Source: Escherichia coli (GTDB lineage: Bacteria > Pseudomonadota > Gammaproteobacteria > Enterobacterales > Enterobacteriaceae). Taken from it: 64,000 nucleotides of DNA. Each line of letters starts with the position of its first letter. Positions within the stretch are counted from its first letter, which is position 1. The stretch lies in assembly GCF_013122565.1 (NCBI RefSeq), contig NZ_CP053258.1; one strand, given 5' to 3'. The notes beneath the pieces were generated by a model. It had not been told where the DNA came from. It ran no database searches and worked only from the letters and a program-made list of their open reading frames with translations. Made by a program: the position numbers and the translations under genes. This document shows, one piece after another, positions 1 through 64,000 of the stretch.

Positions 1-70
1 TATCCGGCTTACATATGCGCTCCCCGTAGGTCGGATAAGACGCGCCAGCGTCGCATCCGACATTTTAGGC
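1..70. repeat. REP-like palindromic element downstream of norW
   Basis: GC-rich imperfect palindromes of the gtaggtcggataagacgcgccagcgtcgcatccgac type, characteristic of enterobacterial REP units; sits in an intergenic position. Confidence 0.5.
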
Positions 71-82
71 ACAGTAGCCCAC

Positions 83-1216
83 CTACACCGTCAACGTTTT
101 CAACAATCCAAATGCCTCTTTCATCCGATCCTCACTGACCACAAAGGCGCGAAGCTGGTCAGCATCGTCAACGCCGCGCGCCACCATTCCCTGGCGTTCG
201 GTATTAATCTGCCAGCGTAAATCCTGACGCTGGGTTTCGCCTGCCAGATGCAGCGGTAATTCCGGCGTTTTGATTTTCACCAGCATCGCCGGTAGTTTCA
301 GCGGCGTGTTATTGCCGAGAAGATTTTTTGCCAGCACCATCCCGCTAAGTTGAATCGGCTGCAGGAACGGCAATACCTGACTGTTAATTTCCGCGCAATC
401 GCCCAGCGCGTAAATATCGGCATTACTGGTTTGCAGATAACTATCGACGCAAACGCCGCGATTAATCGTCAGCCCGGCGCGTCGTGCCAGGGCGGTTTCC
501 GGGCGCAGTCCGGTGGCGGCAATTACCGCATCCACTTCGATACTACGCTGGCGGTCCAGCGTTGCCAGAATGCCAGAATCCGTTTTTTCCAGCCCCTGCA
601 ACTGAGATTTCAACAGCAGATGAACGCCCATCTCCGTCAACCGATGCTGCAAGCGGCTGCTTACTTCCGGTGGCATTAACGACGCCAGAATACTGGTAGC
701 GTTGTCGATTAGCGTAACCATTTTGCCTGCACGACAAAAATCCATCGCCAGTTCGCTACCAATCAAACCACCGCCAACAATCAACACGCGTCGGGCATCC
801 CGCAGTTGCGTTTCACAGGCGCGATACTCTTGCTGACTATTTAACGTCAGCATTAACTCACGCCCAGGCACAGGCGGGACAAAGGCGCTGGCACCAGTTG
901 CCAGCACTAACTTGTCGTATTGCCACTGATTATTCTGGCTTTTCACCACATGGGCTTCGGCATCGATATCCGTCACCCAGGTGTGCGGAAACAGGCGCAG
1001 ATTAAACTGCTCGGCAAATTCACCCGCCGTCTGGCGGGTAAGGTCGTCGGCACGTTGCCCCTTACTGATAACATGGCTGAGGTCAGGTTTGTTGTACTCA
1101 TCTATGCTGTCGGCGGCAATCAGGGTTAATGGAATAGTGGCGTCCTGTTTGCGAATATTTTTCACCAGTTGGCGGGCGGCGAAGCCCGAACCGATGATCA
1201 CAATGCCGTTACTCAT
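83..1216 (-). CDS. norW: NADH:flavorubredoxin reductase
   Basis: 377 aa ORF; N-terminal GSGFAA dinucleotide-binding motif and a second GGGLIG motif; overlaps upstream norV stop (ATGA); synteny norR-norV-norW. Confidence 0.93.
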
Positions 1217-2652
1217 TTTGCCTCCGATGCCAGTTCGTCAAAGACGTCTTTGCCGAGGGAGCATTCCGGGCAGAGGAAGTTATCCGGGACTTCACTCCAC
1301 GGCGTTCCTGGCGCAACGTCCTGCATTGGCTCGCCTTTTGCCGGATCGTAAATCCACTGGCAGACGCTGCACTGCATCCGTGGGCCGAGGTCAGCCGTCG
1401 TGGTGGCAGAGGTTTCTTCTTTAACTACCGTATTCACCGTGCTCTGCGGCAGAGGCGCGAGCGCCCACTGACGGGCGATTTCGCGACCGTGTTCACGGCA
1501 TAACTCCAGAGCGTCCTGGTCTGGTCGCCATTTCGCTTTCAGGCTAAGCGACATTTCGAAACCCGCATCCTGCAGGCGCGTGGAAAGACGATCCACCGCA
1601 CCGCCGCTCCAGCCGTGAGAGCCGAAAGCACTGGCGCGTTTGTTACGGAAGCGTAATCCGGTCATCTCCTCCACCAGCCCGGCGATTTTCGGCATCATCA
1701 CGTTATTCATCGTCGAAGTGCCGACCAGCACGCCTTTTGAGCGGAAGACATTGGTCAGGATTTCGTTTTTATCGCTTCGGGCGACGTTGAAAATTTTCAC
1801 CGCCACGCGTGGGTCGGTTTCCGCAATCCCTTGGGCGATAGCGTCAGCCATCATGCGGGTGTTATTCGACATGGTGTCGTAGAAAATGGTGATTCTGTCT
1901 TCCTGATAATCAGCCGCCCATTTCAGGTACAGCTCGACAATTTGCGTCGGGTTATCGCGCCAGACCACGCCGTGAGAGGTCGCTATCATATCGACTGGTA
2001 AGTTAAAGCCCAGGATCTCGGTAATTTTCGGCGTTACCAGGCGGCTGAACGGCGTAAGGATATTGGCGTAGTAACGCTGGCACTGCTCAAAAAGCTCCGT
2101 CTGATCCACTTCATCGTTGAACAGATGCTCGTCGCAGTAGTGCTGACCGAAAGCATCGTTACTGAACAGCACCGCGTCGCCTGTCAGGTAAGTCATCATG
2201 CTGTCCGGCCAGTGCAGCATTGGTGTTTCGACAAAAATGAGCTGTTTGCCGTTGCCGATATCCAGCGTGTCGCCAGTTTTCACCACATTAAAATTCCACT
2301 CCGGATGATGGTGATGACCATTTATCGAGTCGATAGCGTTGGCAGTACAGTAGATCGGCGTATCGGGAATTTGTGCCATCAGTTCGGTCAGCGCCCCGGC
2401 GTGGTCCTCTTCTGCATGGTTAATCACGATGTAATCGATATCCGCCAGATCGATTTCATTACGCAGGTTCTGCACAAATTCGCGGCTGAATTTATGGTCG
2501 ACGGTGTCGATCAGCACGTTTTTTTCTTCGCGGATGAGGTAGCTGTTGTAGCTGCTGCCGCGCAGCGTTTTATATTCCGTGCCGTGAAAATCACGCACTT
2601 CCCAGTCACGTTGACCCACCCAATGAATGTTATTTTTCACCACAATAGACAT
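1213..2652 (-). CDS. norV: anaerobic nitric oxide reductase flavorubredoxin
   Basis: 479 aa ORF with metallo-beta-lactamase-like HxExDH motif, flavodoxin-like segment and C-terminal rubredoxin CxxC...CPxC motifs; divergent from norR. Confidence 0.93.
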
Positions 2653-2698
2653 AGCAACCTCAATTTATTCAGCGTGTTCTAAAAAGATATCTTGCTAA

Positions 2699-2716
2699 TT
2701 GCAGATTGCGTGCCAT
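2699..2716 (-). promoter_or_regulatory. sigma-54 (-24/-12) promoter of norVW
   Basis: Minus-strand sequence TGGCACgcaatCTGCA matches the TGGCAC-N5-TTGCA consensus with correct GG/GC spacing, about 50 bp upstream of the norV start. Confidence 0.6.
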
Positions 2717-2770
2717 TTTTTTATCTGATTGTTTTTACTCTATAAATAAAATTATGCTCATTAATGAGTA

Positions 2771-2826
2771 GTCAAAATGACTATCAATCAAATGGTCGAT
2801 ATGACAATATCTATAGTCAAATTGAC
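2771..2826. promoter_or_regulatory. three NorR enhancer sites (GT-N7-AC inverted repeats)
   Basis: GTCAaaaTGAC (2771-2781), GTCGataTGAC (2795-2805), GTCAaatTGAC (2816-2826) in the norR-norV divergent intergenic region, upstream of the sigma-54 promoter. Confidence 0.65.
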
Positions 2827-2838
2827 AGTGAGGCAAAG

Positions 2839-4353
2839 ATGAGTTTTTCCGTTGATGTGCTGGCGAATATCGCCATCGAATTGCAGCGTGGGATTGGTCA
2901 TCAGGATCGTTTTCAGCGCCTGATCACCACGCTGCGTCAGGTGCTGGAGTGCGATGCGTCTGCGTTGCTACGTTACGACTCGCGGCAGTTTATTCCGCTT
3001 GCCATCGACGGGCTGGCGAAGGATGTACTCGGTAGACGCTTTGCGCTGGAAGGTCATCCACGGCTGGAAGCGATTGCCCGCGCGGGTGATGTGGTGCGCT
3101 TTCCCGCAGACAGCGAATTGCCCGATCCCTATGACGGTTTGATTCCAGGGCAGGAGAGTCTGAAGGTTCACGCCTGCGTTGGTCTGCCGCTGTTTGCCGG
3201 GCAAAACCTGATCGGCGCATTGACGCTCGACGGAATGCAGCCCGATCAGTTCGATGTTTTCAGCGACGAAGAGTTACGCCTGATTGCCGCGCTGGCGGCG
3301 GGAGCGTTAAGCAATGCGTTGCTGATTGAGCAACTGGAAAGCCAGAATATGCTGCCGGGCGATGCCACGCCGTTTGAAGCGGTGAAACAGACGCAGATGA
3401 TCGGTCTGTCGCCAGGTATGACGCAATTGAAAAAAGAGATTGAGATTGTGGCGGCGTCCGATCTCAACGTCCTGATCAGCGGTGAGACGGGAACCGGTAA
3501 GGAGCTGGTGGCGAAAGCGATTCATGAAGCCTCGCCACGGGCGGTGAATCCGCTGGTCTATCTCAACTGTGCTGCACTGCCGGAAAGTGTGGCGGAAAGT
3601 GAGTTGTTCGGGCATGTGAAAGGAGCGTTTACTGGCGCTATCAGTAATCGCAGCGGGAAGTTTGAAATGGCGGATAACGGCACGCTGTTTCTGGATGAGA
3701 TCGGCGAGTTGTCGTTGGCATTGCAGGCCAAGCTGCTGAGGGTGTTGCAGTATGGCGATATTCAGCGCGTTGGCGATGACCGTAGTTTGCGGGTCGATGT
3801 GCGCGTGCTGGCGGCGACTAACCGCGACTTACGCGAAGAGGTGCTGGCAGGGCGATTCCGCGCCGATTTGTTTCATCGCCTGAGCGTGTTCCCACTTTCG
3901 GTGCCGCCGCTGCGTGAGCGGGGCGATGATGTCATTCTGCTGGCGGGGTATTTCTGCGAGCAGTGTCGTTTGCGGCTGGGGCTCTCCCGCGTGGTATTAA
4001 GTGCCGGGGCGCGAAATTTACTGCAAAACTACAGTTTTCCGGGAAACGTGCGCGAACTGGAACATGCTATTCATCGGGCGGTAGTACTGTCGAGAGCCAC
4101 CCGCAGCGGCGATGAAGTGATTCTTGAGGCGCAACATTTTGCTTTTCCTGAGGTGACGTTGCCGCCGCCAGAAGTGGCGGCGGTGCCCGTTGTTAAGCAA
4201 AACCTGCGTGAAGCGACAGAAGCGTTCCAGCGTGAAACCATTCGCCAGGCACTGGCACAAAATCATCACAACTGGGCTGCCTGCGCGCGGATGCTGGAAA
4301 CTGACGTCGCCAACCTGCATCGGCTGGCGAAACGTCTGGGATTGAAGGATTAA
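2839..4353 (+). CDS. norR: sigma-54-dependent NO-responsive transcriptional activator
   Basis: GAF-type N-terminus, AAA+ sigma-54 activator core (GETGTGKE Walker A, GAFTGA-like loop), C-terminal HTH. Start placed at ATG 2839 (MSFSVDV...); the ORF-track start at 2764 would run through the NorR binding sites. Confidence 0.9.
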
Positions 4354-5315
4354 ATAATCCCGGCCTGATAGAAATCCTGCAGGTTAATTGCGCCGGTGAG
4401 TTTGCCGTTTTCATCCACCACCGGTGCGGCAGTGATTTTGCGCTTCATCAGGATCTCTTTGGCGTCGATGGCGCGACTTTGTGCCTGTAATGTGGTGCCG
4501 CCTGTCGTCATCGCTTCATTAACTGGCGTGGTGAGTGCGCCGCCGCCAACCAGCCAGCGACGTAAATCGCCGTCGGTAAAGACGCCTTGTACCTGTTGTT
4601 GAGCGTCACATACCGCCACCAGCCCCAGACCGGTGCGGCTGAGTTCCAGCATCGCGTCCATTACACTGGCATTTACCGCTACCTGTGGGATAGCGTCATC
4701 ACGACGCATCAGATGATGCACTTTATTCAGCAAGCGAGCGCCCAGTGCCCCAGCTGGGTGGGAGCGGGCAAAATCTTCTTCATTAAATCCGCGCGCCTGC
4801 ATGACTGCCATAGCTAGTGCGTCGCCCATCATCAGGGTATTGACGGTGCTGGAGGTCGGCGCAAGGTGCATCGGACAGGCTTCGCGTTCTACGGAGATAT
4901 CCAGCACCGCTTTCGCCGCCAGGCCCAGCGGTGACGTCGGTTTGCCGGTCATCGCCAGCAGCGCGATAGATTTATCTTCCAGACGCGGAATAATCAGATC
5001 CAGTTCCTTCGCGCCACCGGAGTAAGAGATAAACAGCATCACATCGCGGCTTTCGATCATCCCCAGATCGCCGTGCAGTGCTTCTGCCGGATGGACAAAA
5101 AAAGCCGGTGTGCCGGTACTGGCAAGTGTTGCGGCGATTTTCTTACCAATGTGGCCCGATTTGCCAATTCCCGAAACCACCACTTTGCCTTCGCAGTGCA
5201 GGATGATATTGGCGGCGCGAACAAAATCATCGCCCAGACGTTCCGGTAAACGGCTTGCTTCCTGCAACTCCAGCATTAACGTCTGACGTCCCGCGTTCAG
5301 TAGTGCTTCACTCAT
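4350..5315 (-). CDS. gutQ: D-arabinose 5-phosphate isomerase (SIS + tandem CBS domains)
   Basis: 321 aa, SIS-domain motif [10 protein letters not shown]-terminal CBS pair; last gene of the srl/gut operon. Confidence 0.9.
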
Positions 5316-6081
5316 TGCTCTCTCCGGTTATGATCACATCGATCCCTTTCTCTTCCAGCGCCTGACGAAACGCCGGATCGATACCTGCGTCGGTAATCAG
5401 CTTATCGACGCTTTCAAGACTGCAAACTACGTTGGGGCTTTTACGGCCAAACTTTGATGAGTCCGCCATCAAAATCACTTCGCGCGCGGCATTGCACATT
5501 GCCTTACTGACGGTATAAACCTCGTTAAAGGTGGTTACGCCCGCATTGAGATCGATGCCGTCGGTGCCCATGAATAATTTGTCGAAGGTGAAATGCTCGA
5601 AGGCATTCTCTGCTAGTTGCCCGTGAAATGAGGCCGATTTTTTGCGAAATGTTCCACCTGGCATCAGGATAGTTTGTTCGTTATCCAATTCGGATAGCGC
5701 ATTGACGATATGCAGGCTGTTGGTCATCACCGTGATGTTATTAAAGCGCGAGAGCAGGGGAACCATCTGCAAAACGGTACTGCCAGCATCCAGAATGATC
5801 GAATCGCCATCATGGATAAAACTAACGGCAGCTTCTGCAATCAGCTCTTTCTTGTGGGTATTGATGAGTGTTTTATGATCGATAGGCGGATCGGATTCCT
5901 CTTTATTCAACACCACTCCGCCATAAGTACGAATGACGGTTCCGGCATGTTCCAGAATGACCAGATCTTTGCGAATGGTTGTGCCTGTGGTGTCAAAGTA
6001 TTGCGCCAATTCTTCAACCGAGCATTTACCCTGCTTTTGCAGATACTCCAGAATGGCGGCCTGACGCTGACGAGGTTTCAT
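5308..6081 (-). CDS. srlR: DeoR-family glucitol operon repressor
   Basis: 257 aa, N-terminal HTH followed by DeoR sugar-binding domain; synteny. Confidence 0.9.
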
Positions 6082-6147
6082 GGGCGTGATTACCTGATTT
6101 AGGTTTCAAAATGATAACTTCGCAAGCAAGTAACATTCACAACGAAA

Positions 6148-6507
6148 TTATCCACGTTTCAGTTTAAGCGCCAATGATAGAGCATTCTGTGATAGTGGAT
6201 CATGGGGAAAGATCACATCGGGCTGTAAATCACCTGCATGCATGCCGGTAATTGCGGGAATTTTTTGCGGTCGGGCGAAGATGGTCAGTCCTTTCATAAA
6301 CAAGGTGTCGACGATGCGCTGCTGATCGTCCAGCGCGATGGCGACCACGACCCGCGGTTTAAAGCGCCCGCTGGAACGGCCCACGCCAACCCGCCCTTGC
6401 TGGCATAGTGTGTCGAAGGCACGGTTAAAACGAGAAATTTGCCAGCCGCCTAAGGCCAGTTGCGCACACCAGGCGATAACGGCGACGGTGATGAGTGCGG
6501 ATACCAT
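6148..6507 (-). CDS. gutM: glucitol operon activator
   Basis: 119 aa with N-terminal hydrophobic segment; position between srlD and srlR. Confidence 0.85.
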   Translation of the reverse strand: MVSALITVAVIAWCAQLALGGWQISRFNRAFDTLCQQGRVGVGRSSGRFKPRVVVAIALDDQQRIVDTLFMKGLTIFARPQKIPAITGMHAGDLQPDVIFPHDPLSQNALSLALKLKRG

Positions 6508-6529
6508 AACTTTTCCTTAATGTAGTGGC

Positions 6530-6606
6530 GGAAGTCCTGTAGGCCTGATAAGCGTAGCGCATCAGGCATTCTATTAGTCTTGCGGAGATCCTTAACGGAT
6601 CTCCGC
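6530..6606. repeat. REP-like palindrome plus a second stem-loop between srlD and gutM
   Basis: gcctgataagcgtagcgcatcaggc (6543-6567) and gcggagatccttaacggatctccgc (6582-6606) are near-perfect palindromes. Confidence 0.5.
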
Positions 6607-6612
6607 TGTTAA

Positions 6613-7767
<1,155 letters not shown>

Positions 7768-7777
7768 GTTTCAGCCT

Positions 7778-9315
<1,538 letters not shown>

Positions 9316-9552
9316 TTATTGTTTTATTACCAAACGGCAACCTAATCTAATCAGATCGAAAGATTTAAAAGTGTTATTTTGATCGCAAAATGAAAGATAA
9401 ATATTTTAATTTGAAAGTTTGAATAAAAGGATAGCGAGGAGAATGAGTTGAGTTATGTAAAGTCCGTATCGGGCAGTGACTACCGCTTCCTTGTGCGGGG
9501 CGGGATGCTTTACCATACTTGCCCCTGGTTGAATCTGTTAAATGGACCCCTC

Positions 9553-10638
9553 ATGTTCAAGCGTCGTTATGTAACATTGCTTCCCCTTTTTGTGTTGCTT
9601 GCCGCCTGTAGCAGCAAGCCAAAACCTACTGAGACTGAAACGACCACCGGAACGCCGTCTGGCGGCTTCCTGCTTGAGCCGCAGCACAATGTGATGCAGA
9701 TGGGCGGTGACTTCGCCAATAACCCGAATGCTCAGCAGTTCATCGACAAAATGGTGAACAAACACGGTTTCGATCGTCAGCAGTTGCAGGAAATTCTCTC
9801 CCAGGCGAAACGTCTGGATTCGGTACTGCGGCTGATGGATAACCAGGCACCAACCACATCGGTGAAACCGCCATCAGGTCCGAACGGCGCATGGCTGCGT
9901 TATCGCAAAAAATTTATTACGCCGGACAACGTGCAGAACGGTGTGGTTTTCTGGAATCAGTATGAAGATGCGTTGAATCGCGCGTGGCAGGTGTATGGCG
10001 TACCGCCGGAAATTATCGTCGGGATTATCGGCGTTGAAACCCGCTGGGGGCGCGTGATGGGGAAAACTCGCATCCTCGATGCGCTGGCAACGCTGTCATT
10101 TAACTACCCACGCCGCGCGGAATATTTCTCTGGCGAGCTGGAAACCTTCCTGCTGATGGCGCGCGACGAGCAGGACGATCCGCTCAATCTGAAAGGTTCC
10201 TTTGCCGGGGCGATGGGCTACGGACAGTTTATGCCGTCGTCTTACAAACAATATGCGGTAGATTTCAGCGGCGACGGGCATATCAACCTGTGGGATCCGG
10301 TTGATGCGATCGGTAGCGTGGCGAATTATTTCAAAGCGCATGGCTGGGTGAAAGGCGATCAGGTCGCGGTAATGGCAAACGGTCAGGCTCCAGGCTTGCC
10401 AAATGGCTTCAAAACCAGGTACAGCATTTCGCAGCTTGCTGCGGCAGGTTTAACGCCACAGCAGCCGCTGGGCAACCATCAACAAGCCAGCCTGCTGCGT
10501 CTGGATGTTGGAACAGGTTACCAGTACTGGTACGGTCTGCCGAACTTCTACACCATTACCCGTTATAACCACAGCACCCATTACGCAATGGCGGTCTGGC
10601 AGTTAGGACAAGCCGTGGCGCTGGCGCGCGTGCAGTAA
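9553..10638 (+). CDS. mltB: membrane-bound lytic murein transglycosylase B (lipoprotein)
   Basis: Start moved to ATG 9553 (MFKRRYVTLLPLFVLLAACSS), which gives a lipoprotein signal with LAAC lipobox; the ORF-track start at 9448 lacks it. Confidence 0.9.
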   Translation: MFKRRYVTLLPLFVLLAACSSKPKPTETETTTGTPSGGFLLEPQHNVMQMGGDFANNPNAQQFIDKMVNKHGFDRQQLQEILSQAKRLDSVLRLMDNQAPTTSVKPPSGPNGAWLRYRKKFITPDNVQNGVVFWNQYEDALNRAWQVYGVPPEIIVGIIGVETRWGRVMGKTRILDALATLSFNYPRRAEYFSGELETFLLMARDEQDDPLNLKGSFAGAMGYGQFMPSSYKQYAVDFSGDGHINLWDPVDAIGSVANYFKAHGWVKGDQVAVMANGQAPGLPNGFKTRYSISQLAAAGLTPQQPLGNHQQASLLRLDVGTGYQYWYGLPNFYTITRYNHSTHYAMAVWQLGQAVALARVQ

Positions 10639-10645
10639 CTATTTG

Positions 10646-10680
10646 CAAGAGGGGGGTTAAACTTCCCTCTCCTTTCTTAC
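10646..10680. terminator. putative bidirectional stem-loop after mltB
   Basis: agaggg...ccctct stem followed by a T-rich run; lies between convergent mltB and the small minus-strand ORF. Confidence 0.4.
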
Positions 10681-10916
10681 TGTTTATTCGAATTACGTAA
10701 TTGCTTGATTTTTTTCGACAGCGATATCGCATATCCCAGGCAGACAACGCCTAATGCAGCCTGGCCGAAGTCGAAAGGTTCAAGATAGCCAGAAGATAAA
10801 ATTTTACATACCACTGCAACCAGGGCGCTGACGCCGCCAATGGTGACCCACATGCGCATTTGCGTAGTCTGTTTGAGCACGTTTTGTGGGGGGTTATCCT
10901 TTTTCTTTGTTGCCAT
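10677..10916 (-). CDS. small predicted membrane protein (about 79 aa), function unknown
   Basis: Start chosen at MATKKK, preceded on the minus strand by a GGGAGAG Shine-Dalgarno at about 7 nt; two hydrophobic helices (WVTIGGVSALVAVVCKIL, AALGVVCLGYAI). I do not recognise it as a named gene. Confidence 0.45.
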   Translation of the reverse strand: MATKKKDNPPQNVLKQTTQMRMWVTIGGVSALVAVVCKILSSGYLEPFDFGQAALGVVCLGYAISLSKKIKQLRNSNKQ

Positions 10917-11097
10917 TGCTTTTCTCTCCCTGTGAATACATATCAATGTGAACGCGGCATGGTAGCCTTTTTTCTTTACCGGTTGGTCGTAACAGTCTTA
11001 TTTCGGAATGCGACTCGTAAAATGAATCGCTCGTCCCCATCTTCTGCGGGAAAGTGCTATCTTGTCCGGCATAAATTTTTGACTGACAGAGGTTGTG

Positions 11098-11595
11098 ATG
11101 ACTGACAGTGAACTGATGCAGTTAAGCGAACAGGTTGGGCAGGCGCTGAAAGCCCGTGGCGCAACCGTAACAACCGCTGAGTCTTGTACCGGCGGTTGGG
11201 TAGCGAAAGTGATTACCGATATTGCCGGTAGCTCCGCCTGGTTTGAACGCGGATTTGTCACCTACAGTAACGAAGCCAAAGCGCAGATGATCGGCGTACG
11301 CGAAGAGACGCTGGCGCAGCATGGCGCGGTGAGCGAACCTGTCGTGGTGGAAATGGCGATAGGTGCACTGAAAGCGGCTCGTGCTGATTATGCCGTGTCT
11401 ATTAGTGGTATCGCCGGGCCGGATGGCGGCAGTGAAGAGAAGCCTGTCGGCACCGTCTGGTTTGCTTTTGCCACTGCCCGCGGTGAAGGCATTACCCGGC
11501 GGGAATGCTTCAGCGGTGACCGTGATGCGGTGCGTCGTCAGGCTACTGCGTATGCATTGCAGACCTTGTGGCAACAATTTCTACAAAACACTTGA
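11098..11595 (+). CDS. pncC: NMN amidohydrolase (CinA-like domain)
   Basis: 165 aa starting MTDSELMQLSEQ; the ORF-track start at 11095 is a GTG one codon upstream of this ATG. Immediately upstream of recA. Confidence 0.9.
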   Translation: MTDSELMQLSEQVGQALKARGATVTTAESCTGGWVAKVITDIAGSSAWFERGFVTYSNEAKAQMIGVREETLAQHGAVSEPVVVEMAIGALKAARADYAVSISGIAGPDGGSEEKPVGTVWFAFATARGEGITRRECFSGDRDAVRRQATAYALQTLWQQFLQNT

Positions 11596-12736
<1,141 letters not shown>

Positions 12737-12756
12737 TCGTCTGGTTTGATACTCAA

Positions 12757-12786
12757 GGGTCGCATCTGCGGCCCTTTTGCTTTTTT
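12757..12786 (+). terminator. stem-loop plus T-run between recA and recX
   Basis: gggtcgcatctgcggccc hairpin followed by ttttgctttttt; consistent with partial termination before recX. Confidence 0.5.
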
Positions 12787-12804
12787 AAGTTGTAAGGATA
12801 TGCC

Positions 12805-13305
12805 ATGACAGAATCAACATCCCGTCGCCCGGCATATGCTCGCCTGTTGGATCGTGCGGTACGCATTCTGGCGGTGCGCGATCACAGTGAGCAAGAATTG
12901 CGACGTAAACTCGCGGCACCGATTATGGGCAAAAATGGCCCGGAAGAGATTGATGCTACGGCAGAAGATTACGAACGCGTTATTGCCTGGTGCCATGAAC
13001 ATGGCTATCTCGATGACAGCCGATTTGTGGCGCGCTTTATCGCCAGCCGTAGCCGCAAAGGTTATGGACCTGCGCGTATTCGTCAGGAACTGAATCAGAA
13101 AGGTATTTCCCGCGAAGCGACAGAAAAAGCGATGAGTGAATGTGACATCGACTGGTGCGCACTGGCGCGCGATCAGGCGACGCGAAAATATGGCGAACCT
13201 TTGCCAACTGTCTTTTCAGAAAAAGTTAAGATCCAGCGTTTTCTGCTCTATCGTGGCTATCTGATGGAAGATATCCAGGATATTTGGCGAAATTTTGCCG
13301 ACTGA
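12805..13305 (+). CDS. recX: RecA regulator RecX
   Basis: 166 aa; position immediately downstream of recA. Confidence 0.92.
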
Positions 13306-13432
13306 ACGCATACGGTATTTTACTTCCCAGTCAAGAAAACTTATCTTATTCCCACTTTTCAGTTACCAGCCCGGCGGTTAAGACACGCTGGAGCTGGTGG
13401 CGATATTTCGTTAGCTTGATTTCAGGATAATT

Positions 13433-16063
13433 ATGAGCAAGAGCACCGCTGAGATCCGTCAGGCGTTTCTCGACTTTTTCCATAGTAAGGGACATCAGGT
13501 AGTTGCCAGCAGCTCCCTGGTACCCCATAACGACCCAACTTTGTTGTTTACCAACGCCGGGATGAACCAGTTCAAGGATGTGTTCCTTGGGCTCGACAAG
13601 CGTAATTATTCCCGCGCTACCACTTCCCAACGCTGCGTGCGTGCGGGTGGTAAACACAACGACCTGGAAAACGTCGGTTACACCGCGCGTCACCATACCT
13701 TCTTCGAAATGCTGGGCAACTTCAGCTTCGGCGACTATTTCAAACACGATGCCATTCAGTTTGCATGGGAACTGCTGACCAGCGAAAAATGGTTTGCCCT
13801 GCCGAAAGAGCGTCTGTGGGTTACCGTCTATGAAAGCGACGACGAAGCCTACGAAATCTGGGAAAAAGAAGTCGGGATCCCGCGCGAACGTATTATTCGC
13901 ATCGGCGATAACAAAGGTGCGCCATACGCATCTGACAACTTCTGGCAGATGGGTGACACTGGTCCGTGCGGCCCGTGCACCGAAATCTTCTACGATCACG
14001 GCGACCACATTTGGGGTGGCCCTCCGGGAAGTCCGGAAGAAGACGGCGACCGCTACATTGAGATCTGGAACATCGTCTTCATGCAGTTCAACCGCCAGGC
14101 CGATGGCACGATGGAACCGCTGCCGAAGCCGTCTGTAGATACCGGTATGGGTCTGGAGCGTATTGCTGCGGTGCTGCAACACGTTAACTCTAACTATGAC
14201 ATCGACCTGTTCCGCACGTTGATCCAGGCGGTAGCGAAAGTCACTGGCGCGACCGATCTGAGCAATAAATCGCTGCGCGTAATCGCTGACCACATTCGTT
14301 CTTGTGCGTTCCTGATCGCGGATGGCGTAATGCCGTCCAATGAAAACCGTGGTTATGTACTGCGTCGTATCATTCGTCGCGCAGTGCGTCACGGTAATAT
14401 GCTCGGCGCGAAAGAAACCTTCTTCTACAAACTGGTTGGTCCGCTGATCGACGTTATGGGCTCTGCGGGTGAAGACCTGAAACGCCAGCAGGCTCAGGTT
14501 GAGCAGGTGCTGAAGACTGAAGAAGAGCAGTTTGCCCGTACTCTGGAGCGCGGTCTGGCGCTGCTGGATGAAGAGCTGGCAAAACTTTCCGGCGACACGC
14601 TGGATGGTGAAACTGCTTTCCGTCTGTACGACACCTATGGCTTCCCGGTTGACCTGACGGCTGATGTTTGTCGTGAGCGCAACATCAAAGTTGACGAAGC
14701 TGGTTTTGAAGCAGCAATGGAAGAGCAGCGTCGTCGGGCGCGCGAAGCCAGCGGCTTTGGTGCCGATTACAACGCAATGATCCGTGTTGACAGTGCATCT
14801 GAATTTAAAGGCTATGACCATCTGGAACTGAACGGCAAAGTGACCGCGCTGTTTGTTGATGGTAAAGCGGTTGATGCTATCAATGCAGGCCAGGAAGCTG
14901 TGGTCGTGCTGGATCAAACGCCATTCTATGCGGAATCCGGCGGTCAGGTTGGCGATAAAGGCGAACTGAAAGGCGCTAACTTCTCCTTTGCGGTGGAAGA
15001 TACGCAGAAATACGGCCAGGCGATTGGTCACATCGGTAAACTTGCTGCGGGTTCTCTGAAAGTGGGCGACGCGGTGCAGGCTGATGTTGATGAGGCTCGT
15101 CGCGCCCGTATTCGTCTGAATCACTCCGCAACGCACCTGATGCACGCTGCGCTGCGCCAGGTTCTGGGTACTCATGTATCGCAGAAAGGTTCACTGGTTA
15201 ACGACAAAGTGCTGCGCTTCGACTTCTCACACAACGAAGCGATGAAACCAGAAGAGATTCGTGCGGTCGAAGACCTGGTGAACGCACAGATTCGTCGCAA
15301 TTTGCCGATCGAAACCAACATCATGGATCTCGAAGCGGCGAAAGCGAAAGGTGCGATGGCGCTGTTCGGCGAGAAGTATGATGAGCGCGTACGCGTGCTG
15401 AGCATGGGCGATTTCTCCACCGAGTTGTGTGGCGGTACTCACGCCAGCCGCACTGGTGATATTGGTCTGTTCCGCATCATCTCTGAATCGGGTACTGCTG
15501 CAGGCGTTCGTCGTATCGAAGCGGTAACCGGAGAAGGCGCTATCGCCACCGTTCATGCAGACAGCGATCGCTTAAGCGAAGTCGCACATCTGCTGAAAGG
15601 CGATAGCAATAATCTGGCTGATAAAGTGCGCTCAGTACTGGAACGTACGCGTCAGCTGGAAAAAGAGTTACAACAGCTTAAAGAACAAGCTGCCGCACAG
15701 GAGAGCGCAAATCTTTCCAGTAAGGCAATTGATGTTAATGGTGTTAAGCTGTTGGTTAGCGAGCTTAGCGGTGTTGAGCCGAAGATGTTGCGTACCATGG
15801 TTGACGATTTAAAAAATCAGCTGGGGTCGACAATTATCGTGCTGGCAACGGTAGCCGAAGGTAAGGTTTCTCTGATTGCAGGCGTATCTAAGGACGTCAC
15901 AGATCGTGTGAAAGCAGGGGAACTGATTGGTATGGTCGCTCAGCAGGTGGGCGGCAAGGGTGGTGGACGTCCTGACATGGCGCAAGCCGGTGGTACGGAT
16001 GCTGCGGCCTTACCTGCAGCGTTAGCCAGTGTGAAAGGCTGGGTCAGCGCGAAATTGCAATAA
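13433..16063 (+). CDS. alaS: alanine--tRNA ligase
   Basis: 876 aa; class II aaRS motifs and C-terminal editing/DHHA1-type region; synteny. Confidence 0.97.
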
Positions 16064-16297
16064 TATAAGCGTCAGGCAATGCCGTGGACTCGCTTCACGG
16101 CATTCGCATTAACGCTATCGACAACGATAAAGTCAGGTTGAAGTTGTGTATATCGGCTAAACTTAGGTTTAACAGAATGTAATGCCATGACTGCTTAGAT
16201 GTAATGTGTTTGTCATTGCTTACTTTTTGGCGTTATATGATGGATAATGCCGGGATACAGAGAGACCCGACTCTTTTAATCTTTCAAGGAGCAAAGA

Positions 16298-16483
16298 ATG
16301 CTGATTCTGACTCGTCGAGTTGGTGAGACCCTCATGATTGGGGATGAGGTCACCGTGACAGTTTTAGGGGTAAAGGGCAACCAGGTACGTATTGGCGTAA
16401 ATGCCCCGAAGGAAGTTTCTGTTCACCGTGAAGAGATCTACCAGCGTATCCAGGCTGAAAAATCCCAGCAGTCCAGTTACTAA
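16298..16483 (+). CDS. csrA: carbon storage regulator (RNA-binding global regulator)
   Basis: 61 aa [48 protein letters not shown], the hallmark CsrA sequence. Confidence 0.97.
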
Positions 16484-16708
16484 TCTTTCCGCGTCTCATC
16501 TTTATCGGTGAGACGCACCCTCAAAATTTCTCCTTCACTCCATTGTCTTTTCGCTTTACTCCCGTTCATTCAACTTAAGTCTCCATTTTTTTGCATTACT
16601 GCTATCTGCCAGACCTCCGTTTTTCTGTTGATAAAACACTCTTTTTGACGTTTTTACAGACTAATTGAGCGTGAAGTGTGCAAACGATAAAAGTGTGGGA
16701 AAAATTGT

Positions 16709-16736
16709 TTGACTTATAAGTCTCAGAAAGTAATAT
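16709..16736 (+). promoter_or_regulatory. candidate sigma-70 promoter of the serV-arg tRNA operon
   Basis: TTGACT, 16-bp spacer, TAATAT, then a GC-rich discriminator (gtgcgccacgc) typical of stringently controlled stable-RNA promoters; about 60 bp upstream of tRNA-Ser. Confidence 0.45.
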
Positions 16737-16798
16737 GTGCGCCACGCAGCGACGATGAGCGATAAACAAGTTCTTCGAAGCACTCGTAAGAGGCGTGT

Positions 16799-16891
16799 GG
16801 TGAGGTGGCCGAGAGGCTGAAGGCGCTCCCCTGCTAAGGGAGTATGCGGTTAAAAGCTGCATCCGGGGTTCGAATCCCCGCCTCACCGCCA
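16799..16891 (+). tRNA. serV: tRNA-Ser (anticodon GCU)
   Basis: 93-nt cloverleaf with long variable arm, anticodon loop CTGCTAA, 3' CCA encoded. Confidence 0.93.
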
Positions 16892-16894
16892 TTT

Positions 16895-16971
16895 GCATCC
16901 GTAGCTCAGCTGGATAGAGTACTCGGCTACGAACCGAGCGGTCGGAGGTTCGAATCCTCCCGGATGCACCA
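16895..16971 (+). tRNA. argV: tRNA-Arg (anticodon ACG), copy 1
   Basis: GCATCCGTAGCTCAGCTGGATAGAGTACTCGGCTACGAACCGAGCGGTCGGAGGTTCGAATCCTCCCGGATGCACCA; anticodon loop CTACGAA. Symbol assignment among the four copies is arbitrary. Confidence 0.93.
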
Positions 16972-17105
16972 TATTCTACGTACTTTCAGCGATGAAGGTA
17001 TGGAAGAGGTGGCGGTAATAACCGCAGGCACCAGGGAGGATAACGTTGCTTTAGCAACGGCCCGAAGGGCGAGCCGCAAGGCGAGTAATCCTCCCGGATG
17101 CACCA
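16972..17105 (+). repeat. about 130-nt element ending in a degenerate tRNA-Arg 3' end (copy A)
   Basis: Sequence directly after copy 1 ends in ...gagtaatCCTCCCGGATGCACCA, reproducing the tRNA-Arg acceptor/T-arm 3' half without the 5' half. Confidence 0.55.
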
Positions 17106-17169
17106 TCTCTTACTTGATACGGCTTTAGTAGCGGTATCAAAAAATCTGCAGTAAAGTAAGTTTCCCGAT

Positions 17170-17246
17170 GCATCCGTAGCTCAGCTGGATAGAGTACTCG
17201 GCTACGAACCGAGCGGTCGGAGGTTCGAATCCTCCCGGATGCACCA
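17170..17246 (+). tRNA. argY: tRNA-Arg (anticodon ACG), copy 2
   Basis: Identical 77-nt sequence to copy 1. Confidence 0.93.
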
Positions 17247-17308
17247 TCTCTTACTTGATATGGCTTTAGTAGCGGTATCAATATCAGCAGTAAAATAAAT
17301 TTTCCGAT

Positions 17309-17385
17309 GCATCCGTAGCTCAGCTGGATAGAGTACTCGGCTACGAACCGAGCGGTCGGAGGTTCGAATCCTCCCGGATGCACCA
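17309..17385 (+). tRNA. argZ: tRNA-Arg (anticodon ACG), copy 3
   Basis: Identical 77-nt sequence; the preceding spacer is near-identical to the spacer before copy 4. Confidence 0.93.
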
Positions 17386-17447
17386 TCTCTTAATTGATAT
17401 GGCTTTAGTAGCGGTATCAATATCAGCAGTAAAATAAATTTCCCGAT

Positions 17448-17524
17448 GCATCCGTAGCTCAGCTGGATAGAGTACTCGGCTACGAACCGAGCGGTCGGAG
17501 GTTCGAATCCTCCCGGATGCACCA
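17448..17524 (+). tRNA. argQ: tRNA-Arg (anticodon ACG), copy 4
   Basis: Identical 77-nt sequence. Confidence 0.93.
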
Positions 17525-17657
17525 TATTCTCCGAAATCTTCAGCAATGAAGGTATCGAAGAGGTAGCGGAATTAACCGCAGGCACCAGGGAGGATAACGT
17601 TGCGCCAGCAACGGTCCGAAGGGCGAACGCCAGTGAGTCATCCTCCCGGATGCACCA
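17525..17657 (+). repeat. about 130-nt element ending in a degenerate tRNA-Arg 3' end (copy B)
   Basis: Roughly 85% identical to copy A by eye (gaagaggtRgcgg...ccgcaggcaccagggaggataacgttgc...), ending ...gagtcaTCCTCCCGGATGCACCA. Confidence 0.55.
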
Positions 17658-17804
17658 TCTTCTCCCAAAAATTTCCTTCAAAAATATCTCATTTCTAAAT
17701 AACTACTTTATCCATTTCCTGAATTTTCTTCTCCTTCTCCATCAGCGACAAAATCAAGCAATTACGCTAAAGTAGCGTCATATTTTTCGACTTGCGAGAA
17801 GACC

Positions 17805-18371
17805 ATGTACGAGCGTTATGCAGGTTTAATTTTTGATATGGATGGCACAATCCTGGATACGGAGCCTACGCACCGTAAAGCGTGGCGCGAAGTATTAGGG
17901 CACTACGGTCTTCAGTACGATGTTCAGGCAATGATTGCGCTTAATGGCTCGCCCACCTGGCGTATTGCTCAGGCGATTATTGAGCTGAATCAGGCCGATC
18001 TCGACCCGCATGCGTTAGCGCGTGAAAAAACAGAAGCAGTAAGAAGTATGCTGCTGGATAGTGTCGAGCCGCTTCCTCTTGTTGAAGTGGTGAAAAGTTG
18101 GCATGGTCGTCGCCCAATGGCTGTAGGAACGGGGAGTGAAAGCGCCATCGCTGAGGCATTGCTGGCGCATCTGGGATTACGCCGTTATTTTGACGCTGTC
18201 GTCGCTGCTGATCACGTCAAACACCATAAACCCGCGCCAGACACATTTTTGTTGTGCGCGCAGCGTATGGGCGTGCAACCGACACAGTGTGTGGTCTTTG
18301 AAGATGCCGATTTCGGTATTCAGGCGGCCCGTGCAGCAGGCATGGACGCTGTGGATGTTCGCTTGCTGTGA
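17805..18371 (+). CDS. yqaB: HAD-superfamily sugar phosphatase
   Basis: 188 aa with the N-terminal FDMDGT HAD motif I. Confidence 0.9.
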   Translation: MYERYAGLIFDMDGTILDTEPTHRKAWREVLGHYGLQYDVQAMIALNGSPTWRIAQAIIELNQADLDPHALAREKTEAVRSMLLDSVEPLPLVEVVKSWHGRRPMAVGTGSESAIAEALLAHLGLRRYFDAVVAADHVKHHKPAPDTFLLCAQRMGVQPTQCVVFEDADFGIQAARAAGMDAVDVRLL

Positions 18372-18796
18372 GTGAAGCGTTATCGCTTTTCTCGTTGTTT
18401 GCCAGTAGTTTTCTCAGCGCTACACTATTACCCGGCAACTCCGAAGTCGTGCTGGTGGCAATGTTGCTTTCCGGGATCAGTCATCCCTGGGTTTTAGTTT
18501 TAACAGCAACAATGGGTAATAGCCTTGGAGGGTTAACTAACGTTATCCTTGGGCGTTTCTTTCCATTGCGTAAAACATCGCGCTGGCAAGAGAAAGCTAC
18601 CGGCTGGCTGAAACGCTATGGTGCAGTCACGCTATTATTAAGCTGGATGCCCGTGGTTGGCGATTTACTGTGTCTGTTAGCGGGATGGATGCGCATCTCC
18701 TGGGGACCGGTAATCTTTTTTTTGTGCCTTGGTAAAGCGTTACGCTATGTTGCAGTTGCAGCAGCTACCGTTCAGGGCATGATGTGGTGGCACTAA
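18368..18796 (+). CDS. yqaA: inner-membrane protein, DedA/SNARE-associated-like
   Basis: 142 aa hydrophobic protein; GTG start overlapping the yqaB stop (GTGA). Confidence 0.85.
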   Translation: MSEALSLFSLFASSFLSATLLPGNSEVVLVAMLLSGISHPWVLVLTATMGNSLGGLTNVILGRFFPLRKTSRWQEKATGWLKRYGAVTLLLSWMPVVGDLLCLLAGWMRISWGPVIFFLCLGKALRYVAVAAATVQGMMWWH

Positions 18797-18841
18797 TTGT
18801 AGGCCTGCACATATGGTCACCATTACAGTTATGCTAATTAA

Positions 18842-20425
<1,584 letters not shown>

Positions 20426-20433
20426 CAGAAAAG

Positions 20434-20506
20434 AAAAAGGCCACTCGTGAGTGGCCAAAATTTCATCTCTGAATTCAGGGATGATGATAACAAATGCGCG
20501 TCTTTC
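20434..20506 (-). ncRNA. micA: MicA (SraD) small regulatory RNA
   Basis: Minus-strand sequence GAAAGACGCGCATTTGTTATCATCATCCCTGAATTCAGAGATGAAATTTTGGCCACTCACGAGTGGCCTTTTT matches the MicA sequence as I recall it, including the intrinsic terminator; convergent with gshA and divergent from luxS. Confidence 0.85.
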
Positions 20507-20574
20507 ATATACTCAGACTCGCCTGGGAAGAAAGAGTTCAGAAAATTTTTAAAAAAATTACCGGAGGTGGCTAA

Positions 20575-21090
20575 ATGCCGTTGTTAGATAGCTTCACAGT
20601 CGATCATACCCGGATGGAAGCGCCTGCAGTTCGGGTGGCGAAAACAATGAACACCCCGCATGGCGACGCAATCACCGTGTTCGATCTGCGCTTCTGCGTG
20701 CCGAACAAAGAAGTGATGCCAGAAAGAGGGATCCATACCCTGGAGCACCTGTTTGCTGGTTTTATGCGTAACCATCTTAACGGTAATGGTGTAGAGATTA
20801 TCGATATCTCGCCAATGGGCTGCCGCACCGGTTTTTATATGAGTCTGATTGGTACGCCAGATGAGCAGCGTGTCGCTGATGCCTGGAAAGCGGCAATGGA
20901 AGACGTGCTGAAAGTGCAGGATCAGAATCAGATCCCGGAACTGAACGTCTACCAGTGTGGCACTTACCAGATGCACTCGTTGCAGGAAGCGCAGGATATT
21001 GCGCGTAGCATTCTGGAACGTGACGTGCGCATCAACAGCAACGAAGAACTGGCGCTGCCGAAAGAAAAGTTGCAGGAACTGCACATTTAG
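20575..21090 (+). CDS. luxS: S-ribosylhomocysteine lyase (AI-2 synthase)
   Basis: 171 aa with the HTLEHL metal-binding motif. Confidence 0.96.
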
Positions 21091-21107
21091 TCAGTGGAAC
21101 AAAAGAA

Positions 21108-21140
21108 GCCGGGCAGGTGACACCACCGCCCGGTTTTTTT
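21108..21140 (+). terminator. luxS intrinsic terminator
   Basis: gccgggcaggtgacaccaccgcccgg hairpin followed by ttttttt; the T-run overlaps the stop codon of the convergent minus-strand gene at 21139. Confidence 0.75.
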
Positions 21141-22251
21141 ACCTTTCAATCACCCGATACTCCACGCTATGTGCTTCATCAGGTTGAGGAACTTCCAGCC
21201 TTGAGGCCATCCGCAGCACGACCGCTTCAGGAACTGCATACTCGCGTCTGGCATTTTGCTGCTTCCATTGCGTCCATGGCACTTCCAGATAAACGATTTT
21301 TACTCGTGCGCCGTAAGCCGTAAACAGACTGATGAGCTGGCTACGCAGCTGGCGGGTAATGTTCGTTGCATTCCAGATGAACGGCTTTTTCTGGCGTAAA
21401 AAAACGCGTGCCTCTTCTTTTGCCTGTTGCACAATACGCCCGGTGGCGGTTTTGTCGTCCGGACTGGCATTGATTCGCCGCCGCATATCATCAAGGCTGA
21501 TAACGTCAATTCCCTGGCACTGTTCACTGATATAGCGATCTTTGCCCATACCCGGTAAGCCACACAGCAAAATAACCTCAAAAGGTTCAGCCCCCCAGGG
21601 AACAAAATCAGGAGAACTTTGCTCATGAGTCAGGTAGTGCCAGCGTGCGGAATCAGAAACGAACGGGCGCACTTTTCCCCAACACTGTTGCTCCTGGCAA
21701 AACAGCTCGAACAGATCGATGCGTTCCAGCATTGATTGCTGATCCGGGCTTTGGCGACCAAGCAGATCGGCACGAGCAAGCAAAGCGAGCAGACGCGTGT
21801 CGATGCGCATTGCAGCCGTGAGCAGCAAACGCTCCGGTTCCGGACGTTCCAGTAACCACAGCGGTAACCCATGCAGACGCACCAGCGCAACAATTTGCTC
21901 GCGTAGCACGAACGGCGTAGGGATATCGCGCCATAAAATTTGTCGGGCCGTCAATTCGCCCCGCCGAGCATGGCCAGGCGACTGAATACGTCCGTTTTCC
22001 TGCACGGTAGTGCTGCGCTTTTCAACATCATGCAATAACGCCGCCGCCCATAAAACTTCCTGCTGTTGAGCGGGGAGTTGCTGGAATTCTGGCAGAGTAA
22101 CGAGGGCGTTCAGCACCATTTCGGTATGCACGCCGACGTCGCCTTCACCATGATGCTCCGGGTCTTGTGGCGTGTGATGCATCTCCTCAACCCAACTGAA
22201 ACGCTGGAGTAGTGTCGACCAGCGTTTATCGTCGGTAAGCTGCCAAATCAT
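21139..22251 (-). CDS. two-domain protein: N-terminal HD-family phosphohydrolase fused to C-terminal P-loop polynucleotide-kinase-like domain (putative RNA end-healing enzyme)
   Basis: 370 aa. N-terminal half carries the HD signature H..H ([11 protein letters not shown]), HD (ALLHDVEKR), H (SPGHARRG), D (LARADLLGR). C-terminal half carries Walker [13 protein letters not shown], then SLDDMRRR and [10 protein letters not shown]...[13 protein letters not shown]...VPEAVVLRM, which parallels the T4 Pnk kinase-domain pattern as I recall it. Start overlaps the upstream gene by ATGA. Confidence 0.7.
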
Positions 22252-22955
22252 GACTGTTCTCCATAAGCGAACTCATGGGCCATCCGCGCCCGTTGCCAGT
22301 GTCGTTTCCAGTGCACGGTGGTTTTGACATGATTTTTGCGCACATACTTGAAGACGTTATGCGAAAAGTCAGCGACGGAAAACGCATCACGATTCCGGCT
22401 GACAATGCCTTCCAGCGTACAGGGTTGCCCGGTTTGTGTATCCCAGGGATCGAACGCGCCGCGCGCATTGGTCAGTGCCAGAAAATCACGTTGCCAGCTT
22501 TTTTCATCATTCCCCGGCTGCGGACCGGAGATTTCGGGAACGCAGGGGAAATCAAACAGAGCGGCGTAAAACTGCACCTCTTCCCAGCTCAGCCACATAT
22601 CCTGGCAGCGAACGGCAAACAGGTAAAAGTCCTGTTCCAGCGCGCGGTATTCAATGGAATGAACGGCGTAGAGATTTTCACCAAACAGTTCCAGATCGCC
22701 GAGATCGTTTTTCAGCAGTTGCCAACGCTGGCGAATTTTATAAGTCCATGCCGACTGCGTAGGCGCAGCATGGGAACGGGCAAACACGCCGTAGCGGTTA
22801 AGGCAGTTATTTTCGCCGTCGAGTTTTTCTGTGTGCACCAGTTGCGCAATGGCCTGTAAATCCTGCCAGTAATCGGCGTTAATGCGGTCATCGCTGGTGG
22901 TGCCAGGGGAGAAAGGATAATGCCAGGTTCTCCCGTATTTTCGTTGGGTATTCAT
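22248..22955 (-). CDS. small nucleotidyltransferase of the ATP-dependent RNA ligase type (putative RNA sealing enzyme)
   Basis: 235 aa. Candidate covalent-nucleotidyltransferase motifs: motif [10 protein letters not shown] (KxDGxN), motif IV-like TLEGIVSRN, motif V-like lysine pair [10 protein letters not shown]. Translationally coupled to the HD/kinase gene. Confidence 0.65.
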
Positions 22956-23175
22956 AATAATCCATTATTTTGTGTGTAATAAATGTACGCCCGCGAGGGT
23001 GCGAGTTATGGGGTTAAAAGAAAAATGTGAGTATCACCCGCGAAAGCGAGGGCGAAGGAAAAAGAGAATTAACAACCTGAGCGAATGCTCAGAACCGGTT
23101 AATGGTGAATGGAAGAGTTTGGGGCGGCGAAAAGATACACCGAATGAGTGGATAAAACAACCGTTTGCAGAATGA

Positions 23176-23205
23176 GCAAATAAAAAGGGAGCCGAAGCTC
23201 CCTTT
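23176..23205 (-). terminator. emrB intrinsic terminator
   Basis: Minus strand reads gggagcttcggctccc hairpin followed by tttttatttg, immediately after the emrB stop. Confidence 0.65.
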
Positions 23206-23212
23206 GACAACC

Positions 23213-24751
23213 TTAGTGCGCACCGCCTCCGCCGCCACCTGCGCCAAAGGGCGGTTTAGCAAACCACACCAGCCCCAGCAGGACGAGGAATATCCCGGCT
23301 GACATCCAGAAGATCTCATTGGCGGAAATAATCAGCCCCTGGTTAGTGATCTGCTGGGCAATCCAGCCTGATGCCTGCTGTTGCGTCATCCCAAGCCCTT
23401 CCAGTTGACTATACATCGCCTGGGCATTCGGGTTGAACGGGTTTACCGACTCAGTCAACTGCGCATGGTGCATCGACTCGCGGTTGGTCCACATGGTAGT
23501 GGTTATCGATGTGCCGATAGACCCCGCCAGCGTTCGCGTAAAGTTGGAGAGGCTCGATGCCGCCGCCAGTCGTTCCGGTGGCAAACCAGACAGCGTAATG
23601 GTGGTCAGCGGCATAAAGAAGCAGGCCACCGCAAACCCCTGGATAAACTGCGGCCATGCCGACGCGCCAAAATCCATACCTGGTTCAAAGGTATAGGCAC
23701 GCCAGTAGAAGCAGACGGCATACATAATAAAGCTGAAGGTTACCAGCCGCCGCATATCCAGTTTATGCGCGAAGCGGCCGATAATTGGCGACAGGATCAC
23801 CGGAATAATCCCTACCGGCGCAGAGGCCAAACCTGCCCAGGTCGCCGTGTAACCGTAGACCTCCTGCAACAACTGCGGCAGCAGAACAATAGCGCCGAAG
23901 TAGAGCATATACGCGAGGCTGATACACAAGCAGCCGATGGTGAAGTTGCGCGACTTAAACAACGACAGATCGACTATCGGGTTATCGTCGGTCAGCTCCC
24001 AGACAATCAGGAAGCAGATAGCCACCACCGCCACCACGGTAAGGATGATAATTTCCTGTGATGAAAACCAGTCCAGCTCTTTACCGCGGTCGAGCATAAT
24101 CTGCAGGCTGCCGATACCAATAACCAGCAGTGCCAGCCCCACGGCATCAATTCGCCGCCGTTCGGTGCGGGTTTCACGTCCGCGCAGAGTTTGCAGTGTC
24201 ATCAACACCACCGCCACGCCAATCGGCACGTTGATGAAGAATATCCAGCCCCAGTGGTAATTATCGCTGATATATCCGCCGAGGATTGGGCCGCAAATTG
24301 GCGCGACAATCACCGTCATCGACCACAACGCCAGCGCGATTGAGCGTTTGGCTGGCGGGTAATTATTCAGCAATAGACTTTGCGAAAGCGGGATCAACGG
24401 CCCGGCGACAATCCCCTGAATCACGCGGAAGAAGATCAGCATATTCAGGCTGCTGGAGACACCACACGCCCACGACGCAATAGCAAAGGCGATGGTTGAC
24501 CAGAGGAACAGTTTCACTTCCCCGACGCGCTTTGCCAGCCAGCCGGTAAGCGGGATCGAGATGGCATTCGCCACCCCGAAAGAAGTGATTACCCACGTTC
24601 CCTGGCTGAGCGATGAGCCCAGATTCCCGGCGATAGTGGGGATCGCCACGTTAGCAATGGTGGAGTCCAGCACCTGCATGAATGTCGCCAGTGACAGCGC
24701 AATCGTCATAATGACCAGTTGCGCGCCTTCCAGCGGTTTTTGCTGTTGCAT
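23213..24751 (-). CDS. emrB: multidrug efflux MFS permease (14-TMS DHA2 type)
   Basis: 512 aa beginning MQQQKPLEGAQLVIMTIALSLATFMQVLD, glycine-rich C-terminus; start trimmed from the ORF-track 24760. Confidence 0.93.
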   Translation of the reverse strand: MQQQKPLEGAQLVIMTIALSLATFMQVLDSTIANVAIPTIAGNLGSSLSQGTWVITSFGVANAISIPLTGWLAKRVGEVKLFLWSTIAFAIASWACGVSSSLNMLIFFRVIQGIVAGPLIPLSQSLLLNNYPPAKRSIALALWSMTVIVAPICGPILGGYISDNYHWGWIFFINVPIGVAVVLMTLQTLRGRETRTERRRIDAVGLALLVIGIGSLQIMLDRGKELDWFSSQEIIILTVVAVVAICFLIVWELTDDNPIVDLSLFKSRNFTIGCLCISLAYMLYFGAIVLLPQLLQEVYGYTATWAGLASAPVGIIPVILSPIIGRFAHKLDMRRLVTFSFIMYAVCFYWRAYTFEPGMDFGASAWPQFIQGFAVACFFMPLTTITLSGLPPERLAAASSLSNFTRTLAGSIGTSITTTMWTNRESMHHAQLTESVNPFNPNAQAMYSQLEGLGMTQQQASGWIAQQITNQGLIISANEIFWMSAGIFLVLLGLVWFAKPPFGAGGGGGGAH

Positions 24752-24767
24752 CACACGCACCTCTGGA

Positions 24768-25940
24768 TTAGCCAGCGTTAGCTTTTACGATATCGTCGAT
24801 CAGTTTATTGACAGGTGCCAGGCTGATTTCACGCGCGGTGCTTACCGCTACCGGTGTGGAACGTACTTTATTTGCCAGTACCTGACCGTCACGGTTAGTG
24901 GTATTGACGCTCACCAGCGTGGACAAACCGATACGCAGCGGGTATTGCTCGAGCTGTTTCTGGTCCAGTTCAATACGAACAGGCAGACGCTGAACGACTT
25001 TGATCCAGTTACCGGTGGCATTTTGCGCCGGAAGCAGTGAGAACGCGCTACCCGTGCCCATATCCAGACCAACCACTTTACCGGTGTATTTCACATCATC
25101 GCCGTAAATATCGGTGGTGATGGTGACCGGCTGACCGATACGCATATTGGCAATCTGCGTCTCTTTAAAGTTGGCATCCACCCACATATTGGTGGCTGGA
25201 ACGACCGCCATCAGCGGCGTCGTTGGGCTAATTTGTGCCCCAGGCTGTACCGCGCGGCGGGAGACATAACCGGTCATCGGACTGACAATACGGGTACGCT
25301 CCAGCGCCAGCCAGGCGTTACGTACTTCGGTGGCAGCCTGTTGCACGGCAGGCTGATCTTCCAGTTTAGTCCCCAGAATCATCGCCTGATTGGCATTGTA
25401 TTGTTGAATAGCGACGTCCAGTTGTGCCTGGGCACTGGTGACGGCGTCGCGGGCGTGTTGCAGCTCTTCGCGACCAATCAGGTTGGCATTGCCCAGCGGC
25501 ACACGGCGGTTGTAGTCGCTTTGTGCTTTCGCGAGGGCGATTTTTTGCACCTCAATATTCGCCTGCAACTGTTTGCTGTTAATCATCAGCTGGTGGGTTT
25601 GGCGAACGCTGGAAGCCAGTGCAGTTTTGGCTTTTTCAAACGCCTGGCGAGCATCTGTCGGGTCGAGAGTGACCAGCACGTCGCCTTCTTTTACAAAATC
25701 GGTGTTATCGGCCCAGACTTTCGTCACGCTGCCAGACACCTGAGACATAATTTGAATCTGATTCCCTGCCACGTATGCGTCATCGGTTTCTTCGAAGTGA
25801 CGCAGTACCAAAAACCAATAAATCCCTATCGCTACGGCAATAATTATAAAGAGCAAGGTGAGAAGGAGGAGCAGACGCTTACGTTTGCCGCTCTTCTTTA
25901 CCGGTTGCTGCGGGGTTTGAGTCTCCGCATTTGCGCTCAT
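24768..25940 (-). CDS. emrA: multidrug efflux membrane fusion (periplasmic adaptor) protein
   Basis: 390 aa beginning MSANAETQTPQQPVKKSGKRKR, one N-terminal TM helix, coiled-coil and beta-barrel adaptor regions. Confidence 0.93.
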   Translation of the reverse strand: MSANAETQTPQQPVKKSGKRKRLLLLLTLLFIIIAVAIGIYWFLVLRHFEETDDAYVAGNQIQIMSQVSGSVTKVWADNTDFVKEGDVLVTLDPTDARQAFEKAKTALASSVRQTHQLMINSKQLQANIEVQKIALAKAQSDYNRRVPLGNANLIGREELQHARDAVTSAQAQLDVAIQQYNANQAMILGTKLEDQPAVQQAATEVRNAWLALERTRIVSPMTGYVSRRAVQPGAQISPTTPLMAVVPATNMWVDANFKETQIANMRIGQPVTITTDIYGDDVKYTGKVVGLDMGTGSAFSLLPAQNATGNWIKVVQRLPVRIELDQKQLEQYPLRIGLSTLVSVNTTNRDGQVLANKVRSTPVAVSTAREISLAPVNKLIDDIVKANAG

Positions 25941-26066
25941 ATTGTTCTCCACGATCTTCTTAACTCATCGGCTGAGCCGACCTGCTTGCCAAAAAGGCCA
26001 GCATGTTGCGATGCTGGCCAGTCATTTTTTCTTTTATAAATCTGGATTTTTGAGCGAGATGACGCG

Positions 26067-26597
26067 TTAGCTCATCGCTTCGAGAACCACACCGTCTTGT
26101 TCCATCTGGTCGAGACGGGAGAGCAATTTGCGGGTGATTTGCTCGAGCTGATCTTTTTCTGTTGTACTGAGCGCGGACCAGAGTTGATGCAGGCAGTTAT
26201 GCTGCGGTGGTAAAACCTCGCGCAAAAACTCGTGACCTTTTTCCGTTAATTGCAGATGCAGGCAGCGGCGATCGTTATCGCTTTCACGACGTTCGATCCA
26301 ACCGCGTTTTTCCAGTTCATCGGCAATACGCGTCGCGTTGGTACGGGATGATCCAAGAGCACAACTCAATTCAGAAGGCTGAATACTGTGGTTTTCCTGA
26401 GACTCCAGCGTAATCAACGCCATAAACAACGTCTCGTTAATCCCCTGAGCCTTCAGCATTTTATTGCGGTTCTCCAGCAGCTTGCTTTGCATGTGCATGC
26501 AAAGACGAGTCAGAAGGATCTCCTGATAAGGAAAATCTTCGTGGCGGCTGGCGCGAAATTTTAGCATTTGTTCAATGGGCGTAAACGAACTATCCAT
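26067..26597 (-). CDS. mprA: MarR-family repressor of emrAB
   Basis: 176 aa MarR-type winged helix; first gene of the mprA-emrA-emrB operon. Confidence 0.92.
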
Positions 26598-26687
26598 TTG
26601 GGTATGACCTCATTAATTTCAGCCGATATAGTAACGACAGTGACAAATAAAGTAAATGTATTGTTTTAGAAAAATGATTCTTATGGG

Positions 26688-27023
26688 TTATATAATCGCC
26701 ATCACTTTCCAGGCGAGCCCGTAGGCCAGCGCACTAAGCAGTGTTGGGATGATAATGCTGCGTGTTTTATAGAAACTGGCACCCAGTACCGCGAAGCCGA
26801 CCAGCGTGGGCACGAAACGGCGTGTATCGTGCATCACTTCTGGTGCGGTAGAGACAACCAGCAGAGCGCATATCGAGGCGATGCCAATGGTGTCGAGCAA
26901 TATGCCTATCACGCCACGTTTGGTTGGGCGGGCATTACCCACACGCAGGCGCAGCGGCAAATAGCGGAAACAATAATTCGCCGTGCCAACCAGTAACCCA
27001 AGCAGCAAAACCTCATAGCTCAT
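26688..27023 (-). CDS. ygaH: small membrane subunit of branched-chain amino acid (valine) exporter
   Basis: 111 aa hydrophobic AzlD-like protein overlapping ygaZ. Confidence 0.85.
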
Positions 27024-27750
27024 CGGGCGCTCCTTGCCAGAATGCCTGGATTAACGCAGTGAGGCAGCCACAGACAATGCCTGCCAGAATGGCGACGGGA
27101 ATAGAAAATAGCGTTACGCCTGCAAGGGCACCAACTAACGCTGCGGTAACGCAAAGAGATTGTTTGCGCTGGAAAGAGGCGAGCAGGAAACTCATAAAGA
27201 GTGCCGGAAGCATAAAACCTAATGCAGCTTCAACGGCGGGATAACCTTGCAGCAAGCCGCTGCCGGAGAATGCCCCTATTACCGTACCAAATACCCACGA
27301 TGACCATGAACTGAAGGCAATGCCGATCATCCAGTTCTCGCTCCAGCGGCGATTATTGCGTACCAGTTTTGCGGTTGCGGCGGCAAAAACCTCATCCGTC
27401 AGGCCAAACGCCCATAGGGCGGTTTTCGATTTTTGCAGACGCTGAATAATACGGCTACGCAGTGACGGGCCATACAAAACATGGCGAACATCCATTGCCA
27501 TGACGGTCAGTGCAGCAACCCACAAACTACTCCCGGCTGCCAGCATCGCGGTAATGACGAACTGGCTCGCGCCTGCATAAATGATGCAGGAGAAAAAAAC
27601 GCTTTCGAGAGGAGAGAATCCCAGACGGGTCGCATTCAGACCGAACGCAAAGGCCACCGGAATATAACTAATAACAATCGGTAAACTGTCTTTGCATCCT
27701 TCCATGAAGGTCGCCGAACCAGGAGCAGGCAGTGGAGTAGGGCTTTCCAT
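27013..27750 (-). CDS. ygaZ: AzlC-family membrane subunit of valine exporter
   Basis: 245 aa polytopic membrane protein; synteny with ygaH. Confidence 0.85.
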
Positions 27751-27873
27751 AGAGTGTACGCTTAACGATTGTTAATATTATAAATAGACTGAATGAATAT
27801 CTTAACCTTATCAGACTGATGGGCTTCTTAACACCCTTATAAGTGTAAAGCCACGAAAACGGTTGCTGATTGC

Positions 27874-29058
27874 TTAATTTGCGGCTTCCTGACGATGAAA
27901 ACCTCGCCACCAGACCAGTAAGTTAACCAGGGCAATCGTCGCGCCAGCCAGACAAACGCCAGCCCAACCGCCATGTTGCCAGGCTGAGGCTGAAATTAGC
28001 GATCCGGCGGCACCGCCAATAAAGTAGCTGGTCATGTAACCTGCGGTCAGGCGATTACGCGCATCAGGATGTATTCGATAAATTACCGTCTGGTTAGTGA
28101 TATGCACGCCCTGCACGGTGAGGTCCAGCACCAGGATGCCGATAATCAGCGCCAGTACGGAAGTGTGACCAAACCAGATTGCCAGCCATGAAAGTAACAG
28201 CAGAAGCAGACCGAAAGTTGTTGTGTGGTGCGATTTGCCCTTGTCGGCAAAACCGCCCGCCGGACGAGCGCCCAACGCTCCGGCAGCTCCCGCAAGTCCA
28301 AACAGACCAATTACACCATCGCTGTAGTTAAAAGGCGGTGCGGCAAGCAAAAAGGCCATTGAGGTCCAGAGAATGCTGAAGTTGGCAAAGGTCAGGCAGC
28401 CCAGCAACGCGCGGGTGCGCAGGATCTTATCGCTGATAAACATGCTGAAAACGGAACCAAGCAACTGTGGGTAGTTGAGGTGGGTTTCTGATTTCATTTG
28501 TGGCAGACCACGCCATAATGCCAGCGCCATCAGTGCCATTAACACCGAGGCAACCCAAAAGACGGTGCGCCAGCCGCCGAGGTTTGCCAGCAATCCGGCA
28601 ACGGTCCGTGCGAGTAAGATCCCCAGCAGCAGACCGCTCATAATGGTGCCAACCACTTTGCCGCGTTTGTCCGGTGAAGCCAGCGTCGCTGCCAGCGGAA
28701 CCAGAATTTGTGCCACGACTGAGAATAAACCGGTTAATGCCGTACCGAGGATCATCATCGCCAGCGACTGACTGCTGGCGGTAATCAACATGCCGCATGC
28801 CGCCAGTAAGGTCATCGAGACAATCAGGCGGCGGCGTTCAAACATATCACCGAGGGGAACAAGAAACAGCAGACCGGCGGCATAGCCCAACTGCGCGGCG
28901 GTAACAATAAAGCCTGCCGAACTGGCGGAAAGGGAAAAGTTACGCGCGATGGTGTCGAGCAATGGCTGGGCGTAATAGTTACTGGCTACCGCCAGACCGG
29001 TGGCGATAGACATCAGCACGATCAGCGCCGGGCTAAGCTCATGATTAGGTTTAGTCAT
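27874..29058 (-). CDS. ygaY: MFS transporter (12-TMS)
   Basis: 394 aa uninterrupted ORF with MFS-type helices; position between ygaZ and proX. Confidence 0.8.
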   Translation of the reverse strand: MTKPNHELSPALIVLMSIATGLAVASNYYAQPLLDTIARNFSLSASSAGFIVTAAQLGYAAGLLFLVPLGDMFERRRLIVSMTLLAACGMLITASSQSLAMMILGTALTGLFSVVAQILVPLAATLASPDKRGKVVGTIMSGLLLGILLARTVAGLLANLGGWRTVFWVASVLMALMALALWRGLPQMKSETHLNYPQLLGSVFSMFISDKILRTRALLGCLTFANFSILWTSMAFLLAAPPFNYSDGVIGLFGLAGAAGALGARPAGGFADKGKSHHTTTFGLLLLLLSWLAIWFGHTSVLALIIGILVLDLTVQGVHITNQTVIYRIHPDARNRLTAGYMTSYFIGGAAGSLISASAWQHGGWAGVCLAGATIALVNLLVWWRGFHRQEAAN

Positions 29059-29154
29059 TATTTTTGTTCATCAGGTGATGATTAAGCTGGAAATCAATAA
29101 TAGCGGATGTTGATGAATCTGGGATGAAAGATAGATTGTTGAAATGTGCGGTGT

Positions 29155-29249
29155 GGTTTGTAGGCATGATAAGACGCGCCAGCGTCGCATCAGGCATTGT
29201 GTACAGAGCGGCGGATGCGGCGAAAACGCCTTATCCGCCCGAATAAAAA
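29155..29249. repeat. REP/BIME cluster between proX and ygaY
   Basis: gtaggcatgataagacgcgccagcgtcgcatcaggc and gatgcggcgaaaacgccttatccg palindromic units. Confidence 0.6.
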
Positions 29250-30242
29250 TTACTTCTGCGCTGCCAGCGCCTCATTCACCCAGCCATCGAACTGCTGCTG
29301 GTGGGCTTTGATCCAGCCATCAACATGGCCCTGAATATCTCCTTCTGAGGCTTTGCCGTCATGCATAATGGCGTTCTGGGCGTTAATATCTGCCACTGGC
29401 AACTGCATAATGGCAAACAGTTTCGCTGCTGCCGGGTTTTTCTCGGCCCAGACTTTGTTGGCAACGATATGCATGGTGCTGACCGGGAAGCCGTAATTCG
29501 CGCCATTCGGCAGTTTGGTATCGGCATTTTTATCGCCCGGCAGTGCAGAGAACGGCACCTGCAACCAGACCACATCTTTCCCTGGCTTCAGCTCATTACT
29601 CACCCAGTACGGCGTCCAGGTGTAGTAAAACACCGGCTTACCCTCTTTGTAACGACTGATGGTGTCAGCCATCATCGCCGCGTAGTTCCCCTGATTATGC
29701 GTCACGGTATTGGTCAGTTCATACGCGGCAAGCTGGTGGTTGATCGCACCTTCGCAGCCCCAGCCTGGGTTACAGCCGGTTAAATCCGCTTTACCGTCGC
29801 CGTTGGTATCGAACAGTTTGGCGATCTTCGGATCTTTCAGTTGTGCGATGTTGGTGATTTTGTACTGGTCGGCGGTTTTCTTATCGATCAGGTAGCCCTG
29901 TGCCGCGCCGTTAACAAATACCCCTTCACGATAAAATTTCTTCTCGCCACCGGCAGCTTCGTACATGTTGTCATGCAGCGGCGTCCAGTTCACGGCGGTG
30001 AAGGTTGCATCGCCGGAAGCAAGCGAGGTGTAGCCAACGTTGTAATCCACTTCGCTGGGTTTGTTGACGGTATAACCTAATTTCTCCAGCGCACGACTGA
30101 CCAGCAGCGTCTGGAAGGTTTCTTCAGTGATGGTGCTCTGAACTGGATTAACAGTAATGCCTTTGCCCGGCAGATCGGCAGCAAAAGTTTGTGTAGAGAT
30201 AAGCGTGGCAAACGCTGTCGCAAAAAGTACGCTATGTCGCAT
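29250..30242 (-). CDS. proX: glycine betaine/proline ABC transporter periplasmic binding protein
   Basis: 330 aa beginning [21 protein letters not shown] (signal peptide); start trimmed from the ORF-track 30290. Confidence 0.93.
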
Positions 30243-30298
30243 TGTTATTCCTTTTTTTGGCAGGGTGATATGCCCGGCGTCACCGGGCAAGTGCAGAG

Positions 30299-31363
30299 TT
30301 ACTTAATGAATGGGCGGGTCAGCAGACCGACAGGGCCAGTGGTGTACCAGCGACGGTTGCCGCGACTGCGTGAGTCGCGCCCAACGGCCTGCGTCAGGCG
30401 ATCGAGGATAATGGCGAGGATCACAATCCCGACGCCGCCAACGGTGGCAAGCCCCATATCCAGACGACCGATACCGCGAAGTACCATCTGACCCAGCCCG
30501 CCGACGGCAATCATCGAGGCAATGACCACCATAGAAAGGGCCAGCATCAGCGTCTGGTTAACGCCCGCCATAATGGTCGGCATCGCCAGCGGTAACTGAA
30601 CTTTGAACAGCATCTGACGCGGGCTGGCACCGAATGAGCGCGAGGCTTCAATCAGATCCGCGGGAACCTGGTTAATCCCCAGAATGGTCAGACGGATAAT
30701 CGGCGGCAGAGCAAAGATGATCGTCACCACCACGCCCGGCACGTTACCGATACCAAACAGCATGACGATTGGCACCAGATAAACAAACGCAGGCGTGGTC
30801 TGCATGGCATCAAGCAGTGGACGAATAATTTTCGCCGCTCGCGGACTTCTCGCCAGCCAGATCCCCAACGGCAAACCGATGACGATACAGAACAGCAGGG
30901 CGGTTAACACCAGCGCCAGAGTAACCATTGCCTGCGACCAGGCACCGATTGCGCCGATGGCAATCAGCGAAACCAGCGTCGCCACGCCCATTCCGACCCC
31001 GGAAATCTGCCAGGCGATGAGAGCGAAAACGATAATCGCCACCGGCGCGGGCATACCCAGCAGCAATTGCTGGAAACCGTTGAGGATATAATCAACCGGA
31101 ACGCGCACGCCCTGGAAGACGGGACGGAAATGGGTAACGACCCAGTCGATCCCTTCAGTGACCCAACTGTCGAGCGGGATCAGCGTTTTATGGAACGGAT
31201 CGAGAATATTAAAATGCTCGACGTTTGGCGCAGGCGTACTGGTCAGCCAGTCAGCACCACCGCCGTCAGTCGGTGCAGTCGCCGGTGTACCCCAGGCGTC
31301 TGCGGATTGTGCGGCACTGTCCGTCGCTGGCGTGGTATCCCACGGATTATTTTGATCAGCCAT
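30299..31363 (-). CDS. proW: glycine betaine/proline ABC transporter permease
   Basis: 354 aa polytopic protein with ABC permease EAA-type loop. Confidence 0.93.
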
Positions 31364-32558
31364 TATTTACCCCCTCACGATCTAAAGCGCGCAGCAGCAT
31401 TCCTTTCGAAATGATGCCGACATACTGTTGGTCCTCGTCGACCACGGGCACCGCACAGGGTGCCTGTCCGACATGAGAGAGCAACTCGCTAAGAGGCGTT
31501 TGTGCATCGACCGCTAACGGTGCATCAATCAGCGCCGCATCAAGACCTTGCTGCTGCGTTAACGCGGCTTTAAGCGAATCGATAGACACTGCGCCGACAA
31601 ACTTATTACCGCGTTCGATAACGTAGCCATATTCGCGATCTTCATCCTGCAATAATTTCAGTGCCGAACGTGGGCCGAAGCCAGGGGTTTTACGAATTAA
31701 GCCATTCGGTGTCCGGCGGGCAATATCTTTCGCACTGAACACCTGACTAATATCAACGCCACGGAAGAAGGTACGGACATAATCATTCGCCGGATTATTG
31801 AGAATTTCATCCGGTGTGCCGACCTGTACCACTTCACCATTTTGCATAATGGCAATTCGGTCGCCAATACGCATGGCTTCATCGAGATCGTGGGAAATAA
31901 AGACAATGGTGCGCTGATGTTTCGCCTGTAATTTTACCAGCTCATCCTGCATCTCGGTGCGAATTAATGGATCGAGCGCCGAGAAGGCTTCGTCCATTAA
32001 TAATATATCCGGATTAATCGCTAACGCGCGGGCTAATCCCACACGTTGACGCATCCCGCCAGAGAGTTCATCCGGGTAGCTGTGGGCATAATTTTCCAGC
32101 CCGACCTGACGCAGTGCATCAATGGCTTTTTCCCGGCGTTCTTCGGCATTAATTCCGGCCAATTCCATACCGAACGCAGTATTGTCCAGCACGGTCATAT
32201 GCGGCATTAAGGCAAAGGACTGGAAGACCATCGCAATCTTTTTTCTGCGCACCTCACGGAGTTCGGCGTCGGATATTTTGGCAATATCCACACCATCAAT
32301 CAGTACTTGCCCGCGGGTGGGTTCAATCAGGCGATTGAGAAGGCGTACCATTGTGGATTTACCCGAGCCGGATAATCCCATGATGACAAATATCTCGCCT
32401 TCTTCAATGGCCAGACTGGCGTCTTTTACGCCAAGCGATAGCCCAGTTTTTTCCAGAATTTGTTCTTTTGAAAGTCCTTGTTCGATATATTTGAACGCTC
32501 GCTGTGGATGCTCACCAAATATTTTATAAAGATTTTTAATTTCTAATTTAATTGCCAT
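31356..32558 (-). CDS. proV: glycine betaine/proline ABC transporter ATPase with tandem CBS domains
   Basis: 400 aa; Walker [13 protein letters not shown] signature LSGGMRQR, C-terminal CBS pair. Confidence 0.95.
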
Positions 32559-32913
32559 GCAATAGAAAGATTCCTGTTATTTGTTTATGTCGATATATTA
32601 CCCAATGGAAATAGTCACTTTTTTCTACCCTAACATACTGAGAATCTGAGGCAACCCCTGATGGCAAATGTGGCATGAATATTGATGCGAGCAAATCGCC
32701 GGAATTTCCCGTGATATAAGGGCTGAGAGCAAATCGAGAAAAGTTGATATTTTTTGTCAAAGATAGCGAAAAAACGCCTGAATATTGTGGTTTCAGGCGA
32801 ATAATGCAACAGAGTATCAGTGTAGATCACCACAAAATATTTGCGTGATAAAAAGCTATTTGGCGTGAATTATTTCCCTGTCGCGGGTAGTGATATTTTT
32901 GAAAATAACACCC

Positions 32914-33882
<969 letters not shown>

Positions 33883-36027
33883 TTAAAGTGCGCAGGAGAC
33901 GCAGCCTTCAATTTCAGTGCCTTCCAGCGCCATCTGACGCAGGCGGATGTAGTAGAGCGTTTTGATACCCTTGCGCCAGGCGTAAATCTGCGCTTTGTTG
34001 ATATCGCGAGTGGTGGCGGTATCGGGGAAAAACAGCGTCAGCGACAGCCCCTGATCGACATGGCGAGTCGCTTCCGCGTAGGTGTCGATGATCTTTTCTG
34101 CGCCGATTTCGTAAGCATCCTGATATAGCGCCAGATTCTCGTTAGTCATAAACGGGGCAGGGTAGTAAACGCGTCCTGTTTTGCCCTCTTTGCGTATCTC
34201 TACTTTCGCCACAATCGGATGAATACTCGACGTAGCATGGTTGATATAAGAGATAGAACCGGTTGGCGGCACCGCCTGAAGATTCTGGTTGTAAATGCCG
34301 TAGCGCATCACGTCGTCGCGCAGCTGCGCCCACATCTCACGGGTAGGTAACGTAATACCGCTACGGGTAAACAGTTCGCCAACTTTCGCCGTTTTCGGCT
34401 GCCAGTTCCCTTGCAGATATTGGCTAAAATATTCACCACTGGCATAGCGTGACTGTTTGTACCCGGCGAAGGTTTCACCGCGTTCGCGTGCCAGCAACAT
34501 CGAGGTACGCAGTGCGTGCCAGGTGATGGCATAGAAATAGAGATTGGTGAAATCCAGTGCTTCCGGCGAACCATAAGCGATGCCTTCTCGCGCCAGATAG
34601 CCGTGTAAATTCATCTGCCCCAGTCCGATGGCGTGCGAGGCGGCATTTCCGGCTTCGATGGACGGCACGCTGCGAATATGACTCATATCTGATACTGCCG
34701 TTAAACCGCGCACGGCAGTCTCTACCGTGCGGGCAAAGTCGGGGGAATCCATGGTGTGGGCAATATTCAACGAACCTAAATTGCAGGAAATATCATGGCC
34801 TGTACGGGCATAGTCGAGATTCTCGTCATACTCTGAGGCACAGTTGACCTGCAAAATCTCTGAGCAAAGATTGCTCATATTTATGCGCCCGGCGATAGGG
34901 TTAGCACGGTTTACCGTGTCTTCATACATGATGTACGGATAGCCGGACTCAAACTGGATTTCTGCCAGCCGCTGGAAGAAATCACGGGCGTTGAGGTATT
35001 TTTTGCGGATGCGTTCATCGGCAACCAGTTCGTCATAGTGTTCGCTAATGGCGATATCGGCAAACGGCTTGCCATAAACTCGCTCAACGTCATAGGGCGA
35101 AAACAGCGCCATCTGCGCATTCTCTTTTGCCAGATGGAAAGTGATATCCGGGATCACCACCCCCAGCGACAGTGTTTTAATGCGGATTTTTTCGTCGGCA
35201 TTTTCCCGCTTTGTATCGAGAAAACGCAGAATATCGGGATGATGAGCATGTAAATAGACTGCCCCAGCCCCCTGACGCGCGCCGAGCTGGTTGGCATAGG
35301 AAAATGCGTCTTCCAGCATTTTCATCACCGGAATCACGCCAGAAGATTGATTTTCAATACGTTTAATTGGCGCGCCCGCTTCTCGCAGATTCGACAGCAA
35401 AAATGCTACGCCGCCGCCGCGTTTCGACAGTTGCAGTGCGGAATTTACCGCCCGGCCAATCGACTCCATATTGTCTTCAATACGCAGCAGAAAACAGGAA
35501 ACCAGTTCGCCGCGCTGCTGCTTACCGCAGTTGAGGAATGTCGGCGTGGCTGGCTGAAAGCGTCCAGACAGCATCTCATCAGTTAGCTGGGTCGCCAGTG
35601 TTTCATCGCCTTGTGCCAGCGTCAGCGCCACCATCGTGACTCGATCGGCAAAATCTTCCAGATAACGCTTACCGTCGAATGTTTTCAGCGTATAGCTGGT
35701 GTAAAACTTCCATGCCCCGAGGAATGTCTGGAAACGAAAACCGCTGGCGTGCGCGTGGGCAAACAGCGTAATGACAAAATCGCGAGAGTAGCGGTTGAGG
35801 ACGTTTTCATCATAGTAACCTTCGTTGACCAGCCAGTTCAGGCGCTGCTGCTGGCTACTGAAGGTCACACTGTTCGGACGCACATGTGTCGTCATAAAGG
35901 CGTCTACTGCCTGGCGGTCTTTATCGAACTGAATGCGACCTGCGCTATCGTAAAGATTAAGCATCGCATTCAGAGCGTGATAATCCATCGTTTCCTGCGT
36001 CAGGCGTTCTGCGGTTGTCGTTGCCAA
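33883..36027 (-). CDS. nrdE: class Ib ribonucleotide reductase alpha subunit
   Basis: 714 aa; conserved RNR catalytic cysteines and C-terminal CxxC tail. Confidence 0.95.
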
Positions 36028-36410
36028 AATTCGGTTACTCCTTTACGAACGTTTTCGATATCGCTTTGCGTACCCATGAGTTCAAAGCGGTACAGCCACG
36101 GCACGCCGCATTTCCGGGCAATCACATCTCCGGCGCGGCCATACGCCTCACCAAAGTTGCGATTACCCGAAGCAATAACGCCGCGCAGCAACGCCCGGTT
36201 ATGCTCGTCGTTTAAAAAGCGAATTACCTGTCGTGGCACCGCGCCAGCTGTACCGCCGCCGCCGTAAGAGGGCACGATCAGGATGTAAGGCTCGTCTACC
36301 TGAATCCGTTCCCGCTCATTGAGCGGGATGCGCACCGCGGGCAGCCCTAAACGTTCGATAAAACGCTGCGTATTTTCGGAGCTGCTGGAGAAGTAGACGA
36401 GCTGGCTCAT
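36000..36410 (-). CDS. nrdI: flavodoxin-like RNR stimulatory protein
   Basis: 136 aa, overlapping nrdE and nrdH. Confidence 0.92.
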
Positions 36411-36652
36411 GCACTGGCCGCGTGTGGCGCTGGATGCAGACGGTTAATCATGTCCGGACGGAAACCAGACCAGCTAAGATCGCCAGCAATCACTACCGGC
36501 AACTGACGAAAGCCCTGAGCACGCAGCGCTTCTGCCGCTTCAGGTACGCGATCGACATTAATCATTTCAAAATCAAAGCCCCGGTTTTCCATCGCCCGTT
36601 TGGTGGCGTGGCACTGAACGCAATCGTTACGAGTGTAAATAGTAATGCGCAT
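36407..36652 (-). CDS. nrdH: glutaredoxin-like hydrogen donor for class Ib RNR
   Basis: 81 aa with CVQC redox motif. Confidence 0.93.
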
Positions 36653-36845
36653 GATTCGTATTTCCGTTTAAAATGAAGATACGGCGCGATGATACGCGTC
36701 GGGTTGTCTCTCTGTTGATACAGAGATACTAGATGTAGTTGAAAAAAGATTCAACCACACAATATATAGCAAATAGTGGTCGAAATTACCCTGAGTATGA
36801 GCGTGACGGGGTAGGGGGATTTTTGTGATTCAGCAGACAAAAAGA

Positions 36846-36872
36846 AACCCCGAAGCCAGGCTTCGGGGTCAA
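36846..36872 (-). terminator. intrinsic terminator downstream of ygaM
   Basis: Minus strand: gaccccgaagcctggcttcggggt hairpin followed by ttctttttgt. Confidence 0.65.
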
Positions 36873-36899
36873 AGACGCGTATTTATTATCATTGTTGCA

Positions 36900-37229
36900 C
36901 TACGATTTGCGCATGCTTAACAGTGCGCCGATAAAAATACCTACCGCAGCTGCTGTACCCACGCTACACCAGGGTCTTTCACGAACAAAAGAATCCGCGC
37001 AGCCAACGGCATCGCGCGCGGCTTGCTGGACGCGAGTACGACCATGCATTCGCGCCCTGGTTTCTTTCAGTAGAGCCTGCGCTTTACTACGAGCGGCTTC
37101 AGCTTCCCCTTTGGCGTCGCTGCCCCAGGACTTCAACACAGACTCGAGGCTGTCAGCTAATTGATTGACATCATTCTGGATATCCTGCACGCCATCATCA
37201 ACGTCGTTGCGGTTCGGTCGGTTAAACAT
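36900..37229 (-). CDS. ygaM: ElaB/YqjD-family ribosome- and membrane-associated protein (DUF883), C-terminal TM anchor
   Basis: About 109 aa starting MFNRPNRNDVDDGVQDIQND with C-terminal hydrophobic tail AAAVGIFIGALL; start 37229 preferred over the ORF-track 37241 (uncertain). Confidence 0.8.
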   Translation of the reverse strand: MFNRPNRNDVDDGVQDIQNDVNQLADSLESVLKSWGSDAKGEAEAARSKAQALLKETRARMHGRTRVQQAARDAVGCADSFVRERPWCSVGTAAAVGIFIGALLSMRKS

Positions 37230-37380
37230 ATGATCCCCCATTAGAATTCGATGTAATTTTCAGTGTAGACCATAATTTTCTTAACTGACGTTCATCGCGG
37301 CTTTATGGACTTTTCTGAAAGCGTTGTGAATGCGCAATCAGGTAAGGTAGGCCCGCGGTTGATAATAACGAGGATCAAAT

Positions 37381-37725
37381 ATGTATTTACGACCAGACGA
37401 GGTGGCGCGCGTACTTGAAAAAGTCGGTTTTACTGTCGATGTGGTAACCCAGAAAGCTTATGGTTACCGCCGTGGGGAAAATTATGTCTATGTTAATCGC
37501 GAAGCGCGAATGGGACGTACCGCCCTGGTGATTCATCCAACATTAAAAGAACGTAGTTCAACACTGGCTGAACCCGCTTCCGATATTAAAACTTGCGATC
37601 ATTATCAACAATTTCCGCTCTATTTAGCGGGTGAACGTCATGAGCATTACGGTATCCCGCATGGCTTTAGTTCGCGTGTTGCGCTTGAACGTTATTTGAA
37701 TGGTTTATTTGGCGAAGCCAGTTAA
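37381..37725 (+). CDS. ygaC: uncharacterized protein YgaC
   Basis: 114 aa; conserved position between ygaM and alaE. Confidence 0.8.
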
Positions 37726-37761
37726 AGACGCGACTGGCGATGCCAGTCGCGAAAAGAAGAG

Positions 37762-38211
37762 TCAGGCTTTTACCTGCTGGTAACGGCTGACTTTAAACAG
37801 TCGGCGGCAATAATCGAGGAAGTAGCCATAAACCGCCCCCATCAACATCGAAACAACGATGTTTGAACTGACCGCCGCCATAATCTGATGCCAGTCTGCG
37901 CCCACCACTAACAAGATCGCCACATACACCGGTGACTGGAACGTCACATAAGCCATGATATCCGCCAGATTTTTTATCCAGCCCGACGGGCTAACTTTGC
38001 GTGCTGCGCGCATAAACAGATCGCGGTACATACCGTATGGCCATGCAATTAAGATGTTCACCGGAATCGCTACCAATCTGGAATAAAAAGACTGTTCGAA
38101 GCTCATTCCGGAGAGGAAAACTTCAATACACATGTTCACGACAGAACAGTAAACAACCATCGCGAACGTATCTGCAACTGCATGACGCAAGCGTGACTGC
38201 GGTGAGAACAT
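37762..38211 (-). CDS. alaE: L-alanine exporter
   Basis: 149 aa membrane protein; conserved position divergent from stpA. Confidence 0.85.
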
Positions 38212-38878
38212 GCTAATGCTCCTTAATAAAAGCGTAATGGAATGTTAATGGAGATGAAAGCAGTGGATCTCATTGCCATCTGCATTTTCGCATAGCGTAT
38301 ATCGCTGGCTATGACTAATCAATTAGTGAAAAATTTTTATTTAAACTGTTTTTGTAGATAAAATATTCCGTAACGGCGCGTTTTTTGTACATTGTGGATT
38401 TTTACATGCCGATATGGTTTATTTTCAATTGAATCAATTAGATATGACCTTGCCTTTAATTACACTAATGAAAGTTTGGGGGTGAGGTAACGCTATAAGC
38501 GTAGAGAATTCGGTGTATGTCGTGACCGGGTCATTTTCAGCATTTTTTATGCCAGAAAATGTACATTGACAGCAGAAAGCACCAGTGAGGGGTGTTTCCA
38601 TTTATTCGGTTAAATTGCATTTTTATTCATTTTTGTTTTGTCAGGCTTGCGGAATTAGCGAGCAGAGAGCGCCGCTCTGCTCACAAATAACCTAAATTAC
38701 TCATCAAAATGGCTAATATATAATCTTGAAATTATTCTGAGAGTTTAAGAAAATAACAGCTGAAATAATCTCGCGCAGGACTGTAAATAGATTAAATTTT
38801 GTGGAAATATAATAAGTGATCGCTTACACTACGCGACGAAATACTTTTTTGTTTTGGCGTTAAAAGGTTTTCTTTATT

Positions 38879-39283
38879 ATGTCCGTAATGTTACAAAGTT
38901 TAAATAACATTCGCACCCTCCGTGCGATGGCTCGCGAATTCTCCATTGACGTTCTTGAAGAAATGCTCGAAAAATTCAGGGTTGTCACTAAAGAAAGACG
39001 TGAAGAAGAAGAACAGCAGCAGCGTGAACTGGCAGAGCGCCAGGAAAAAATTAGCACCTGGCTGGAGCTGATGAAAGCTGACGGAATTAACCCGGAAGAG
39101 TTATTGGGTAATAGCTCTGCGGCTGCCCCACGCGCTGGTAAAAAACGCCAGCCGCGTCCGGCGAAATATAAATTCACCGATGTTAATGGTGAAACTAAAA
39201 CCTGGACCGGTCAGGGCCGTACACCGAAGCCAATCGCTCAGGCGCTGGCAGAAGGTAAATCTCTCGACGATTTCCTGATCTAA
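38879..39283 (+). CDS. stpA: H-NS paralogue, DNA-binding and RNA chaperone protein StpA
   Basis: 134 aa [33 protein letters not shown]... with C-terminal [12 protein letters not shown]-binding motif; preceded by a 660-bp AT-rich regulatory region. Confidence 0.95.
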
Positions 39284-39329
39284 TTACTGAGGCCGGATGT
39301 CGCTGCTATGGCGCGTCCGGCATCGCTTC

Positions 39330-39854
39330 TCAAGCTCGTTGGTTCCACGGCATCTTATCTAACAACCTTGCCATCCCACAAAAACCGCTAATTCCTGCAA
39401 ACAGTAACCCGGCACCAACAAAGCCGCTTAATAAGAAGAAACCGCTATTTACGGTATAACCCAGTATAACGCCGATTAATATTAAACCACCCGCAGCGAT
39501 CTGCACCTGGCGCATTAACGGCAAGGGTTGAGATTTATTTACCGCTACTGGCAATCCTGCTTTTTTCCAGCCATCAATCCCATCTTCGAGTAAAAAGATT
39601 TCTGCGGGGGCGGCAATCACTGCTAATTTATCGGCGTTATTACTGGTGCGTTTACCTGCCTGGCAGTGGAATATAATTTGCTCGCGACGTAATTTAGCCG
39701 GGAGACCTGACTGTTCCAGCACGGATAATGGAGCCAGATCTGCTTCAGGAATATGTTCACGAAGATATTCATCAGCGTCACGAATATCGATTAACTTTGC
39801 ACCGCGTGCGATTAATTTTTGTGCATCATGCGGCGAAATGGTTGTCAAAGCCAT
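39330..39854 (-). CDS. ygaP: rhodanese-domain inner membrane sulfurtransferase
   Basis: 174 aa; rhodanese active-site loop CQAGKRTS, C-terminal TM helices. Confidence 0.88.
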
Positions 39855-39863
39855 AGTGACTCC

Positions 39864-40163
39864 TTACGGACAATAGACATTTTTCAGGGTGGCGATAATG
39901 GCATTTACCGCCTCATTTTTAATGGAATATAGAATGCGTTGGGCATCCCGTTGGCTGTCGATAAGCCCTTCGTCCCGCATACGAGCGAGATGCTGTGATG
40001 TCGCAGAGGCACTCAGTCCGGTAATGCGCGTCAGCTCTCCCGCGCTGGTGCCGGGGGAACCGCTGAGCATGCACAGAATCAGCAACCGTTTAGGGTGGCT
40101 CATTGCTTTCAATAAGGCCGCTGCCTGTTCGGCACTGGCCTGTAATTGCGCGAGTTCAGTCAT
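39864..40163 (-). CDS. ygaV: ArsR/SmtB-family transcriptional regulator
   Basis: 99 aa winged-HTH protein co-transcribed with ygaP. Confidence 0.88.
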   Translation of the reverse strand: MTELAQLQASAEQAAALLKAMSHPKRLLILCMLSGSPGTSAGELTRITGLSASATSQHLARMRDEGLIDSQRDAQRILYSIKNEAVNAIIATLKNVYCP

Positions 40164-40345
40164 ATTTATTTAAGTATTTTCTAAATTAAGTAAACTCTAA
40201 ACTAAAAATGCAACGTTTACCAGCCTCAGCAGCGTAAATGAGAGTAAAAGCGTAAGCTGAAACTGGCAGGCTCCGCTAAAATTACTACGCTTAAGAGATA
40301 AAATCTCTTTTTAAACAATGAGTAATTTTCTTATAGGGAGTACAT

Positions 40346-40504
40346 ATGGGTTTCTGGAGAATCGTCATCACCATCATTCTGCCGCCGCTCGGCGTGCTGC
40401 TCGGTAAAGGGTTCGGTTGGGCGTTCATTATTAATATTCTGCTGACACTGCTTGGGTATATCCCCGGTTTGATTCACGCGTTCTGGGTGCAAACCCGCGA
40501 TTAA
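40346..40504 (+). CDS. yqaE: Pmp3/UPF0057-family small membrane proteolipid
   Basis: 52 aa MGFWRIVITIILPPLGVLLGKGFGWAFIINILLTLLGYIPGLIHAFWVQTRD, not in the ORF track (under 60 aa); two TM helices; GGGAG Shine-Dalgarno upstream. Confidence 0.85.
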   Translation: MGFWRIVITIILPPLGVLLGKGFGWAFIINILLTLLGYIPGLIHAFWVQTRD

Positions 40505-40587
40505 ACCTGTGTTCACCCCCGCGGCGTTAACGCGCCGCGTTCCTCTGCTACACTTTCTGAGTGTTTCCGTTAACGAATGAGGTAGCT

Positions 40588-41037
40588 ATGGGTCTGTTCA
40601 ATTTTGTGAAAGATGCCGGAGAAAAACTCTGGGACGCGGTTACAGGTCAGCACGATAAAGACGATCAGGCGAAGAAGGTGCAGGAGCATCTGAACAAAAC
40701 CGGTATACCTGATGCCGATAAAGTGAATATTCAAATTGCCGACGGCAAAGCGACGGTCACTGGTGATGGCCTGAGTCAGGAGGCGAAGGAGAAAATCCTT
40801 GTTGCGGTGGGGAATATTTCCGGTATTGCCAGTGTCGATGATCAGGTGAAAACGGCGACACCAGCCACTGCCAGCCAGTTTTATACCGTTAAGTCTGGCG
40901 ACACTCTGAGTGCCATTTCCAAACAGGTCTACGGTAACGCCAATCTGTACAATAAAATCTTCGAAGCGAATAAACCGATGTTAAAAAGCCCGGATAAAAT
41001 TTACCCGGGGCAAGTGTTGCGTATTCCTGAAGAGTAG
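40588..41037 (+). CDS. kbp: potassium-binding protein with BON and LysM domains
   Basis: 149 aa starting [15 protein letters not shown]; C-terminal LysM ([18 protein letters not shown]...YPGQVLRIP). Start trimmed from the ORF-track GTG at 40561. Confidence 0.9.
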
Positions 41038-41700
41038 TTAAGTGCCAGCCATCGCCTGCTGGATAATGGGAATTGGCGTCAGTAAATGCTGGCGCATTAA
41101 CTCACTGGCGCGCGCGGTATCTCGCGCCAGTACCGCCGCAGTCAGGGTTTGGTGCTGATCGTGTTTATCCTCCAGCATTTCCACCGAAAGCACTGTTCGC
41201 CGCAGCCAGATAAATCGATAGCGCGCCGCCAGATCAAACAACCGTTCACGCATTTGCAGCAAATAGTGAGAACCACAGCCCGCCACAATTGCCGTATGAA
41301 ACGCCTGATGACGCAGATCCCACTCATCAAGCATTTTCTCACTGGCGTCACAGGCCTCAAGCTTACTGAGCAGATGCGCTTTTGCGAGAACGTCTGCCTC
41401 CCATTCATCGCCACCGCGGGCAATCGCCAGACTCACTAACATCGCTTCCATATTGGCGCGGGCGTCGAAAATATCGAGCAGCTCCTGCTCTGACATAGAC
41501 GCCACCCGATACCCTTTTTGATTCACCACCGTGACCAGCCGTTCCGCCACCAGTTGCGAAAGAGCTTCCCGTAACGGCCCAACGCCAAGTGCATAACGCG
41601 ATGTCAGCAAACTCATCCGTAATTTTTCATCCGGTTGAAAATTACCGCGAATAATATCGTTCTTCAGCCAGCGATAGCCATCCAGAGACGTAATGGTCAT
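41038..41700 (-). CDS. csiR: GntR/FadR-family repressor of the csiD-gab operon
   Basis: 220 aa starting MTITSLDGYRWLKNDIIRG. Confidence 0.88.
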   Translation of the reverse strand: MTITSLDGYRWLKNDIIRGNFQPDEKLRMSLLTSRYALGVGPLREALSQLVAERLVTVVNQKGYRVASMSEQELLDIFDARANMEAMLVSLAIARGGDEWEADVLAKAHLLSKLEACDASEKMLDEWDLRHQAFHTAIVAGCGSHYLLQMRERLFDLAARYRFIWLRRTVLSVEMLEDKHDQHQTLTAAVLARDTARASELMRQHLLTPIPIIQQAMAGT

Positions 41701-41720
41701 GGTGTGACTCCTGATCATTA

Positions 41721-43121
41721 TCAGCGCGTATTATGAACGGGTGTTTTTTGCCACAATACCAGCTTTTTCCAGCGCGCCATAATCGGCACGGTACAGATGA
41801 TCCCTATCGCTAATAAGCCGGTAGAAATGACCTCGAGTTGCTGCGCCGGGCGGAATAACATCACCACCAACACAAAGGTAATAAAGCCAATCACCAGCCA
41901 GGTGAGCCACGGATATAGCCACATGCGCAGGCGAATTTCTCCGCCCTCCGCCAGCAGGATTTTACGCATCCGCAACTGTGAAACGGCGATGACTAAATAA
42001 ACCAGCAGGGCGATAGCGCCGGAGCTGTCGATCAGGAATTTAAACACTTTCGCAGGCGCGTAATAATTCACCACCACCGTTAAAAATGCCGCTCCGGTGG
42101 AGAGTAACACCGCCACGTACGGGGTTTTACTGCGGTTGATTTTACCCATTACTGCGGGCGCATCACCGCGACGGCTTAAGGAGTAGAGCATCCTGGAAGC
42201 GGTATACAGCGCCGAGTTCAGGCAACTGGTTACGGAAAGTAATATCACGCAGTCCATGATTAATTTCGCATGGGGAATATTGAGCAATTCCAGAACCGAG
42301 CGATAAGAACCAACGGCTTTCAGCCCCGGCATATTCCACGGTATTAATGCCACGACGACAAAAATAGAGCACAAATAGAAGATAGAAATACGCCAGATAA
42401 CCGAGTTGGTGGCGCGGACAATATGTTTTTCCGGCGTGTCGGATTCCGCGGCGGCAATGGTGACAATTTCTGCGCCCATAAACGAGAACATGGTGATCAA
42501 CATCGCGCTTAATACCGCACCGAAACCGTTGGGCATAAAGCCGCCGCTATCCCACAATCTTGAGATCCCGCTCACTTCGGCATAAGGGTAAAAACCGCTA
42601 ATTGCGACTGCACCAAGGAAAATAAAGGCCAGGATAGCGATGACTTTGCACAGCGCCAGCCAGAACTCAAATTCGCCGTAGTTTTTAACGCTTAATAAAT
42701 TACTGCCAGTTAAGGCGAGGGTAATGACGAGGGAAAATAACCAGATGGGAATGCCTGGAACCCACGAGTGCAGGATCATAGCGGCGATGTTGGCTTCCAG
42801 GGGGATAACCAGTACCCAAAACCACCAGTACAGCCAGCCGATGGTATAGCCCGCCCAGCGGCCAATGGCTTTATCGGCATAGGTGGAAAACGAACCGGTA
42901 TCGGGCGTGGCAACCGCCATTTCCGCCAACATCCGCATAATCATAACCACCAGTAATCCGGCGAACAGATAGGCCAGTAATACCGCCGGGCCCGCTTCGG
43001 CGATGGCGACGCTGGAACCGACAAACAGACTTGCGCCGATAACACCGGCAATAGACAACATGGTGACGTGGCGTGACTTCAGCCCGCCGCCTAACTCATG
43101 TGGTTGCGATGATTGCCCCAT
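41721..43121 (-). CDS. gabP: gamma-aminobutyrate permease (APC family)
   Basis: 466 aa starting MGQSSQPHELGGGLKSRHV; start trimmed from the ORF-track 43184. Confidence 0.93.
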   Translation of the reverse strand: MGQSSQPHELGGGLKSRHVTMLSIAGVIGASLFVGSSVAIAEAGPAVLLAYLFAGLLVVMIMRMLAEMAVATPDTGSFSTYADKAIGRWAGYTIGWLYWWFWVLVIPLEANIAAMILHSWVPGIPIWLFSLVITLALTGSNLLSVKNYGEFEFWLALCKVIAILAFIFLGAVAISGFYPYAEVSGISRLWDSGGFMPNGFGAVLSAMLITMFSFMGAEIVTIAAAESDTPEKHIVRATNSVIWRISIFYLCSIFVVVALIPWNMPGLKAVGSYRSVLELLNIPHAKLIMDCVILLSVTSCLNSALYTASRMLYSLSRRGDAPAVMGKINRSKTPYVAVLLSTGAAFLTVVVNYYAPAKVFKFLIDSSGAIALLVYLVIAVSQLRMRKILLAEGGEIRLRMWLYPWLTWLVIGFITFVLVVMLFRPAQQLEVISTGLLAIGIICTVPIMARWKKLVLWQKTPVHNTR

Positions 43122-43189
43122 CCTGAATCCTCTCGAAAGTGTGTCACTTGGGAGAGCGCCCCGACATTTCCCGCGTCGGGTCACGCGTT

Positions 43190-43340
43190 TAATTGTTATT
43201 GATTCTTTTTGCCGGAGAGCGGCTCCGCCTTATCCGGCCGACATAGATTTATTCCTGTTCACGTACAGATTGTCGGATGCGGCGTAAACGCCTTATCCGA
43301 CCTGGATCACCGTAGGCCGGACAAGACGCGCAGCGTCGCC
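43190..43340. repeat. REP/BIME cluster between gabT and gabP
   Basis: Several palindromic units (gccggatgcggcgtaaacgccttatccg, gtaggccggacaagacgcgcagcgtcgcctcc). Confidence 0.6.
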
Positions 43341-43358
43341 TCCGTCATGGGAGCGGTG

Positions 43359-44639
43359 CTACTGCTTCGCCTCAGCAAAACACTGGCTGATGATCTCCAG
43401 ACCCTGACGGATCTGAGCGTCTTCAATGGTGAGCGGTACAAGGATGCGTAGCACGTTGTAATACGGGCCGCAGGAGAGAAGAATCAGGCCCTTATCGCGG
43501 GCGCGCGCCACGATCTCGGCGGTGAGTTTTGCGTCCGGTTTGCTGTGATCGCCATCTTCAAACAGCTCGATGGCGATCATCGCTCCCAGCCCGCGTACGT
43601 CGCCGATCTCCGGGTGTTTTTCGGCTATCGCCAGCAATCCGTCTTTTAGCTTCTGCCCCAGATCGTTGGCTTTTTGCAGCAGATTTTCCTGCTCAAACAC
43701 CTTCAACACTTCCAGCGCAGCCACGCAGGCAATCGGGTTACCCGCATAGGTGCCGCCCAGACCGCCTGGAGCGACGGCATCCATCACTTCCGCGCGCCCG
43801 GTGACGCCCGCCAGCGGGAAGCCGCCCGCGATCGATTTCGCAAAGGTGGTAAGATCCGGCGCAACGCCCATCTGCTCCATCGCAAACAGCGTGCCGGTAC
43901 GCCCCGCGCCGCTCTGCACTTCATCGGCAATCAGCATGATCCCGTGCTCGTCACACAGCGCGCGTAAACGCTGCATAAAAGCAGGCGTCGCGGCGTAGAA
44001 ACCGCCTTCGCCCTGAACCGGCTCAATCACGATGGCGGCGATATCTTCCGGCGCAGCGTCATTTTTGAAGATTCGGTGGATACTGGCGATAGCGTCATCT
44101 TCACTGATGCCGTGCAGCGGGCAAGGATAAAGCGCGCGATAAACATGCCCTGGCATCAGGCCCATGCCCGCAGAGTACGGATTCACCTTGCCGGTCAGCG
44201 CCAGCGTGTAATGCGTGCGCCCGTGATACGCGCCGCTAAAGGCGATGGTGCCGCTACGTTTGGTGGCAGCTCGGGCGATTTTCACCGCGTTCTCCACCGC
44301 TTCGGAACCCGTGGTGACCAGCAGCGTTTTCTTGGCAAAATCGCCCGGCACCTTCTGATTCATAATCTCGCACAGCTCCAGATACGGCTCGTAAGCCAGC
44401 ACCTGGAAGCAGGTGTGCGACAGTTTTTTCAACTGCGCTTCCACCGCCGCAACCACTTTCGGATGCAGGTGCCCGGTATTGAGCACCGCAATCCCTCCCG
44501 CGAAATCAAGATACTCACGGCCTTCAACGTCCCACACCCGGCAGTTTTCCGCGCGGTCAGCGAAAATCGGGTGAATTTGCCCAACGCCACGAGGAATTGC
44601 CTGACTGCGGCGCTGCATTAACTCTTTATTGCTGCTCAT
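43359..44639 (-). CDS. gabT: 4-aminobutyrate aminotransferase (PLP-dependent)
   Basis: 426 aa class-III aminotransferase. Confidence 0.95.
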   Translation of the reverse strand: MSSNKELMQRRSQAIPRGVGQIHPIFADRAENCRVWDVEGREYLDFAGGIAVLNTGHLHPKVVAAVEAQLKKLSHTCFQVLAYEPYLELCEIMNQKVPGDFAKKTLLVTTGSEAVENAVKIARAATKRSGTIAFSGAYHGRTHYTLALTGKVNPYSAGMGLMPGHVYRALYPCPLHGISEDDAIASIHRIFKNDAAPEDIAAIVIEPVQGEGGFYAATPAFMQRLRALCDEHGIMLIADEVQSGAGRTGTLFAMEQMGVAPDLTTFAKSIAGGFPLAGVTGRAEVMDAVAPGGLGGTYAGNPIACVAALEVLKVFEQENLLQKANDLGQKLKDGLLAIAEKHPEIGDVRGLGAMIAIELFEDGDHSKPDAKLTAEIVARARDKGLILLSCGPYYNVLRILVPLTIEDAQIRQGLEIISQCFAEAKQ

Positions 44640-44652
44640 TCGCGTTCTCCAG

Positions 44653-46101
44653 TTAAAGACCGATGCACATATATTTGATTTCTAAGTAATCTTCGATGCC
44701 ATACTTCGAACCTTCACGACCCAGACCCGAGGCTTTGATGCCGCCGAACGGGGCCACTTCATTGGAAATAATCCCGGTATTGATGCCGACGATGCCGTAC
44801 TCCAGCGCCTCGCCCACGCGGAAGACGCGGCTTAAATCACGAGCGTAGAAGTAGGCGGCAAGGCCAAACTCGGTGTCATTGGCTTGCGCGATCACATCGG
44901 CTTCATCTTTAAAACGGAACAGCGGGGCGAGGGGGCCGAACGTCTCTTCTTTCGACACTTTGGCGTTGGCCGGAACGTCTACCAGAATGGTCGGCTGGAA
45001 GAAGTTGCCGCCGCGTTCGTGTGCTTTACCGCCGTAAACCACGCGCGCGCCTTTCTCCAGCGCATCGGCGATATGCTCTTCCACTTTTGCTACCGCTTTT
45101 TCATCAATCAGCGGCCCGATGGTGACGCCTTTCTCCAGCCCGTCACCGATGTGCAGTTTGCTCACCGCCTGCTGCAATTTTTCGGCAAAGCGGTCATACA
45201 CGCCGTCCTGCACATATAAACGGTTGGCGCAGACGCAGGTTTGCCCGGCGTTGCGGAATTTCGAAGCCAGTGCGCCTTCCACGGCTTTATCGAGATCGGC
45301 ATCGTCAAAGACGATAAACGGCGCGTTGCCGCCCAGCTCCAGCGACACTTTTTTGATGTCTTTCGCGCACTGTTCCATTAACTGGCGGCCAATTTCGGTC
45401 GAACCGGTAAACGACAGTTTGCGCACCAGCGGATTGCTGGTCAGTTCGTTACCCACCGCGCCCGCCGAACCGGTGACCACGTTAAACACGCCTGCCGGAA
45501 TGCCCGCGCGGATCGCCAGTTCTGCCAGCGCCAGCGCAGAGAACGGCGTCTGACTGGCGGGCTTCAGCACCATCGTGCAGCCAGCCGCCAGCGCCGGGCC
45601 GGCTTTACGGGTAATCATCGCCGCCGGGAAGTTCCACGGCGTGATAGCCGCGGTAACGCCAATCGGCTGCTTGATAACAATCAGGCGTTTATCGGCCTGA
45701 TGACCAGGAATGGTGTCGCCATAAATGCGTTTGCCTTCTTCAGCAAACCACTCAATAAAAGAGGCGGCGTAGCTGATTTCACCTTTCGCTTCAGCCAGCG
45801 GTTTACCCTGTTCGAGGGTCATCAGGCGCGCTAAATCGTCCTGATGCTCCATCATCAAATTGAACCAGTTGCGCAGAATGTTGGCGCGTTCTTTGGCGGT
45901 GAGCGCACGCCAGGCGGGCAGGGCGCGGTTGGCGGCGTCGATAGCGGCGCGGGTTTCATCCGCGCCCATTTTCGGCACGCTACCCAGTTTGTCGCCGTTC
46001 GCCGGATTGGTGACGTCGATGACTTCACCATTGTTGGCGTCCAGCCATTCCCCGTTAATCAACGCCTGCTGGCGGAATAAGTTACTGTCGTTAAGTTTCA
46101 T
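44653..46101 (-). CDS. gabD: succinate-semialdehyde dehydrogenase (NADP+)
   Basis: 482 aa aldehyde dehydrogenase with catalytic Cys region. Confidence 0.95.
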   Translation of the reverse strand: MKLNDSNLFRQQALINGEWLDANNGEVIDVTNPANGDKLGSVPKMGADETRAAIDAANRALPAWRALTAKERANILRNWFNLMMEHQDDLARLMTLEQGKPLAEAKGEISYAASFIEWFAEEGKRIYGDTIPGHQADKRLIVIKQPIGVTAAITPWNFPAAMITRKAGPALAAGCTMVLKPASQTPFSALALAELAIRAGIPAGVFNVVTGSAGAVGNELTSNPLVRKLSFTGSTEIGRQLMEQCAKDIKKVSLELGGNAPFIVFDDADLDKAVEGALASKFRNAGQTCVCANRLYVQDGVYDRFAEKLQQAVSKLHIGDGLEKGVTIGPLIDEKAVAKVEEHIADALEKGARVVYGGKAHERGGNFFQPTILVDVPANAKVSKEETFGPLAPLFRFKDEADVIAQANDTEFGLAAYFYARDLSRVFRVGEALEYGIVGINTGIISNEVAPFGGIKASGLGREGSKYGIEDYLEIKYMCIGL

Positions 46102-46123
46102 CGCTACATCCTGTTTTCAAAGG

Positions 46124-47392
46124 TTATTGATTAAATGCGGCGTGTAAGGCATCCACACTACGTGCCGCTCGCAGCGTGCGTCCGGGGTTACTCTGGCTTG
46201 CCAACAGCGTTTGTACCTTGCTGACAATATGCGCACCAATAGGAATTGCTGATGTCGCTGCCGGGGAGGGCGCATTGCAGGTGTGGATCGTGCGCGGGGT
46301 GGTGACAAACAGAAAATCCTCAATCAGCTTGCCGTCCGGCGATACCGCCTGCGCCCGCACACCGGCGGGCCAGGGCTGGAGATCGCTTAACGAAAGCCGG
46401 GGACAATACTTTTGCACCAGCCGCAGATAGCCGCTTTTGCACAGCGAGTTTTTCATCTCGCCCAATCCTGAGCGTAGATGGTTTTGCAGCACCCGGCGAA
46501 TCCCCGACGAGCCTAAAATCTCCAGCGTGTCACTAAACGAGAAATCGCGCTTGCGATAGCCTTCGCGTTTAAAAGCCAGCACCGCGTTTGGCCCGACGGT
46601 CACGCTGCCGTCGATCATGCGGGTGAGATGAACGCCCAAAAACGGCATTGCCGGGTCGGGGATGGGGTAAATCAGGTGGTTAACAATCTGGTTATGCTCC
46701 GACGCAAGGCGGAAATACTCGCCACGGAACGGGCAGATAATAAAGCCCGGTTCGAGGCCGAGCATTTTCACCAGCCGGTCAGCCATCAGCCCGGAACAGC
46801 TAATCAGCGTCGATGCTTCATATTCACCGCCCTGACGGGTGCGTATCACCACGCCGTTTTTATGCTCACTGAGGGCGCTGACTTCGGCGTTATAAATAAT
46901 CTCGCCGCCTCTGGCCTGGAAGATTTTTGCCATCGCCGCCGTCACTTCGCGATAGCTGACGATGCCGCTGGACGGCACAAAAATACCGCCAAGCCCGGTG
47001 ATATTCGGTTCGCGCTCGCGCAGTTCGTCGGCGTTTAGCCACTCGCGCTCAATACCATTCGCCGCCGTACGTTCCCACAACGCGCGCATCCGTTCCATTT
47101 CGAGTTCAGAGGTGGCGACCAGCATCTTGCCGCAGTTGTCATAGCGAATGGCGTTTTGATCGCAAAAGGCTTTGGTGGCGCGGTTCCCCGCCAGGCAAAA
47201 CTGCGCCTTCAGGCTGCCGGGCGTGTAATAGACCCCGGCATGGATCACGCCGCTGTTGTGGCCCGTCTGGTGACAGGCCGGGCCGGACTCTTTTTCCAGC
47301 AACGCAATGCGGGCATCCGGATAGACATCAATCAGTTGCATGGCGGTCGACATGCCGATGATGCCGCCGCCAATAATCACAAAATCATACAT
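46124..47392 (-). CDS. lhgO: L-2-hydroxyglutarate oxidase/dehydrogenase (FAD-dependent)
   Basis: 422 aa starting MYDFVIIGGGIIGMSTA (FAD-binding GxGxxG); start trimmed from the ORF-track 47458. Confidence 0.9.
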   Translation of the reverse strand: MYDFVIIGGGIIGMSTAMQLIDVYPDARIALLEKESGPACHQTGHNSGVIHAGVYYTPGSLKAQFCLAGNRATKAFCDQNAIRYDNCGKMLVATSELEMERMRALWERTAANGIEREWLNADELREREPNITGLGGIFVPSSGIVSYREVTAAMAKIFQARGGEIIYNAEVSALSEHKNGVVIRTRQGGEYEASTLISCSGLMADRLVKMLGLEPGFIICPFRGEYFRLASEHNQIVNHLIYPIPDPAMPFLGVHLTRMIDGSVTVGPNAVLAFKREGYRKRDFSFSDTLEILGSSGIRRVLQNHLRSGLGEMKNSLCKSGYLRLVQKYCPRLSLSDLQPWPAGVRAQAVSPDGKLIEDFLFVTTPRTIHTCNAPSPAATSAIPIGAHIVSKVQTLLASQSNPGRTLRAARSVDALHAAFNQ

Positions 47393-47411
47393 CCGCTCAA
47401 TTCCTTTGCGC

Positions 47412-48503
<1,092 letters not shown>

Positions 48504-48725
48504 TTATTGTGATCAAAGACAACAAGTTAGTAACATTTAGCGTAGGGTATTAAGGCAAAGTGAGACAGGAAATGAATAACTAAAGCAACAGGTTAGGGGG
48601 GAATTACCATCAGAGAACAGATTATCTGGTCGATAAAAAACGGTAAATGGCTTCACTGCAAAATGACCGTTAGTAAACTAAACATATTATCTGCCCCGTT
48701 TTAGCGGGGCAGATATAACATTAAA

Positions 48726-64000: not shown

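Follow-up and report, generated by a model that had tools for sequence, protein, structure and literature searches.

The proteins MgrB, AcrZ, MgtS, SafA, and YmgF are small inner-membrane modulators. They occur in enterobacteria, are conditional and dispensable, and their transmembrane (TM) helix packs with larger proteins; the majority have one TM helix only. The protein described in this study is similar to them in size and membrane location, but has no sequence relationship to them. Small membrane proteins are poorly charted and the knowledge of them comes almost entirely from K-12; the present gene exposes a blind spot.

A Salmonella orthologue of this gene is already flagged computationally in the literature as STsORF92 (PMC10117436). 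In S. Typhimurium SL1344, it occupies 2,999,268-2,999,513 on the plus strand and encodes 81 aa (Venturini et al. 2020, Microlife, Table S1, PMC10117436). Its prediction came from sPepFinder alone; Ribo-seq did not call it, it was classed as 'independent; no TSS, low transcription', and the listing states that it has no counterpart in E. coli MG1655 (PMC10117436). All of its Ribo-seq and RNA RPKM columns are '#N/A', i.e., no RNA was detected (Table S2, PMC10117436), and neither RNA nor footprints were found in LB, SPI-1, and SPI-2 conditions (PMC10117436). In dual RNA-seq of HeLa infection, its changes were not significant (FDR 0.63-0.96), and TraDIS gave a log2FC of 0.01 with an FDR of 1 (PMC10117436). 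Ribosome occupancy, which the first-pass annotation had named as a check on the gene, has so far been negative for the Salmonella orthologue in these three growth conditions (PMC10117436). A literature search on the gene returned nothing beyond this paper and PMC10268841, and the name STsORF92 has not been reused.

By its coordinates, STsORF92 lies where the ORF studied here does, with pncC (ygaD) and mltB on either side; the order pncC-ORF-mltB is directly visible in other S. enterica contigs. The two proteins share the predicted hairpin and the motifs described below, with approximately 50% identity as measured on near-identical Salmonella alleles. STsORF92 differs in its tail (…HLQAENQPKKP) and in a SoxS-bound marbox in codons 10-15, which has no counterpart in the window. 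Judged from the Salmonella orthologue, expression of the gene in standard laboratory and infection conditions would be nil or very low.

The window, i.e., the whole stretch of 64,000 nt of Escherichia coli contig NZ_CP053258.1 analyzed here, shows the local order srlE-srlA, mltB (+), ORF (-), and pncC (+)-recA (+)-recX (+). The DNA belongs to E. coli sensu stricto, as a 4-kb piece of it showed 95-99% identity to 5421 of the 5426 complete genomes. Both mltB and pncC lie on the plus strand, and the PGAP annotation of nearly identical E. coli records confirmed which genes they are. The spacer that hosts the ORF is 456 bp long, from the mltB stop at 10638 to the pncC ATG at 11098 (upstream GTG at 11095). 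A minus-strand ORF of 79 codons with a GGGAGAG ribosome-binding site had been proposed in this spacer, and the coordinates bear it out. The ORF covers 10677-10916 on the minus strand, with 79 codons from the ATG at 10916-10914 to the TAA at 10679-10677, and its product is MATKKKDNPPQNVLKQTTQMRMWVTIGGVSALVAVVCKILSSGYLEPFDFGQAALGVVCLGYAISLSKKIKQLRNSNKQ. The Shine-Dalgarno (SD) sequence GGGAGAG is located at 10924-10930 (minus strand), 7 nt (AAAAGCA) before the ATG. The best explanation as a whole is a real and old gene, probably near-silent and dispensable, whose product would be a hairpin with both termini inside (N-in/C-in) and perhaps of the modulator type; we give it a probability of about 0.8.

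The length of the ORF was compared with chance expectation. In 5000 mononucleotide shuffles of the 456-bp spacer, an ORF that started with ATG and had 79 codons or more appeared in 6.5%, and in 12.8% when any start codon was allowed. The length alone is not significant; thus, the case for a gene rests on conservation.

Homologues were searched with phmmer and profiles in very large protein collections, and this family alone was matched. Its members were found in a subset of E. coli, in E. albertii, E. fergusonii, E. marmotae, E. whittamii, and cryptic Escherichia clades, in many Salmonella enterica serovars and subspecies (81-82 aa), in several Citrobacter, and in Pseudocitrobacter and Kluyvera. 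The window protein matched Citrobacter-type members in phmmer at E = 4e-16 to 1e-9, and the family profile matched the Salmonella, Citrobacter, and Pseudocitrobacter members at E = 1e-25 to 1e-36. With a profile of the Kluyvera/Pseudocitrobacter branch, more distant members were not recovered. The core alignment is gap-free across genera, with 23-55% amino acid identity to the window protein. R21, G28, and L60 are invariant across the family alignment. Motifs that recur across the family are LKQ..(L/M)R ahead of helix 1, GG within that helix, P(F/Y)D in the loop, LG..CLGY within helix 2, and K...L(R/K) in the C-terminal tail. The window protein shows full-length similarity to the family, the position upstream of pncC-recA, and the layout of 77-83 aa with two helices and basic tails. 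Natural length variants are in frame. The family member P0005 has three additional codons, and in the Salmonella members P0041, P0051, and P0054 an in-frame CLG repeat is gained (GCLGCLGCLGY, +6 aa) or lost (-3 aa), which changes the length of helix 2.

By tblastn, E. albertii, Citrobacter FP75, Kluyvera, and two Pseudocitrobacter loci each showed a homologue in the corresponding location upstream of pncC. Wherever the DNA could be read, they are divergent from pncC-recA and lie approximately 180-200 nt upstream. In Kluyvera, the left neighbour of the ORF is a metal ABC transporter instead of mltB, with pncC still adjoining. In Pseudocitrobacter, no mltB was found within 2.5 kb upstream of pncC, and the ORF still adjoins pncC. 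Since the ORF stays by pncC where mltB does not adjoin it, its stable partner is pncC and not mltB. The family is unnamed, is restricted to Escherichia, Salmonella, Citrobacter, Pseudocitrobacter, and Kluyvera, and is always placed divergently upstream of pncC-recA. The gene dates back at least to the split of these five genera, and it is intact in lineages of clinical importance, namely the pandemic E. coli clone ST131 and Salmonella enterica.

The differences between alleles are distributed as in coding DNA. Between the window and the ST131 allele, 7, 3, and 10 differences fell on codon positions 1, 2, and 3, respectively; between Citrobacter and Salmonella the counts were 22, 10, and 40, and in the Pseudocitrobacter pair 17, 12, and 23. 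The order third > first > second was seen in every pair compared. The Nei-Gojobori dN/dS was 0.15-0.35 within Escherichia, 0.10 for Citrobacter versus Salmonella, and 0.33 for the Pseudocitrobacter pair. In Fisher tests of synonymous versus non-synonymous changes, p was 0.005 for Escherichia, 8e-13 for Citrobacter-Salmonella, and 3e-4 for Pseudocitrobacter. Synonymous sites are saturated between genera (dS of about 2 or more), including Citrobacter versus Salmonella. A purine-rich SD-like run precedes the ATG in all five genera, and the remaining leader has diverged.

The first-pass annotation had looked to conservation and dN/dS across Enterobacteriaceae as a check, and the result was favourable: the frame was kept in five genera with dN/dS of 0.10-0.35. 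Its suggestion of a genuine, unnamed small membrane protein gene was thereby strengthened, by the conservation of frame and position in five genera, the coding pattern of codon positions, the dN/dS values, and the conserved SD. Comparison of the sequences shows 10677-10916 (minus strand) to be a genuine, vertically inherited protein-coding gene under purifying selection.

The same DNA might be kept for a non-coding role, with the ORF incidental to it. Such a role would be far-upstream regulation of pncC, or stress-induced antisense to the 3' end of mltB. The non-significant length of the ORF (6.5% of shuffles) and the lack of mRNA or footprints for STsORF92 (PMC10117436) are in keeping with this reading, as is a SoxS site in S. 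Typhimurium. There, a SoxS ChIP-seq peak lies inside STsORF92, centred at 2,999,313 with the marbox GCACAAACTGAAACA, and was assigned to 'ygaD' (Table 1, PMC10268841). The same marbox sequence is given as a class II promoter labelled 'mltB' (Fig. S1, PMC10268841), and from the class II definition the start site would be approximately 80 nt into the ORF, on the strand of the ORF (estimated; PMC10268841). However, the marbox, which is present in a Salmonella locus (L090, 3030-3044), is missing from the corresponding positions of the window (approximately 10872-10889), and no Rfam match was found in 10300-11700. Synonymous sites are saturated between genera, yet the protein alignment is gap-free at 23-55% identity, the third > first > second pattern holds in every pair, and the SD and ATG are conserved. 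In addition, K-12 deletes the whole segment and keeps the pncC-proximal block, so pncC does not need the segment. An incidental ORF is therefore hardly credible. In S. enterica LR134141.1, srlA was split into two gene calls (105 and 86 aa; L090 4618-5149), and it is probably a frameshifted pseudogene.

The flanks of the ORF were searched for regulatory elements. A G+C-rich hairpin at 10648-10670, i.e., the mltB terminator, begins 6 nt past the ORF stop. It has a 10-bp stem with a T-rich tail on the plus strand only, and is conserved in K-12. This hairpin probably serves both convergent genes, mltB and the small ORF; its use by the ORF is what we infer. The 5' flank of the ORF (10917-11005, minus strand) is absent from K-12, has diverged between genera, and contains no recognizable promoter. 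Upstream of the ORF, no match to the sigma-70 consensus and no marbox were found in the window. The ORF leader showed no stable RNA structure (z = 0.63) and no SD-sequestering fold, and neither inverted repeats of note nor relevant complementary repeats (9 nt or longer) were found. A LexA-like sequence, CTGT-N8-ACCG at 10980-10995, was rejected; it has one mismatch, its centre is rich in GC, and the ST131 allele does not conserve it.

The pncC-proximal block (11006-11094, plus strand) is kept in K-12 and is reported as context only. Its identity is 89/90 within Escherichia, and 77 of 87 aligned positions are equal to Salmonella. It is probably the pncC promoter or leader and not a part of the small gene. 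The block is almost invariant from Escherichia to Kluyvera. In pncC orientation, it reads CTCGTAAAAT-N12-CCCCATCT, then TGCTATCTT, and resembles a sigma-32 type promoter (-10 CCCCATNT).

The ORF was carried by 573 of the 5426 complete E. coli genomes, at one place per genome in all 573, i.e., in single copy. Of these carriers, 555 had an allele that occurs in ST131 strains (e.g., EC958 and JJ1887), and 17 had a window-like allele (at least 99%); carriers appear to be mainly ST131. Sixty carriers were sampled, and all of them had the full 240 nt in a single piece, on the chromosome, and with a hypothetical-protein CDS. The earlier idea that such a gene had been missed in annotation thus did not hold, as PGAP annotates the ORF in 60/60 sampled carriers. 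The products are listed as 'hypothetical protein', i.e., WP_000201679.1 in CP61_Sichuan (97% identity to the window protein) and WP_000985460.1 in ST131 (e.g., EC958_RS15035; 87% identity). They are the same gene at the same locus, and the differences from the window ORF are allelic alone. Across the family, the source names are 'hypothetical', 'uncharacterized', or 'membrane protein', and the sole exception is one automatic 'Holin'.

In K-12, O157:H7, and most other E. coli, the spacer is 144 bp instead of 456 bp. A segment of approximately 312 bp is missing from K-12, O157:H7, and approximately 89% of complete E. coli genomes. The lost segment is bounded by imperfect direct repeats of 11-12 nt, TTATT(T)CG(G)AAT. 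In the window, the left copy is TTTATTCGAAT at 10683-10693 (plus strand), overlapping the last ORF codons, and the right copy is TTATTTCGGAAT at 10998-11009 (plus strand). In K-12, one hybrid copy remains, TTTTTTCTGAAT, and the conserved block proximal to pncC comes after it (K-12 spacer, locus L003 3040-3183). From the repeats, the loss of approximately 312 bp looks like a deletion by illegitimate recombination. Because the gene stands at this site in Salmonella and Citrobacter, K-12 represents a deletion and not the ancestral state. The gene is ancestral at the pncC locus and was lost repeatedly. The ORF has no name because K-12 lacks the gene, and the family would have been overlooked since K-12 deleted it; ST131, all other Escherichia species examined, and most Salmonella have kept it. 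At least one genome, PapM-32-1, shows yet another structure, which matches query positions 398-531 alone.

Natural alleles differ at an A7 run at 10709-10715 (minus strand), in codons S67-K68-K69-I70. The run is a hotspot for frameshifts, from which three alternative C-terminal tails result. The window allele (KKKDNPP) had an exact match in one NCBI assembly contig and one read-assembly contig. The A8 (+1A) allele ends in ...SKKNQAIT, is common in E. marmotae, and also occurs in some E. coli and E. fergusonii. The A6 (-1A) allele continues as ...SKKSSNYVIRINS... and reads antisense into mltB, with products of 110-119 aa. Some of these frameshift alleles may be homopolymer sequencing errors. 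Frameshifts or stops in close relatives had been named beforehand as evidence against the gene. Frameshift alleles do exist at the A7 run, but they concern only the C-terminal tail, and the core is intact. Residues 1-69, including both helices, are spared.

These alleles bear on the possibility of a decaying relic, i.e., that the ancestor was functional and that the gene is drifting to a pseudogene in Escherichia, including the window. Loss from approximately 89% of complete E. coli genomes would fit such decay, together with A7 frameshift alleles that are fixed in E. marmotae and present in some E. coli and E. fergusonii, and truncated variants in read-assembly data. However, the window copy is intact, the 60 sampled E. 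coli copies (of 573) are all full-length with a CDS, and the frameshifts leave residues 1-69 and both helices untouched. Within Escherichia, dN/dS is 0.15-0.35, and the non-synonymous changes fall significantly short of expectation. A relic is therefore very unlikely. The gene would nevertheless be dispensable, because it was lost repeatedly, carries A7 frameshift alleles, and showed no TraDIS phenotype in Salmonella.

Two hydrophobic segments were found in the protein by the Kyte-Doolittle (KD) 19-residue mean, for which the usual TM cut-off is 1.6. Predicted TM helix 1 (residues 22-40, MWVTIGGVSALVAVVCKIL; 10797-10853, minus strand) has a KD mean of 2.03 and carries the GG/small-residue motif with the invariant G28. 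Predicted TM helix 2 (residues 48-66, FDFGQAALGVVCLGYAISL; 10719-10775, minus strand) is moderately hydrophobic and glycine-rich. It contains the invariant L60 and the nearly invariant L55 and G56, and is marginal, with a KD of 1.45 that is under the cut-off. Between them lies a conserved acidic and aromatic loop motif, SSGYLEPFDFGQ (residues 41-52; 10761-10796, minus strand), and its P-(F/Y)-D core was seen in the alignments in most family members. AlphaFold2 predicted two long helices, 10-42 and 47-77, with moderate confidence (mean pLDDT 65, pTM 0.34). Read from the sequence, the basic residues are in both tails and the acidic residues are in the short loop. The basic N-terminus and two TM helices of the first-pass annotation were thus recovered, with the second helix as the weaker one. 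The product (77-83 aa) would be an inner-membrane helical hairpin whose two basic tails face the cytoplasm (N-in/C-in) and whose short loop, acidic and aromatic, lies in the periplasm. The loop was placed in the periplasm by the positive-inside rule and the charge distribution.

Known families were searched for relatives of this protein. In Pfam, the best hit was IncE with 13.9 bits against a cut-off of 27, and no holin model matched. In NCBIfam, the best was PspM with 11.7 bits against a cut-off of 80. PADLOC gave no match for the window protein and a chance GajA match (E = 0.055) in another member. The PDB sequences gave no match. The fold search of PDB returned generic helical hairpins alone (best E = 1.8), and that of BFVD returned no relative (best E = 0.56). 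The sub-threshold matches to IncE, PspM, DUFs, GajA, and PnuC-like proteins (the last at E = 0.077 in one member) are of the composition type and were treated as chance. No relatives were found in 50,697 phage records, except two tiny unannotated fragments, or in IMG/VR. A plasmid origin was also rejected; the single match was a 728-kb Salmonella 'plasmid' record, which is probably chromosomal.

One family, PHROG phrog_1129 'holin', showed a weak but near full-length match, with E = 0.008 for the window protein and 0.001 at best. This match raises the possibility of a holin- or toxin-like protein, whose glycine-rich helices would oligomerize and permeabilize or depolarize the inner membrane, and which would be silent because it is harmful. 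It could descend from a phage lysis gene, as a remnant, or represent an orphan toxin similar to GhoT or to the type I toxins. The predicted layout, in which two TM segments leave both termini inside and the C-terminal tail is highly basic, is that of class II holins; this likeness, including the charged C-terminus, is generic and not diagnostic. A UniRef entry names the E. whittamii orthologue 'Holin', and the helices are rich in small residues. The gene is also apparently silent, patchy in distribution, and often frameshifted. Against these points, phrog_1129 was matched by 5 of 29 members, i.e., at most six near-identical Escherichia sequences and few or none outside Escherichia, and relatives in phage records (two tiny fragments aside), IMG/VR, and BFVD were lacking; holin homology was therefore rejected.

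The gene context is also unlike that of class II holins. A phage homologue, the context of a lysis cassette next to an endolysin, and a dual start are all missing in the window gene, which has a stable chromosomal position across genera and lies in the core chromosome in all of them. The gene does not lie in a prophage, and its strand carries no endolysin. The neighbouring mltB is a convergent core gene, and it is absent beside the ORF in Kluyvera. Type I toxins are shorter than 60 aa with a single TM segment and are often multi-copy, whereas the window protein has 79 aa, two helices, and a single copy. Type I loci also have a neighbouring sRNA, antisense or divergent, that is complementary to the toxin mRNA, and a leader that sequesters the SD. 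No SD-sequestering structure, no complementary neighbouring repeat, and no PADLOC match were found for the window gene, although an unannotated sRNA may be present. Purifying selection on the tails and loop suggests specific contacts. A holin- or toxin-like protein is thus unlikely.

Binding to a specific partner is favoured, because constraint falls on specific positions of both tails, the loop, and the small-residue faces of both helices and not on hydrophobicity alone. The protein may be a conditionally expressed accessory subunit or modulator of a larger inner-membrane protein. Its small-residue helix faces and conserved loop would pack against this larger protein, by analogy with MgrB, AcrZ, MgtS, and YmgF-type small proteins. 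Given a real protein, this mechanism is tentative, with somewhat less than an even chance. We rank it as more likely than non-specific membrane damage by a self-assembling holin- or toxin-like protein, which would be the second choice. The A7 frameshift alleles, the CLG gains and losses in helix 2, and the repeated gene loss show that cells readily do without the gene.

The gene belongs to an ordinary but genuine small-protein family, which is already catalogued and uncharacterized. It is doubtful that the ORF is the E. coli representative of a never-studied Enterobacteriaceae small inner-membrane family that is a stress-conditional modulator, e.g., under SoxS, or is tied to pncC-recA. The link to SoxS and oxidative stress is hinted at by the Salmonella ChIP peak. 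The tie to pncC-recA, i.e., to NAD salvage or DNA damage, is suggested by the pairing that is kept where mltB is no longer the neighbour. If an inducing condition and a partner were found, the gene would add one more membrane modulator, as well as a marker that separates E. coli lineages.

Two further observations were made on the alleles and the locus. The ORF of the ST131 allele differs from that of E. albertii NBRC 107761 by 1 nt in 240, with no synonymous difference, and by 20 nt from that of the window. In the surrounding 3.3 kb, ST131 and E. albertii share 96.5% identity, and the near-identity of the ORF therefore suggests inter-species recombination at the locus. In several genomes with the window-like allele, the recA-recX spacer is approximately 240 bp (L001 5139-5380, L004 942-1180, and L006 944-1181). 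In the window (12737-12804) and in K-12 it is 69 bp, and the former genomes have an extra insertion of approximately 170 bp.

Follow-up and report, generated by a model that had tools for sequence, protein, structure and literature searches.

Two elements of an Escherichia coli tRNA-Arg(ACG) array match the tRNA-linked repeats raV and raQ

The tRNA-linked repeats (TLRs) are a family of elements that was reportedly first seen by Egan and Landy in 1978 and is said to have been catalogued by Rudd in 1999. E. coli K-12 contains 22 TLRs at ten loci, each defined by final 18–19 bp that exactly repeat the 3' end of the preceding tRNA or rRNA gene (Stenum et al., 2021, PMC8144298). The names of the TLRs at the arg locus, raQ, raZ, and raV, come from the strain table of the same study, and its supplement contains the entry Delta(argY/Z/Q, raQ/Z/V). 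The RtT RNA of the tyrT-tyrV operon is attributed to Bosl and Kersten (1991, as cited in PMC8144298). In K-12, this tyrT paralogue is annotated as the processed small RNA RttR, corresponding to nt 8–178 of the first tyrT TLR, which places its 3' end at the final base of the tail. Further members, RrA, RrB, and RrF, are TLRs downstream of 5S rRNA in rrnA, rrnB, and rrnD; these are co-transcribed and undergo processing close to the repeat, the RrB end mapping 3 nt past its repeat, which the authors credit to RNase E (Stenum et al., 2021, PMC8144298). The rrn members sit between two terminators and bind Hfq and CsrA, whereas the TLRs of tRNA operons are predicted not to bind CsrA. Finally, 3'ETS-leuZ (cited in PMC8144298) would resemble the arg TLRs in being a potentially functional by-product of tRNA precursor maturation, but it has no sequence relation to them and lacks both the tRNA-derived tail and the cassette described below.

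The window, i.e., the whole 64,000-nt stretch of E. coli DNA analysed here, contains four tRNA-Arg(ACG) genes that are all identical to one another (ARAGORN and Rfam; sequence comparison). The array lies directly 3' of csrA, the ATG of yqaB follows at 17805, and the csrA-serV-arg-yqaB neighbourhood is kept in E. coli, Salmonella, and Klebsiella. The initial annotation had described these four genes together with two related elements of about 130 nt, each starting right after a complete tRNA and ending in the 3' portion of tRNA-Arg, and this description was confirmed. Elements A (134 nt) and B (133 nt) directly adjoin the ends of tRNA-Arg copies 1 and 4, respectively, both open with TATTCT straight after CCA, and their tails of 19 nt (A) and 18 nt (B) repeat the terminal bases of the tRNA that precedes them (Table 1). 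By global alignment they are identical at 116/135 positions (86%), or 84.5% with the tail excluded; a figure of 92% returned by an alignment tool averages the identity over columns. Six copies of the 18-mer ATCCTCCCGGATGCACCA are present in the window, four of them within the tRNAs and two as orphans at 17088–17105 and 17640–17657, and none is expected by chance. The kinship claimed for the spacer after element A also stands, as this 64-nt spacer is homologous to the 62-nt spacers behind tRNA copies 2 and 3 (87.5% identity). The sequence downstream of element B is unrelated to the array spacers (47–50% identity). Tandem Repeats Finder reports a 139-nt repeat of tRNA plus spacer at 17087–17525, with the tail of element A in register.

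Table 1. Coordinates of the features at the tRNA-Arg locus, in positions of the window.
Feature	Position	Strand	Basis
Sigma-70-like promoter site TTGACT-16-TAATAT, candidate operon promoter upstream of serV	16709..16736	+	consensus match
tRNA-Ser(GCU), serV	16799..16891	+	ARAGORN, Rfam
tRNA-Arg(ACG) copy 1, argV position	16895..16971	+	ARAGORN, Rfam
TLR element A, 134 nt	16972..17105	+	sequence comparison, Rfam RtT, folding
Element A, 5' hairpin H1	16979..17002	+	folding
Element A, hairpin H2, GCGGU-AAUA-ACCGC	17012..17025	+	folding
Element A, 5' arm GCACCAGGGAGGAT, pairing partner of the tail	17028..17041	+	folding
Element A, conserved cassette core (P2 17044-17059, P3 17060-17070, P4 17073-17082)	17044..17082	+	
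Element A, tail, last 19 nt of tRNA-Arg	17087..17105	+	
Spacer after element A, homologous to both tRNA-tRNA spacers	17106..17169	+	
tRNA-Arg(ACG) copy 2	17170..17246	+	ARAGORN, Rfam
tRNA-Arg(ACG) copy 3	17309..17385	+	ARAGORN, Rfam
tRNA-Arg(ACG) copy 4	17448..17524	+	ARAGORN, Rfam
TLR element B, 133 nt, terminal copy	17525..17657	+	sequence comparison, Rfam RtT, folding
Element B, 5' arm GCACCAGGGAGGAT	17582..17595	+	
Element B, cassette hairpins P2 and P3	17598..17624	+	
Element B, tail, last 18 nt of tRNA-Arg	17640..17657	+	
Intrinsic-terminator-like site just before yqaB	17764..17788	+	consensus match only

Several other predictions at the locus were discarded. An antisense ARAGORN call, 'tRNA-Arg(tcg)' at 16915–16986, and antisense Rfam matches to 'Plastid-ycf2' and 'HPnc0260' are mirror images of the real tRNAs. 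The open reading frames across the array are short and overlap tRNA genes or repeats, and none was judged a gene. A small protein similar to tpr was considered, but the sole ATG-initiated frame across element A is broken in B (ATG to ATC), so that the arg elements have nothing conserved to match the tpr frame of the tyr repeats.

On sequence comparison, elements A and B are already-described TLRs and not new elements. Both lie immediately 3' of a stable-RNA gene in a tRNA operon, both contain the 29-nt internal core exactly, and both align with the Tyr-, Lys-, and Pro-linked elements as well as with the 5S-linked ones; the exact core match and the alignment settle the membership. Furthermore, the corresponding K-12 locus carries elements that are identical or nearly so, arranged alike with respect to csrA and yqaB and ending in the same 18–19-nt tails. 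Element A is 100% identical to K-12 raV, behind argV, and element B is 94.7% identical overall to raQ, behind argQ. However, K-12 has three arg TLRs (after argV, argZ, and argQ) and the window two (after tRNA copies 1 and 4), and element B differs from any single K-12 copy, being a mosaic with nt 1–61 identical to raZ and the remainder nearest to raQ. Such elements are left without annotation in RefSeq: of the matches obtained from 5426 E. coli genomes, 60 were sampled, and none of them coincided with a feature.

No tRNA cloverleaf was called in either element by ARAGORN or by the Rfam tRNA model, even at E ≤ 10. Both matched the RtT model (RF00391) at 23–35 bits, i.e., below its threshold of 45. 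In context, the scores are 29.2 bits for element A and 23.1 bits for element B; searched alone, element A scores 34.7 bits and is aligned to model positions 46–130 only. The arg copies of K-12 score 22.8–31 bits, versus 133–138 bits for its tyrT copies. At the gathering threshold, the Rfam scan reports only tRNAs at the locus, and the RtT relation becomes visible at relaxed E-values. Both elements belong with the tyrT RtT/RttR RNA as its short-form relatives. The tyrT RNA has the same cassette of hairpins P2, P3, and P4 and the same design of a closing arm plus a tail, formed by the last 19 nt of the upstream tRNA. The tyr form, 173–179 nt in length, has two more hairpins at model positions 1–45, one T-arm-like and one GAGCG, both absent from the E. 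coli arg form.

A scan of 298 Gb of genome sequence with a 17-base pattern yielded 120 loci. Approximately 40 of these, from unrelated phyla and with no tRNA nearby, were treated as chance pattern matches. The core GCAACGNNCCGAAGGGNGA is found exactly behind genes for tRNA-Tyr, tRNA-Lys(UUU), tRNA-Pro, tRNA-Arg(ACG), and 5S rRNA, in many Enterobacterales, Gilliamella, and Photobacterium, and a hairpin cassette of about 60 nt is common to the TLRs behind all these genes, with P2 and P3 nearly base-for-base alike across tRNA types and genera. All 67 scored tRNA-linked copies close with the 3' end of their own upstream tRNA (16–19 nt, and 18–19 nt in all but one), and the 5S-linked copies, judged by eye, finish in the 3' end of 5S rRNA; the latter share the cassette and a tail-complementary arm with the arg elements. 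The long-form TLRs consist of the 3' part of the cognate tRNA with the cassette set into the T-loop, the break falling exactly between TTCGA and ATCC. The suggestion that the elements are tRNA gene copies with replaced 5' parts is thus half correct; the E. coli arg form retains just a 14-nt arm and the tail.

The elements are predicted to be strongly structured, with minimum free energies (MFE) of −60.3 kcal/mol for A and −52.1 kcal/mol for B (z = −5.41 and −4.94 versus shuffles, respectively). Evidence for conservation of the structure is provided by hairpin P4, in which four of five pairs show compensatory changes (32 cells; matched by 0/500 shuffles), and this covariation collapses in slid controls. 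Hairpins P2 and P3 are invariant, partly as a consequence of the search pattern, and hence do not contribute covariation evidence. The closing stem follows the tRNA: in Hafnia, a G-C pair is switched to A-U, matching the tRNA of that genome. Since tail pairing by MFE was inconsistent among the long-form TLRs, duplex energies with cognate and non-cognate tails were compared. For each of the four tRNA types, the cognate tail is on average the strongest partner of the 5' part, and it comes first in 46 of 70 elements versus 25% expected. Automatic consensus folding of 21 arg-type elements recovered the 3' domain alone, because the 5' hairpins are out of alignment register; the latter were taken from one-by-one folding. 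Enterobacter, Klebsiella, and Phytobacter retain a hairpin at the H1 position, built from stems that differ in sequence.

The only sigma-70-like site in the interval 16400–18000 is the one upstream of serV, a consensus match alone for which chance predicts about an equal number, and the only terminator-like site after the array lies 3' of element B. An array devoid of internal promoter-like sites and followed by a single terminator-like site favours co-transcription. The searchable literature yielded no transcript, end-mapping, expression, or processing data specific to the arg elements, and the processing is therefore argued here by analogy. Of the possibilities raised by the initial annotation, the closest fit is a structured RNA that shares both transcription and processing with the tRNAs: element A is located between tRNAs of the operon, no promoter-like site intervenes, both elements fold far more stably than shuffles, and RttR provides a precedent.

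Elements A and B are arg-operon TLRs of the raV/raQ type, and we consider it likely that they are co-transcribed structured spacers, excised by tRNA-processing enzymes and reshuffled by unequal recombination. Each element is composed, in order, of two 5' hairpins, the 14-nt arm GCACCAGGGAGGAT, the three-hairpin cassette, and the 18–19-nt tRNA-Arg tail; pairing of the arm with the tail restores a terminal helix similar to that of the acceptor and T-stem, leaving the ACCA end free. We infer that both are transcribed within the serV-arg precursor. As the 3' end of the element and its trailer copy those of the real tRNA, the same enzymes of tRNA 3' maturation should act on them, presumably by an endonucleolytic cut in the U-rich trailer past CCA and exonucleolytic trimming back to the helix. 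These steps would free the tRNA that lies downstream and leave, as a by-product, a discrete RNA of about 125–134 nt, of the kind documented for RttR, the tyrT paralogue. The homology of tail plus spacer to real tRNA units extends over about 80 bp, and unequal recombination would thus be expected to add, delete, and recombine TLR units.

Such recombination is supported by the mosaic make-up of element B and by fluid copy numbers and layouts. Among 5426 E. coli genomes, 5156 carry from one to six copies, with a median of two; the layout of the array is not the same in the window, in K-12, in a further E. coli, and in six additional genera; and TLR copies are seen both in tandem and within arrays. 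The terminal copies in Salmonella have either a degraded tail (GCGTCA or ACGTCA) or a lost P4. TLRs are dispensable in the laboratory, a K-12 strain deleted for all 22 of them being an entry in the strain table of Stenum et al. (2021, PMC8144298). The decay in Salmonella, the existence of genomes with one or no detectable copy, and the deletion strain together suggest that selection on individual copies is weak or absent. The physiological role of the arg copies, if any, is probably modest.

Could the scars of mobile elements account for the same data? The initial annotation had raised relic attachment sites as a possibility. In this reading, the tRNA 3'-end repeat would be an attR-type scar of integrase insertion, the island having since been deleted. 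As with attL and attR of tRNA-targeting islands, the 3' portion of a tRNA gene is directly repeated here, and the repeat boundary is in the T-loop, a site that some tRNA-targeting integrases use. Yet just about 115 nt separate the repeats, and this interval holds a structured cassette and neither an island nor an integrase; no integrase is present among the annotated genes of the examined stretches of E. coli, Salmonella, and Klebsiella, the array frames are short and overlap tRNA genes or repeats, and the neighbourhood is conserved. The same cassette occurs behind various tRNAs and behind 5S rRNA, which has no T-loop, and the copies are found in tandem and inside arrays. Matches in phage and plasmid collections proved to be mislabelled chromosome pieces: largely Mb-sized chromosomes filed as plasmids or phages, a 14-kb circle in which an IS3 transposase adjoins the entire csrA-gshA block of the chromosome, and a contig that is unverified and of low coverage. 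Four matches to viral contigs include ordinary TLR arrays of the tyrT type (L003 and L004) and the Lys type (L005); the fourth, L006, showed no match on re-reading. Relic attachment sites are therefore given almost no credence. Only slightly more credible, and still very improbable, are neutral leftovers, i.e., decaying partial tRNA duplicates that are regenerated by array recombination and whose RNA is merely discarded. They would agree with the fluid number and position of the copies, the degraded terminal copies of Salmonella, and the 22-TLR deletion strain. Neutral relics would not, however, keep a cassette near base-for-base behind five stable-RNA genes in genera ranging from Escherichia to Gilliamella and Photobacterium, a P4 pairing held by compensatory changes, and an arm that follows the T-stem of the tRNA.

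Another explanation, unlikely but less so than the preceding two, is that the excised arg TLR RNAs are regulatory sRNAs or sponges that bind Hfq, CsrA, or ProQ, or base-pair with targets, coupling a regulon to transcription of the tRNA operon. Such a role has been proposed for the rrn TLRs and demonstrated for the tRNA spacer 3'ETS-leuZ. Protein binding by RrA, RrB, and RrF, the position of csrA directly upstream of the array, and a 5' arm antisense to the tRNA-Arg 3' strand would be compatible with regulation, as would the high conservation of the cassette over tRNA types and genera, which suits a candidate protein-binding site. On the other hand, the probability of CsrA binding estimated by InvenireSRNA is below 0.01 for 19/19 tRNA-operon TLRs (PMC8144298), the effects of deleting or overexpressing rrn members were modest (Stenum et al., 2021, PMC8144298), copy number varies from one to six, and Salmonella copies are decaying. 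The P2-P3 core also recurs in Pectobacterium as a tandem repeat of 73 nt that has no tRNA in its vicinity. It is conceivable, albeit similarly doubtful, that the cassette P2-P3-P4 (about 60 nt) is an autonomous module, possibly once mobile or spread by RNA or recombination, that entered partial copies of at least five stable-RNA genes at a point immediately before the 3' strand of the terminal helix, which in tRNAs falls in the T-loop; it would be a putative protein-binding site, and the TLR RNAs would be effectors coupled to growth rate. The Pectobacterium repeat, the conservation of P2 and P3, and the exact T-loop break in the long forms are hints in this direction.

As named TLRs of the raV and raQ types, from a family reportedly seen in 1978 and catalogued in 1999, the two elements have small value as a discovery. 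The useful outcome is a negative one, in that they are neither att scars nor pseudogenes in need of repair. At the same time, the cassette set within a copy of the cognate RNA 3' part, the arm that follows the tRNA, the single covarying hairpin, and the rapid flux of copy number provide handles for experiments.

The two elements (A and B) belong to the serV-arg tRNA operon, which is flanked by csrA upstream and yqaB downstream, the same as the K-12 serV-argVYZQ locus. The initial annotation described the region accurately: the four tRNA-Arg(ACG) genes have the same sequence, both elements start directly after a complete tRNA, with TATTCT right behind its CCA, and both end in an orphan 3' portion of tRNA-Arg, the terminal identity being 19 nt in A and 18 nt in B. 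Of the six occurrences of the 18-mer ATCCTCCCGGATGCACCA within the 64 kb of the window (none expected by chance), four are tRNA 3' ends and two are orphan (17088–17105 and 17640–17657). A and B are 86% identical (116/135). The spacer after A indeed matches those behind tRNA copies 2 and 3 (87.5% identity), and the A tail (the last nucleotides of the element) is in register with the 139-nt tRNA-plus-spacer repeat found by Tandem Repeats Finder; the sequence 3' of B is unrelated to these spacers. Neither ARAGORN nor Rfam recognised a tRNA in A or B. An ARAGORN "tRNA-Arg(tcg)" at 16915–16986 (minus strand) and sub-threshold Rfam matches to Plastid-ycf2 and HPnc0260 on the minus strand of all four tRNA-Arg genes were rejected as mirror-image artefacts of real tRNAs on the opposite strand.

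RNA genes and parts of the two elements in the window
Feature	Position	Strand	Basis
tRNA-Ser(GCU)	16799-16891		ARAGORN + Rfam
tRNA-Arg(ACG) copy 1	16895-16971		ARAGORN + Rfam
Element A (134 nt)	16972-17105		
A 5' hairpin 1	16979-17002		predicted fold
A 5' hairpin 2	17012-17025		predicted fold
A 14-nt arm GCACCAGGGAGGAT	17028-17041		predicted fold
A hairpin P2 CGTTGC-TTTA-GCAACG	17044-17059		predicted fold
A hairpin P3 GCCC-GAA-GGGC	17060-17070		predicted fold
A hairpin P4 GCC-GCAA-GGC	17073-17082		predicted fold
A tail	17087-17105		
tRNA-Arg(ACG) copy 2	17170-17246		ARAGORN + Rfam
tRNA-Arg(ACG) copy 3	17309-17385		ARAGORN + Rfam
tRNA-Arg(ACG) copy 4	17448-17524		ARAGORN + Rfam
Element B (133 nt)	17525-17657		
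Terminator-like site	17764-17788		
MicA sRNA	20435-20506	-	ARAGORN/Rfam scans
naRNA4, REP-derived nucleoid-associated RNA	29163-29240	-	ARAGORN/Rfam scans
tRNA, CAT anticodon	51538-51613	+	ARAGORN/Rfam scans
tmRNA, tag ANDENYALAA	59381-59743	-	ARAGORN/Rfam scans

A and B are known and already have names, as members of the tRNA-linked repeats (TLRs), a family first reported in the tyrT operon in 1978 and catalogued by Rudd in 1999 (see Stenum et al., 2021; PMC8144298). In the strain table of that paper, Delta(argY/Z/Q, raQ/Z/V) is one of the deletions of a strain without any of the 22 TLRs; this entry supplies the names raV, raZ, and raQ for the arg elements and indicates that joint removal of all TLRs is feasible, i.e., that they are dispensable in the laboratory. 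K-12 has three such elements, behind argV, argZ, and argQ. A is 100% identical to the first, and B is 94.7% identical to the last; nucleotides 1–61 of B are identical to raZ, and the remainder is nearest to raQ. Hence B is a mosaic of raZ-type and raQ-like parts, which is direct evidence that TLR copies recombined with each other. Genome records leave TLRs unannotated, with the sole exception of RtT/RttR calls on tyrT-type copies; no feature was annotated beneath any of the 60 matches listed when 5426 complete E. coli genomes were searched.

At relaxed thresholds, both elements match the Rfam RtT family (RF00391) full-length, at 29.2 (A) and 23.1 bits (B) in context, below the cut-off of 45 bits. 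Searched alone, A scores 34.7 bits with the alignment confined to model positions 46–130, while in K-12 the four tyrT-locus repeats score 133–138 bits vs. 22.8–31 bits for the arg copies. From these scores and this alignment, the arg elements are short-form relatives of RtT without the 5' third of the model, and under Rfam's own cut-off they fall outside the RtT family. A tpr-like peptide was also considered and rejected, not being conserved between A and B.

Both elements fold far better than shuffled sequence (A: −60.3 kcal/mol, z −5.4; B: −52.1 kcal/mol, z −4.9) and have the same plan. The predicted helix between the arm and the tail of A has 13 bp and two single-base bulges, with ACCA left unpaired, and its dimensions match those of a tRNA acceptor stem stacked on a T stem. 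The P2-P3-P4 hairpins form a cassette common to TLRs. Scanning one genome per species for its P2-P3 core GCAACGNNCCGAAGGGNGA yielded at least 120 loci; about two-thirds of the matches listed come from Enterobacterales, Gilliamella, and Photobacterium, and the rest (about one-third), in scattered phyla with no tRNA nearby, were treated as chance. Among the genuine matches listed, the upstream gene is tRNA-Tyr (30), tRNA-Lys(UUU) (20), tRNA-Arg(ACG) (12), or tRNA-Pro (5), and the last 16–19 nt of this very tRNA close the element in 67/67 copies (18–19 nt in 66/67). Further copies are located behind 5S rRNA, with the 5S 3' end (AACTGCCAGGCAT) as their terminus.

When the sequence ahead of the cassette was locally aligned to the cognate tRNA, long-form TLRs gave the T-stem 5' strand of that tRNA with TTCGA, then the cassette, then ATCC...CCA, an order that places the cassette within the T-loop of an incomplete tRNA copy. 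In Yersinia, the arg TLR retains 35 nt matching tRNA positions 23–59. The 5S-linked copies are built in a comparable way (GAGAGTxGGAC, cassette, AACTGCCAGGCAT). In E. coli, the arg form is reduced and keeps only the arm ahead of the cassette. A terminator-like hairpin with a T-run directly after the tRNA opens TLRs of the Lys type (stretches L024, L025, L039, L036, L047), the Pro type (L037, L080, L081, L106, L117), and the Yersinia arg type (L073). Their cassette thus lies beyond an intrinsic-terminator-like start, resembling rrn operons (T1-TLR-T2), whereas the E. coli arg elements start without such a terminator. In Photobacterium pectinilyticum (L046, 148–166), a TLR-like cassette whose P2 loop is enlarged ends in AATCCCTATATCTCTGCCACA, its upstream gene being beyond the contig end; this copy shows that the family extends to Vibrionaceae. 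In Pectobacterium zantedeschiae (L043, 980–1187), a 73-nt tandem repeat (2.8 copies, 93% matches) with the P2-P3 core CAACGTTGCGCAGCAACGGCCCGAAGGGTG, also seen in L042 near 9722–9740, is situated behind a coding region with no tRNA upstream, and hence the core module exists outside stable-RNA operons too.

In an alignment of 56 distinct 3' domains from all four tRNA types, P4 has compensatory changes at four of five pairs (32 cells), with a covariation score reached by 0/500 shuffles; sliding the partners as a control reduced pairing from 94% to 23–48%. P2 and P3 never vary and hence are uninformative on covariation, their invariance being partly imposed by the search pattern. The P2 flanks (columns 2 and 23) co-vary across tRNA types, A...G (AACGTTGC..GCAACGG) vs. 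G...A (AGCGTTGC..GCAACGA); these combinations are not Watson-Crick pairs, and they could reflect a sheared G-A pair or simply mark lineages. In the Hafnia arg type, a G-C to A-U switch in the closing stem tracks a change in the T stem of its tRNA. The upstream part forms the most stable duplex, on average, with the cognate tail in all four types, and the cognate tail is best for 46 of 70 individual elements (25% expected), a preference that could be due to selection or to an origin in the T-stem strand of the tRNA itself. In Escherichia, Phytobacter, Enterobacter, and Klebsiella, both 5' hairpins are kept, built from differing stem sequences; for Brenneria and Hafnia this is not clearly so.

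The array layout differs in every genome examined: Ser-Arg-TLR-Arg-Arg-Arg-TLR in the window, Ser-Arg-TLR-Arg-Arg-TLR-Arg-TLR in K-12, Ser-Arg-Arg-Arg-TLR-Arg-TLR in another E. coli, and further variants in Enterobacter, Klebsiella, Brenneria, Phytobacter, and Hafnia. Megablast detected 1–6 copies (median 2), all chromosomal, in 5156 of 5426 complete E. coli genomes. The terminal arg TLRs of Salmonella enterica (L127, 1774–1902; L128, 1488–1624) have tails ending in GCGTCA or ACGTCA, not GCACCA, and that of serovar Senftenberg has lost P4 and has its TATTCTCC start duplicated; to judge from these changes, the terminal copies are decaying. Layouts, copy numbers, Salmonella decay, and the mosaic B fit unequal recombination, which would proceed across the ~80 bp common to "tail + spacer" and "tRNA 3' end + spacer", and point to weak selection on any single copy.

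The family assignment, the anatomy, the conserved structure, the flux in copy number, and the dispensability in the laboratory are demonstrated, whereas transcription, excision, and role of the arg elements are inferred. Since A is located between tRNA genes of one operon, with the only promoter-like site upstream of serV and the only terminator-like site after B, it must lie within the precursor that yields tRNA copies 2–4; B is probably part of the 3' trailer. In the K-12 annotation, RttR covers nt 8–178 of the first TLR at tyrT, starting 7 nt behind tyrV and stopping at the final tail base. RrB, a TLR behind 5S rRNA, has a long form that ends 3 nt beyond the repeat, and RNase E was proposed to recognise the repeated 3'-end structure (Stenum et al., 2021). 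By analogy, the U-rich trailers (UAUUCU, UCUCUUAC, UCUUCUCC) together with the arm-tail helix would direct an endonucleolytic cut after CCA, followed by trimming back to CCA. In E. coli, many tRNA precursors are cut apart by RNase E, and minihelices made of acceptor and T stem are substrates of RNase P; given this background, the helix may be cut a second time, at its 5' base, which would yield a ~79-nt RNA.

The initial annotation had offered relic att sites of integrative elements or a co-transcribed structured RNA. The former explanation fails: the array has no island, no integrase is among the annotated genes of the stretches examined from E. coli, Salmonella, and Klebsiella, gene order is conserved in these, the cassette is found behind 5S rRNA too, and the matches in phage and plasmid collections represent no genuine carriage. 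A small circular Klebsiella pneumoniae record filed as a plasmid (pVA681-14, NZ_CP093469.1, 14,283 bp; L131) carries the entire chromosomal csrA / tRNA-Arg array / yqaB / yqaA / gshA block beside an ISKpn18 transposase; it represents either a circle excised from the chromosome or an artefact of assembly. The structured-RNA alternative pointed in the right direction, as the folds beat shuffles and A is inside one tRNA operon.

Pure neutral relics are hard to square with the P4 covariation and with a cassette conserved nearly base for base between genera and between tRNA types. A role as regulatory sRNA or as sponge is possible, as rrn TLRs bind Hfq and CsrA, but tRNA-operon TLRs are predicted not to bind CsrA (Stenum et al., 2021). 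An autonomous cassette with a binding partner of its own, as the tRNA-free Pectobacterium repeat might suggest, seems improbable. Most likely, the arg elements have a modest processing or by-product role. As a finding, A and B carry little weight.

Follow-up and report, generated by a model that had tools for sequence, protein, structure and literature searches.

The 149-bp gap between gshA and luxS in the 64-kb window, by which we mean the whole stretch of E. coli DNA that was analysed, is almost certainly occupied by the canonical E. coli micA gene. With the same high confidence, the hairpin inside it, when read in the direction of gshA, is a leaky and condition-dependent end point and not a symmetric bidirectional intrinsic terminator. 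Within this analysis, these assignments rest on sequence identity, geometry, the promoter motif, conservation and the asymmetry of the tails that flank the hairpin; beyond it, they rest on published experiments on the identical K-12 sequence, which cover sigma-E dependence, luxS start sites, RNase III processing and RNA 3' ends. All of the expression data come from K-12, whose sequence at this element is identical to that of the window's strain. The micA arrangement is ordinary and already known, and nothing at the junction is new. Indeed, work on micA and its promoter, on its targets and on its overlap with luxS goes back to 2001. The locus nevertheless has value as a calibration: a real sRNA was recognised from raw sequence by the sequence-only reading that preceded this work, with coordinates that were nearly exact.

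The micA gene and its conservation

The gshA gene (glutamate-cysteine ligase, 518 aa) occupies 18869..20425 on the plus strand, beginning with TTG and closing with the TGA stop codon at 20423..20425, as given by the open reading frame list and by the annotation of the homologous position in K-12 as gshA. It is followed on the same strand by luxS (S-ribosylhomocysteine lyase, 171 aa; 20575..21090, from the open reading frame list and the K-12 annotation), which is preceded at 20563..20567 (plus) by a putative Shine-Dalgarno sequence, GGAGG, assigned from the consensus and lying 7 nt before the ATG. These gene coordinates leave a gap at 20426..20574, and both its length of 149 bp and its content, an antisense MicA, are as the sequence-only reading had described them. 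By alignment, the whole spacer is 100% identical to that of E. coli K-12 MG1655 (NC_000913.3). Over 401 nt, the window differs from K-12 at 2 positions, both of them synonymous-type substitutions in the 3' end of the gshA coding sequence. In the K-12 annotation, micA (b4442) is 73 nt long and is separated from gshA by 8 nt and from luxS by 68 nt, and the geometry in the window is equal.

A whole-window Rfam scan found MicA (RF00078) on the minus strand at 20435..20506, a match that spans the complete model (positions 1-75 of 75) with E = 1.4e-11. The covariance-model score, which had been named beforehand as the test of the identification, was 83.9 bits against a gathering score of 41, leaving the identification unrefuted, and we found no evidence against the MicA identity of the element. 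On the basis of RF00078, b4442, the K-12 identity and Term-seq, we place the micA gene at 20431..20506 on the minus strand, with its 5' end at the G at 20506 and its 3' end at 20431 by Term-seq (76 nt), 20434 in RefSeq (73 nt, the length that had been claimed) or 20435 by Rfam (72 nt). The Term-seq end corresponds to K-12 2814877(+) and was the same in all three conditions (Adams et al., 2021; PMC7815308 supplementary file 1). Term-seq coordinates were mapped by window = 20506 - (K-12 coordinate - 2814802), and the layout of the Term-seq table (50 nt upstream, the 3' end, and 10 nt downstream) was compared with this coordinate map.

The RNA begins with a single-stranded region (nt 1-22; 20485..20506, minus) that both the Rfam model and the centroid fold leave unpaired and that contains the conserved core GACGCGCAUUUGUUAUCAUCAUCC. 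Stem-loop 1 follows at nt 23-44 (20463..20484, minus), as found in the Rfam consensus structure and in the MFE and centroid folds. The second stem-loop, at 20439..20456, is the MicA intrinsic terminator; it has the form GGCCACU-CGUG-AGUGGCC, with 7 bp of which 5 are G-C, its sequence is GGCCACTCGTGAGTGGCC, and it also lies in the gshA 3' UTR and in the long luxS leader. Both Rfam helices are reproduced by the centroid fold, which consists of an unpaired 5' region, a small stem-loop and the GC-rich terminator hairpin. On the minus strand the hairpin is followed by UUUUUCUUUU, and the terminator U-tract, UUUUUCUUUUCUG, at 20426..20438 fills the entire spacer between the gshA stop and the hairpin. 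The hairpin had been put 10 bp beyond the gshA stop, but 13 nt actually separate it from the stop codon, and these 13 nt are the MicA U-tail. A simple terminator scan of the minus strand returned the 7-bp stem with the tail TTTTTCTTTT; taken alone, this call is not significant (1 found against 0.7 expected in shuffles), whereas the covariance-model E-value is.

In the mechanism that these features suggest, RNA polymerase with sigma-E would initiate on the minus strand at 20506, using a promoter within the luxS leader. The product would be an RNA of 72-76 nt in which an unpaired targeting region at the 5' end is followed by one small stem-loop, a GC-rich terminator hairpin and a long U-tail. 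Judging from the literature, this RNA would then act together with Hfq, in trans, on the mRNA of ompA and on further envelope mRNAs. In K-12, where the sequence is identical, MicA is a sigma-E-dependent, Hfq-binding RNA of ~70 nt that represses ompA and other targets (PMC1851643, PMC4618604), and the core of its 5' region pairs with those targets (PMC4618604). Two short open reading frames in the junction were rejected, one on the plus strand (20447..20587, 46 aa) and one on the minus strand (20362..20508, 48 aa), as both overlap a well-supported ncRNA. Moreover, MicA cannot encode the 48-aa frame, because the ATG bases at 20508 and 20507 precede the mapped +1.

The junction is widely conserved. 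The 401-nt sequence was found in 5,422 of 5,426 complete E. coli genomes, and exact MicA nt 5-28 in the genomes of at least 120 species (one genome per species), drawn from Enterobacteriaceae, Yersiniaceae, Erwiniaceae, Hafniaceae and others. Among the matches listed, all 112 Enterobacterales loci from other species that had both flanks keep the order and orientation of gshA, antisense micA and luxS; a set of 113 junctions, also drawn from the matches listed, was used for tails, promoter and distances. Among these listed matches, the gap has a median length of 152 bp (range 147-260), the gshA stop lies 8-15 nt from the hairpin in 105 of 113 junctions, the micA +1 lies 67-92 nt from the luxS ATG in 102 of 113, and across Enterobacterales the stem GGCCAC/GUGGCC hardly varies. 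The Escherichia/Citrobacter/Salmonella group has U-A as its innermost pair, and the others have A-U. That the arrangement is conserved and known, as had been claimed, is thus borne out by the synteny in 112 of 112 loci, by the K-12 annotation and by the literature (PMC1851643, PMC2956633, PMC4618604). An enterobacterial-type gshA-micA-luxS locus with the exact MicA core is also found in record NZ_SZPQ01000001.1, which is titled Martelella alba, an alphaproteobacterium; this assembly is probably mislabelled or contaminated.

Several other features of the window were recorded alongside the junction. Between luxS and emrB lies a two-gene insertion (21139..22955, minus) that is absent from K-12 and that the sequence-only reading had called a candidate RNA repair operon. 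Its products are a 370-aa protein whose C-terminal domain is AAA_33 kinase-like (108 bits) and a 235-aa RNA_ligase (PF09414) protein (99 bits), with an overlap of 4 nt between the two genes. The insertion is carried by 999 of 5,426 complete E. coli genomes, and its best identity is only 98.1%, compared with 99.8-100% for the adjacent, K-12-like gshA-micA-luxS junction. With the insertion, the K-12 luxS terminator hairpin is replaced by another at ~21109..21133 (region ~21101..21141), which is flanked by AAAAGAAG and TTTTTTT and whose T-run overlaps the stop codon of the convergent 370-aa open reading frame. Unlike the asymmetric micA hairpin, this new luxS hairpin is symmetric, consisting of an A-tract, a hairpin and a T-tract. 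An array of one tRNA-Ser and four tRNA-Arg genes at 16799..17521 matches K-12, with Arg spacings of 275, 139 and 139 nt against 275, 139 and 275 nt in K-12. Other Rfam matches, at 29163..29240, 51538..51610 and 59381..59743, are naRNA4 (REP-type, 73.5 bits), a further tRNA and tmRNA (295.8 bits), respectively.

The micA promoter and the luxS transcripts

The micA promoter is of the sigma-E type and spans 20513..20539 on the minus strand, with a -35 element GAACTC at 20534..20539, a 16-bp spacer and a -10 element TCTGA at 20513..20517 that ends 6 nt upstream of the MicA 5' end, leaving a 6-bp discriminator to the +1. In a pattern search, the sigma-E-type motif GAACTN-N15-17-TCTGA occurred only once in the 64-kb window. 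Transcription of micA is strictly sigma-E dependent, from a promoter with a 16-bp spacer and a 6-bp discriminator (Udekwu and Wagner, 2007; PMC1851643). Upstream of the -35, in the luxS 5' UTR, the sequence has an AT-rich element (20540..20559, minus; agaaaatttttaaaaaaatt on the plus strand), and a conserved element of this kind has been noted for the micA promoter (PMC1851643). It reaches ~20559, 4 nt short of the luxS Shine-Dalgarno sequence. The -10, the -35 and the AT-rich element therefore all sit within the luxS leader, and the +1 at 20506 is 68 nt from the luxS ATG, in agreement with the earlier proposals that the micA 5' end is less than 70 bp from the luxS start and that its promoter overlaps the luxS 5' region.

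Across species, a strict regular expression, GAACT...TCTGA, matches just 51 of the 113 junctions. A position-wise profile of the same 113 junctions shows that the -35 'AAC' and the -10 'TCT.A' are kept throughout, and that the remaining junctions carry the variants AAACT or GAACC and TCTTA or TCTCA with unchanged spacing. The promoter is thus conserved, and the low count arises because the regular expression is too strict.

Although the overlap of the micA promoter with luxS had been called correctly, its extent had been understated, since the transcripts themselves overlap (PMC2956633). The distal luxS promoter, P1, lies inside the gshA coding sequence (20228..20243, plus), with a -10 region TCTATGAT at 20228..20235, including a C at -13, and a start site at the G at 20243, which is -332 from the luxS ATG. 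This position was taken from the 5'-RACE and fusion-primer sequences of Udekwu 2010 (PMC2956633), to which the window is identical, and the same study describes P1 as sigma-S-dependent. The proximal luxS mRNA 5' end, 'R3', derived from the same source, falls at 20492..20493 (plus) and overlaps the MicA 5' end by 14-15 nt: 14 nt in Udekwu 2010 itself, and 15 nt by De Lay and Gottesman 2009 as reported there (PMC2956633). A site resembling a sigma-70 promoter, ATGATA-18-TATACT at 20484..20513 (plus), was rejected; it fits neither published luxS 5' end, and 0.4 +/- 0.7 such sites are expected by chance.

The long luxS mRNA from -332 is complementary to MicA over its full length, and its conversion to the short form depends on MicA and RNase III, while an effect on LuxS protein was not detectable in Udekwu 2010 (PMC2956633). 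By this route, luxS transcripts from the sigma-S promoter in gshA, being fully complementary to MicA, would be cut with the participation of MicA and RNase III. We conclude that micA and luxS are a divergent, overlapping pair whose overlap extends beyond promoter and leader to the transcripts, and MicA is documented as a cis-antisense as well as a trans-acting RNA (PMC2956633; reviewed in PMC4618604). One consequence, known from Salmonella, is that deletions in the luxS 5' region also disturb micA, so that luxS mutant phenotypes can be MicA effects (PMC4618604).

The hairpin in the gshA direction

The sequence-only reading held that the micA hairpin can act bidirectionally. This was right insofar as the stem is shared and an RNA 3' end lies past it in M63 medium, but the plus strand lacks a U-tract, the 3' ends in LB lie elsewhere and luxS P1 transcripts read through. 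When folded, either strand forms an identical 7-bp GC-rich stem. What follows the hairpin on the plus strand is AAAATTTCAT / AAAAUUUCAU, which lacks a U-tract directly 3' of the stem. The terminator scan called the site on the minus strand only and made no plus-strand call, the plus strand failing because its tail is AAAATTTCAT. The same asymmetry holds across the set of junctions: the tail in the gshA direction starts with AAA and has 0-4 T in 8 nt in 113 of 113, while the micA-side tail has 8-9 U of 10 (A on the plus strand) in all 113. A U-tract that is found on the micA side alone in every species implies that selection has kept it on one side only. For micA the hairpin serves as a strong intrinsic terminator that works one way, and in the literature searched we found no published statement naming the gshA/micA hairpin a bidirectional terminator.

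Published Term-seq, which does not separate termination from processing, places the 3' end of gshA-direction (plus-strand) RNA at a different position in each of three growth conditions (PMC7815308 supplementary file 1). In M63 medium, the end is at 20461 (K-12 2814847(-)), 5 nt after the stem, with the RNA ending …GGCCAAAAU and 177,654 reads. In LB at OD 0.4, it falls in the hairpin loop at 20447 (K-12 2814861(-); 34,625 reads), and in LB at OD 2.0 it falls inside the gshA coding sequence at 20394 (K-12 2814914(-); 305,886 reads, 6 times the MicA count in that sample; supplementary files 1 and 3), a position that precedes the luxS ATG by 181 nt and the last base of the gshA stop codon by 31 nt. 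The M63 end, at 178k reads, exceeds MicA's own 123k, which shows that RNA in the gshA direction can end efficiently at the hairpin, and the term 'leaky' may hold only in some conditions. To call the hairpin 'shared', as the sequence-only reading did, is fair, as it marks a gshA-direction 3' end in at least one condition. On the other hand, luxS P1 transcripts from -332 run through the hairpin to luxS, so read-through from the gshA side is not blocked (PMC2956633). A Rho termination region is listed antisense to gshA, at window ~20063 minus (K-12 2815245 plus), ~370 nt downstream of the micA terminator (PMC7815308); this suggests a role for Rho in clearing read-through from micA, or other antisense transcription, at that point.

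The start of luxS P1 and the LB OD 2.0 end, mapped in independent studies, delimit a stretch of 152 nt within gshA (20243..20394, plus). In the predicted fold of the corresponding RNA, the first 11 nt would pair with nt 137-147 in an 11-bp helix, leaving a 5-nt tail. No compensatory changes in this helix were found in 51 species with co-linear gshA C-termini, where a mean of 7.6 of 11 pairs is kept and pairing decays with divergence. A discrete 152-nt RNA, which the two independently mapped ends had seemed to indicate, was therefore rejected: the helix gives no evidence for a selected structure, and the RNA is probably an E. coli-specific decay intermediate.

How, then, might the gshA-direction ends arise? 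In the reading that we prefer, the hairpin would act on this strand as a stable stem-loop without a U-tract, which gives a defined end 5 nt past the stem in minimal medium and which luxS P1 transcription passes; the ends would be produced by weak or assisted termination, or by trimming back to the hairpin. Processing alone is a real possibility, though we lean against it. Transcription would then pass the hairpin and end diffusely or by Rho later on, or RNase III would cut the MicA duplex, and 3'-5' exonucleases would trim the RNA back to stable structures. Precise 3' ends just past stable stem-loops that lack a U-tract are a signature of exonuclease-trimmed transcripts (PMC6061677). Furthermore, the ends at 20447, in the loop, and at 20394 cannot be intrinsic termination sites, the latter lies 5 nt after a predicted helix, and MicA- and RNase III-dependent cleavage of an overlapping RNA has been demonstrated (PMC2956633). 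Against processing alone, no Rho termination region is listed on the gshA strand in the junction or in luxS, although by the authors' own account such calls underestimate (PMC7815308 supplementary file 2). It is quite improbable, in contrast, that the hairpin is a true bidirectional intrinsic terminator, in which one stem-loop releases RNA polymerase without factors at the ends of both micA and gshA. The identical stem on both strands, an A-rich run upstream of it on the plus strand and the heavily populated M63 end 5 nt past it all fit such a terminator. So does the finding of Udekwu 2010 that there is no evidence for a gshA-luxS polycistronic mRNA (PMC2956633), which suggests that most gshA transcription stops at the hairpin. 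Yet the plus-strand tail failed the scan and has no U-tract, which holds in all 113 junctions, the LB ends lie away from the terminator position, and luxS P1 transcripts of >800 nt cross the hairpin (PMC2956633).

Overlapping bidirectional terminators between convergent genes were reportedly described by Ju et al. in 2019 by means of SEnd-seq. A collision-type terminator of this class, in which polymerases from gshA or luxS P1 meet those from micA at the stem-loop, and head-on and trailing collisions stop both, is in our view unlikely here. Several observations are compatible with it: gshA and micA are convergent with a stem-loop between them, the 3' ends in M63, at 20461 and 20431, make the RNAs of the two strands overlap around the hairpin by 31 nt, the junction has no called Rho region, and the gshA-direction ends vary with growth condition. 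The class itself is described as unlike intrinsic terminators, Rho-independent and in need of a stem-loop (bioRxiv 10.1101/2022.10.23.513370). However, the micA side is a textbook intrinsic terminator for which collision is unnecessary, and MicA reads of 143k, 50k and 123k stand against gshA-direction ends in the loop, the coding sequence and the hairpin, respectively, so that there is no simple tracking between the two. If collisions did operate, sigma-E activity would modulate the amount of gshA-direction transcription that ends at the hairpin.

A further idea, which we consider rather doubtful, is that the hairpin is a condition-dependent gate, such that sigma-E-driven micA transcription or the level of MicA decides the fate of transcription arriving from gshA or luxS P1. 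Incoming transcription could stop at the hairpin or continue into luxS, or its RNA could be cleaved within the MicA duplex. The shift of the published Term-seq 3' end among 20461, 20447 and 20394 over the three growth conditions is consistent with a gate, and we found no discussion of one at the gshA/micA hairpin in the literature searched. Were it true, envelope stress would be coupled to the 3' end and stability of gshA mRNA and to luxS leader usage.

Comparison with known systems

The element is the MicA (SraD) of K-12 (RF00078, b4442), with which it shares the spacer sequence, the flanks, the sigma-E promoter, the two stem-loops and the U-tail. The element itself shows no difference; the window's strain differs from K-12 by the substitutions at the gshA 3' end and by the two-gene insertion downstream of luxS. 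It likewise corresponds to the micA/luxS cis-antisense pair of Udekwu 2010 (PMC2956633), with which the P1 -10, the start site, the stretch complementary to MicA and the region of the proximal 5' end are sequence-identical. Given this identity, the published architecture should apply to the window.

In the gshA direction, the end right after a stem-loop without a U-tract resembles the stem-loop-protected 3' ends of Rho-terminated or trimmed transcripts of Dar and Sorek 2018 (PMC6061677). The resemblance is incomplete in that a Rho termination signal is not reported on the gshA strand here (PMC7815308 supplementary file 2). With the overlapping bidirectional terminators of Wang et al. (bioRxiv 10.1101/2022.10.23.513370), the junction shares a convergent gene pair, a single stem-loop and, in one condition, overlapping 3' ends. 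It differs from them in its two unlike sides: for micA, a canonical intrinsic terminator whose U-tract is long, and in the gshA direction a leaky element whose 3' end shifts with growth condition.

Follow-up and report, generated by a model that had tools for sequence, protein, structure and literature searches.

An HD-Pnk and ligase-type gene pair between luxS and emrB in Escherichia coli, a probable nucleic-acid end-healing and end-sealing cassette

Enzymes that heal broken nucleic-acid ends have been described next to small ligases in two bacteria. Runella HD-Pnk, according to PMC6097658, is a 2′,3′-phosphoesterase and 5′-OH kinase that heals DNA and RNA ends. The same paper places a putative ATP-dependent ligase ORF upstream, overlapping the HD-Pnk start, whose product forms ligase-AMP; it also lists in this cluster Tpt1, a remover of 2′-phosphates. 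In Deinococcus radiodurans, the DR_B0100-0099-0098 operon is radiation-induced, and cells without DR_B0098 become more sensitive to ionising radiation and mitomycin C (PMC6300522). DR_B0098 has 5′ kinase activity and phosphorylated a 5′-OH DNA oligonucleotide, while an HD phosphatase activity could not be ascribed to the protein in one study (PMC1997131). DR_B0100 is adenylylated at K40 and alone did not ligate DNA (PMC1997131); one report found DNA ligase activity only when DR_B0098 and PprA were present (PMC6300522). The Runella and DR_B0100 ligases both self-adenylylate, and neither sealed the DNA or RNA substrates tried (PMC6097658, PMC1997131). The literature comparisons made here rest on these three papers and PMC11833690.

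We describe a pair of this type from E. coli, found in a 64-kb window, the whole stretch of DNA that was analysed. As a discovery the finding is modest: a known system was re-derived, correctly, from sequence alone by the first reading of the DNA. The HD-Pnk/ligase family is known and its biology less so, hence the value of an E. coli member present in ∼18% of complete genomes.

Two overlapping genes at the luxS–emrB junction

The luxS–emrB spacer of K-12 is 63 bp, short as an earlier note on this DNA had stated; in the window, ∼2.12 kb stands in its place. Similarity to K-12 ends 5 nt past the luxS stop codon and returns ∼1 nt before that of emrB, and no direct repeats flank the ∼2.12 kb at these junctions. 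ORF reading of the window gives two genes with ATG starts on the minus strand, which is also that of emrB: a 235-aa ligase-type gene at 22248–22955 and a 370-aa HD-Pnk gene at 21139–22251. The plus-strand letters tcat at 22248–22251 read ATGA on the minus strand, so that the ligase TGA and the HD-Pnk ATG overlap by 4 nt, and a GGAG lies 6 nt upstream of that ATG. The earlier note had both ORFs and their overlap exactly, and the overlap would couple translation of the two genes. That they are genuine genes, rather than ORFs arising by chance, follows from their thousands of homologues and from an annotated pair in 998 of 5426 complete E. coli genomes, with ST131 and ATCC 25922 among the carriers.

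The converging luxS and HD-Pnk genes are separated by a GC-rich hairpin (GCCGGGC...GCCCGG; 21106–21141) with T runs on both strands. A terminator scan flags its minus-strand form at 21127–21112, and the element is likely to act as a bidirectional terminator. On the other side, a 257-bp spacer or leader lies between emrB and the ligase gene (22956–23212, minus strand). The scan places the emrB terminator within it at 23205–23184; the spacer also holds a conserved second minus-strand hairpin, CTGAGC-loop-GCTCAG with a T-rich tract after it, at 23093–23076. Blocks of the spacer are kept in 11 loci from Escherichia, Citrobacter, Klebsiella, Kosakonia, Enterobacter and Superficieibacter, and the second hairpin shows a single compensatory change among them. 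The spacer has a folding z-score of −2.9, and the E. coli genomes that contain it are precisely the 998 that carry the pair. A sigma-70 scan upstream of the ligase gene called no promoter, and no regulator was identified there. Manual reading tentatively suggests TTGTTT (23160–23155), 17 nt and TATCTT (23137–23132) on the minus strand as a candidate ligase promoter. An Rfam search of 18–27 kb returned only MicA (20435–20506, minus strand), the sRNA that the earlier note had placed nearby.

The 235-aa product is a minimal ATP-dependent ligase-type nucleotidyltransferase that consists of the adenylyltransferase domain only. It covers the whole Pfam RNA_ligase model (PF09414, E=4.8e-28) and has no match in an NCBIfam search; RefSeq names it ‘RNA ligase family protein’. 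Nucleotidyltransferase motifs I, Ia, III, IIIa, IV and V are all present and invariant (K44 D46 G47 N49; R60 S61; E93 N94; F113; E182 G183 R187; K203 R206), and K44, in EKLDGEN, is the predicted AMP-accepting lysine. Further invariant residues are specific to the family, both N-terminal (K6 Y7 H12 G18 D22 D23 R24) and C-terminal (H209 T212 H215 W216). The confidently predicted structure has the adenylyltransferase (NTase) fold, as a core with short tails only and without the OB domain of DNA ligases. A structure search places it nearest to T4 Rnl2 and NgrRnl, and RNA ligases (Rnl2, Rnl5, REL1, Rnl3) outrank DNA ligases among its matches, in keeping with its earlier description as RNA-ligase-like. 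It has neither the C-terminal domain of Rnl2 nor the N-terminal OB-like domain of Rnl5, and no significant similarity to DraRnl. It resembles Rnl2 and Rnl5 at the NTase level but is a member of neither clade; its clade is that of the DR_B0100-like minimal ligases. DR_B0100 itself aligns over the full length (35% identity, E=1e-26), with its adenylylated K40 opposite K44. Matches to molluscan hemocyanin (phmmer against the PDB, E=2e-9) were rejected as an artefact of repetitive targets, because the score is built up from numerous weak repeats, none of them below E=0.2.

The 370-aa protein is identified as a bifunctional HD-Pnk enzyme by Pfam, NCBIfam and PDB matches, and its AF2 model has a pLDDT of 93.2. 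The N-terminal HD phosphoesterase domain (approximately residues 1–215; 21607–22251) holds the predicted metal ligands H42, H74-D75, H94, H127 and D162, which are invariant across 24 homologues including Deinococcus DraHD-Pnk. Its Pfam HD match is weak (E=0.013), and PF01966 is precomputed on many orthologues. NCBIfam gave HDIG (E=6e-4) and a CCA-adding-enzyme HD region, all matches of HD-Pnk being sub-threshold, and the structure match is to the class II A/CCA-adding enzyme 3wfp. The C-terminal P-loop 5′-OH polynucleotide kinase domain (approximately residues 222–370; 21142–21588, minus strand) matches AAA_33 (E=1.2e-30). Its Walker A motif is GLPGMGKD (K237) and its predicted catalytic residue is D254, with R257 and R303; all four residues are invariant among homologues. 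In the PDB, phmmer finds CthPnk (4gp6, E=2e-4) and T4 Pnk (E=6e-3), which Foldseek recovers at TM 0.74 and 0.72, together with mammalian PNKP and the fungal Trl1 kinase. The bacter_Pnkp profile matches the kinase region alone, at 31 bits against a cut-off of 750. DR_B0098 gives a full-length alignment, over residues 23–369 (30% identity, E=2e-32), its H81-D82 opposite H74-D75. The RefSeq product name is ‘ATP-binding protein’; identity as a generic AAA ATPase is rejected on fold and catalytic residues. These results agree with the earlier assignment of an HD domain and a T4 Pnk-type kinase, and the peptide motifs quoted for both proteins are all present. Going by the homologue literature, the protein would have both kinase and phosphoesterase activity.

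Distribution and neighbours of the pair

A comparison of the luxS–emrB junction, which the earlier note had proposed, finds the pair at the same locus throughout Enterobacteriaceae, with a divergence that follows host phylogeny. No integrase or transposase was found near it, either in the window or in related loci. A mobile-element insertion is rejected on these grounds and by the lack of junction repeats, in line with the earlier view that the genes lie outside any obvious mobile element. Escherichia has long carried the pair in the 3′ flank of emrB, and K-12 and most other E. coli lineages have since lost it. Among 90 related loci, from Enterobacterales, Bacteroidota and one plasmid, 89 have the ligase gene immediately upstream of HD-Pnk in the same orientation, and the two genes overlap or immediately adjoin in 89. 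HD-Pnk is 53–59% identical to homologues from Cytophagales and Bacteroidota other than Runella.

Unrelated housekeeping genes are the neighbours in 66 of the 90 loci. In the other 24, from Serratia and many Bacteroidota, RtcB is co-oriented with the pair, and in 15 of those PrfH separates RtcB from the ligase. The 64-kb window itself has no match to RtcB or PrfH. Intact rtcB2-prfH occurs in roughly 90–97% of E. coli carriers of the pair versus ∼40% of non-carriers, a co-occurrence that is confounded by phylogeny (B2-type lineages).

Proposed function and alternatives

Metal-independent RNases, ribotoxins and some kinds of DNA damage make breaks with a 5′-OH and a 2′,3′-cyclic-phosphate or 3′-phosphate end. 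We consider the pair, with a probability of about 0.8, to be a self-contained two-gene cassette of the HD-Pnk/ligase type that heals and seals such ends. The C-terminal P-loop domain of HD-Pnk would phosphorylate the 5′-OH from NTP, while the N-terminal HD domain would use a transition metal to strip the 2′,3′-cyclic, 3′- or 2′-phosphate. The 235-aa enzyme would adenylylate itself at K44 and pass AMP to the new 5′-phosphate, and attack by the 3′-OH would then reseal the strand. The analysis itself establishes the domain identities, conserved catalytic residues, folds, homology to characterised members and near-absolute gene pairing. Kinase, phosphoesterase and ligase self-adenylylation activities are presumed from homologues in the literature. 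Inference covers the rest, namely sealing, a preference for RNA and whatever particular target the pair may have in vivo. The homologous ligases sealed none of the DNA or RNA substrates tried. The earlier note had proposed a full healing and sealing set for RNA; its domains are present, but sealing is unproven, and the genetics of Deinococcus speak for DNA damage no less than for RNA.

Of the alternatives, the one that survives best concerns the ligase, which may be no general sealer. It might act only on an unusual end (for example 2′-phosphate/3′-OH, as fungal and plant tRNA ligases do) or on a structured substrate, require HD-Pnk as an obligate partner, or merely modify 5′-phosphate ends with AMP. 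This is possible, though we think it the less probable outcome. It would fit the two independent homologues that adenylylate themselves and sealed nothing tested, as well as the Tpt1 gene in the Runella cluster (PMC6097658). A bare NTase domain with invariant family-specific terminal segments also favours it, and the strict ATGA or adjacent coupling to HD-Pnk suggests a complex. On the other hand, the motifs for all three ligase steps are intact, Tpt1 is linked in 0 of 90 loci, and the negative results in vitro may reflect nothing more than missing conditions.

Repair of DNA strand breaks is an unlikely reading. HD-Pnk would here act like PNKP on 3′-phosphate/5′-OH DNA, and a LigB-like ligase would seal DNA, possibly only with partners. 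The radiation induction and damage sensitivity reported for Deinococcus, the PprA- and DR_B0098-dependent ligase activity (PMC6300522), the kinase activity on DNA (PMC1997131), the healing of DNA as well as RNA ends by Runella HD-Pnk (PMC6097658) and the presence of mammalian PNKP among the top structure matches all argue for it. Against it, the ligase folds nearest to RNA ligases, ahead of DNA ligases, and has no OB domain; DR_B0100 alone ligated no DNA (PMC1997131); E. coli lacks PprA; and the neighbourhood is without DNA-repair genes. Functional neighbours that recur are limited to RtcB, which is RNA-specific, and PrfH, a ribosome factor. As RtcB is a bona fide RNA repair ligase, its co-orientation with the pair favours RNA as the substrate.

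That linkage invites a further reading: the pair would serve as another arm of RtcB-PrfH ribosome rescue and repair and deal with breaks in rRNA or tRNA that leave ends unsuited to RtcB. RtcB2-PrfH repairs 16S rRNA cut by colicin E3 (PMC9304027, PMC9223846), and the gene order of the RtcB-linked loci and the co-occurrence in E. coli point the same way. We nonetheless hold it improbable: the window has neither gene, most loci have unrelated neighbours, and the co-occurrence is confounded by phylogeny. Moreover, the pair is carried by ATCC 25922, which served to demonstrate that RtcB2-PrfH protects against colicin E3, yet knocking out rtcB2-prfH leaves this strain sensitive to colicins E3, E5 and D. 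The pair would therefore seem, when expressed at its native level, to give no obvious protection against these ribotoxins. A more specific version, somewhat less probable again, makes the pair a dedicated RtcB-PrfH partner that repairs ribosome-embedded rRNA or tRNA breaks with ends decayed beyond RtcB use, its ligase being active solely on a structured or ribosome-bound substrate or in complex with HD-Pnk. Such a limit would explain why two homologues adenylylate without sealing in standard assays.

Anti-phage defence, or a phage counter-defence that undoes host anticodon-nuclease damage as T4 Pnkp/Rnl1 is established to do, is very unlikely: a 462-kb uncultured phage genome does carry the cassette (ligase 43% and HD-Pnk 39% identical, adjoining and co-oriented, ligase upstream) and both proteins match PHROG families (RNA ligase and polynucleotide kinase), but no PADLOC-DB v2 family matches either protein at E≤0.01, full-length HD-Pnk occurs in only 1 of 50,697 phage records, and the chromosomal locus is stable, vertically inherited and neither a defence island nor a prophage.

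[quoted passage not shown] The recurrent rtcB-prfH linkage in other phyla supplies a concrete, testable substrate hypothesis.

Comparison with known systems

Bacterial Pnkp/Hen1 (Clostridium thermocellum, Anabaena) and Pnkp1-Rnl-Hen1 share a common logic with the pair, namely a kinase, a 2′,3′-phosphatase and an ATP-dependent ligase, and the C. thermocellum Pnkp kinase domain (4gp6) is the closest solved structure to the HD-Pnk kinase. Pnkp, however, fuses a binuclear metallophosphoesterase and an Rnl4 ligase into one chain, with the 2′-O-methyltransferase Hen1 obligatory; the E. coli pair has an HD phosphatase and a separate minimal ligase, and no Hen1-like ORF was found in its neighbourhood. 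Phage T4 Pnkp carries a DxDxT acylphosphatase C-terminal to its kinase, whereas the E. coli HD domain is N-terminal; T4 Rnl2 has a C-terminal domain that the E. coli ligase lacks, and in T4 the genes do not form an overlapping pair. The RtcB2-PrfH operon, which forms one co-oriented cluster with the pair in Serratia and many Bacteroidota and co-occurs with it in E. coli genomes, differs in chemistry: RtcB joins a 3′-phosphate or 2′,3′-cyclic phosphate straight to a 5′-OH, unlike the chemistry proposed for the pair.

The earlier note was right that the arrangement is unlike those of T4 and Pnkp/Hen1, but the arrangement is not undescribed. In the D. radiodurans operon DR_B0100 (LigB/DdrP)-DR_B0099 (PARG)-DR_B0098 (PMC6300522, PMC1997131), the ligase comes first and HD-Pnk last, as in E. 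coli. There a PARG gene lies between them, whereas the E. coli genes overlap directly; the Walker A motif ends in GKS in Deinococcus and in GKD in the Enterobacterales/Bacteroidota clade. The Deinococcus operon is moreover megaplasmid-borne, radiation-induced and studied as DNA repair. Runella slithyformis HD-Pnk (Munir & Shuman 2017, J Bacteriol 199:e00739-16, as cited in PMC6097658) has the same domain order, with HD N-terminal and kinase C-terminal. Its ligase partner is immediately upstream and overlapping, as in the E. coli pair, a likeness that is by description. The Runella genes form a four-gene cluster with Tpt1 and methyltransferase-HIT genes, which are absent from the E. coli window. 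The E. coli copy adds a member to a cassette type already known from Runella and Deinococcus through work published in 2007–2018.

A two-gene cassette at the luxS-emrB junction

The luxS-emrB junction of the window carries two minus-strand ORFs, read where the earlier note had placed them: a ligase gene (235 aa; 22248..22955) and an HD-Pnk gene (370 aa; 21139..22251), whose product joins an N-terminal HD phosphoesterase domain to a C-terminal P-loop polynucleotide kinase domain. The reported ATGA overlap is also present. The plus strand reads 'tcat' at 22248-22251, so the ligase TGA stop and the HD-Pnk ATG share an ATGA on the coding strand; a GGAG lies 6 nt 5′ of this ATG. MicA is encoded nearby (20435-20506, minus strand). 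The K-12 spacer is short, with 63 bp between luxS and emrB. In an alignment anchored at both stop codons, similarity to K-12 stops 5 nt past the luxS stop and restarts ∼1 nt before the emrB stop. Thus, ∼2.12 kb stands in place of the K-12 spacer. No direct repeats were found at the junction in this alignment.

The pair occupies the emrB locus in 998 of 5426 complete E. coli genomes, with UM146, ST131 and ATCC 25922 among its carriers, and RefSeq labels its products no more specifically than 'RNA ligase family protein' and 'ATP-binding protein'. It also lies 3′ of emrB in E. albertii, Citrobacter, Klebsiella spallanzanii, Kosakonia, Enterobacter sp., Superficieibacter and Phytobacter. Identity between the window and Citrobacter is 76% for HD-Pnk, 85% for the ligase and 96% for EmrB. 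Because the pair diverges in step with its flanking genes, these comparisons fit an old resident that would have been lost from K-12-type lineages, rather than a recent insertion. Positions 20900-23400 are identical to no complete E. coli genome (best match 98.2%; typical carrier ∼96.3%), and a less-sampled Escherichia lineage is the probable source.

Across the 90 loci analysed for gene neighbourhood, the ligase lies directly upstream of HD-Pnk in the same orientation in 89; in the exception, from Deinococcus, a PARG gene intervenes. Other neighbours are unrelated housekeeping genes, such as dnaB-alr-tyrB in Xenorhabdus and mltG-tmk-holB-ycfH in Budviciaceae, which marks the pair as a self-contained cassette. 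When loci L024 and L042-L090 are compared with the window, both proteins prove unusually similar between Enterobacterales and Bacteroidota (53-59% identity for HD-Pnk, 62-66% for the ligase), which suggests strong constraint, inter-phylum transfer of the cassette, or both. A 462-kb uncultured phage genome (LR756500.1; locus L093, 4258-6041) encodes the two proteins side by side (43% identity for the ligase, 39% for HD-Pnk); no other full-length HD-Pnk occurs in the 50,697 phage records.

Blocks of the emrB-ligase spacer (22956-23212, minus strand) are shared by six genera, and its folding is better than that of shuffled sequences (z=-2.9). Within it, a second terminator-like hairpin, CTGAGC/GCTCAG (23076-23093, minus strand), precedes a T-rich tract and shows one compensatory change, C-G to T-A, in Citrobacter. 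The spacer has no Rfam match; its hairpin region could be an attenuator or a 5′ leader.

Predicted healing and sealing domains

Profile and structure searches bear out the functional reading of the earlier note, with ligase-type, HD and polynucleotide-kinase assignments, and every peptide motif that it quoted was found. In the 370-aa protein, AAA_33 matches residues 226-355 (E=1.2e-30) and Pfam HD matches weakly, alongside sub-threshold NCBIfam matches in which bacterial Pnkp is hit over its kinase part and the CCA-adding enzyme over its HD region. A phmmer search of PDB sequences found the C. thermocellum Pnkp kinase domain and T4 Pnk. The predicted structure (pLDDT 93.2) resembles these two with TM 0.72-0.74; mammalian PNKP and the fungal Trl1 kinase also match the model, as do class II A/CCA-adding enzymes over its N-terminal half. 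The HD ligands (H42, H74-D75, H94, H127, D162) and kinase residues (K237, D254, R257, R303) are invariant across HD-Pnk homologues. The Walker A motif, GLPGMGKD (residues 231-238; 21538-21561, minus strand), has Asp after the lysine, where Ser/Thr is usual. Nearly all members of the Enterobacterales/Bacteroidota clade share this Asp; the Deinococcus HD-Pnk reads GKS instead.

The 235-aa protein covers the whole Pfam RNA_ligase profile (PF09414; E=4.8e-28) and also matches two RNA-ligase families of PHROG (∼1e-31). Motifs I (K44-x-D46-G47-x-N49), Ia (R60-S61), III (E93-N94), IV (E182-G183-x-x-x-R187) and V (K203-x-x-R206) are invariant when 28 homologues from Enterobacterales, Bacteroidota and Deinococcus are aligned. 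With neither an OB nor a C-terminal domain appended, the protein is a minimal ligase. The top phmmer matches in PDB sequences, molluscan hemocyanins (E=2e-9; ligase residues 77-173; ORF at 22251-22955, minus strand), were judged an artefact, since the score sums many weak matches to repeated units. In an Adhaeribacter MAG (L008, 5077-5847) the ligase is split into ORFs of 155 aa and 86 aa, which may reflect a frameshift, a pseudogene or an assembly error.

Linkage to RtcB-PrfH

The pair belongs, in Serratia and many Bacteroidota, to a co-oriented rtcB-prfH-ligase-HD-Pnk cluster, of which it makes up the 3′ half. Of the 90 loci, 24 link RtcB to the pair, and 15 of these have PrfH between RtcB and ligase. 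Loci with rtcB upstream of the HD-Pnk match include L006/L007 (2520-6116), L008 (3009-7110), L019-L023, L043, L045, L051, L062, L066, L068, L074 and L090; in L026 and L082, RtcB is instead downstream. The RtcB2-PrfH papers searched make no mention of this link. Neither RtcB nor PrfH has a match within the 64-kb window.

Co-occurrence in E. coli was assessed with a concatenated query of the pair and an rtcB2-prfH segment absent from K-12. It matched 3717 places in 2753 genomes which, with 998 pair carriers, corresponds to intact rtcB2 in ∼2719 genomes, ∼964 of them shared with the pair. By this estimate from place counts, intact rtcB2-prfH (dinB-pepD locus) occurs in ∼90-97% of pair carriers versus ∼40% of non-carriers; 18 of the 22 carriers listed have both. 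The association is confounded by phylogeny and only suggestive.

ATCC 25922 has both systems (regions noted: NZ_CP158443.1, 1238663-1240458; L091, 1426-3176) and is the strain in which RtcB2-PrfH protection from colicin E3 was shown. When rtcB2-prfH is knocked out, this strain is sensitive to colicins E3, E5 and D despite the pair, so at native expression the pair would appear to confer no visible protection from them.

Relation to known HD-Pnk/ligase systems

A tblastn search against plasmids reached the D. radiodurans megaplasmid, annotated as RNA ligase family protein, TIGR02452 (PARG) and AAA family ATPase (DR_B0100-DR_B0099-DR_B0098). DR_B0098 aligns with residues 23-369 of the window HD-Pnk (30% identity, E=2e-32), its HD motif H81-D82 falling on H74-D75. 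DR_B0100 aligns with the window ligase (35% identity, E=1e-26), and K40, its demonstrated AMP acceptor, falls on K44. DraRnl gave no alignment with the window proteins.

The evidence supports a heal-and-seal model, in which HD-Pnk would phosphorylate the 5′ end at a break and dephosphorylate the 2′,3′/3′ end, and the ligase would join the healed ends through an adenylate. For homologues, healing activities and ligase self-adenylylation are documented, and sealing is not. Deinococcus genetics implicate DNA damage; the ligase fold and gene neighbours point to RNA as substrate. The interest of the pair lies mainly in the substrate of the ligase and the RtcB-PrfH linkage.

In Deinococcus, the PARG/macrodomain gene DR_B0099 (L009, pMP1, 4373-5230) separates the ligase from HD-Pnk, whereas the window genes overlap directly. 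A 2025 paper proposes that DR_B0099 strips ADP-ribose from 5′-phosphate RNA/DNA ends (PMC11833690), which would join a further end-cleaning activity to the cassette. The anatomy of the pair is exactly that reported for Runella HD-Pnk and its upstream ligase ORF (Munir & Shuman 2017, summarised in PMC6097658). The earlier claim that the arrangement differs from known ones therefore fails, since its description from Deinococcus dates to 2007 and its definition as HD-Pnk to 2017-2018. The window pair is an uncharacterised E. coli member of this already known HD-Pnk/ligase type.

Follow-up and report, generated by a model that had tools for sequence, protein, structure and literature searches.

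The spacer between emrB and a ligase/kinase gene pair in Escherichia coli raises the question of how the expression of a possible RNA repair operon is controlled. The original prediction, made from the window (the whole stretch of 64,000 nucleotides that was analysed), described this spacer as a leader with at least two GC-rich inverted repeats on the operon strand, and suggested that the operon might be governed by a condition-specific factor or by a structured 5' UTR. We find that the leader is a genuine regulatory region that had not been described before and that belongs to a familiar class, in which a promoter is followed by an attenuator-like 5' leader. A defined promoter and attenuator-like leader (257 bp) would give a handle on which stress induces the LIG/HD-Pnk operon, and the inducing stress would in turn hint at the RNA that the operon repairs.

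The locus and its gene pair

The minus strand of the window carries emrR, emrA and emrB (23213-24760), followed by the 257-bp spacer, a ligase gene and a kinase gene. The convergent luxS, MicA and gshA lie beyond the kinase gene. The spacer and the two genes are as follows.

22956-23212: the 257-bp spacer, between the emrB stop codon (23215-23213) and the ATG of the PF09414 ligase gene (22955)
22248..22955, minus strand: RNA-ligase family gene, 235 aa, first gene of the operon (PF09414 at 3.6e-28)
21139..22251, minus strand: gene for an HD-like N-terminal domain plus P-loop polynucleotide kinase, 370 aa (C-terminal AAA_33 at 6.7e-31)

The kinase and ligase ORFs overlap by 4 nt. The kinase domain of the 370-aa protein matches chains of Clostridium thermocellum Pnkp and T4 PNK, and residues 16-105 give weak matches to HD/HDIG and CCA-enzyme HD domains. 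In the passages of PMC6097658 that summarise the work of Munir and Shuman, LIG and HD-Pnk of Runella slithyformis constitute an RNA-repair gene pair whose natural substrate and inducing condition are described as unknown; these passages deal with the enzymes and describe no leader or regulation. The E. coli pair therefore fits the Runella cassette in the order of its genes, their overlap and the layout of domains, and it is a LIG/HD-Pnk-type cassette by ORF arrangement and domains, with predicted enzyme activities. The earlier label of a candidate RNA repair operon was fair, given a PF09414 ligase ORF that overlaps an ORF for an HD plus P-loop kinase protein. In contrast to Runella, the Tpt1 and MTase-HIT partner genes are absent at the E. 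coli locus. No regulator gene adjoins the operon. The ligase/HD-Pnk pair is widespread, and the E. coli ligase is 62-65% identical to those of Bacteroidota.

Distribution and age of the locus

Of 5,426 complete E. coli genomes, 994-998 (~18%) carried the spacer and cassette, in each case as a single copy and at this same site. Among the carriers are ATCC 25922, E. coli W and, it appears, many extraintestinal strains (O18:H1, O1:K1:H7). In K-12-type genomes the luxS-emrB spacer is 63 bp long and has a different terminator. Similarity between the window and K-12 ends at the emrB stop codon on one side and 5 nt beyond the luxS stop on the other; all 257 bp, the emrB terminator included, therefore belong to the variable segment. 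An insertion boundary had been expected inside the leader, but the K-12 alignment breaks at the emrB stop codon and no such boundary lies there. The terminator of the cassette-bearing emrB allele, which differs from that of K-12, is the first element of the spacer.

23184..23205, minus strand: emrB intrinsic terminator, stem-loop AAAGGGAGC-TTCG-GCTCCCTTT, with its T tract at 23183-23175

In orthologs, the arms of this terminator read GGGATC/GATCCC, a compensatory change.

The order emrB-[leader-LIG-HD-Pnk]-luxS was also found in a Salmonella enterica contig, Klebsiella spallanzanii, Kosakonia, Phytobacter, Superficieibacter and 'Enterobacter' sp. For matching genome pairs, identity at 4-fold degenerate sites was 0.43-0.58 in the ligase gene and 0.51-0.57 in emrB. 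Because several genera share the locus and the cassette has diverged as much as emrB, it is more likely that K-12 lost the cassette than that the carriers gained it. Upstream of its leader, the Salmonella carrier still has an emrB terminator hairpin like that of K-12, as would fit if the K-12 state arose by deletion. No close homologs of the cassette were found on phages or enterobacterial plasmids, and a search for defence systems with PADLOC gave no match. A mobile insertion or defence origin was rejected on these grounds, together with the lack of a boundary within the spacer and the emrB-like synonymous divergence. Thus the cassette, which had been read as an insert, is probably ancestral, long resident at the emrB-luxS site and lost in most E. 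coli lineages. The evolutionary picture is corrected accordingly, from a recent insertion to an old enterobacterial locus lost from K-12.

Conserved blocks in a non-coding spacer

Fifteen orthologous leaders from about seven enterobacterial genera were compared, with 4-fold degenerate sites (identity 0.43-0.58) as the neutral yardstick. Over the first ~65 transcribed nt, identity to E. coli was 0.82-0.87 in Klebsiella, Kosakonia, Phytobacter and Salmonella. Directly upstream of the ATG, the final ~24 nt were 0.79-0.92 identical in most other genera, with lower values (0.58-0.67) in Phytobacter massiliensis and Enterobacter sp. BIGb0383. The middle ~100 nt of the leader, which contain the hairpins P2 and P3 described below, had an identity of about 0.5, the neutral level. 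The first ~65 nt and the last ~25 nt of the UTR are under purifying selection, as judged from the alignments. Measured against the 4-fold sites, then, selection has acted on the promoter-proximal module and the initiation region and not on the second of the two inverted repeats.

The view that the spacer is non-coding was borne out. The two long frames, 67 codons antisense and 58 codons sense, are missing from the orthologs of Klebsiella and Salmonella, and either frame would be shifted by a 1-nt indel that lies in the conserved block. Two further candidates were set aside, a TTG-initiated mini-ORF after P1 that differs in length and sequence between genera and an upstream AUG at -10 that has been lost in two lineages. 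No conserved small ORF that could encode a leader peptide was found in the orthologs of the spacer.

A predicted promoter, weak yet conserved

Two features upstream of the first hairpin bear on where transcription of the operon might begin.

23132..23160, minus strand: predicted sigma-70 promoter of the ligase/HD-kinase operon, -35 TTGTTT (23160-23155), 17-bp spacer, -10 TATCTT (23137-23132)
23121..23129, minus strand: GC-rich tract CGCCGCCCC (discriminator/start region), directly 3' of the -10 and nearly invariant in the alignments

The statement that the spacer has no obvious strong sigma-70 promoter is correct for a consensus scan only. With 7/12 positions of the consensus, the E. coli site escaped the scanner, yet the pattern TTG(T/C)(T/A)(T/A)-17-TAT(C/T)(T/A/C)T occupies the homologous place in 15/15 leaders with a spacing of exactly 17 bp. 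Within Escherichia both hexamers are invariant while the sequence between them varies. The scanner did call the homologous site in a Superficieibacter-like contig (TTGCAA-17-TATTAT, 9/12) and in Enterobacillus (TTGTCA-17-TATTAT, 10/12), where the cassette lies in another genomic context without emrB. We conclude that the spacer probably contains a sigma-70-type promoter that is weak yet conserved. By inspection of the ortholog alignments, no conserved -35/-10 pair lies between P1 and the ATG and no conserved promoter lies on the opposite strand of the spacer. A TATWAC sequence between P1 and the ATG was discarded as a -10 element; it has no T at -7 and is absent in Superficieibacter.

From the usual distance between a -10 element and the start, transcription would begin near 23125, ~7 nt past the -10. 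With the weak promoter in place, the spacer reads in order as the emrB terminator, the operon's own promoter and a C-rich, G-poor 5' UTR of ~170 nt. For carrier strains, the literature search returned neither a start-site map nor dRNA-seq data. The GC-rich tract is reminiscent of the discriminator found in stringent promoters, and in the leaders of Enterobacillus and Budviciaceae the -10 is followed by comparable tracts. By analogy, this suggests a coupling of the promoter to growth and ppGpp.

Sites for other regulators were also sought. No sigma-54 promoter (TGGCAC-N5-TTGCW with up to 3 mismatches) was present in 22956-23212, and no condition-specific factor for the operon was identified.

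Hairpin P1 and its U-rich tract

The promoter-proximal module continues with three elements.

23105..23114, minus strand: conserved pyrimidine box TTCCATTCAC, columns invariant or nearly so, predicted unpaired
23076..23093, minus strand: hairpin P1, UCUGAGC-AUUC-GCUCAGG, which contains the first inverted repeat ctgagcattcgctcag (23092-23077)
23057..23075, minus strand: U-rich tract UUGUUAAUUCUCUUUUUCC, directly after P1

The two GC-rich repeats of the original prediction are both present on the operon strand and differ in quality. The first, ctgagcattcgctcag, is a true repeat that forms a perfect 6-bp stem, or 7 bp with the closing U.G; the second, cgcaccctcgcgggcg, is imperfect and its best stem is 5 bp. 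As a hairpin, P1 of E. coli has 7 pairs (4 of them G-C), a 4-nt loop and a folding energy of -9.5 kcal/mol. Among the 15 orthologs, Enterobacter sp. BIGb0383 stood out with -5.8 kcal/mol; in the other 14 the energy was between -8.8 and -10.6 kcal/mol. In the 15-sequence alignment 99% of P1 cells were paired, compared to 22-46% for slid controls. Three of the seven pairs have changed on both sides, and 0/500 shuffles matched the covariation score. Of these double changes, one replaces U.G by G.U and belongs to the Superficieibacter clade, and the other two, seen in Superficieibacter electus, replace U-A by C-G and A-U by G-C. Because they stem from few events, essentially those of the Superficieibacter clade, the covariation is supportive of P1 and not decisive.

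The same changes help to distinguish an RNA hairpin from a DNA operator, in which a dimeric factor bound to the palindrome CTGAGC-N-GCTCAG, with the adjoining AACCGGTT, would block transcription from downstream of the promoter. The palindrome lies ~30-50 bp past the predicted start, where a roadblock would typically be placed; its arms are nearly invariant in most genera and in E. coli it has the LexA-like spacing CTG-N10-CAG. However, the gap between the arms, which is the loop of P1, varies from 4 to 8 nt across orthologs and so misfits a fixed dimer footprint or a LexA box, and S. electus has changed both arms while keeping them complementary (CGGGC/GCCCG). Moreover, the one-sided changes in P1 give G.U on the operon strand, where the opposite strand would have C.A, and are thus tolerated only in RNA from the operon strand. 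Together, the variable loop and the G.U pairs confined to the operon strand favour an RNA hairpin over a protein operator. The LexA-like spacing is a coincidence of the E. coli loop length, since other genera have N11-N14 with a GC-rich centre. As the original prediction held, the spacer has no LexA box; no match to the consensus was found within 3 mismatches. With no regulator gene nearby, we consider an operator at this position highly improbable.

Immediately downstream of P1, the first 8 nt contain 4-7 U residues in 15/15 orthologs. The E. coli tract is interrupted (UUGUUAAU), yet it passes the threshold of the scanner, which flagged P1 as terminator-like in three genera, namely in the E. 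coli window, the Superficieibacter-like contig and Kosakonia. Since P1 is kept with compensatory changes and a U-rich tract always lies next to it, the element resembles an intrinsic terminator. No conserved anti-terminator alternative was apparent and, by inspection, no segment upstream of P1 complements its 5' arm.

A terminator at this place could serve purely as a back-up, insulating the operon from drug-induced read-through out of emrRAB. The promoter would then be inactive, and the operon would start nearer the ATG or depend on residual read-through. Such a role is compatible with two terminator-like hairpins in tandem on one strand within 130 nt and with the weak match of the E. coli promoter. 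It leaves unexplained why the 45 nt from the -10 to P1 are under selection and why the hexamers keep a spacing of exactly 17 bp across genera. It also lacks a conserved -35/-10 pair between P1 and the ATG from which the operon could start, and in Enterobacillus the promoter and GC-rich tract accompany the cassette even without emrB. For these reasons we regard a mere back-up terminator as quite unlikely.

Alternatively, the module might be a small RNA gene whose product, a ~55-70-nt RNA from ~23125 to the U-tract of P1, acts in trans through the CUUCCAUUCAC box. The operon mRNA would then be a read-through by-product, in the manner of attenuator-derived sRNAs. An unpaired, conserved 5' box followed by a terminator-like hairpin and a U-rich tail is the layout expected of such an RNA, and the promoter-proximal module is the most conserved part of the leader. 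The box is also kept in Enterobacter sp. BIGb0383, where its complement at the Shine-Dalgarno (SD) sequence has been lost. On the other hand, an Hfq-type sRNA would be poorly served by so short and interrupted a U tail, and the module never occurs apart from the operon. In E. coli it was found in one copy per genome and always with the operon (998/998 carriers), and a covariance model of the 5' module found no other copies in the window or in 70 other ligase loci. A trans-acting RNA from this locus is therefore distinctly improbable. A pattern scan of metagenomes added only Kosakonia- and Phytobacter-like leaders, plus 4 chance matches, and we conclude from these searches that the leader type is restricted to a few enterobacterial genera.

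The remainder of the leader

Downstream of the U-rich tract, two further hairpins can be drawn in E. coli.

23035..23054, minus strand: hairpin P2, CGCCCUCG-CUUU-CGCGGGUG
22990..23005, minus strand: hairpin P3, CUCGC-ACCCUC-GCGGG, which overlaps the second inverted repeat (23003-22988)

P2-like hairpins of the form C(A/G)CCC...GGGUG occur in Klebsiella, Salmonella, Kosakonia and Phytobacter, with A-U, G.U and G-C variation. The stem of P3, CUCGC/GCGGG, includes one U.G among its 5 bp. In Escherichia sp. a U.G pair of P3 has become U-A. Hairpins resembling P3 can be drawn in other genera too, with the same kinds of pair variation, and P3 lies in a block whose identity is at the neutral level. 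In E. coli, P2 and P3 can alternatively pair with each other. The stability of the P2/P3 region exceeded that of shuffles only in Escherichia and Klebsiella.

Folding of the leader had been proposed as a check on its structure, and the outcome depended on the genus. Without the emrB terminator, the E. coli leader was more stable than dinucleotide shuffles (z = -3.1, and -3.7 to -4.2 from the predicted start), but whole-leader folding in orthologs outside Escherichia gave z = +0.3 to -1.5. A globally structured leader was consequently rejected as a conserved property, as the excess folding is significant in Escherichia only. The idea of a regulatory, attenuator-like 5' leader is supported in part, by the conserved ~65 nt, the covarying P1 and the U-tract found in every ortholog; it does not extend to a leader that is structured throughout or to the second repeat, which is neutral.

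Composition, in contrast to sequence, is kept over the whole leader. The C/G ratio of the E. coli leader is 2.1, a value in the highest 0.3% among the 170-nt windows of the whole 64 kb, and ratios of 1.5-2.2 were found in all orthologs, even where the sequence diverges. C-rich, G-poor composition is typical of Rho-loading regions, and Rho may thus be involved at the leader.

Comparison with known RNA families gave little. A search of Rfam 15 (E<=1 on 8 kb, E<=10 on the spacer) returned no family at its gathering threshold; the sub-threshold matches were terminator-like parts of CrcZ and STnc290, and the rest were chance. ARAGORN found no tRNA or tmRNA in the region, no feature was annotated in the spacer in the RefSeq records inspected, and no paper on the locus or leader was found in the literature searched.

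The pyrimidine box and translation initiation

The second conserved block surrounds the start of the ligase gene.

22953..22979, minus strand: translation-initiation region ACACACAAAAUAAUGGAUUAUUAUG, with a weak SD, UGGA (22964-22961), and the ATG (22955-22953)

UCCAUU in the pyrimidine box is complementary to AAUGGA in the SD region, and RNAalifold pairs the two. Masking of the SD by the box is thus possible in terms of the predicted folds. If this were the main control, the box would block translation of the ligase until an sRNA, a protein or cleavage of the RNA freed the SD, in the style of the rpoS leader, and P1 would be merely structural or stabilising. The box and SD each sit in one of the two conserved blocks, the pairing has a probability of 0.6-0.9 in Escherichia folds, and the corresponding pairings predicted for the leaders of Xenorhabdus (16 pairs) and Providencia are stronger. 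The duplex itself, however, has 6 bp and -6 kcal/mol and is not above composition-matched shuffles (p about 0.15), and its probability falls to 0.13 or less in Klebsiella, Kosakonia, Phytobacter and Salmonella. At its one variable pair, natural variants give G.U in Superficieibacter, A.C in P. massiliensis and A.A in strain CT01; the latter two break the pairing, with no compensation. In Enterobacter sp. BIGb0383 the loss of the SD complement breaks the pairing too, and the box itself is kept. Translational control as the principal mechanism is therefore very unlikely in our estimation.

A model for control of the operon

The elements of the spacer, the purifying selection on its two blocks, the conserved and covarying P1 pairing, the conserved U-tract and the conserved excess of C over G lead us to propose a composite control region, to which we give about an even chance of being correct. 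It would combine a weak promoter of the operon's own with attenuation at P1 in the leader, possibly assisted by Rho and possibly by occlusion of the ribosome binding site. Transcripts of emrB would stop at emrB's own terminator. The weak sigma-70 promoter with its GC-rich tract would start the operon transcript near 23125 and give it a 5' UTR of ~170 nt. P1 and its U-rich tail, ~30-50 nt into the transcript, would act as a moderate intrinsic terminator (attenuator), so that a large share of transcripts would end there, ahead of the ligase gene. The C-rich, unstructured remainder of the leader may add Rho-dependent termination, and pairing with the pyrimidine box may hide the weak SD as well. 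Basal expression of the ligase and HD-kinase would in consequence be low and insulated from emrRAB, and some trans factor or condition could raise it by increasing read-through at P1, thereby inducing the operon.

Leaders of the operon in other bacteria

The cassette has leaders of other types outside the few genera described above. In Xenorhabdus, Providencia and a Neisseriaceae MAG, a different conserved leader carries AUGUAAUACC, a pyrimidine box and a covarying hairpin with a U tract 20-40 nt before the start codon. RNAalifold pairs the 5' box of these leaders with the SD/AUG region, through 16 pairs in Xenorhabdus and UUUCUC:GAGAAA in Providencia. In both, the pairing encloses the covarying hairpin and U tract, and the leaders are unrelated in sequence to the E. 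coli type. Budviciaceae have a third leader type, TAATAT followed by GCGCNCGCC. Because unrelated leaders have a hairpin with a U tract and a 5' box complementary to the initiation region, this appears to be a recurring design for the operon. Such recurrence raises the prior for a comparable mechanism in E. coli, as an analogy and not a proof.

In Serratia-like loci the spacer is short and the ligase/HD-Pnk pair follows RtcB and a PrfH-like release factor. By association, this points towards ribosome or tRNA damage. One may extend the attenuation model and speculate that the ~65-nt module (GC-rich start, box, P1 and U-tract) is an RNA sensor or attenuator that induces the operon when the translation machinery is damaged. 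At least three to four leader families of unrelated sequence (Enterobacteriaceae, Morganellaceae/Xenorhabdus, Budviciaceae), this one among them, would then have converged on a box:SD pairing with a hairpin and U-tract. We consider this extension unlikely as it stands.

Comparison with known systems

The leader shares with enterobacterial attenuators (the bgl RAT/terminator, pyrBI and trp/his) a conserved, promoter-proximal, GC-rich hairpin followed by a U-rich tract in the 5' UTR. Unlike these systems, the E. coli leader has no conserved leader peptide, recognisable anti-terminator, nearby antiterminator gene or Rfam match, and its termination is a prediction.

The rpoS leader is a long, Rho-sensitive 5' UTR that occludes the ribosome binding site. 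The present leader is likewise long and untranslated; it contains more C than G, its SD is weak and a segment further upstream is complementary to the SD region, but this complementarity amounts to 6 bp and does not exceed chance.

Stable-RNA, stringent promoters such as rrnB P1 and tyrT have a GC-rich discriminator. The tract directly after the -10 is similarly GC-rich here and in the Budviciaceae leaders, although both hexamers of the E. coli site are much weaker than those of rRNA and tRNA promoters.

The rtcBA operon is controlled by sigma-54 and RtcR, and rsr-yrlBA-rtcBA of Salmonella carries embedded ncRNAs. The present locus differs in that no sigma-54 promoter, divergent activator gene, Y-RNA or tRNA-like element was found. 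Like rtcBA, it is an RNA-repair operon that is presumably silent unless induced, and rsr-yrlBA-rtcBA sets a precedent for ncRNA elements inside repair operons.

Leader fold and variation among carriers

In E. coli the leader hairpins P2 (window 23035-23054) and P3 (22990-23005) are near-duplicates, so that the 5' arm of P2 can also pair with the 3' arm of P3 and the 3' arm of P2 with the 5' arm of P3. The cross-paired form is approximately equal in energy to the two local hairpins and a two-state fold is predicted. The same cross-pairing is possible in Klebsiella and P. massiliensis, and not elsewhere.

In E. coli O18:H1 CFSAN067215 (locus L095, 288-347; leader-identity class 98.7%), the RNA-ligase gene is a frameshifted pseudogene in the RefSeq annotation; the break may be shared by other carriers of that class or may be an assembly error. 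E. coli strain CT01 (locus L093) is divergent upstream of the promoter (1-85), where it has a different terminator-like hairpin, and lacks the emrB stop codon at the place where other strains have one. Its Shine-Dalgarno region, AAUAAAGGA, is stronger and is not preceded by an upstream AUG.

As judged by comparison with locus L001 (1010-1054), the leader of the Salmonella carrier (L004, 2647-2700) is preceded by an emrB terminator hairpin of the K-12 type, GCCAGTTC...GAACTGGC, whereas the E. coli, Klebsiella and Kosakonia carriers have GGGA(G/T)C...G(C/A)TCCC. There are therefore two old terminator alleles at this junction.

The ligase protein and neighboring features

The only PDB sequence matches to the ligase (window 22248-22955) were mollusc hemocyanin chains (6r83 and 4yd9; E = 2e-9 to 1e-6), which align with residues 78-166; no solved RNA ligase was among them. 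Two further features were located in the window on the luxS side of the operon, and the position of the first is that expected for the locus.

20435-20506, minus strand: MicA sRNA (Rfam RF00078, 83.9 bits), between gshA and luxS
21100-21135: bidirectional terminator common to luxS and the kinase gene

Association with RtcB and PrfH

In Serratia-like bacteria a cluster of four genes ends with the ligase and HD-kinase genes, and just ~70 nt of spacer lie between this distal half and the proximal one.

L090/L091, 1-3316 (likewise L019-L022 and L024): RtcB, RF-1-family (PrfH-like) protein, ligase, HD-kinase

This arrangement links the ligase/HD-kinase pair to the RtcB2-PrfH ribosome-repair module.

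Other leader types

Leaders of two further types were found upstream of the ligase.

~150 nt upstream of position 2501: second type, in Xenorhabdus (L025-L049)
~150 nt upstream of position 2501: second type, in Providencia (L045/L046/L053/L058/L065/L070/L082)
~150 nt upstream of position 2501: second type, in a Neisseriaceae MAG (L084)
~210-250 nt before the start of the ligase: third type, in Budviciaceae (L042, L054, L059, L062, L067, L027)

The second type is conserved, precedes the same operon and is unrelated in sequence to that of E. coli. It contains a start-stop AUG-UAA, AUGUAAUACC, which in Providencia is preceded by a 9-codon frame (MRPxxGxxM). Its other elements are a pyrimidine box and, followed by a U tract, a hairpin that covaries. 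RNAalifold predicts that its 5' box pairs with the Shine-Dalgarno/AUG region.

The Budviciaceae leaders carry a -10-like element (TAATAT, TAGTAT or TAAGAT), followed at once by GCGCNCGCCTTC, a GC-rich discriminator resembling that of rRNA promoters, and by CACCGCGTTTAAT.

Follow-up and report, generated by a model that had tools for sequence, protein, structure and literature searches.

Introduction

YnfM of Escherichia coli is reported to export glutarate and other dicarboxylates, and this export to be sensitive to the protonophore CCCP (PMC12622518). The Salmonella orthologue of YnfM, CuiT, has been claimed to be a copper importer (PMC13101709), a claim according to which the YnfM family is not made up uniformly of exporters. 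YgaY (P76628) is listed in TCDB under the number 2.A.1.36.3, that is, in the YnfM family (PMC5417439). In the literature, ygaY of K-12 is treated as a cryptic gene with in-frame stops, and it has been deleted as a pseudogene control and used for neutral integration into the chromosome. Transcript levels of ygaY in K-12 are low and are partly due to read-through from proU; they rise after hyperosmotic shock, and more so in an stpA mutant (10.1101/2023.07.10.548347). It was also found in K-12 that ygaY DNA is bridged by nucleoid-associated proteins to the downstream regulatory element (DRE) of proVWX (10.1101/2023.07.10.548347).

No experiments on intact YgaY were found in the searchable literature, in which the mentions of ygaY concern its use as a K-12 pseudogene or integration site, the chromatin study of proU and the TCDB listing. 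K-12, which has served for most work on E. coli transporter genetics, lacks the intact gene. Here, an intact ygaY was studied in a stretch of 64,000 nucleotides of E. coli DNA (assembly GCF_013122565.1, contig NZ_CP053258.1), which is referred to below as the window.

Results

The ygaY gene and its surroundings

In the ORF list, an uninterrupted ORF of 394 codons that starts with ATG and contains zero internal stops was found at 27874..29058 on the minus strand. It is flanked by ygaZ (27013..27750) on the downstream side and by proX (29250..30242) on the upstream side, and all neighbouring genes lie on the same (minus) strand. The sequence-only reading of this DNA had described an uninterrupted 394-aa MFS permease between ygaZ and proX; its coordinates, length and neighbours proved right, and the minus strand can now be added. 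According to the ORF and the syntenic annotation, ygaZ encodes the AzlC-family subunit of the YgaZH L-valine exporter, and it is followed downstream in the ORF list by ygaH (26688-27023), emrR/mprA (26067-26597), emrA (24768-25952) and emrB (23213-24760), all on the minus strand. Upstream, proX encodes the binding protein of the glycine betaine/proline ABC transporter and measures 993 bp in K-12 and other strains; the proX ORF in the list runs to a TTG at 30290, and the annotated 330-aa product begins at the ATG at 30242. Farther upstream on the minus strand, proW (30299-31363) and proV (31356-32558) are present in the ORF list.

The gene order nrdF-proVWX-ygaY-ygaZH-emrR(mprA)-emrAB matches that of K-12, and proX, ygaY and ygaZ have the same order and strand in the window, K-12, PapRG-06-5, F9792 and Citrobacter. 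By synteny, the window ORF is ygaY. It is a genuine gene and not a chance ORF, because it encodes a protein that matches the MFS_1 profile, is recorded on at least 1000 public contigs, has a low dN/dS and has orthologues of the same length.

The spacer between proX and ygaY (29059..29249, minus strand, 191 bp) was characterized by Rfam, a promoter scan and alignment to K-12, where it is almost identical. It contains a REP/BIME-type palindromic element followed by an AT-rich leader. This element was matched by Rfam naRNA4 (RF02564, nucleoid-associated ncRNA 4) with 73.5 bits at 29163-29240 on the minus strand. The search with the window gave many extra short matches per genome because of elements of the REP/BIME type. 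Neither a strong sigma-70 consensus promoter, in a scan of the minus strand, nor a strong Shine-Dalgarno sequence was found ahead of the ygaY ATG in the 191-bp spacer. The sole promoter-like site of the region, TTAAGA-17-TATAAT (27805->27777), lies upstream of ygaZ in the 123-bp ygaY-ygaZ spacer (27751..27873, minus strand); it is a consensus match only, from a scan in which the number of sites was not above the shuffled expectation.

The lesion in K-12

In MG1655, EcoCyc/RefSeq list ygaY (b2681, NC_000913.3) as a pseudogene, 1178 bp long, and the NCBI annotation pipeline PGAP labels the gene in a K-12 derivative as "MFS transporter, frameshifted". Pairwise alignment of the window gene with the K-12 locus revealed one lesion: the single length difference is a stretch of 7 bp that is missing in K-12, at gene nucleotides 256-262. 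The statement in the sequence-only reading that ygaY is disrupted in K-12 was thus borne out, the product of b2681 being cut to 88 aa by this deletion; an identical intact gene in K-12, which would have spoken against the statement, was not found.

The deletion lies in a perfect 7-bp tandem direct repeat, GCGGCAT GCGGCAT on the coding strand (twice ATGCCGC on the plus strand), which was located by sequence and alignment at 28790..28803 (gene on the minus strand) and covers codons 86-90 in the middle of TM3. Two copies are present in the window and one copy (GCGGCAT) is left in K-12. To judge by the sequence, such a loss of one repeat copy is the signature of slipped-strand or short-direct-repeat deletion. 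After the deletion, the K-12 frame reads ...LLAAC-stop, and the 88-aa product equals residues 1-88 of the window protein. A second K-12 ORF of 305 aa corresponds to residues 90-394, and its ATG overlaps the stop of the first ORF (ATGTTGA); Gly89 is the sole residue absent from these two overlapping ORFs. When the 7 bp were re-inserted in silico, K-12 ygaY encoded 394 aa that were 100% identical to the window protein. The two genes differ by 33 substitutions in 1185 nt, and 33/33 of these are synonymous (dS 0.11, dN/dS ~0.01). No further inactivating changes in K-12 ygaY were seen in the alignment to the window gene. As read from this comparison, K-12 ygaY carries exactly one lesion and is otherwise undecayed.

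Among the alleles compared, a perfect repeat goes with Cys88 (TGC) only; this codon occurs in strain H7, in FDAARGOS_1260, in the K-12 progenitor allele and in the window. In Citrobacter and the majority of the other alleles, residue 88 is Gly and the repeat is imperfect (GCGGCAG GCGGCAT or GCAGCGG GCGGTAT), and therefore Cys88 is derived. The slippage in K-12 took place at the perfect direct repeat that arose through the change of the Gly88 codon to Cys. As judged from the alleles, the window carries the same slippage-prone sequence as the K-12 progenitor, in a form that is still unslipped.

Occurrence of intact and broken alleles

The ygaY region was found in 5,417-5,418 of 5,426 complete E. 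coli genomes. The best match to the window among these genomes had 97.9% identity over 24 kb (20000-44000) and 98.8% over the ygaY region (27700-29300); none of them is closely related to the source genome. The K-12 deletion junction was counted with a 45-nt probe designed not to seed in genomes with two repeat copies, and it was matched in 353 of the 5,426 genomes. Sixty of these matches were picked evenly down their ranking, and 60/60 were K-12 laboratory derivatives (MG1655, BW25113, C600, J53, TG1, JM109, MC4100, S17-1, EPI300 and others); in these 60 junction genomes, the 7-bp deletion was not seen in any unrelated wild lineage.

A query with three repeat copies was also run against the 5,426 complete genomes. 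No three-copy repeat was detected; the 353 matches at >=99% identity were K-12 genomes, each aligned as two pieces, which reproduces the junction count. The idea of a phase-variable contingency locus at the 7-bp repeat was rejected, as zero genomes carried three copies.

At least 25 wild isolates, whose sources are humans, pigs, dogs, poultry and water, carry the K-12 allele with both repeat copies (1185/1185 identity). Because the unslipped K-12 allele is present in these wild isolates, the deletion arose very recently and is limited to the K-12 lineage. Ten non-K-12 genomes were sampled across the similarity ranking out of ~5060 in the collection, and 10/10 had an unflagged ygaY CDS of 1185 bp whose product differed from that of the window by 0-3 aa. 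The exact window YgaY protein is recorded on at least 1000 public contigs.

Within ygaY, the 107 bp at 28747-28853 are unusually polymorphic: in ~2,100 genomes, 7-8 of the 107 positions deviate from the window, without an indel. This polymorphism at synonymous sites suggests deeply diverged allele classes at ygaY. Counting K-12 deletions by identity bands of a 107-bp query was abandoned, since the deletion (93.5%) falls in the same 90-95% band as gapless SNP-rich alleles (92.5%).

Orthologues and selection

Against other E. coli ygaY alleles, dN/dS was 0.01-0.05 at dS 0.05-0.13, and gene-wide dS reached 0.11-0.13. Identity between YgaY and its orthologues is 97-98% for E. fergusonii and E. marmotae, 95-96% for E. 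albertii and 93% for both Citrobacter and Salmonella. Their length in E. fergusonii, Citrobacter and Salmonella is 394 aa, the same as in the window, and synteny around ygaY is unchanged in Citrobacter. These substitution patterns show that purifying selection on the YgaY protein is very strong.

The YgaY family comprises at least 1152 representatives (50% clustering) at E<=1e-30. A homologue with 56% identity on a short metagenome contig is encoded beside genes for an AraC-type regulator and an FMN-binding protein. A 596-aa predicted protein from an ENA metagenome contig of 5.4 kb scored 1089 bits against YgaY at 73% identity, which is above the self-match of YgaY; duplication or fusion in the gene call is the probable explanation.

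Fold and family of the protein

The score of YgaY on the Pfam profile MFS_1 (PF07690) was 140.3 bits (E 9.7e-41), the gathering cut-off being 33.4. The AlphaFold2 model, built on an alignment of 99 diverse homologues, had a mean pLDDT of 95.6 and a pTM of 0.93 and showed 6+6 helices joined by a linker helix (196-209). Its helices span 10-40, 45-65, 75-94, 99-126, 129-161 and 163-184 in the N half and 211-239, 247-272, 276-298, 301-329 and 331-393 in the C half, where TM11 and TM12 were merged by DSSP. The hydropathy profile has twelve peaks that agree with the model, with Arg/Lys clusters in alternate loops, so both approaches give the 12 TM helices expected of the permease that had been read from the ORF. 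Both termini and the Arg/Lys-rich 2-3, 4-5, 6-7, 8-9 and 10-11 loops are cytoplasmic. The break point in K-12, at residue 89, lies in the middle of the helix 75-94 (TM3) of the model.

MFS motif A (G-x3-D/E-R/K-x-G-R/K-R/K) is present in a variant form, G70-D-M-F-E74-R-R-R77, in the TM2-TM3 loop, and the TM8-TM9 loop holds another copy, G268-G-F-A-D272-K-G-K. Across 99 family members, G70, D71 and the membrane-embedded R151 (TM5) are nearly invariant. The DHA1 antiporter motif C (G-x3-G-P-x2-G-G) is absent from TM5, which reads DKRGKVVGTIMSGLLLGILLARTVAGLLANLGG and contains no G-P.

A Foldseek search of the PDB placed the DHA1 drug/sugar:H+ exporters SotB, MdfA and NorA at the top, with TM-scores of 0.80-0.85 and a probability of 1.00 for the MFS matches; a sequence search of the PDB with YgaY gave weak, distant MFS matches only. 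No curated NCBIfam equivalog reached its cut-off for YgaY or the 99 family members. The best full-length NCBIfam alignments, all below their cut-offs, were to SotB-type PRK03545 (64 bits vs 401), Cmx/CmrA, Bcr/CflA (52 bits vs 200.9 for TIGR00710 and 303 for NF008314) and EmrD (39 bits vs 479). YgaY has a DHA1-like fold, yet it is not filed as a member of DHA1 (TC 2.A.1.2) because motif C is absent from TM5. In BLASTP, YgaY proved homologous to K-12 YnfM over its full length (26% identity over 409 columns, E 6e-21), and R151 of TM5 was aligned to an Arg in YnfM.

Other features of the window

A two-gene accessory insert lies on the minus strand at 21139-22955, between luxS (20575-21090) and emrB. 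One gene codes for 370 aa, with an AAA_33 kinase-type domain at the C-terminal end (E 7e-31), and the other for an RNA_ligase of 235 aa (PF09414, E 4e-28). To judge by these domains, the insert looks like a polynucleotide-kinase/RNA-ligase pair for RNA repair; PADLOC gave no defence-system match for it. The insert was present in 999 of the 5,426 complete E. coli genomes and stands at the same place in the syntenic F9792. In K-12, luxS presumably abuts emrB, and hence the insert would be absent there. In F9792, the closest full-length match, the AAA-ATPase gene of the insert (14140-15252 of its region, syntenic to window ~21139-22251) is annotated with internal stops, and the window copy is an open 370-aa ORF. 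An alpha-amylase-family gene of F9792 (41725-43977 of its region, syntenic to window ~48700-51000) is likewise annotated with internal stops.

The structural RNAs detected by Rfam in the window were the MicA sRNA upstream of luxS (20435-20506, minus strand), a cluster of five tRNAs downstream of csrA (16799-17521, plus strand; one tRNA-Ser and four tRNA-Arg in F9792), a single tRNA (51538-51610, plus strand) and tmRNA (ssrA, 59381-59743, minus strand).

Discussion

With a probability of about 90%, ygaY of the window (27874..29058, minus strand; ORF list, Pfam, AlphaFold2 and K-12 alignment) is an ordinary functional allele of a core enterobacterial 12-TM MFS transporter of the YnfM family, which was lost in the K-12 lineage alone by a 7-bp deletion. 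The sequence-only reading had supposed that this strain retains a transport function lost in K-12. The intactness of the gene agrees with this; the state is not specific to the strain, as it is shared by practically all non-K-12 E. coli and by neighbouring genera. It is already known that an intact ygaY is the norm of the species, from which K-12 deviates. The following points were not found in searchable papers: that the lesion consists in losing one of the two copies of a perfect, Cys88-derived 7-bp repeat; that it is restricted to 353 genomes of the K-12 lineage; and that the K-12 allele is otherwise undecayed.

Strong purifying selection suggests that intact ygaY would retain a transport function. 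YgaY would work by alternating access, with the proton gradient as the driving force, and would most likely export a small organic, possibly anionic, metabolite; from its YnfM family and its DHA1-like fold, our best guess is a proton-coupled exporter. An exporter of a small organic anion is proposed because YnfM, the nearest paralogue characterised so far, exports glutarate and other dicarboxylates, R151 is shared, and efflux pumps make up all of the best matches by full-length profile and by structure. A bolder version of this appears unlikely: YgaY would export an endogenous organic anion, for example a C4-C5 dicarboxylate as its paralogue YnfM does, would be strongly conserved and important to the physiology of the cell, and would have gone unnoticed through its loss from K-12 by very recent slippage. 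The glutarate catabolism cluster (glaH-lhgO-gabDTP-csiR), which lies ~13 kb off in the syntenic F9792, was considered as a clue to the substrate and set aside, being too distant and separated by unrelated genes.

The direction of transport may also be the opposite one, and YgaY would then be a functional importer, either a symporter or a metal importer. For the N-terminal half of YgaY, the highest-scoring profile is that of the aromatic acid/H+ symporter subfamily (TIGR00895, E 5e-22); motif C of the antiporters is missing, and the Salmonella orthologue of YnfM, CuiT, was reported to import Cu (PMC13101709). However, the full-length profile and structural neighbours of YgaY are efflux pumps, and its E. 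coli paralogue YnfM acts as an exporter. The position of ygaY in a row of exporter genes (ygaZH, emrAB) also points away from import, adjacency being weak evidence. Import by YgaY therefore seems somewhat doubtful as set against these findings.

It was also considered whether the intact gene yields no protein, being H-NS/StpA-silenced DNA downstream of proU that is kept for a structural role in the H-NS bridge between the proU DRE and ygaY. The bridge by nucleoid proteins and the low transcript level, both observed in a K-12 background (10.1101/2023.07.10.548347), fit this explanation, as does a start that has no consensus promoter or Shine-Dalgarno sequence ahead of it. Nevertheless, a role of the DNA structure would neither hold 33/33 differences synonymous over 1185 bp (dN/dS ~0.01) nor keep 93% protein identity and equal length into Citrobacter and Salmonella. 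The synonymous-only change and the conservation of orthologues speak for selection on the YgaY protein, and a cryptic gene is very improbable. Finally, nothing might have been lost in K-12 if the 88-aa ORF and the overlapping 305-aa ORF (ATGTTGA) were translated by coupling and formed a working split transporter. Every residue but Gly89 is still encoded in K-12, whose allele has acquired no further change. An MFS permease such as LacY can work in split form when the cut lies in a loop; cuts within helices abolish the function of LacY fragments. The break in ygaY is mid-helix, in TM3 (75-94 in the model), and not in a loop, the undecayed allele is explained equally well by a very recent lesion, given the identical intact allele in wild isolates, and both curators and PGAP class K-12 ygaY as a pseudogene. 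Such a split transporter can hardly be credited.

If ygaY is a functional transporter gene lost in K-12, as preferred here, K-12 is an incomplete reference: a strongly selected core gene of Escherichia, Citrobacter and Salmonella is missing from the main strain of transporter genetics. Transporter inventories and metabolic models based on K-12 omit YgaY, which is potentially active in strains with the window allele. The K-12 lesion, one GCGGCAT copy, is trivially repairable. Were the organic-anion exporter reading true, restoration of the 7 bp in MG1655 would expose a transport phenotype that is absent from the K-12 literature.

Comparison with known transporters and alleles

The best structural matches of YgaY are SotB (6kkk/6kkl), MdfA (4zp0, 6euq) and NorA (8ttf), with rmsd of 2.3-3.9 A over ~385 columns, and SotB is also its best full-length sequence-profile match. 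However, identity to these three pumps is merely 15-18%, and motif C of TM5 is missing in YgaY. YnfM (b1596), which gives its name to the TC 2.A.1.36 "acriflavin-sensitivity (YnfM)" family, belongs with YgaY to the same TCDB family; both are 12-TM MFS proteins, and the Arg of TM5 and the His of TM10 are conserved in both. At 26% identity, YnfM is a paralogue of YgaY and not its orthologue, and ynfM stands beside the divergent gene of a LysR-family regulator, ynfL, whereas ygaY has no such gene.

In E. coli elsewhere, ygaY occupies the same position between proX and ygaZ and measures 1185 bp in non-K-12 strains, as in the window. Intact copies in other strains are annotated as "MFS transporter", for example WP_000165699.1 and WP_000165683.1; the window protein differs from the commonest E. 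coli protein, WP_000165699.1, in having Cys88 in place of Gly88. Compared with K-12, the window keeps both 7-bp copies, and its reading frame is continuous.

Follow-up and report, generated by a model that had tools for sequence, protein, structure and literature searches.

Introduction

The divergent alaE and stpA genes of Escherichia coli encode the L-alanine exporter and an H-NS paralogue, respectively, and the region between them is already known, its regulators H-NS, StpA, and Lrp having been described for strain K-12. Genomic SELEX demonstrated that H-NS and the RNA polymerase holoenzyme bind the stpA/alaE spacer of K-12 (PMC3946193), and a stpA promoter fragment is bound by StpA (PMC2814080). 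Furthermore, stpA is derepressed in hns mutants, and StpA and H-NS are subject to negative auto- and cross-regulation (PMC2814080, PMC7544231, PMC4668568), and deletion of hns raises stpA expression 4.5-fold (PMC2814080, PMC3686432, PMC7544231). Lrp is needed for stpA expression in minimal medium (PMC4668568), and a passage in PMC6801825, citing Ihara 2017, states that Lrp together with L-alanine or L-leucine activates alaE. Ziegler et al. used stpA-alaE as a model locus and reported that Lrp gives a ChIP peak in the spacer and a second one within the ygaP ORF; removal of the ygaP peak caused a >5-fold loss of Lrp-dependent stpA activation from a distance of >1 kb, and atomic force microscopy (AFM) revealed that Lrp bridges the stpA-alaE fragment and that leucine abolishes this bridging (PMC10127797). 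H-NS binding, repression of stpA by H-NS/StpA, Lrp occupancy, bridging, and the leucine effect have therefore been shown in K-12 by others, and all occupancy data refer to the K-12 allele, which is 95% identical to the spacer studied here.

Lrp-dependent promoters with multiple or paired peaks, such as those of the dadAX, oppA, and ilvIH types, resemble this locus in that conserved AT-rich blocks lie upstream of a weak promoter, and in that the paired ChIP peaks of K-12 stpA-alaE are approximately 1 kb apart, with bridging and occupancy both sensitive to leucine; a conservation period of ~34 bp near alaE is an additional, weak point of likeness. By contrast with these promoters, the Lrp consensus is matched no more often than expected by chance here, and one Lrp patch is shared by two divergent genes with opposite leucine logic. 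With H-NS-silenced, autoregulated promoters of nucleoid-protein genes (the hns promoter; proU in the same window) the locus shares curved AT-rich upstream DNA, repression by H-NS and by the gene's own product, and H-NS binding in vitro; however, no high-affinity H-NS motif cluster was detected in the alaE-stpA spacer, the AT-richest conserved DNA here belongs to the neighboring gene alaE, and stpA is activated through bridging by Lrp, for which simple displacement is not enough.

In the present study, the alaE-stpA spacer was analyzed in a 64,000-nucleotide stretch of E. coli DNA (the window). The flanking genes and their orientation are the same as in K-12 MG1655, and the promoter-proximal elements are identical or nearly so. 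The anatomy, composition, curvature, and conservation pattern of the spacer, together with the lack of RNA or ORF signals, are established here. We consider with considerable confidence that the spacer is the composite alaE/stpA control region already characterized in K-12, i.e., a substrate of H-NS/StpA that is bridged by Lrp and has a center under low constraint.

Extent, Composition, and Curvature of the Spacer

Open reading frames in the window place alaE and stpA side by side, as does RefSeq in both K-12 and CP151004 (the closest complete genome), with no RefSeq feature between them; therefore, the spacer is exactly 38212-38878, or 667 bp. The original prediction, which was derived from the sequence alone, had described a 667-bp AT-rich non-coding gap with A/T tracts between divergent genes, and its boundaries are exact. 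It had also called the gap much longer than is typical here, which is borne out by the collinear CP151004 annotation: the spacer ranks second by length among 57 spacers with a median of 68 bp, and among divergent spacers flanked by protein genes the next in length measures 255 bp. The sole longer spacer (751 bp) lies beside tRNA-Ile at an island boundary.

Two other segments of the window were noted during this comparison. The segment 52989-58497 is 93.4% identical to the closest complete genome, as against 96.8-98.3% elsewhere in the window, and coincides with the tRNA-Ile (ileY) island, which includes a gene for a DUF5507 protein and a ypjA-like adhesin pseudogene. The minus strand of 21139-22955 carries ORFs of 370 aa and 235 aa between luxS and emrB, the RefSeq counterparts of which in CP151004 are named "ATP-binding protein" and "RNA ligase family protein." Since luxS and emrB are presumably adjacent in the K-12 gene order, this segment looks like a small accessory insertion.

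The GC content of the spacer is 0.349; that of the window is 0.504, and the remaining spacers taken together have 0.406. The AT-richness is unevenly spread: GC content is 0.28 in the stpA-proximal 88 bp, 0.33 in the alaE-proximal 239 bp (with 38 A/T tracts per kb), and 0.38 in the 340-bp center, which is near the composition of ordinary spacers (0.41). A/T runs of at least 4 nt number 22 in the spacer (33 per kb), compared with 10.9 per kb in the remainder of the window, and composition-matched shuffles of the spacer yield 10.2 ± 2.8 such runs; therefore, base composition alone is insufficient to explain the tracts. Curvature was predicted with our own wedge-model script, using dinucleotide angles after Bolshoy et al. 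(1991). The spacer averages 23.8, whereas the median for the window is 15.4, placing it in the top 0.24% of 667-bp windows, and the spacer folded alone yields 24.8 compared with 18.7 ± 1.9 for its own shuffles. A curvature prediction had been named as a check when the region was first singled out, and its outcome agrees with that proposal. Column-wise conservation divides the spacer into three parts, namely the alaE module, a variable center, and the stpA core promoter and leader. The coordinates of these parts and of the elements within them are collected in Table 1.

Table 1. Features of the alaE-stpA locus, in window coordinates (strand "." denotes features without assigned strand).
Feature	Position	Strand	Basis or remark
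alaE (L-alanine exporter) CDS, 149 aa	37762-38211	-	ORF; RefSeq name in K-12 and CP151004
alaE module, comprising leader, core promoter, and, over ~150 bp upstream, conserved AT-rich blocks	38212-38450	-	Conservation
alaE Shine-Dalgarno sequence AAGGAG, 7 nt before ATG	38219-38224	-	AGGAG unchanged in all 30 species aligned
CAG-N9-CTA motif overlapping the alaE -10	38293-38307	+	12/15 to Lrp consensus YAGHAWATTWTDCTR
Predicted alaE sigma-70 promoter: -35 TTGATT (38322-38317), 17-bp spacer, -10 TACGCT (38299-38294)	38294-38322	-	
Most conserved upstream block	38348-38369	.	GTTTTTGTAGATAAAATATTCC in E. coli; ..GTCGATAAAATACTCTG in most genera
Variable center, 340 bp, indel-rich	38451-38790	.	Divergence and poor cross-genus alignment
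GC-rich inverted repeat, core GAGCAGAG-N7-CTCTGCTC	38654-38688	.	E. coli lineage only
Predicted stpA sigma-70 promoter: -35 TGGAAA (38802-38807), 17-bp spacer, -10 TACACT (38825-38830)	38802-38830	+	
stpA Shine-Dalgarno sequence AAGG, 11 nt before ATG	38864-38867	+	
stpA (H-NS paralogue) CDS, 134 aa	38879-39283	+	ORF; RefSeq name in K-12 and CP151004
ygaP ORF	39330-39854	-	K-12 counterpart holds the distal Lrp peak bridged to the spacer (PMC10127797)

Allele and Distribution

The K-12 orthologue of the spacer (NC_000913.3, 2798496-2799163, 668 bp) is collinear with it and 95.2% identical. The two alleles differ by 31 substitutions and 1 indel, which are concentrated at 38370-38720, and the published functional data are those of the K-12 allele. 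The flanking genes are 96.5-99.3% identical to those of K-12 at the DNA level (alaE, 99.3%; stpA, 99.0%), and the StpA protein is 100% identical to K-12 StpA. Of 5426 complete E. coli genomes, 5419 carry the spacer sequence, in a single copy, and among the matches listed no annotated feature underlies the spacer. Identity to the allele of the window is ≥99% in 1 of these 5419 genomes, 95-99% in 4806, and 90-95% in 610, and this allele is thus uncommon in E. coli. E. coli QL57EC (NZ_CP172108.1), one of two genomes among the 5419 that cover <80% of the spacer, carries IS1X2 in place of the alaE 5′ end and the alaE-proximal half of the spacer (locus positions 2424-3842), and its stpA-proximal 342 bp are intact.

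For comparison across the family, an AlaE search with one genome per species provided 80 loci in Enterobacteriaceae. In 58 other species, stpA lies divergently upstream of alaE, and the intervening spacer measures 475-789 bp with a GC content of 0.31-0.43, compared with 0.47-0.57 for the loci as a whole. The long AT-rich divergent spacer is therefore an old feature of Enterobacteriaceae.

The alaE Module

The alaE-proximal part of the spacer is distinguished by the conservation of its upstream blocks (38289-38446), which are 80-100% conserved in 74 species outside Escherichia and, across about 15 genera, exceed the conservation of the AlaE protein itself (80-90% identical across genera). Nineteen of the 74 species are without stpA at the locus, and the blocks are equally kept in them; therefore, the blocks belong to alaE. 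In species without stpA, the nearest neighbor, where identifiable by a naive ORF call, is located ~270-450 bp upstream of alaE, indicating that alaE retains a long upstream region there too. Several of the genera without stpA at the locus, Kosakonia among them, have at this distance a small co-directional ORF with the start MFSVGDIVQPR.GG.KLKV.EV, and the genera with this ORF (loci L047, L051, L057, L059, L064, and L067) still keep the alaE upstream blocks.

The predicted alaE promoter is conserved: of 80 species, 79 have the pattern TTGnnn-17-TAnnCT upstream of alaE, and the 17-bp spacing never varies, whereas shuffles yield 0.7 of 80. The -10 element ends 61-86 nt before the ATG in the 80-species set, and transcription in the window would be expected to start near 38287, with a leader of ~75 nt. 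The AG and CTA ends of the CAG-N9-CTA motif overlapping this -10 are kept in essentially all 80 species, and its inner positions vary without covariation. A 4-bp hairpin over the -10 (AGCG-ATATA-CGCT) was considered and rejected, its arms not being kept complementary across the 80 species; the variation of the inner positions without complementarity therefore argues for a protein site rather than a hairpin. We infer from its likeness to the consensus that this site is recognized by Lrp.

The most conserved upstream block (38348-38369) matches the Lrp consensus at 11-12 of 15 positions on the minus strand, as judged by eye, and is 1-2 mismatches from the H-NS motif TCGATAAATT. The further conserved blocks are AAwTTTTTATTT, GTCGATAAAAT (TAGATAAAAT in E. 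coli), GTTTTTTGT, and AATCAAT. Two exact copies of the 10-mer AATCAATTAG, at 38317-38326 and 38432-38441, 115 bp apart, are both located within blocks conserved across genera; this 10-mer is not over-represented in the whole window, and the proposed alaE -35 falls, on the other strand, within the first copy. Conservation in the module has a period of ~34 bp that ranks at approximately the 99th percentile under a lenient permutation test; this does no more than hint at an Lrp array. Given that Lrp activates alaE and produces ChIP peaks at the K-12 locus (PMC10127797, PMC6801825), the conserved alaE blocks probably constitute such an array.

A more elaborate arrangement is conceivable but rather doubtful, in which the blocks would form a nucleoprotein array of fixed geometry with a period of ~33 bp, occupied by Lrp alone or by Lrp in competition with H-NS on GTCGATAAAAT. 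Through the site overlapping the -10, a single complex could then either repress or activate, and the long-range bridging that controls stpA would be anchored on this array as well. Separately and with the same reserve, the TATAAT at 38719-38724 might act in Escherichia as an upstream stpA promoter yielding a long-leader or non-coding transcript under unsampled conditions.

The Variable Center

The center of the spacer has a length of 145-459 bp across genera, contains many indels, and aligns poorly. Its divergence from K-12 (6.5%) is close to that at the 4-fold sites of six flanking genes (5.9%), which is consistent with little or no constraint on its sequence. The excess of A/T tracts in the center is inconsistent across species (median z of 0.7), and this erratic excess, along with the near-ordinary GC content, weakens the case for a selected "landing pad" role. 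The center may act only as a spacer or a landing pad, and its sequence, if not its length, is probably dispensable. An origin of the center from mobile or foreign DNA was rejected, since the "plasmid" matches proved to be mislabeled chromosomes and the single phage match is a 1.7-kb fragment.

Parts of the GC-rich inverted repeat (38654-38688) are retained in Escherichia sp. MOD1-EC7003, and the repeat is absent from E. albertii, E. whittamii, and the two other divergent Escherichia genomes compared. It was rejected as a terminator or conserved element on account of its restriction to the E. coli lineage and the absence of a T-run on either strand. Three islands within the center are kept in all seven Escherichia sequences, namely GCGTAGAGAAT (38498-38509), TTCAGCATTTTTTATG (38537-38552), and AAATGGCTAATATATAATCT (38706-38725), the last of which includes a perfect TATAAT (38719-38724) conserved within Escherichia. 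These islands could be sites for lineage-specific factors or an upstream stpA promoter.

The stpA Core Promoter and Leader

The stpA-proximal segment (38791-38878) shows 0 differences from K-12 in 88 positions. The pattern T[G/A/T]Gnnn-16/17-TAnnnT, a loose one given without a shuffle baseline, fits 57 of 59 species, in which the stpA -10 ends 32-54 nt before the ATG, and the stpA transcript would be expected to start near 38837. A further TATAAT (38808-38813), found mainly in Escherichia, Salmonella, and some Citrobacter, lies inside the spacer of the predicted promoter and could be an alternative, competing -10 for stpA, with a start at 38819.

Search for a Small RNA or Small Protein

The region had also been proposed as a possible source of an unannotated small RNA, and this suggestion found no support in the searches conducted here. 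On the locus, a permissive Rfam search gave a best score of 20.7 bits against a gathering score of 54, and at gathering thresholds no match was obtained in 20 orthologous loci. Neither the stpA nor the alaE leader, nor the upstream blocks kept across genera, showed a consensus structure or covariation in RNAalifold analysis (zero or trivial pairs), and folding of the center compared with shuffles was not significant on either strand (plus, z of +0.10; minus, z of -1.55). Promoter-like matches in the spacer are at the level of chance (3 versus 3.4 in shuffles), and the sole terminator-like hairpin inside it (38577-38597) is weak and unconvincing. Furthermore, the published Term-seq data of K-12, covering LB at OD 0.4, LB at OD 2.0, and M63, include no 3′ end and no Rho-termination region between 2798243 and 2800533 (Adams et al., 2021; PMC7815308). 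The same data place a 3′ end inside the stpA CDS at ~39131 (K-12 2798243), and the stpA terminator 3′ end falls at ~39326 (K-12 2798048), in a 46-bp gap with a GC content of 0.65 that is shared with the convergent ygaP.

An independent non-coding transcript from the spacer, starting at the TATAAT of 38719-38724 or at TTGAAA-17-GAAAAT (38726-38754), is accordingly quite improbable. Such a transcript could draw on several promoter-like hexamers, of which the TATAAT is kept within Escherichia, and on the weak hairpin and the GC hairpin of the E. coli lineage. However, the GC hairpin lacks a U-tail and most other Escherichia species do not have it, promoter-like matches are no commoner than in shuffles, and the Rfam, alignment, folding, and Term-seq results given above all count against it. 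A small protein encoded in the spacer is less probable still, to the point of being hardly credible: seven ORFs of 25-55 aa are present, but six of them are interrupted by stop codons or devoid of a start in K-12 or other Escherichia, and the remaining one uses the TTG within the alaE -35 as its start, with no ribosome-binding site evident by eye.

Regulators and the Division of Labor Between the Two Genes

The Lrp consensus YAGHAWATTWTDCTR has 2 matches with ≤3 mismatches in the spacer, one of them being the CAG-N9-CTA site at 38293-38307, compared with 3.3 in shuffles, and the H-NS motif TCGATAAATT is not enriched in it, with 1 match at ≤2 mismatches compared with 1.5 expected; this single match lies in a conserved alaE block. 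Since neither scan exceeds chance in such AT-rich DNA, the assignment of individual blocks to individual proteins is not proven by sequence. These results bear on the original prediction that the region is of the kind bound and bridged by H-NS/StpA and may contain autoregulatory nucleation sites. That it is DNA of a kind to which these proteins bind is supported, given the AT-rich and curved DNA, the H-NS SELEX site in K-12, and the binding of StpA to the stpA promoter, but Lrp was omitted from the prediction, and the protein directly demonstrated to occupy and bridge the K-12 locus, by ChIP double peaks, AFM, and the loss of stpA activation upon removal of the ygaP site, is Lrp rather than H-NS or StpA (PMC10127797). 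Likewise, autoregulation of stpA is published, whereas the nucleation sites expected for it are not reflected in an enrichment of the high-affinity H-NS motif.

The principal rival explanation, which we regard as possible but clearly the less likely, is that the length of the spacer serves mainly H-NS/StpA nucleation and bridging in the autoregulation of stpA, i.e., that the spacer is a stpA silencer. The AT-rich, A-tract-rich, and curved character of the DNA, the H-NS SELEX site within it, the 4.5-fold increase in stpA expression in the hns mutant, and the autoregulation of stpA are all in keeping with this explanation. However, the best-conserved 240 bp persist in 19 species that have no stpA there and nevertheless keep a long upstream region, and the center, the candidate silencer nearest stpA, diverges neutrally and has a near-ordinary composition. 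The unenriched H-NS motif and the demonstration of bridging by Lrp at this locus further argue against a silencer as the main reason for the length.

Under the favored explanation of a composite control region, a weak sigma-70 promoter (TTGATT-17-TACGCT) would drive alaE from the alaE-proximal 240 bp, and Lrp, most likely as an oligomer spread over the conserved AT-rich blocks (~150 bp), would activate it when alanine or leucine is abundant; otherwise, alaE would be mildly repressed, probably via the consensus-like Lrp site over the -10. The stpA-proximal 90 bp would provide a core promoter (TGGAAA-17-TACACT) and a short leader, and the 340-bp center would be little-constrained spacing DNA between the two promoter modules. 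H-NS/StpA would form filaments on this curved DNA, rich in AT and in A-tracts, and so silence stpA, resulting in its auto- and cross-regulation. Lrp bound in the spacer would relieve this silencing, and activate stpA in cells grown in minimal medium, through its bridge to the Lrp patch in ygaP, a bridge that leucine dissolves.

Perspective

The comparative value of these results is modest: the conserved DNA of the spacer is that of alaE and survives the loss of stpA, the middle third is approximately neutral, and both core promoters can be placed. For studies on Lrp bridging or stpA silencing, the anatomy singles out the alaE-proximal 240 bp and the stpA-proximal 90 bp as targets for mutation.
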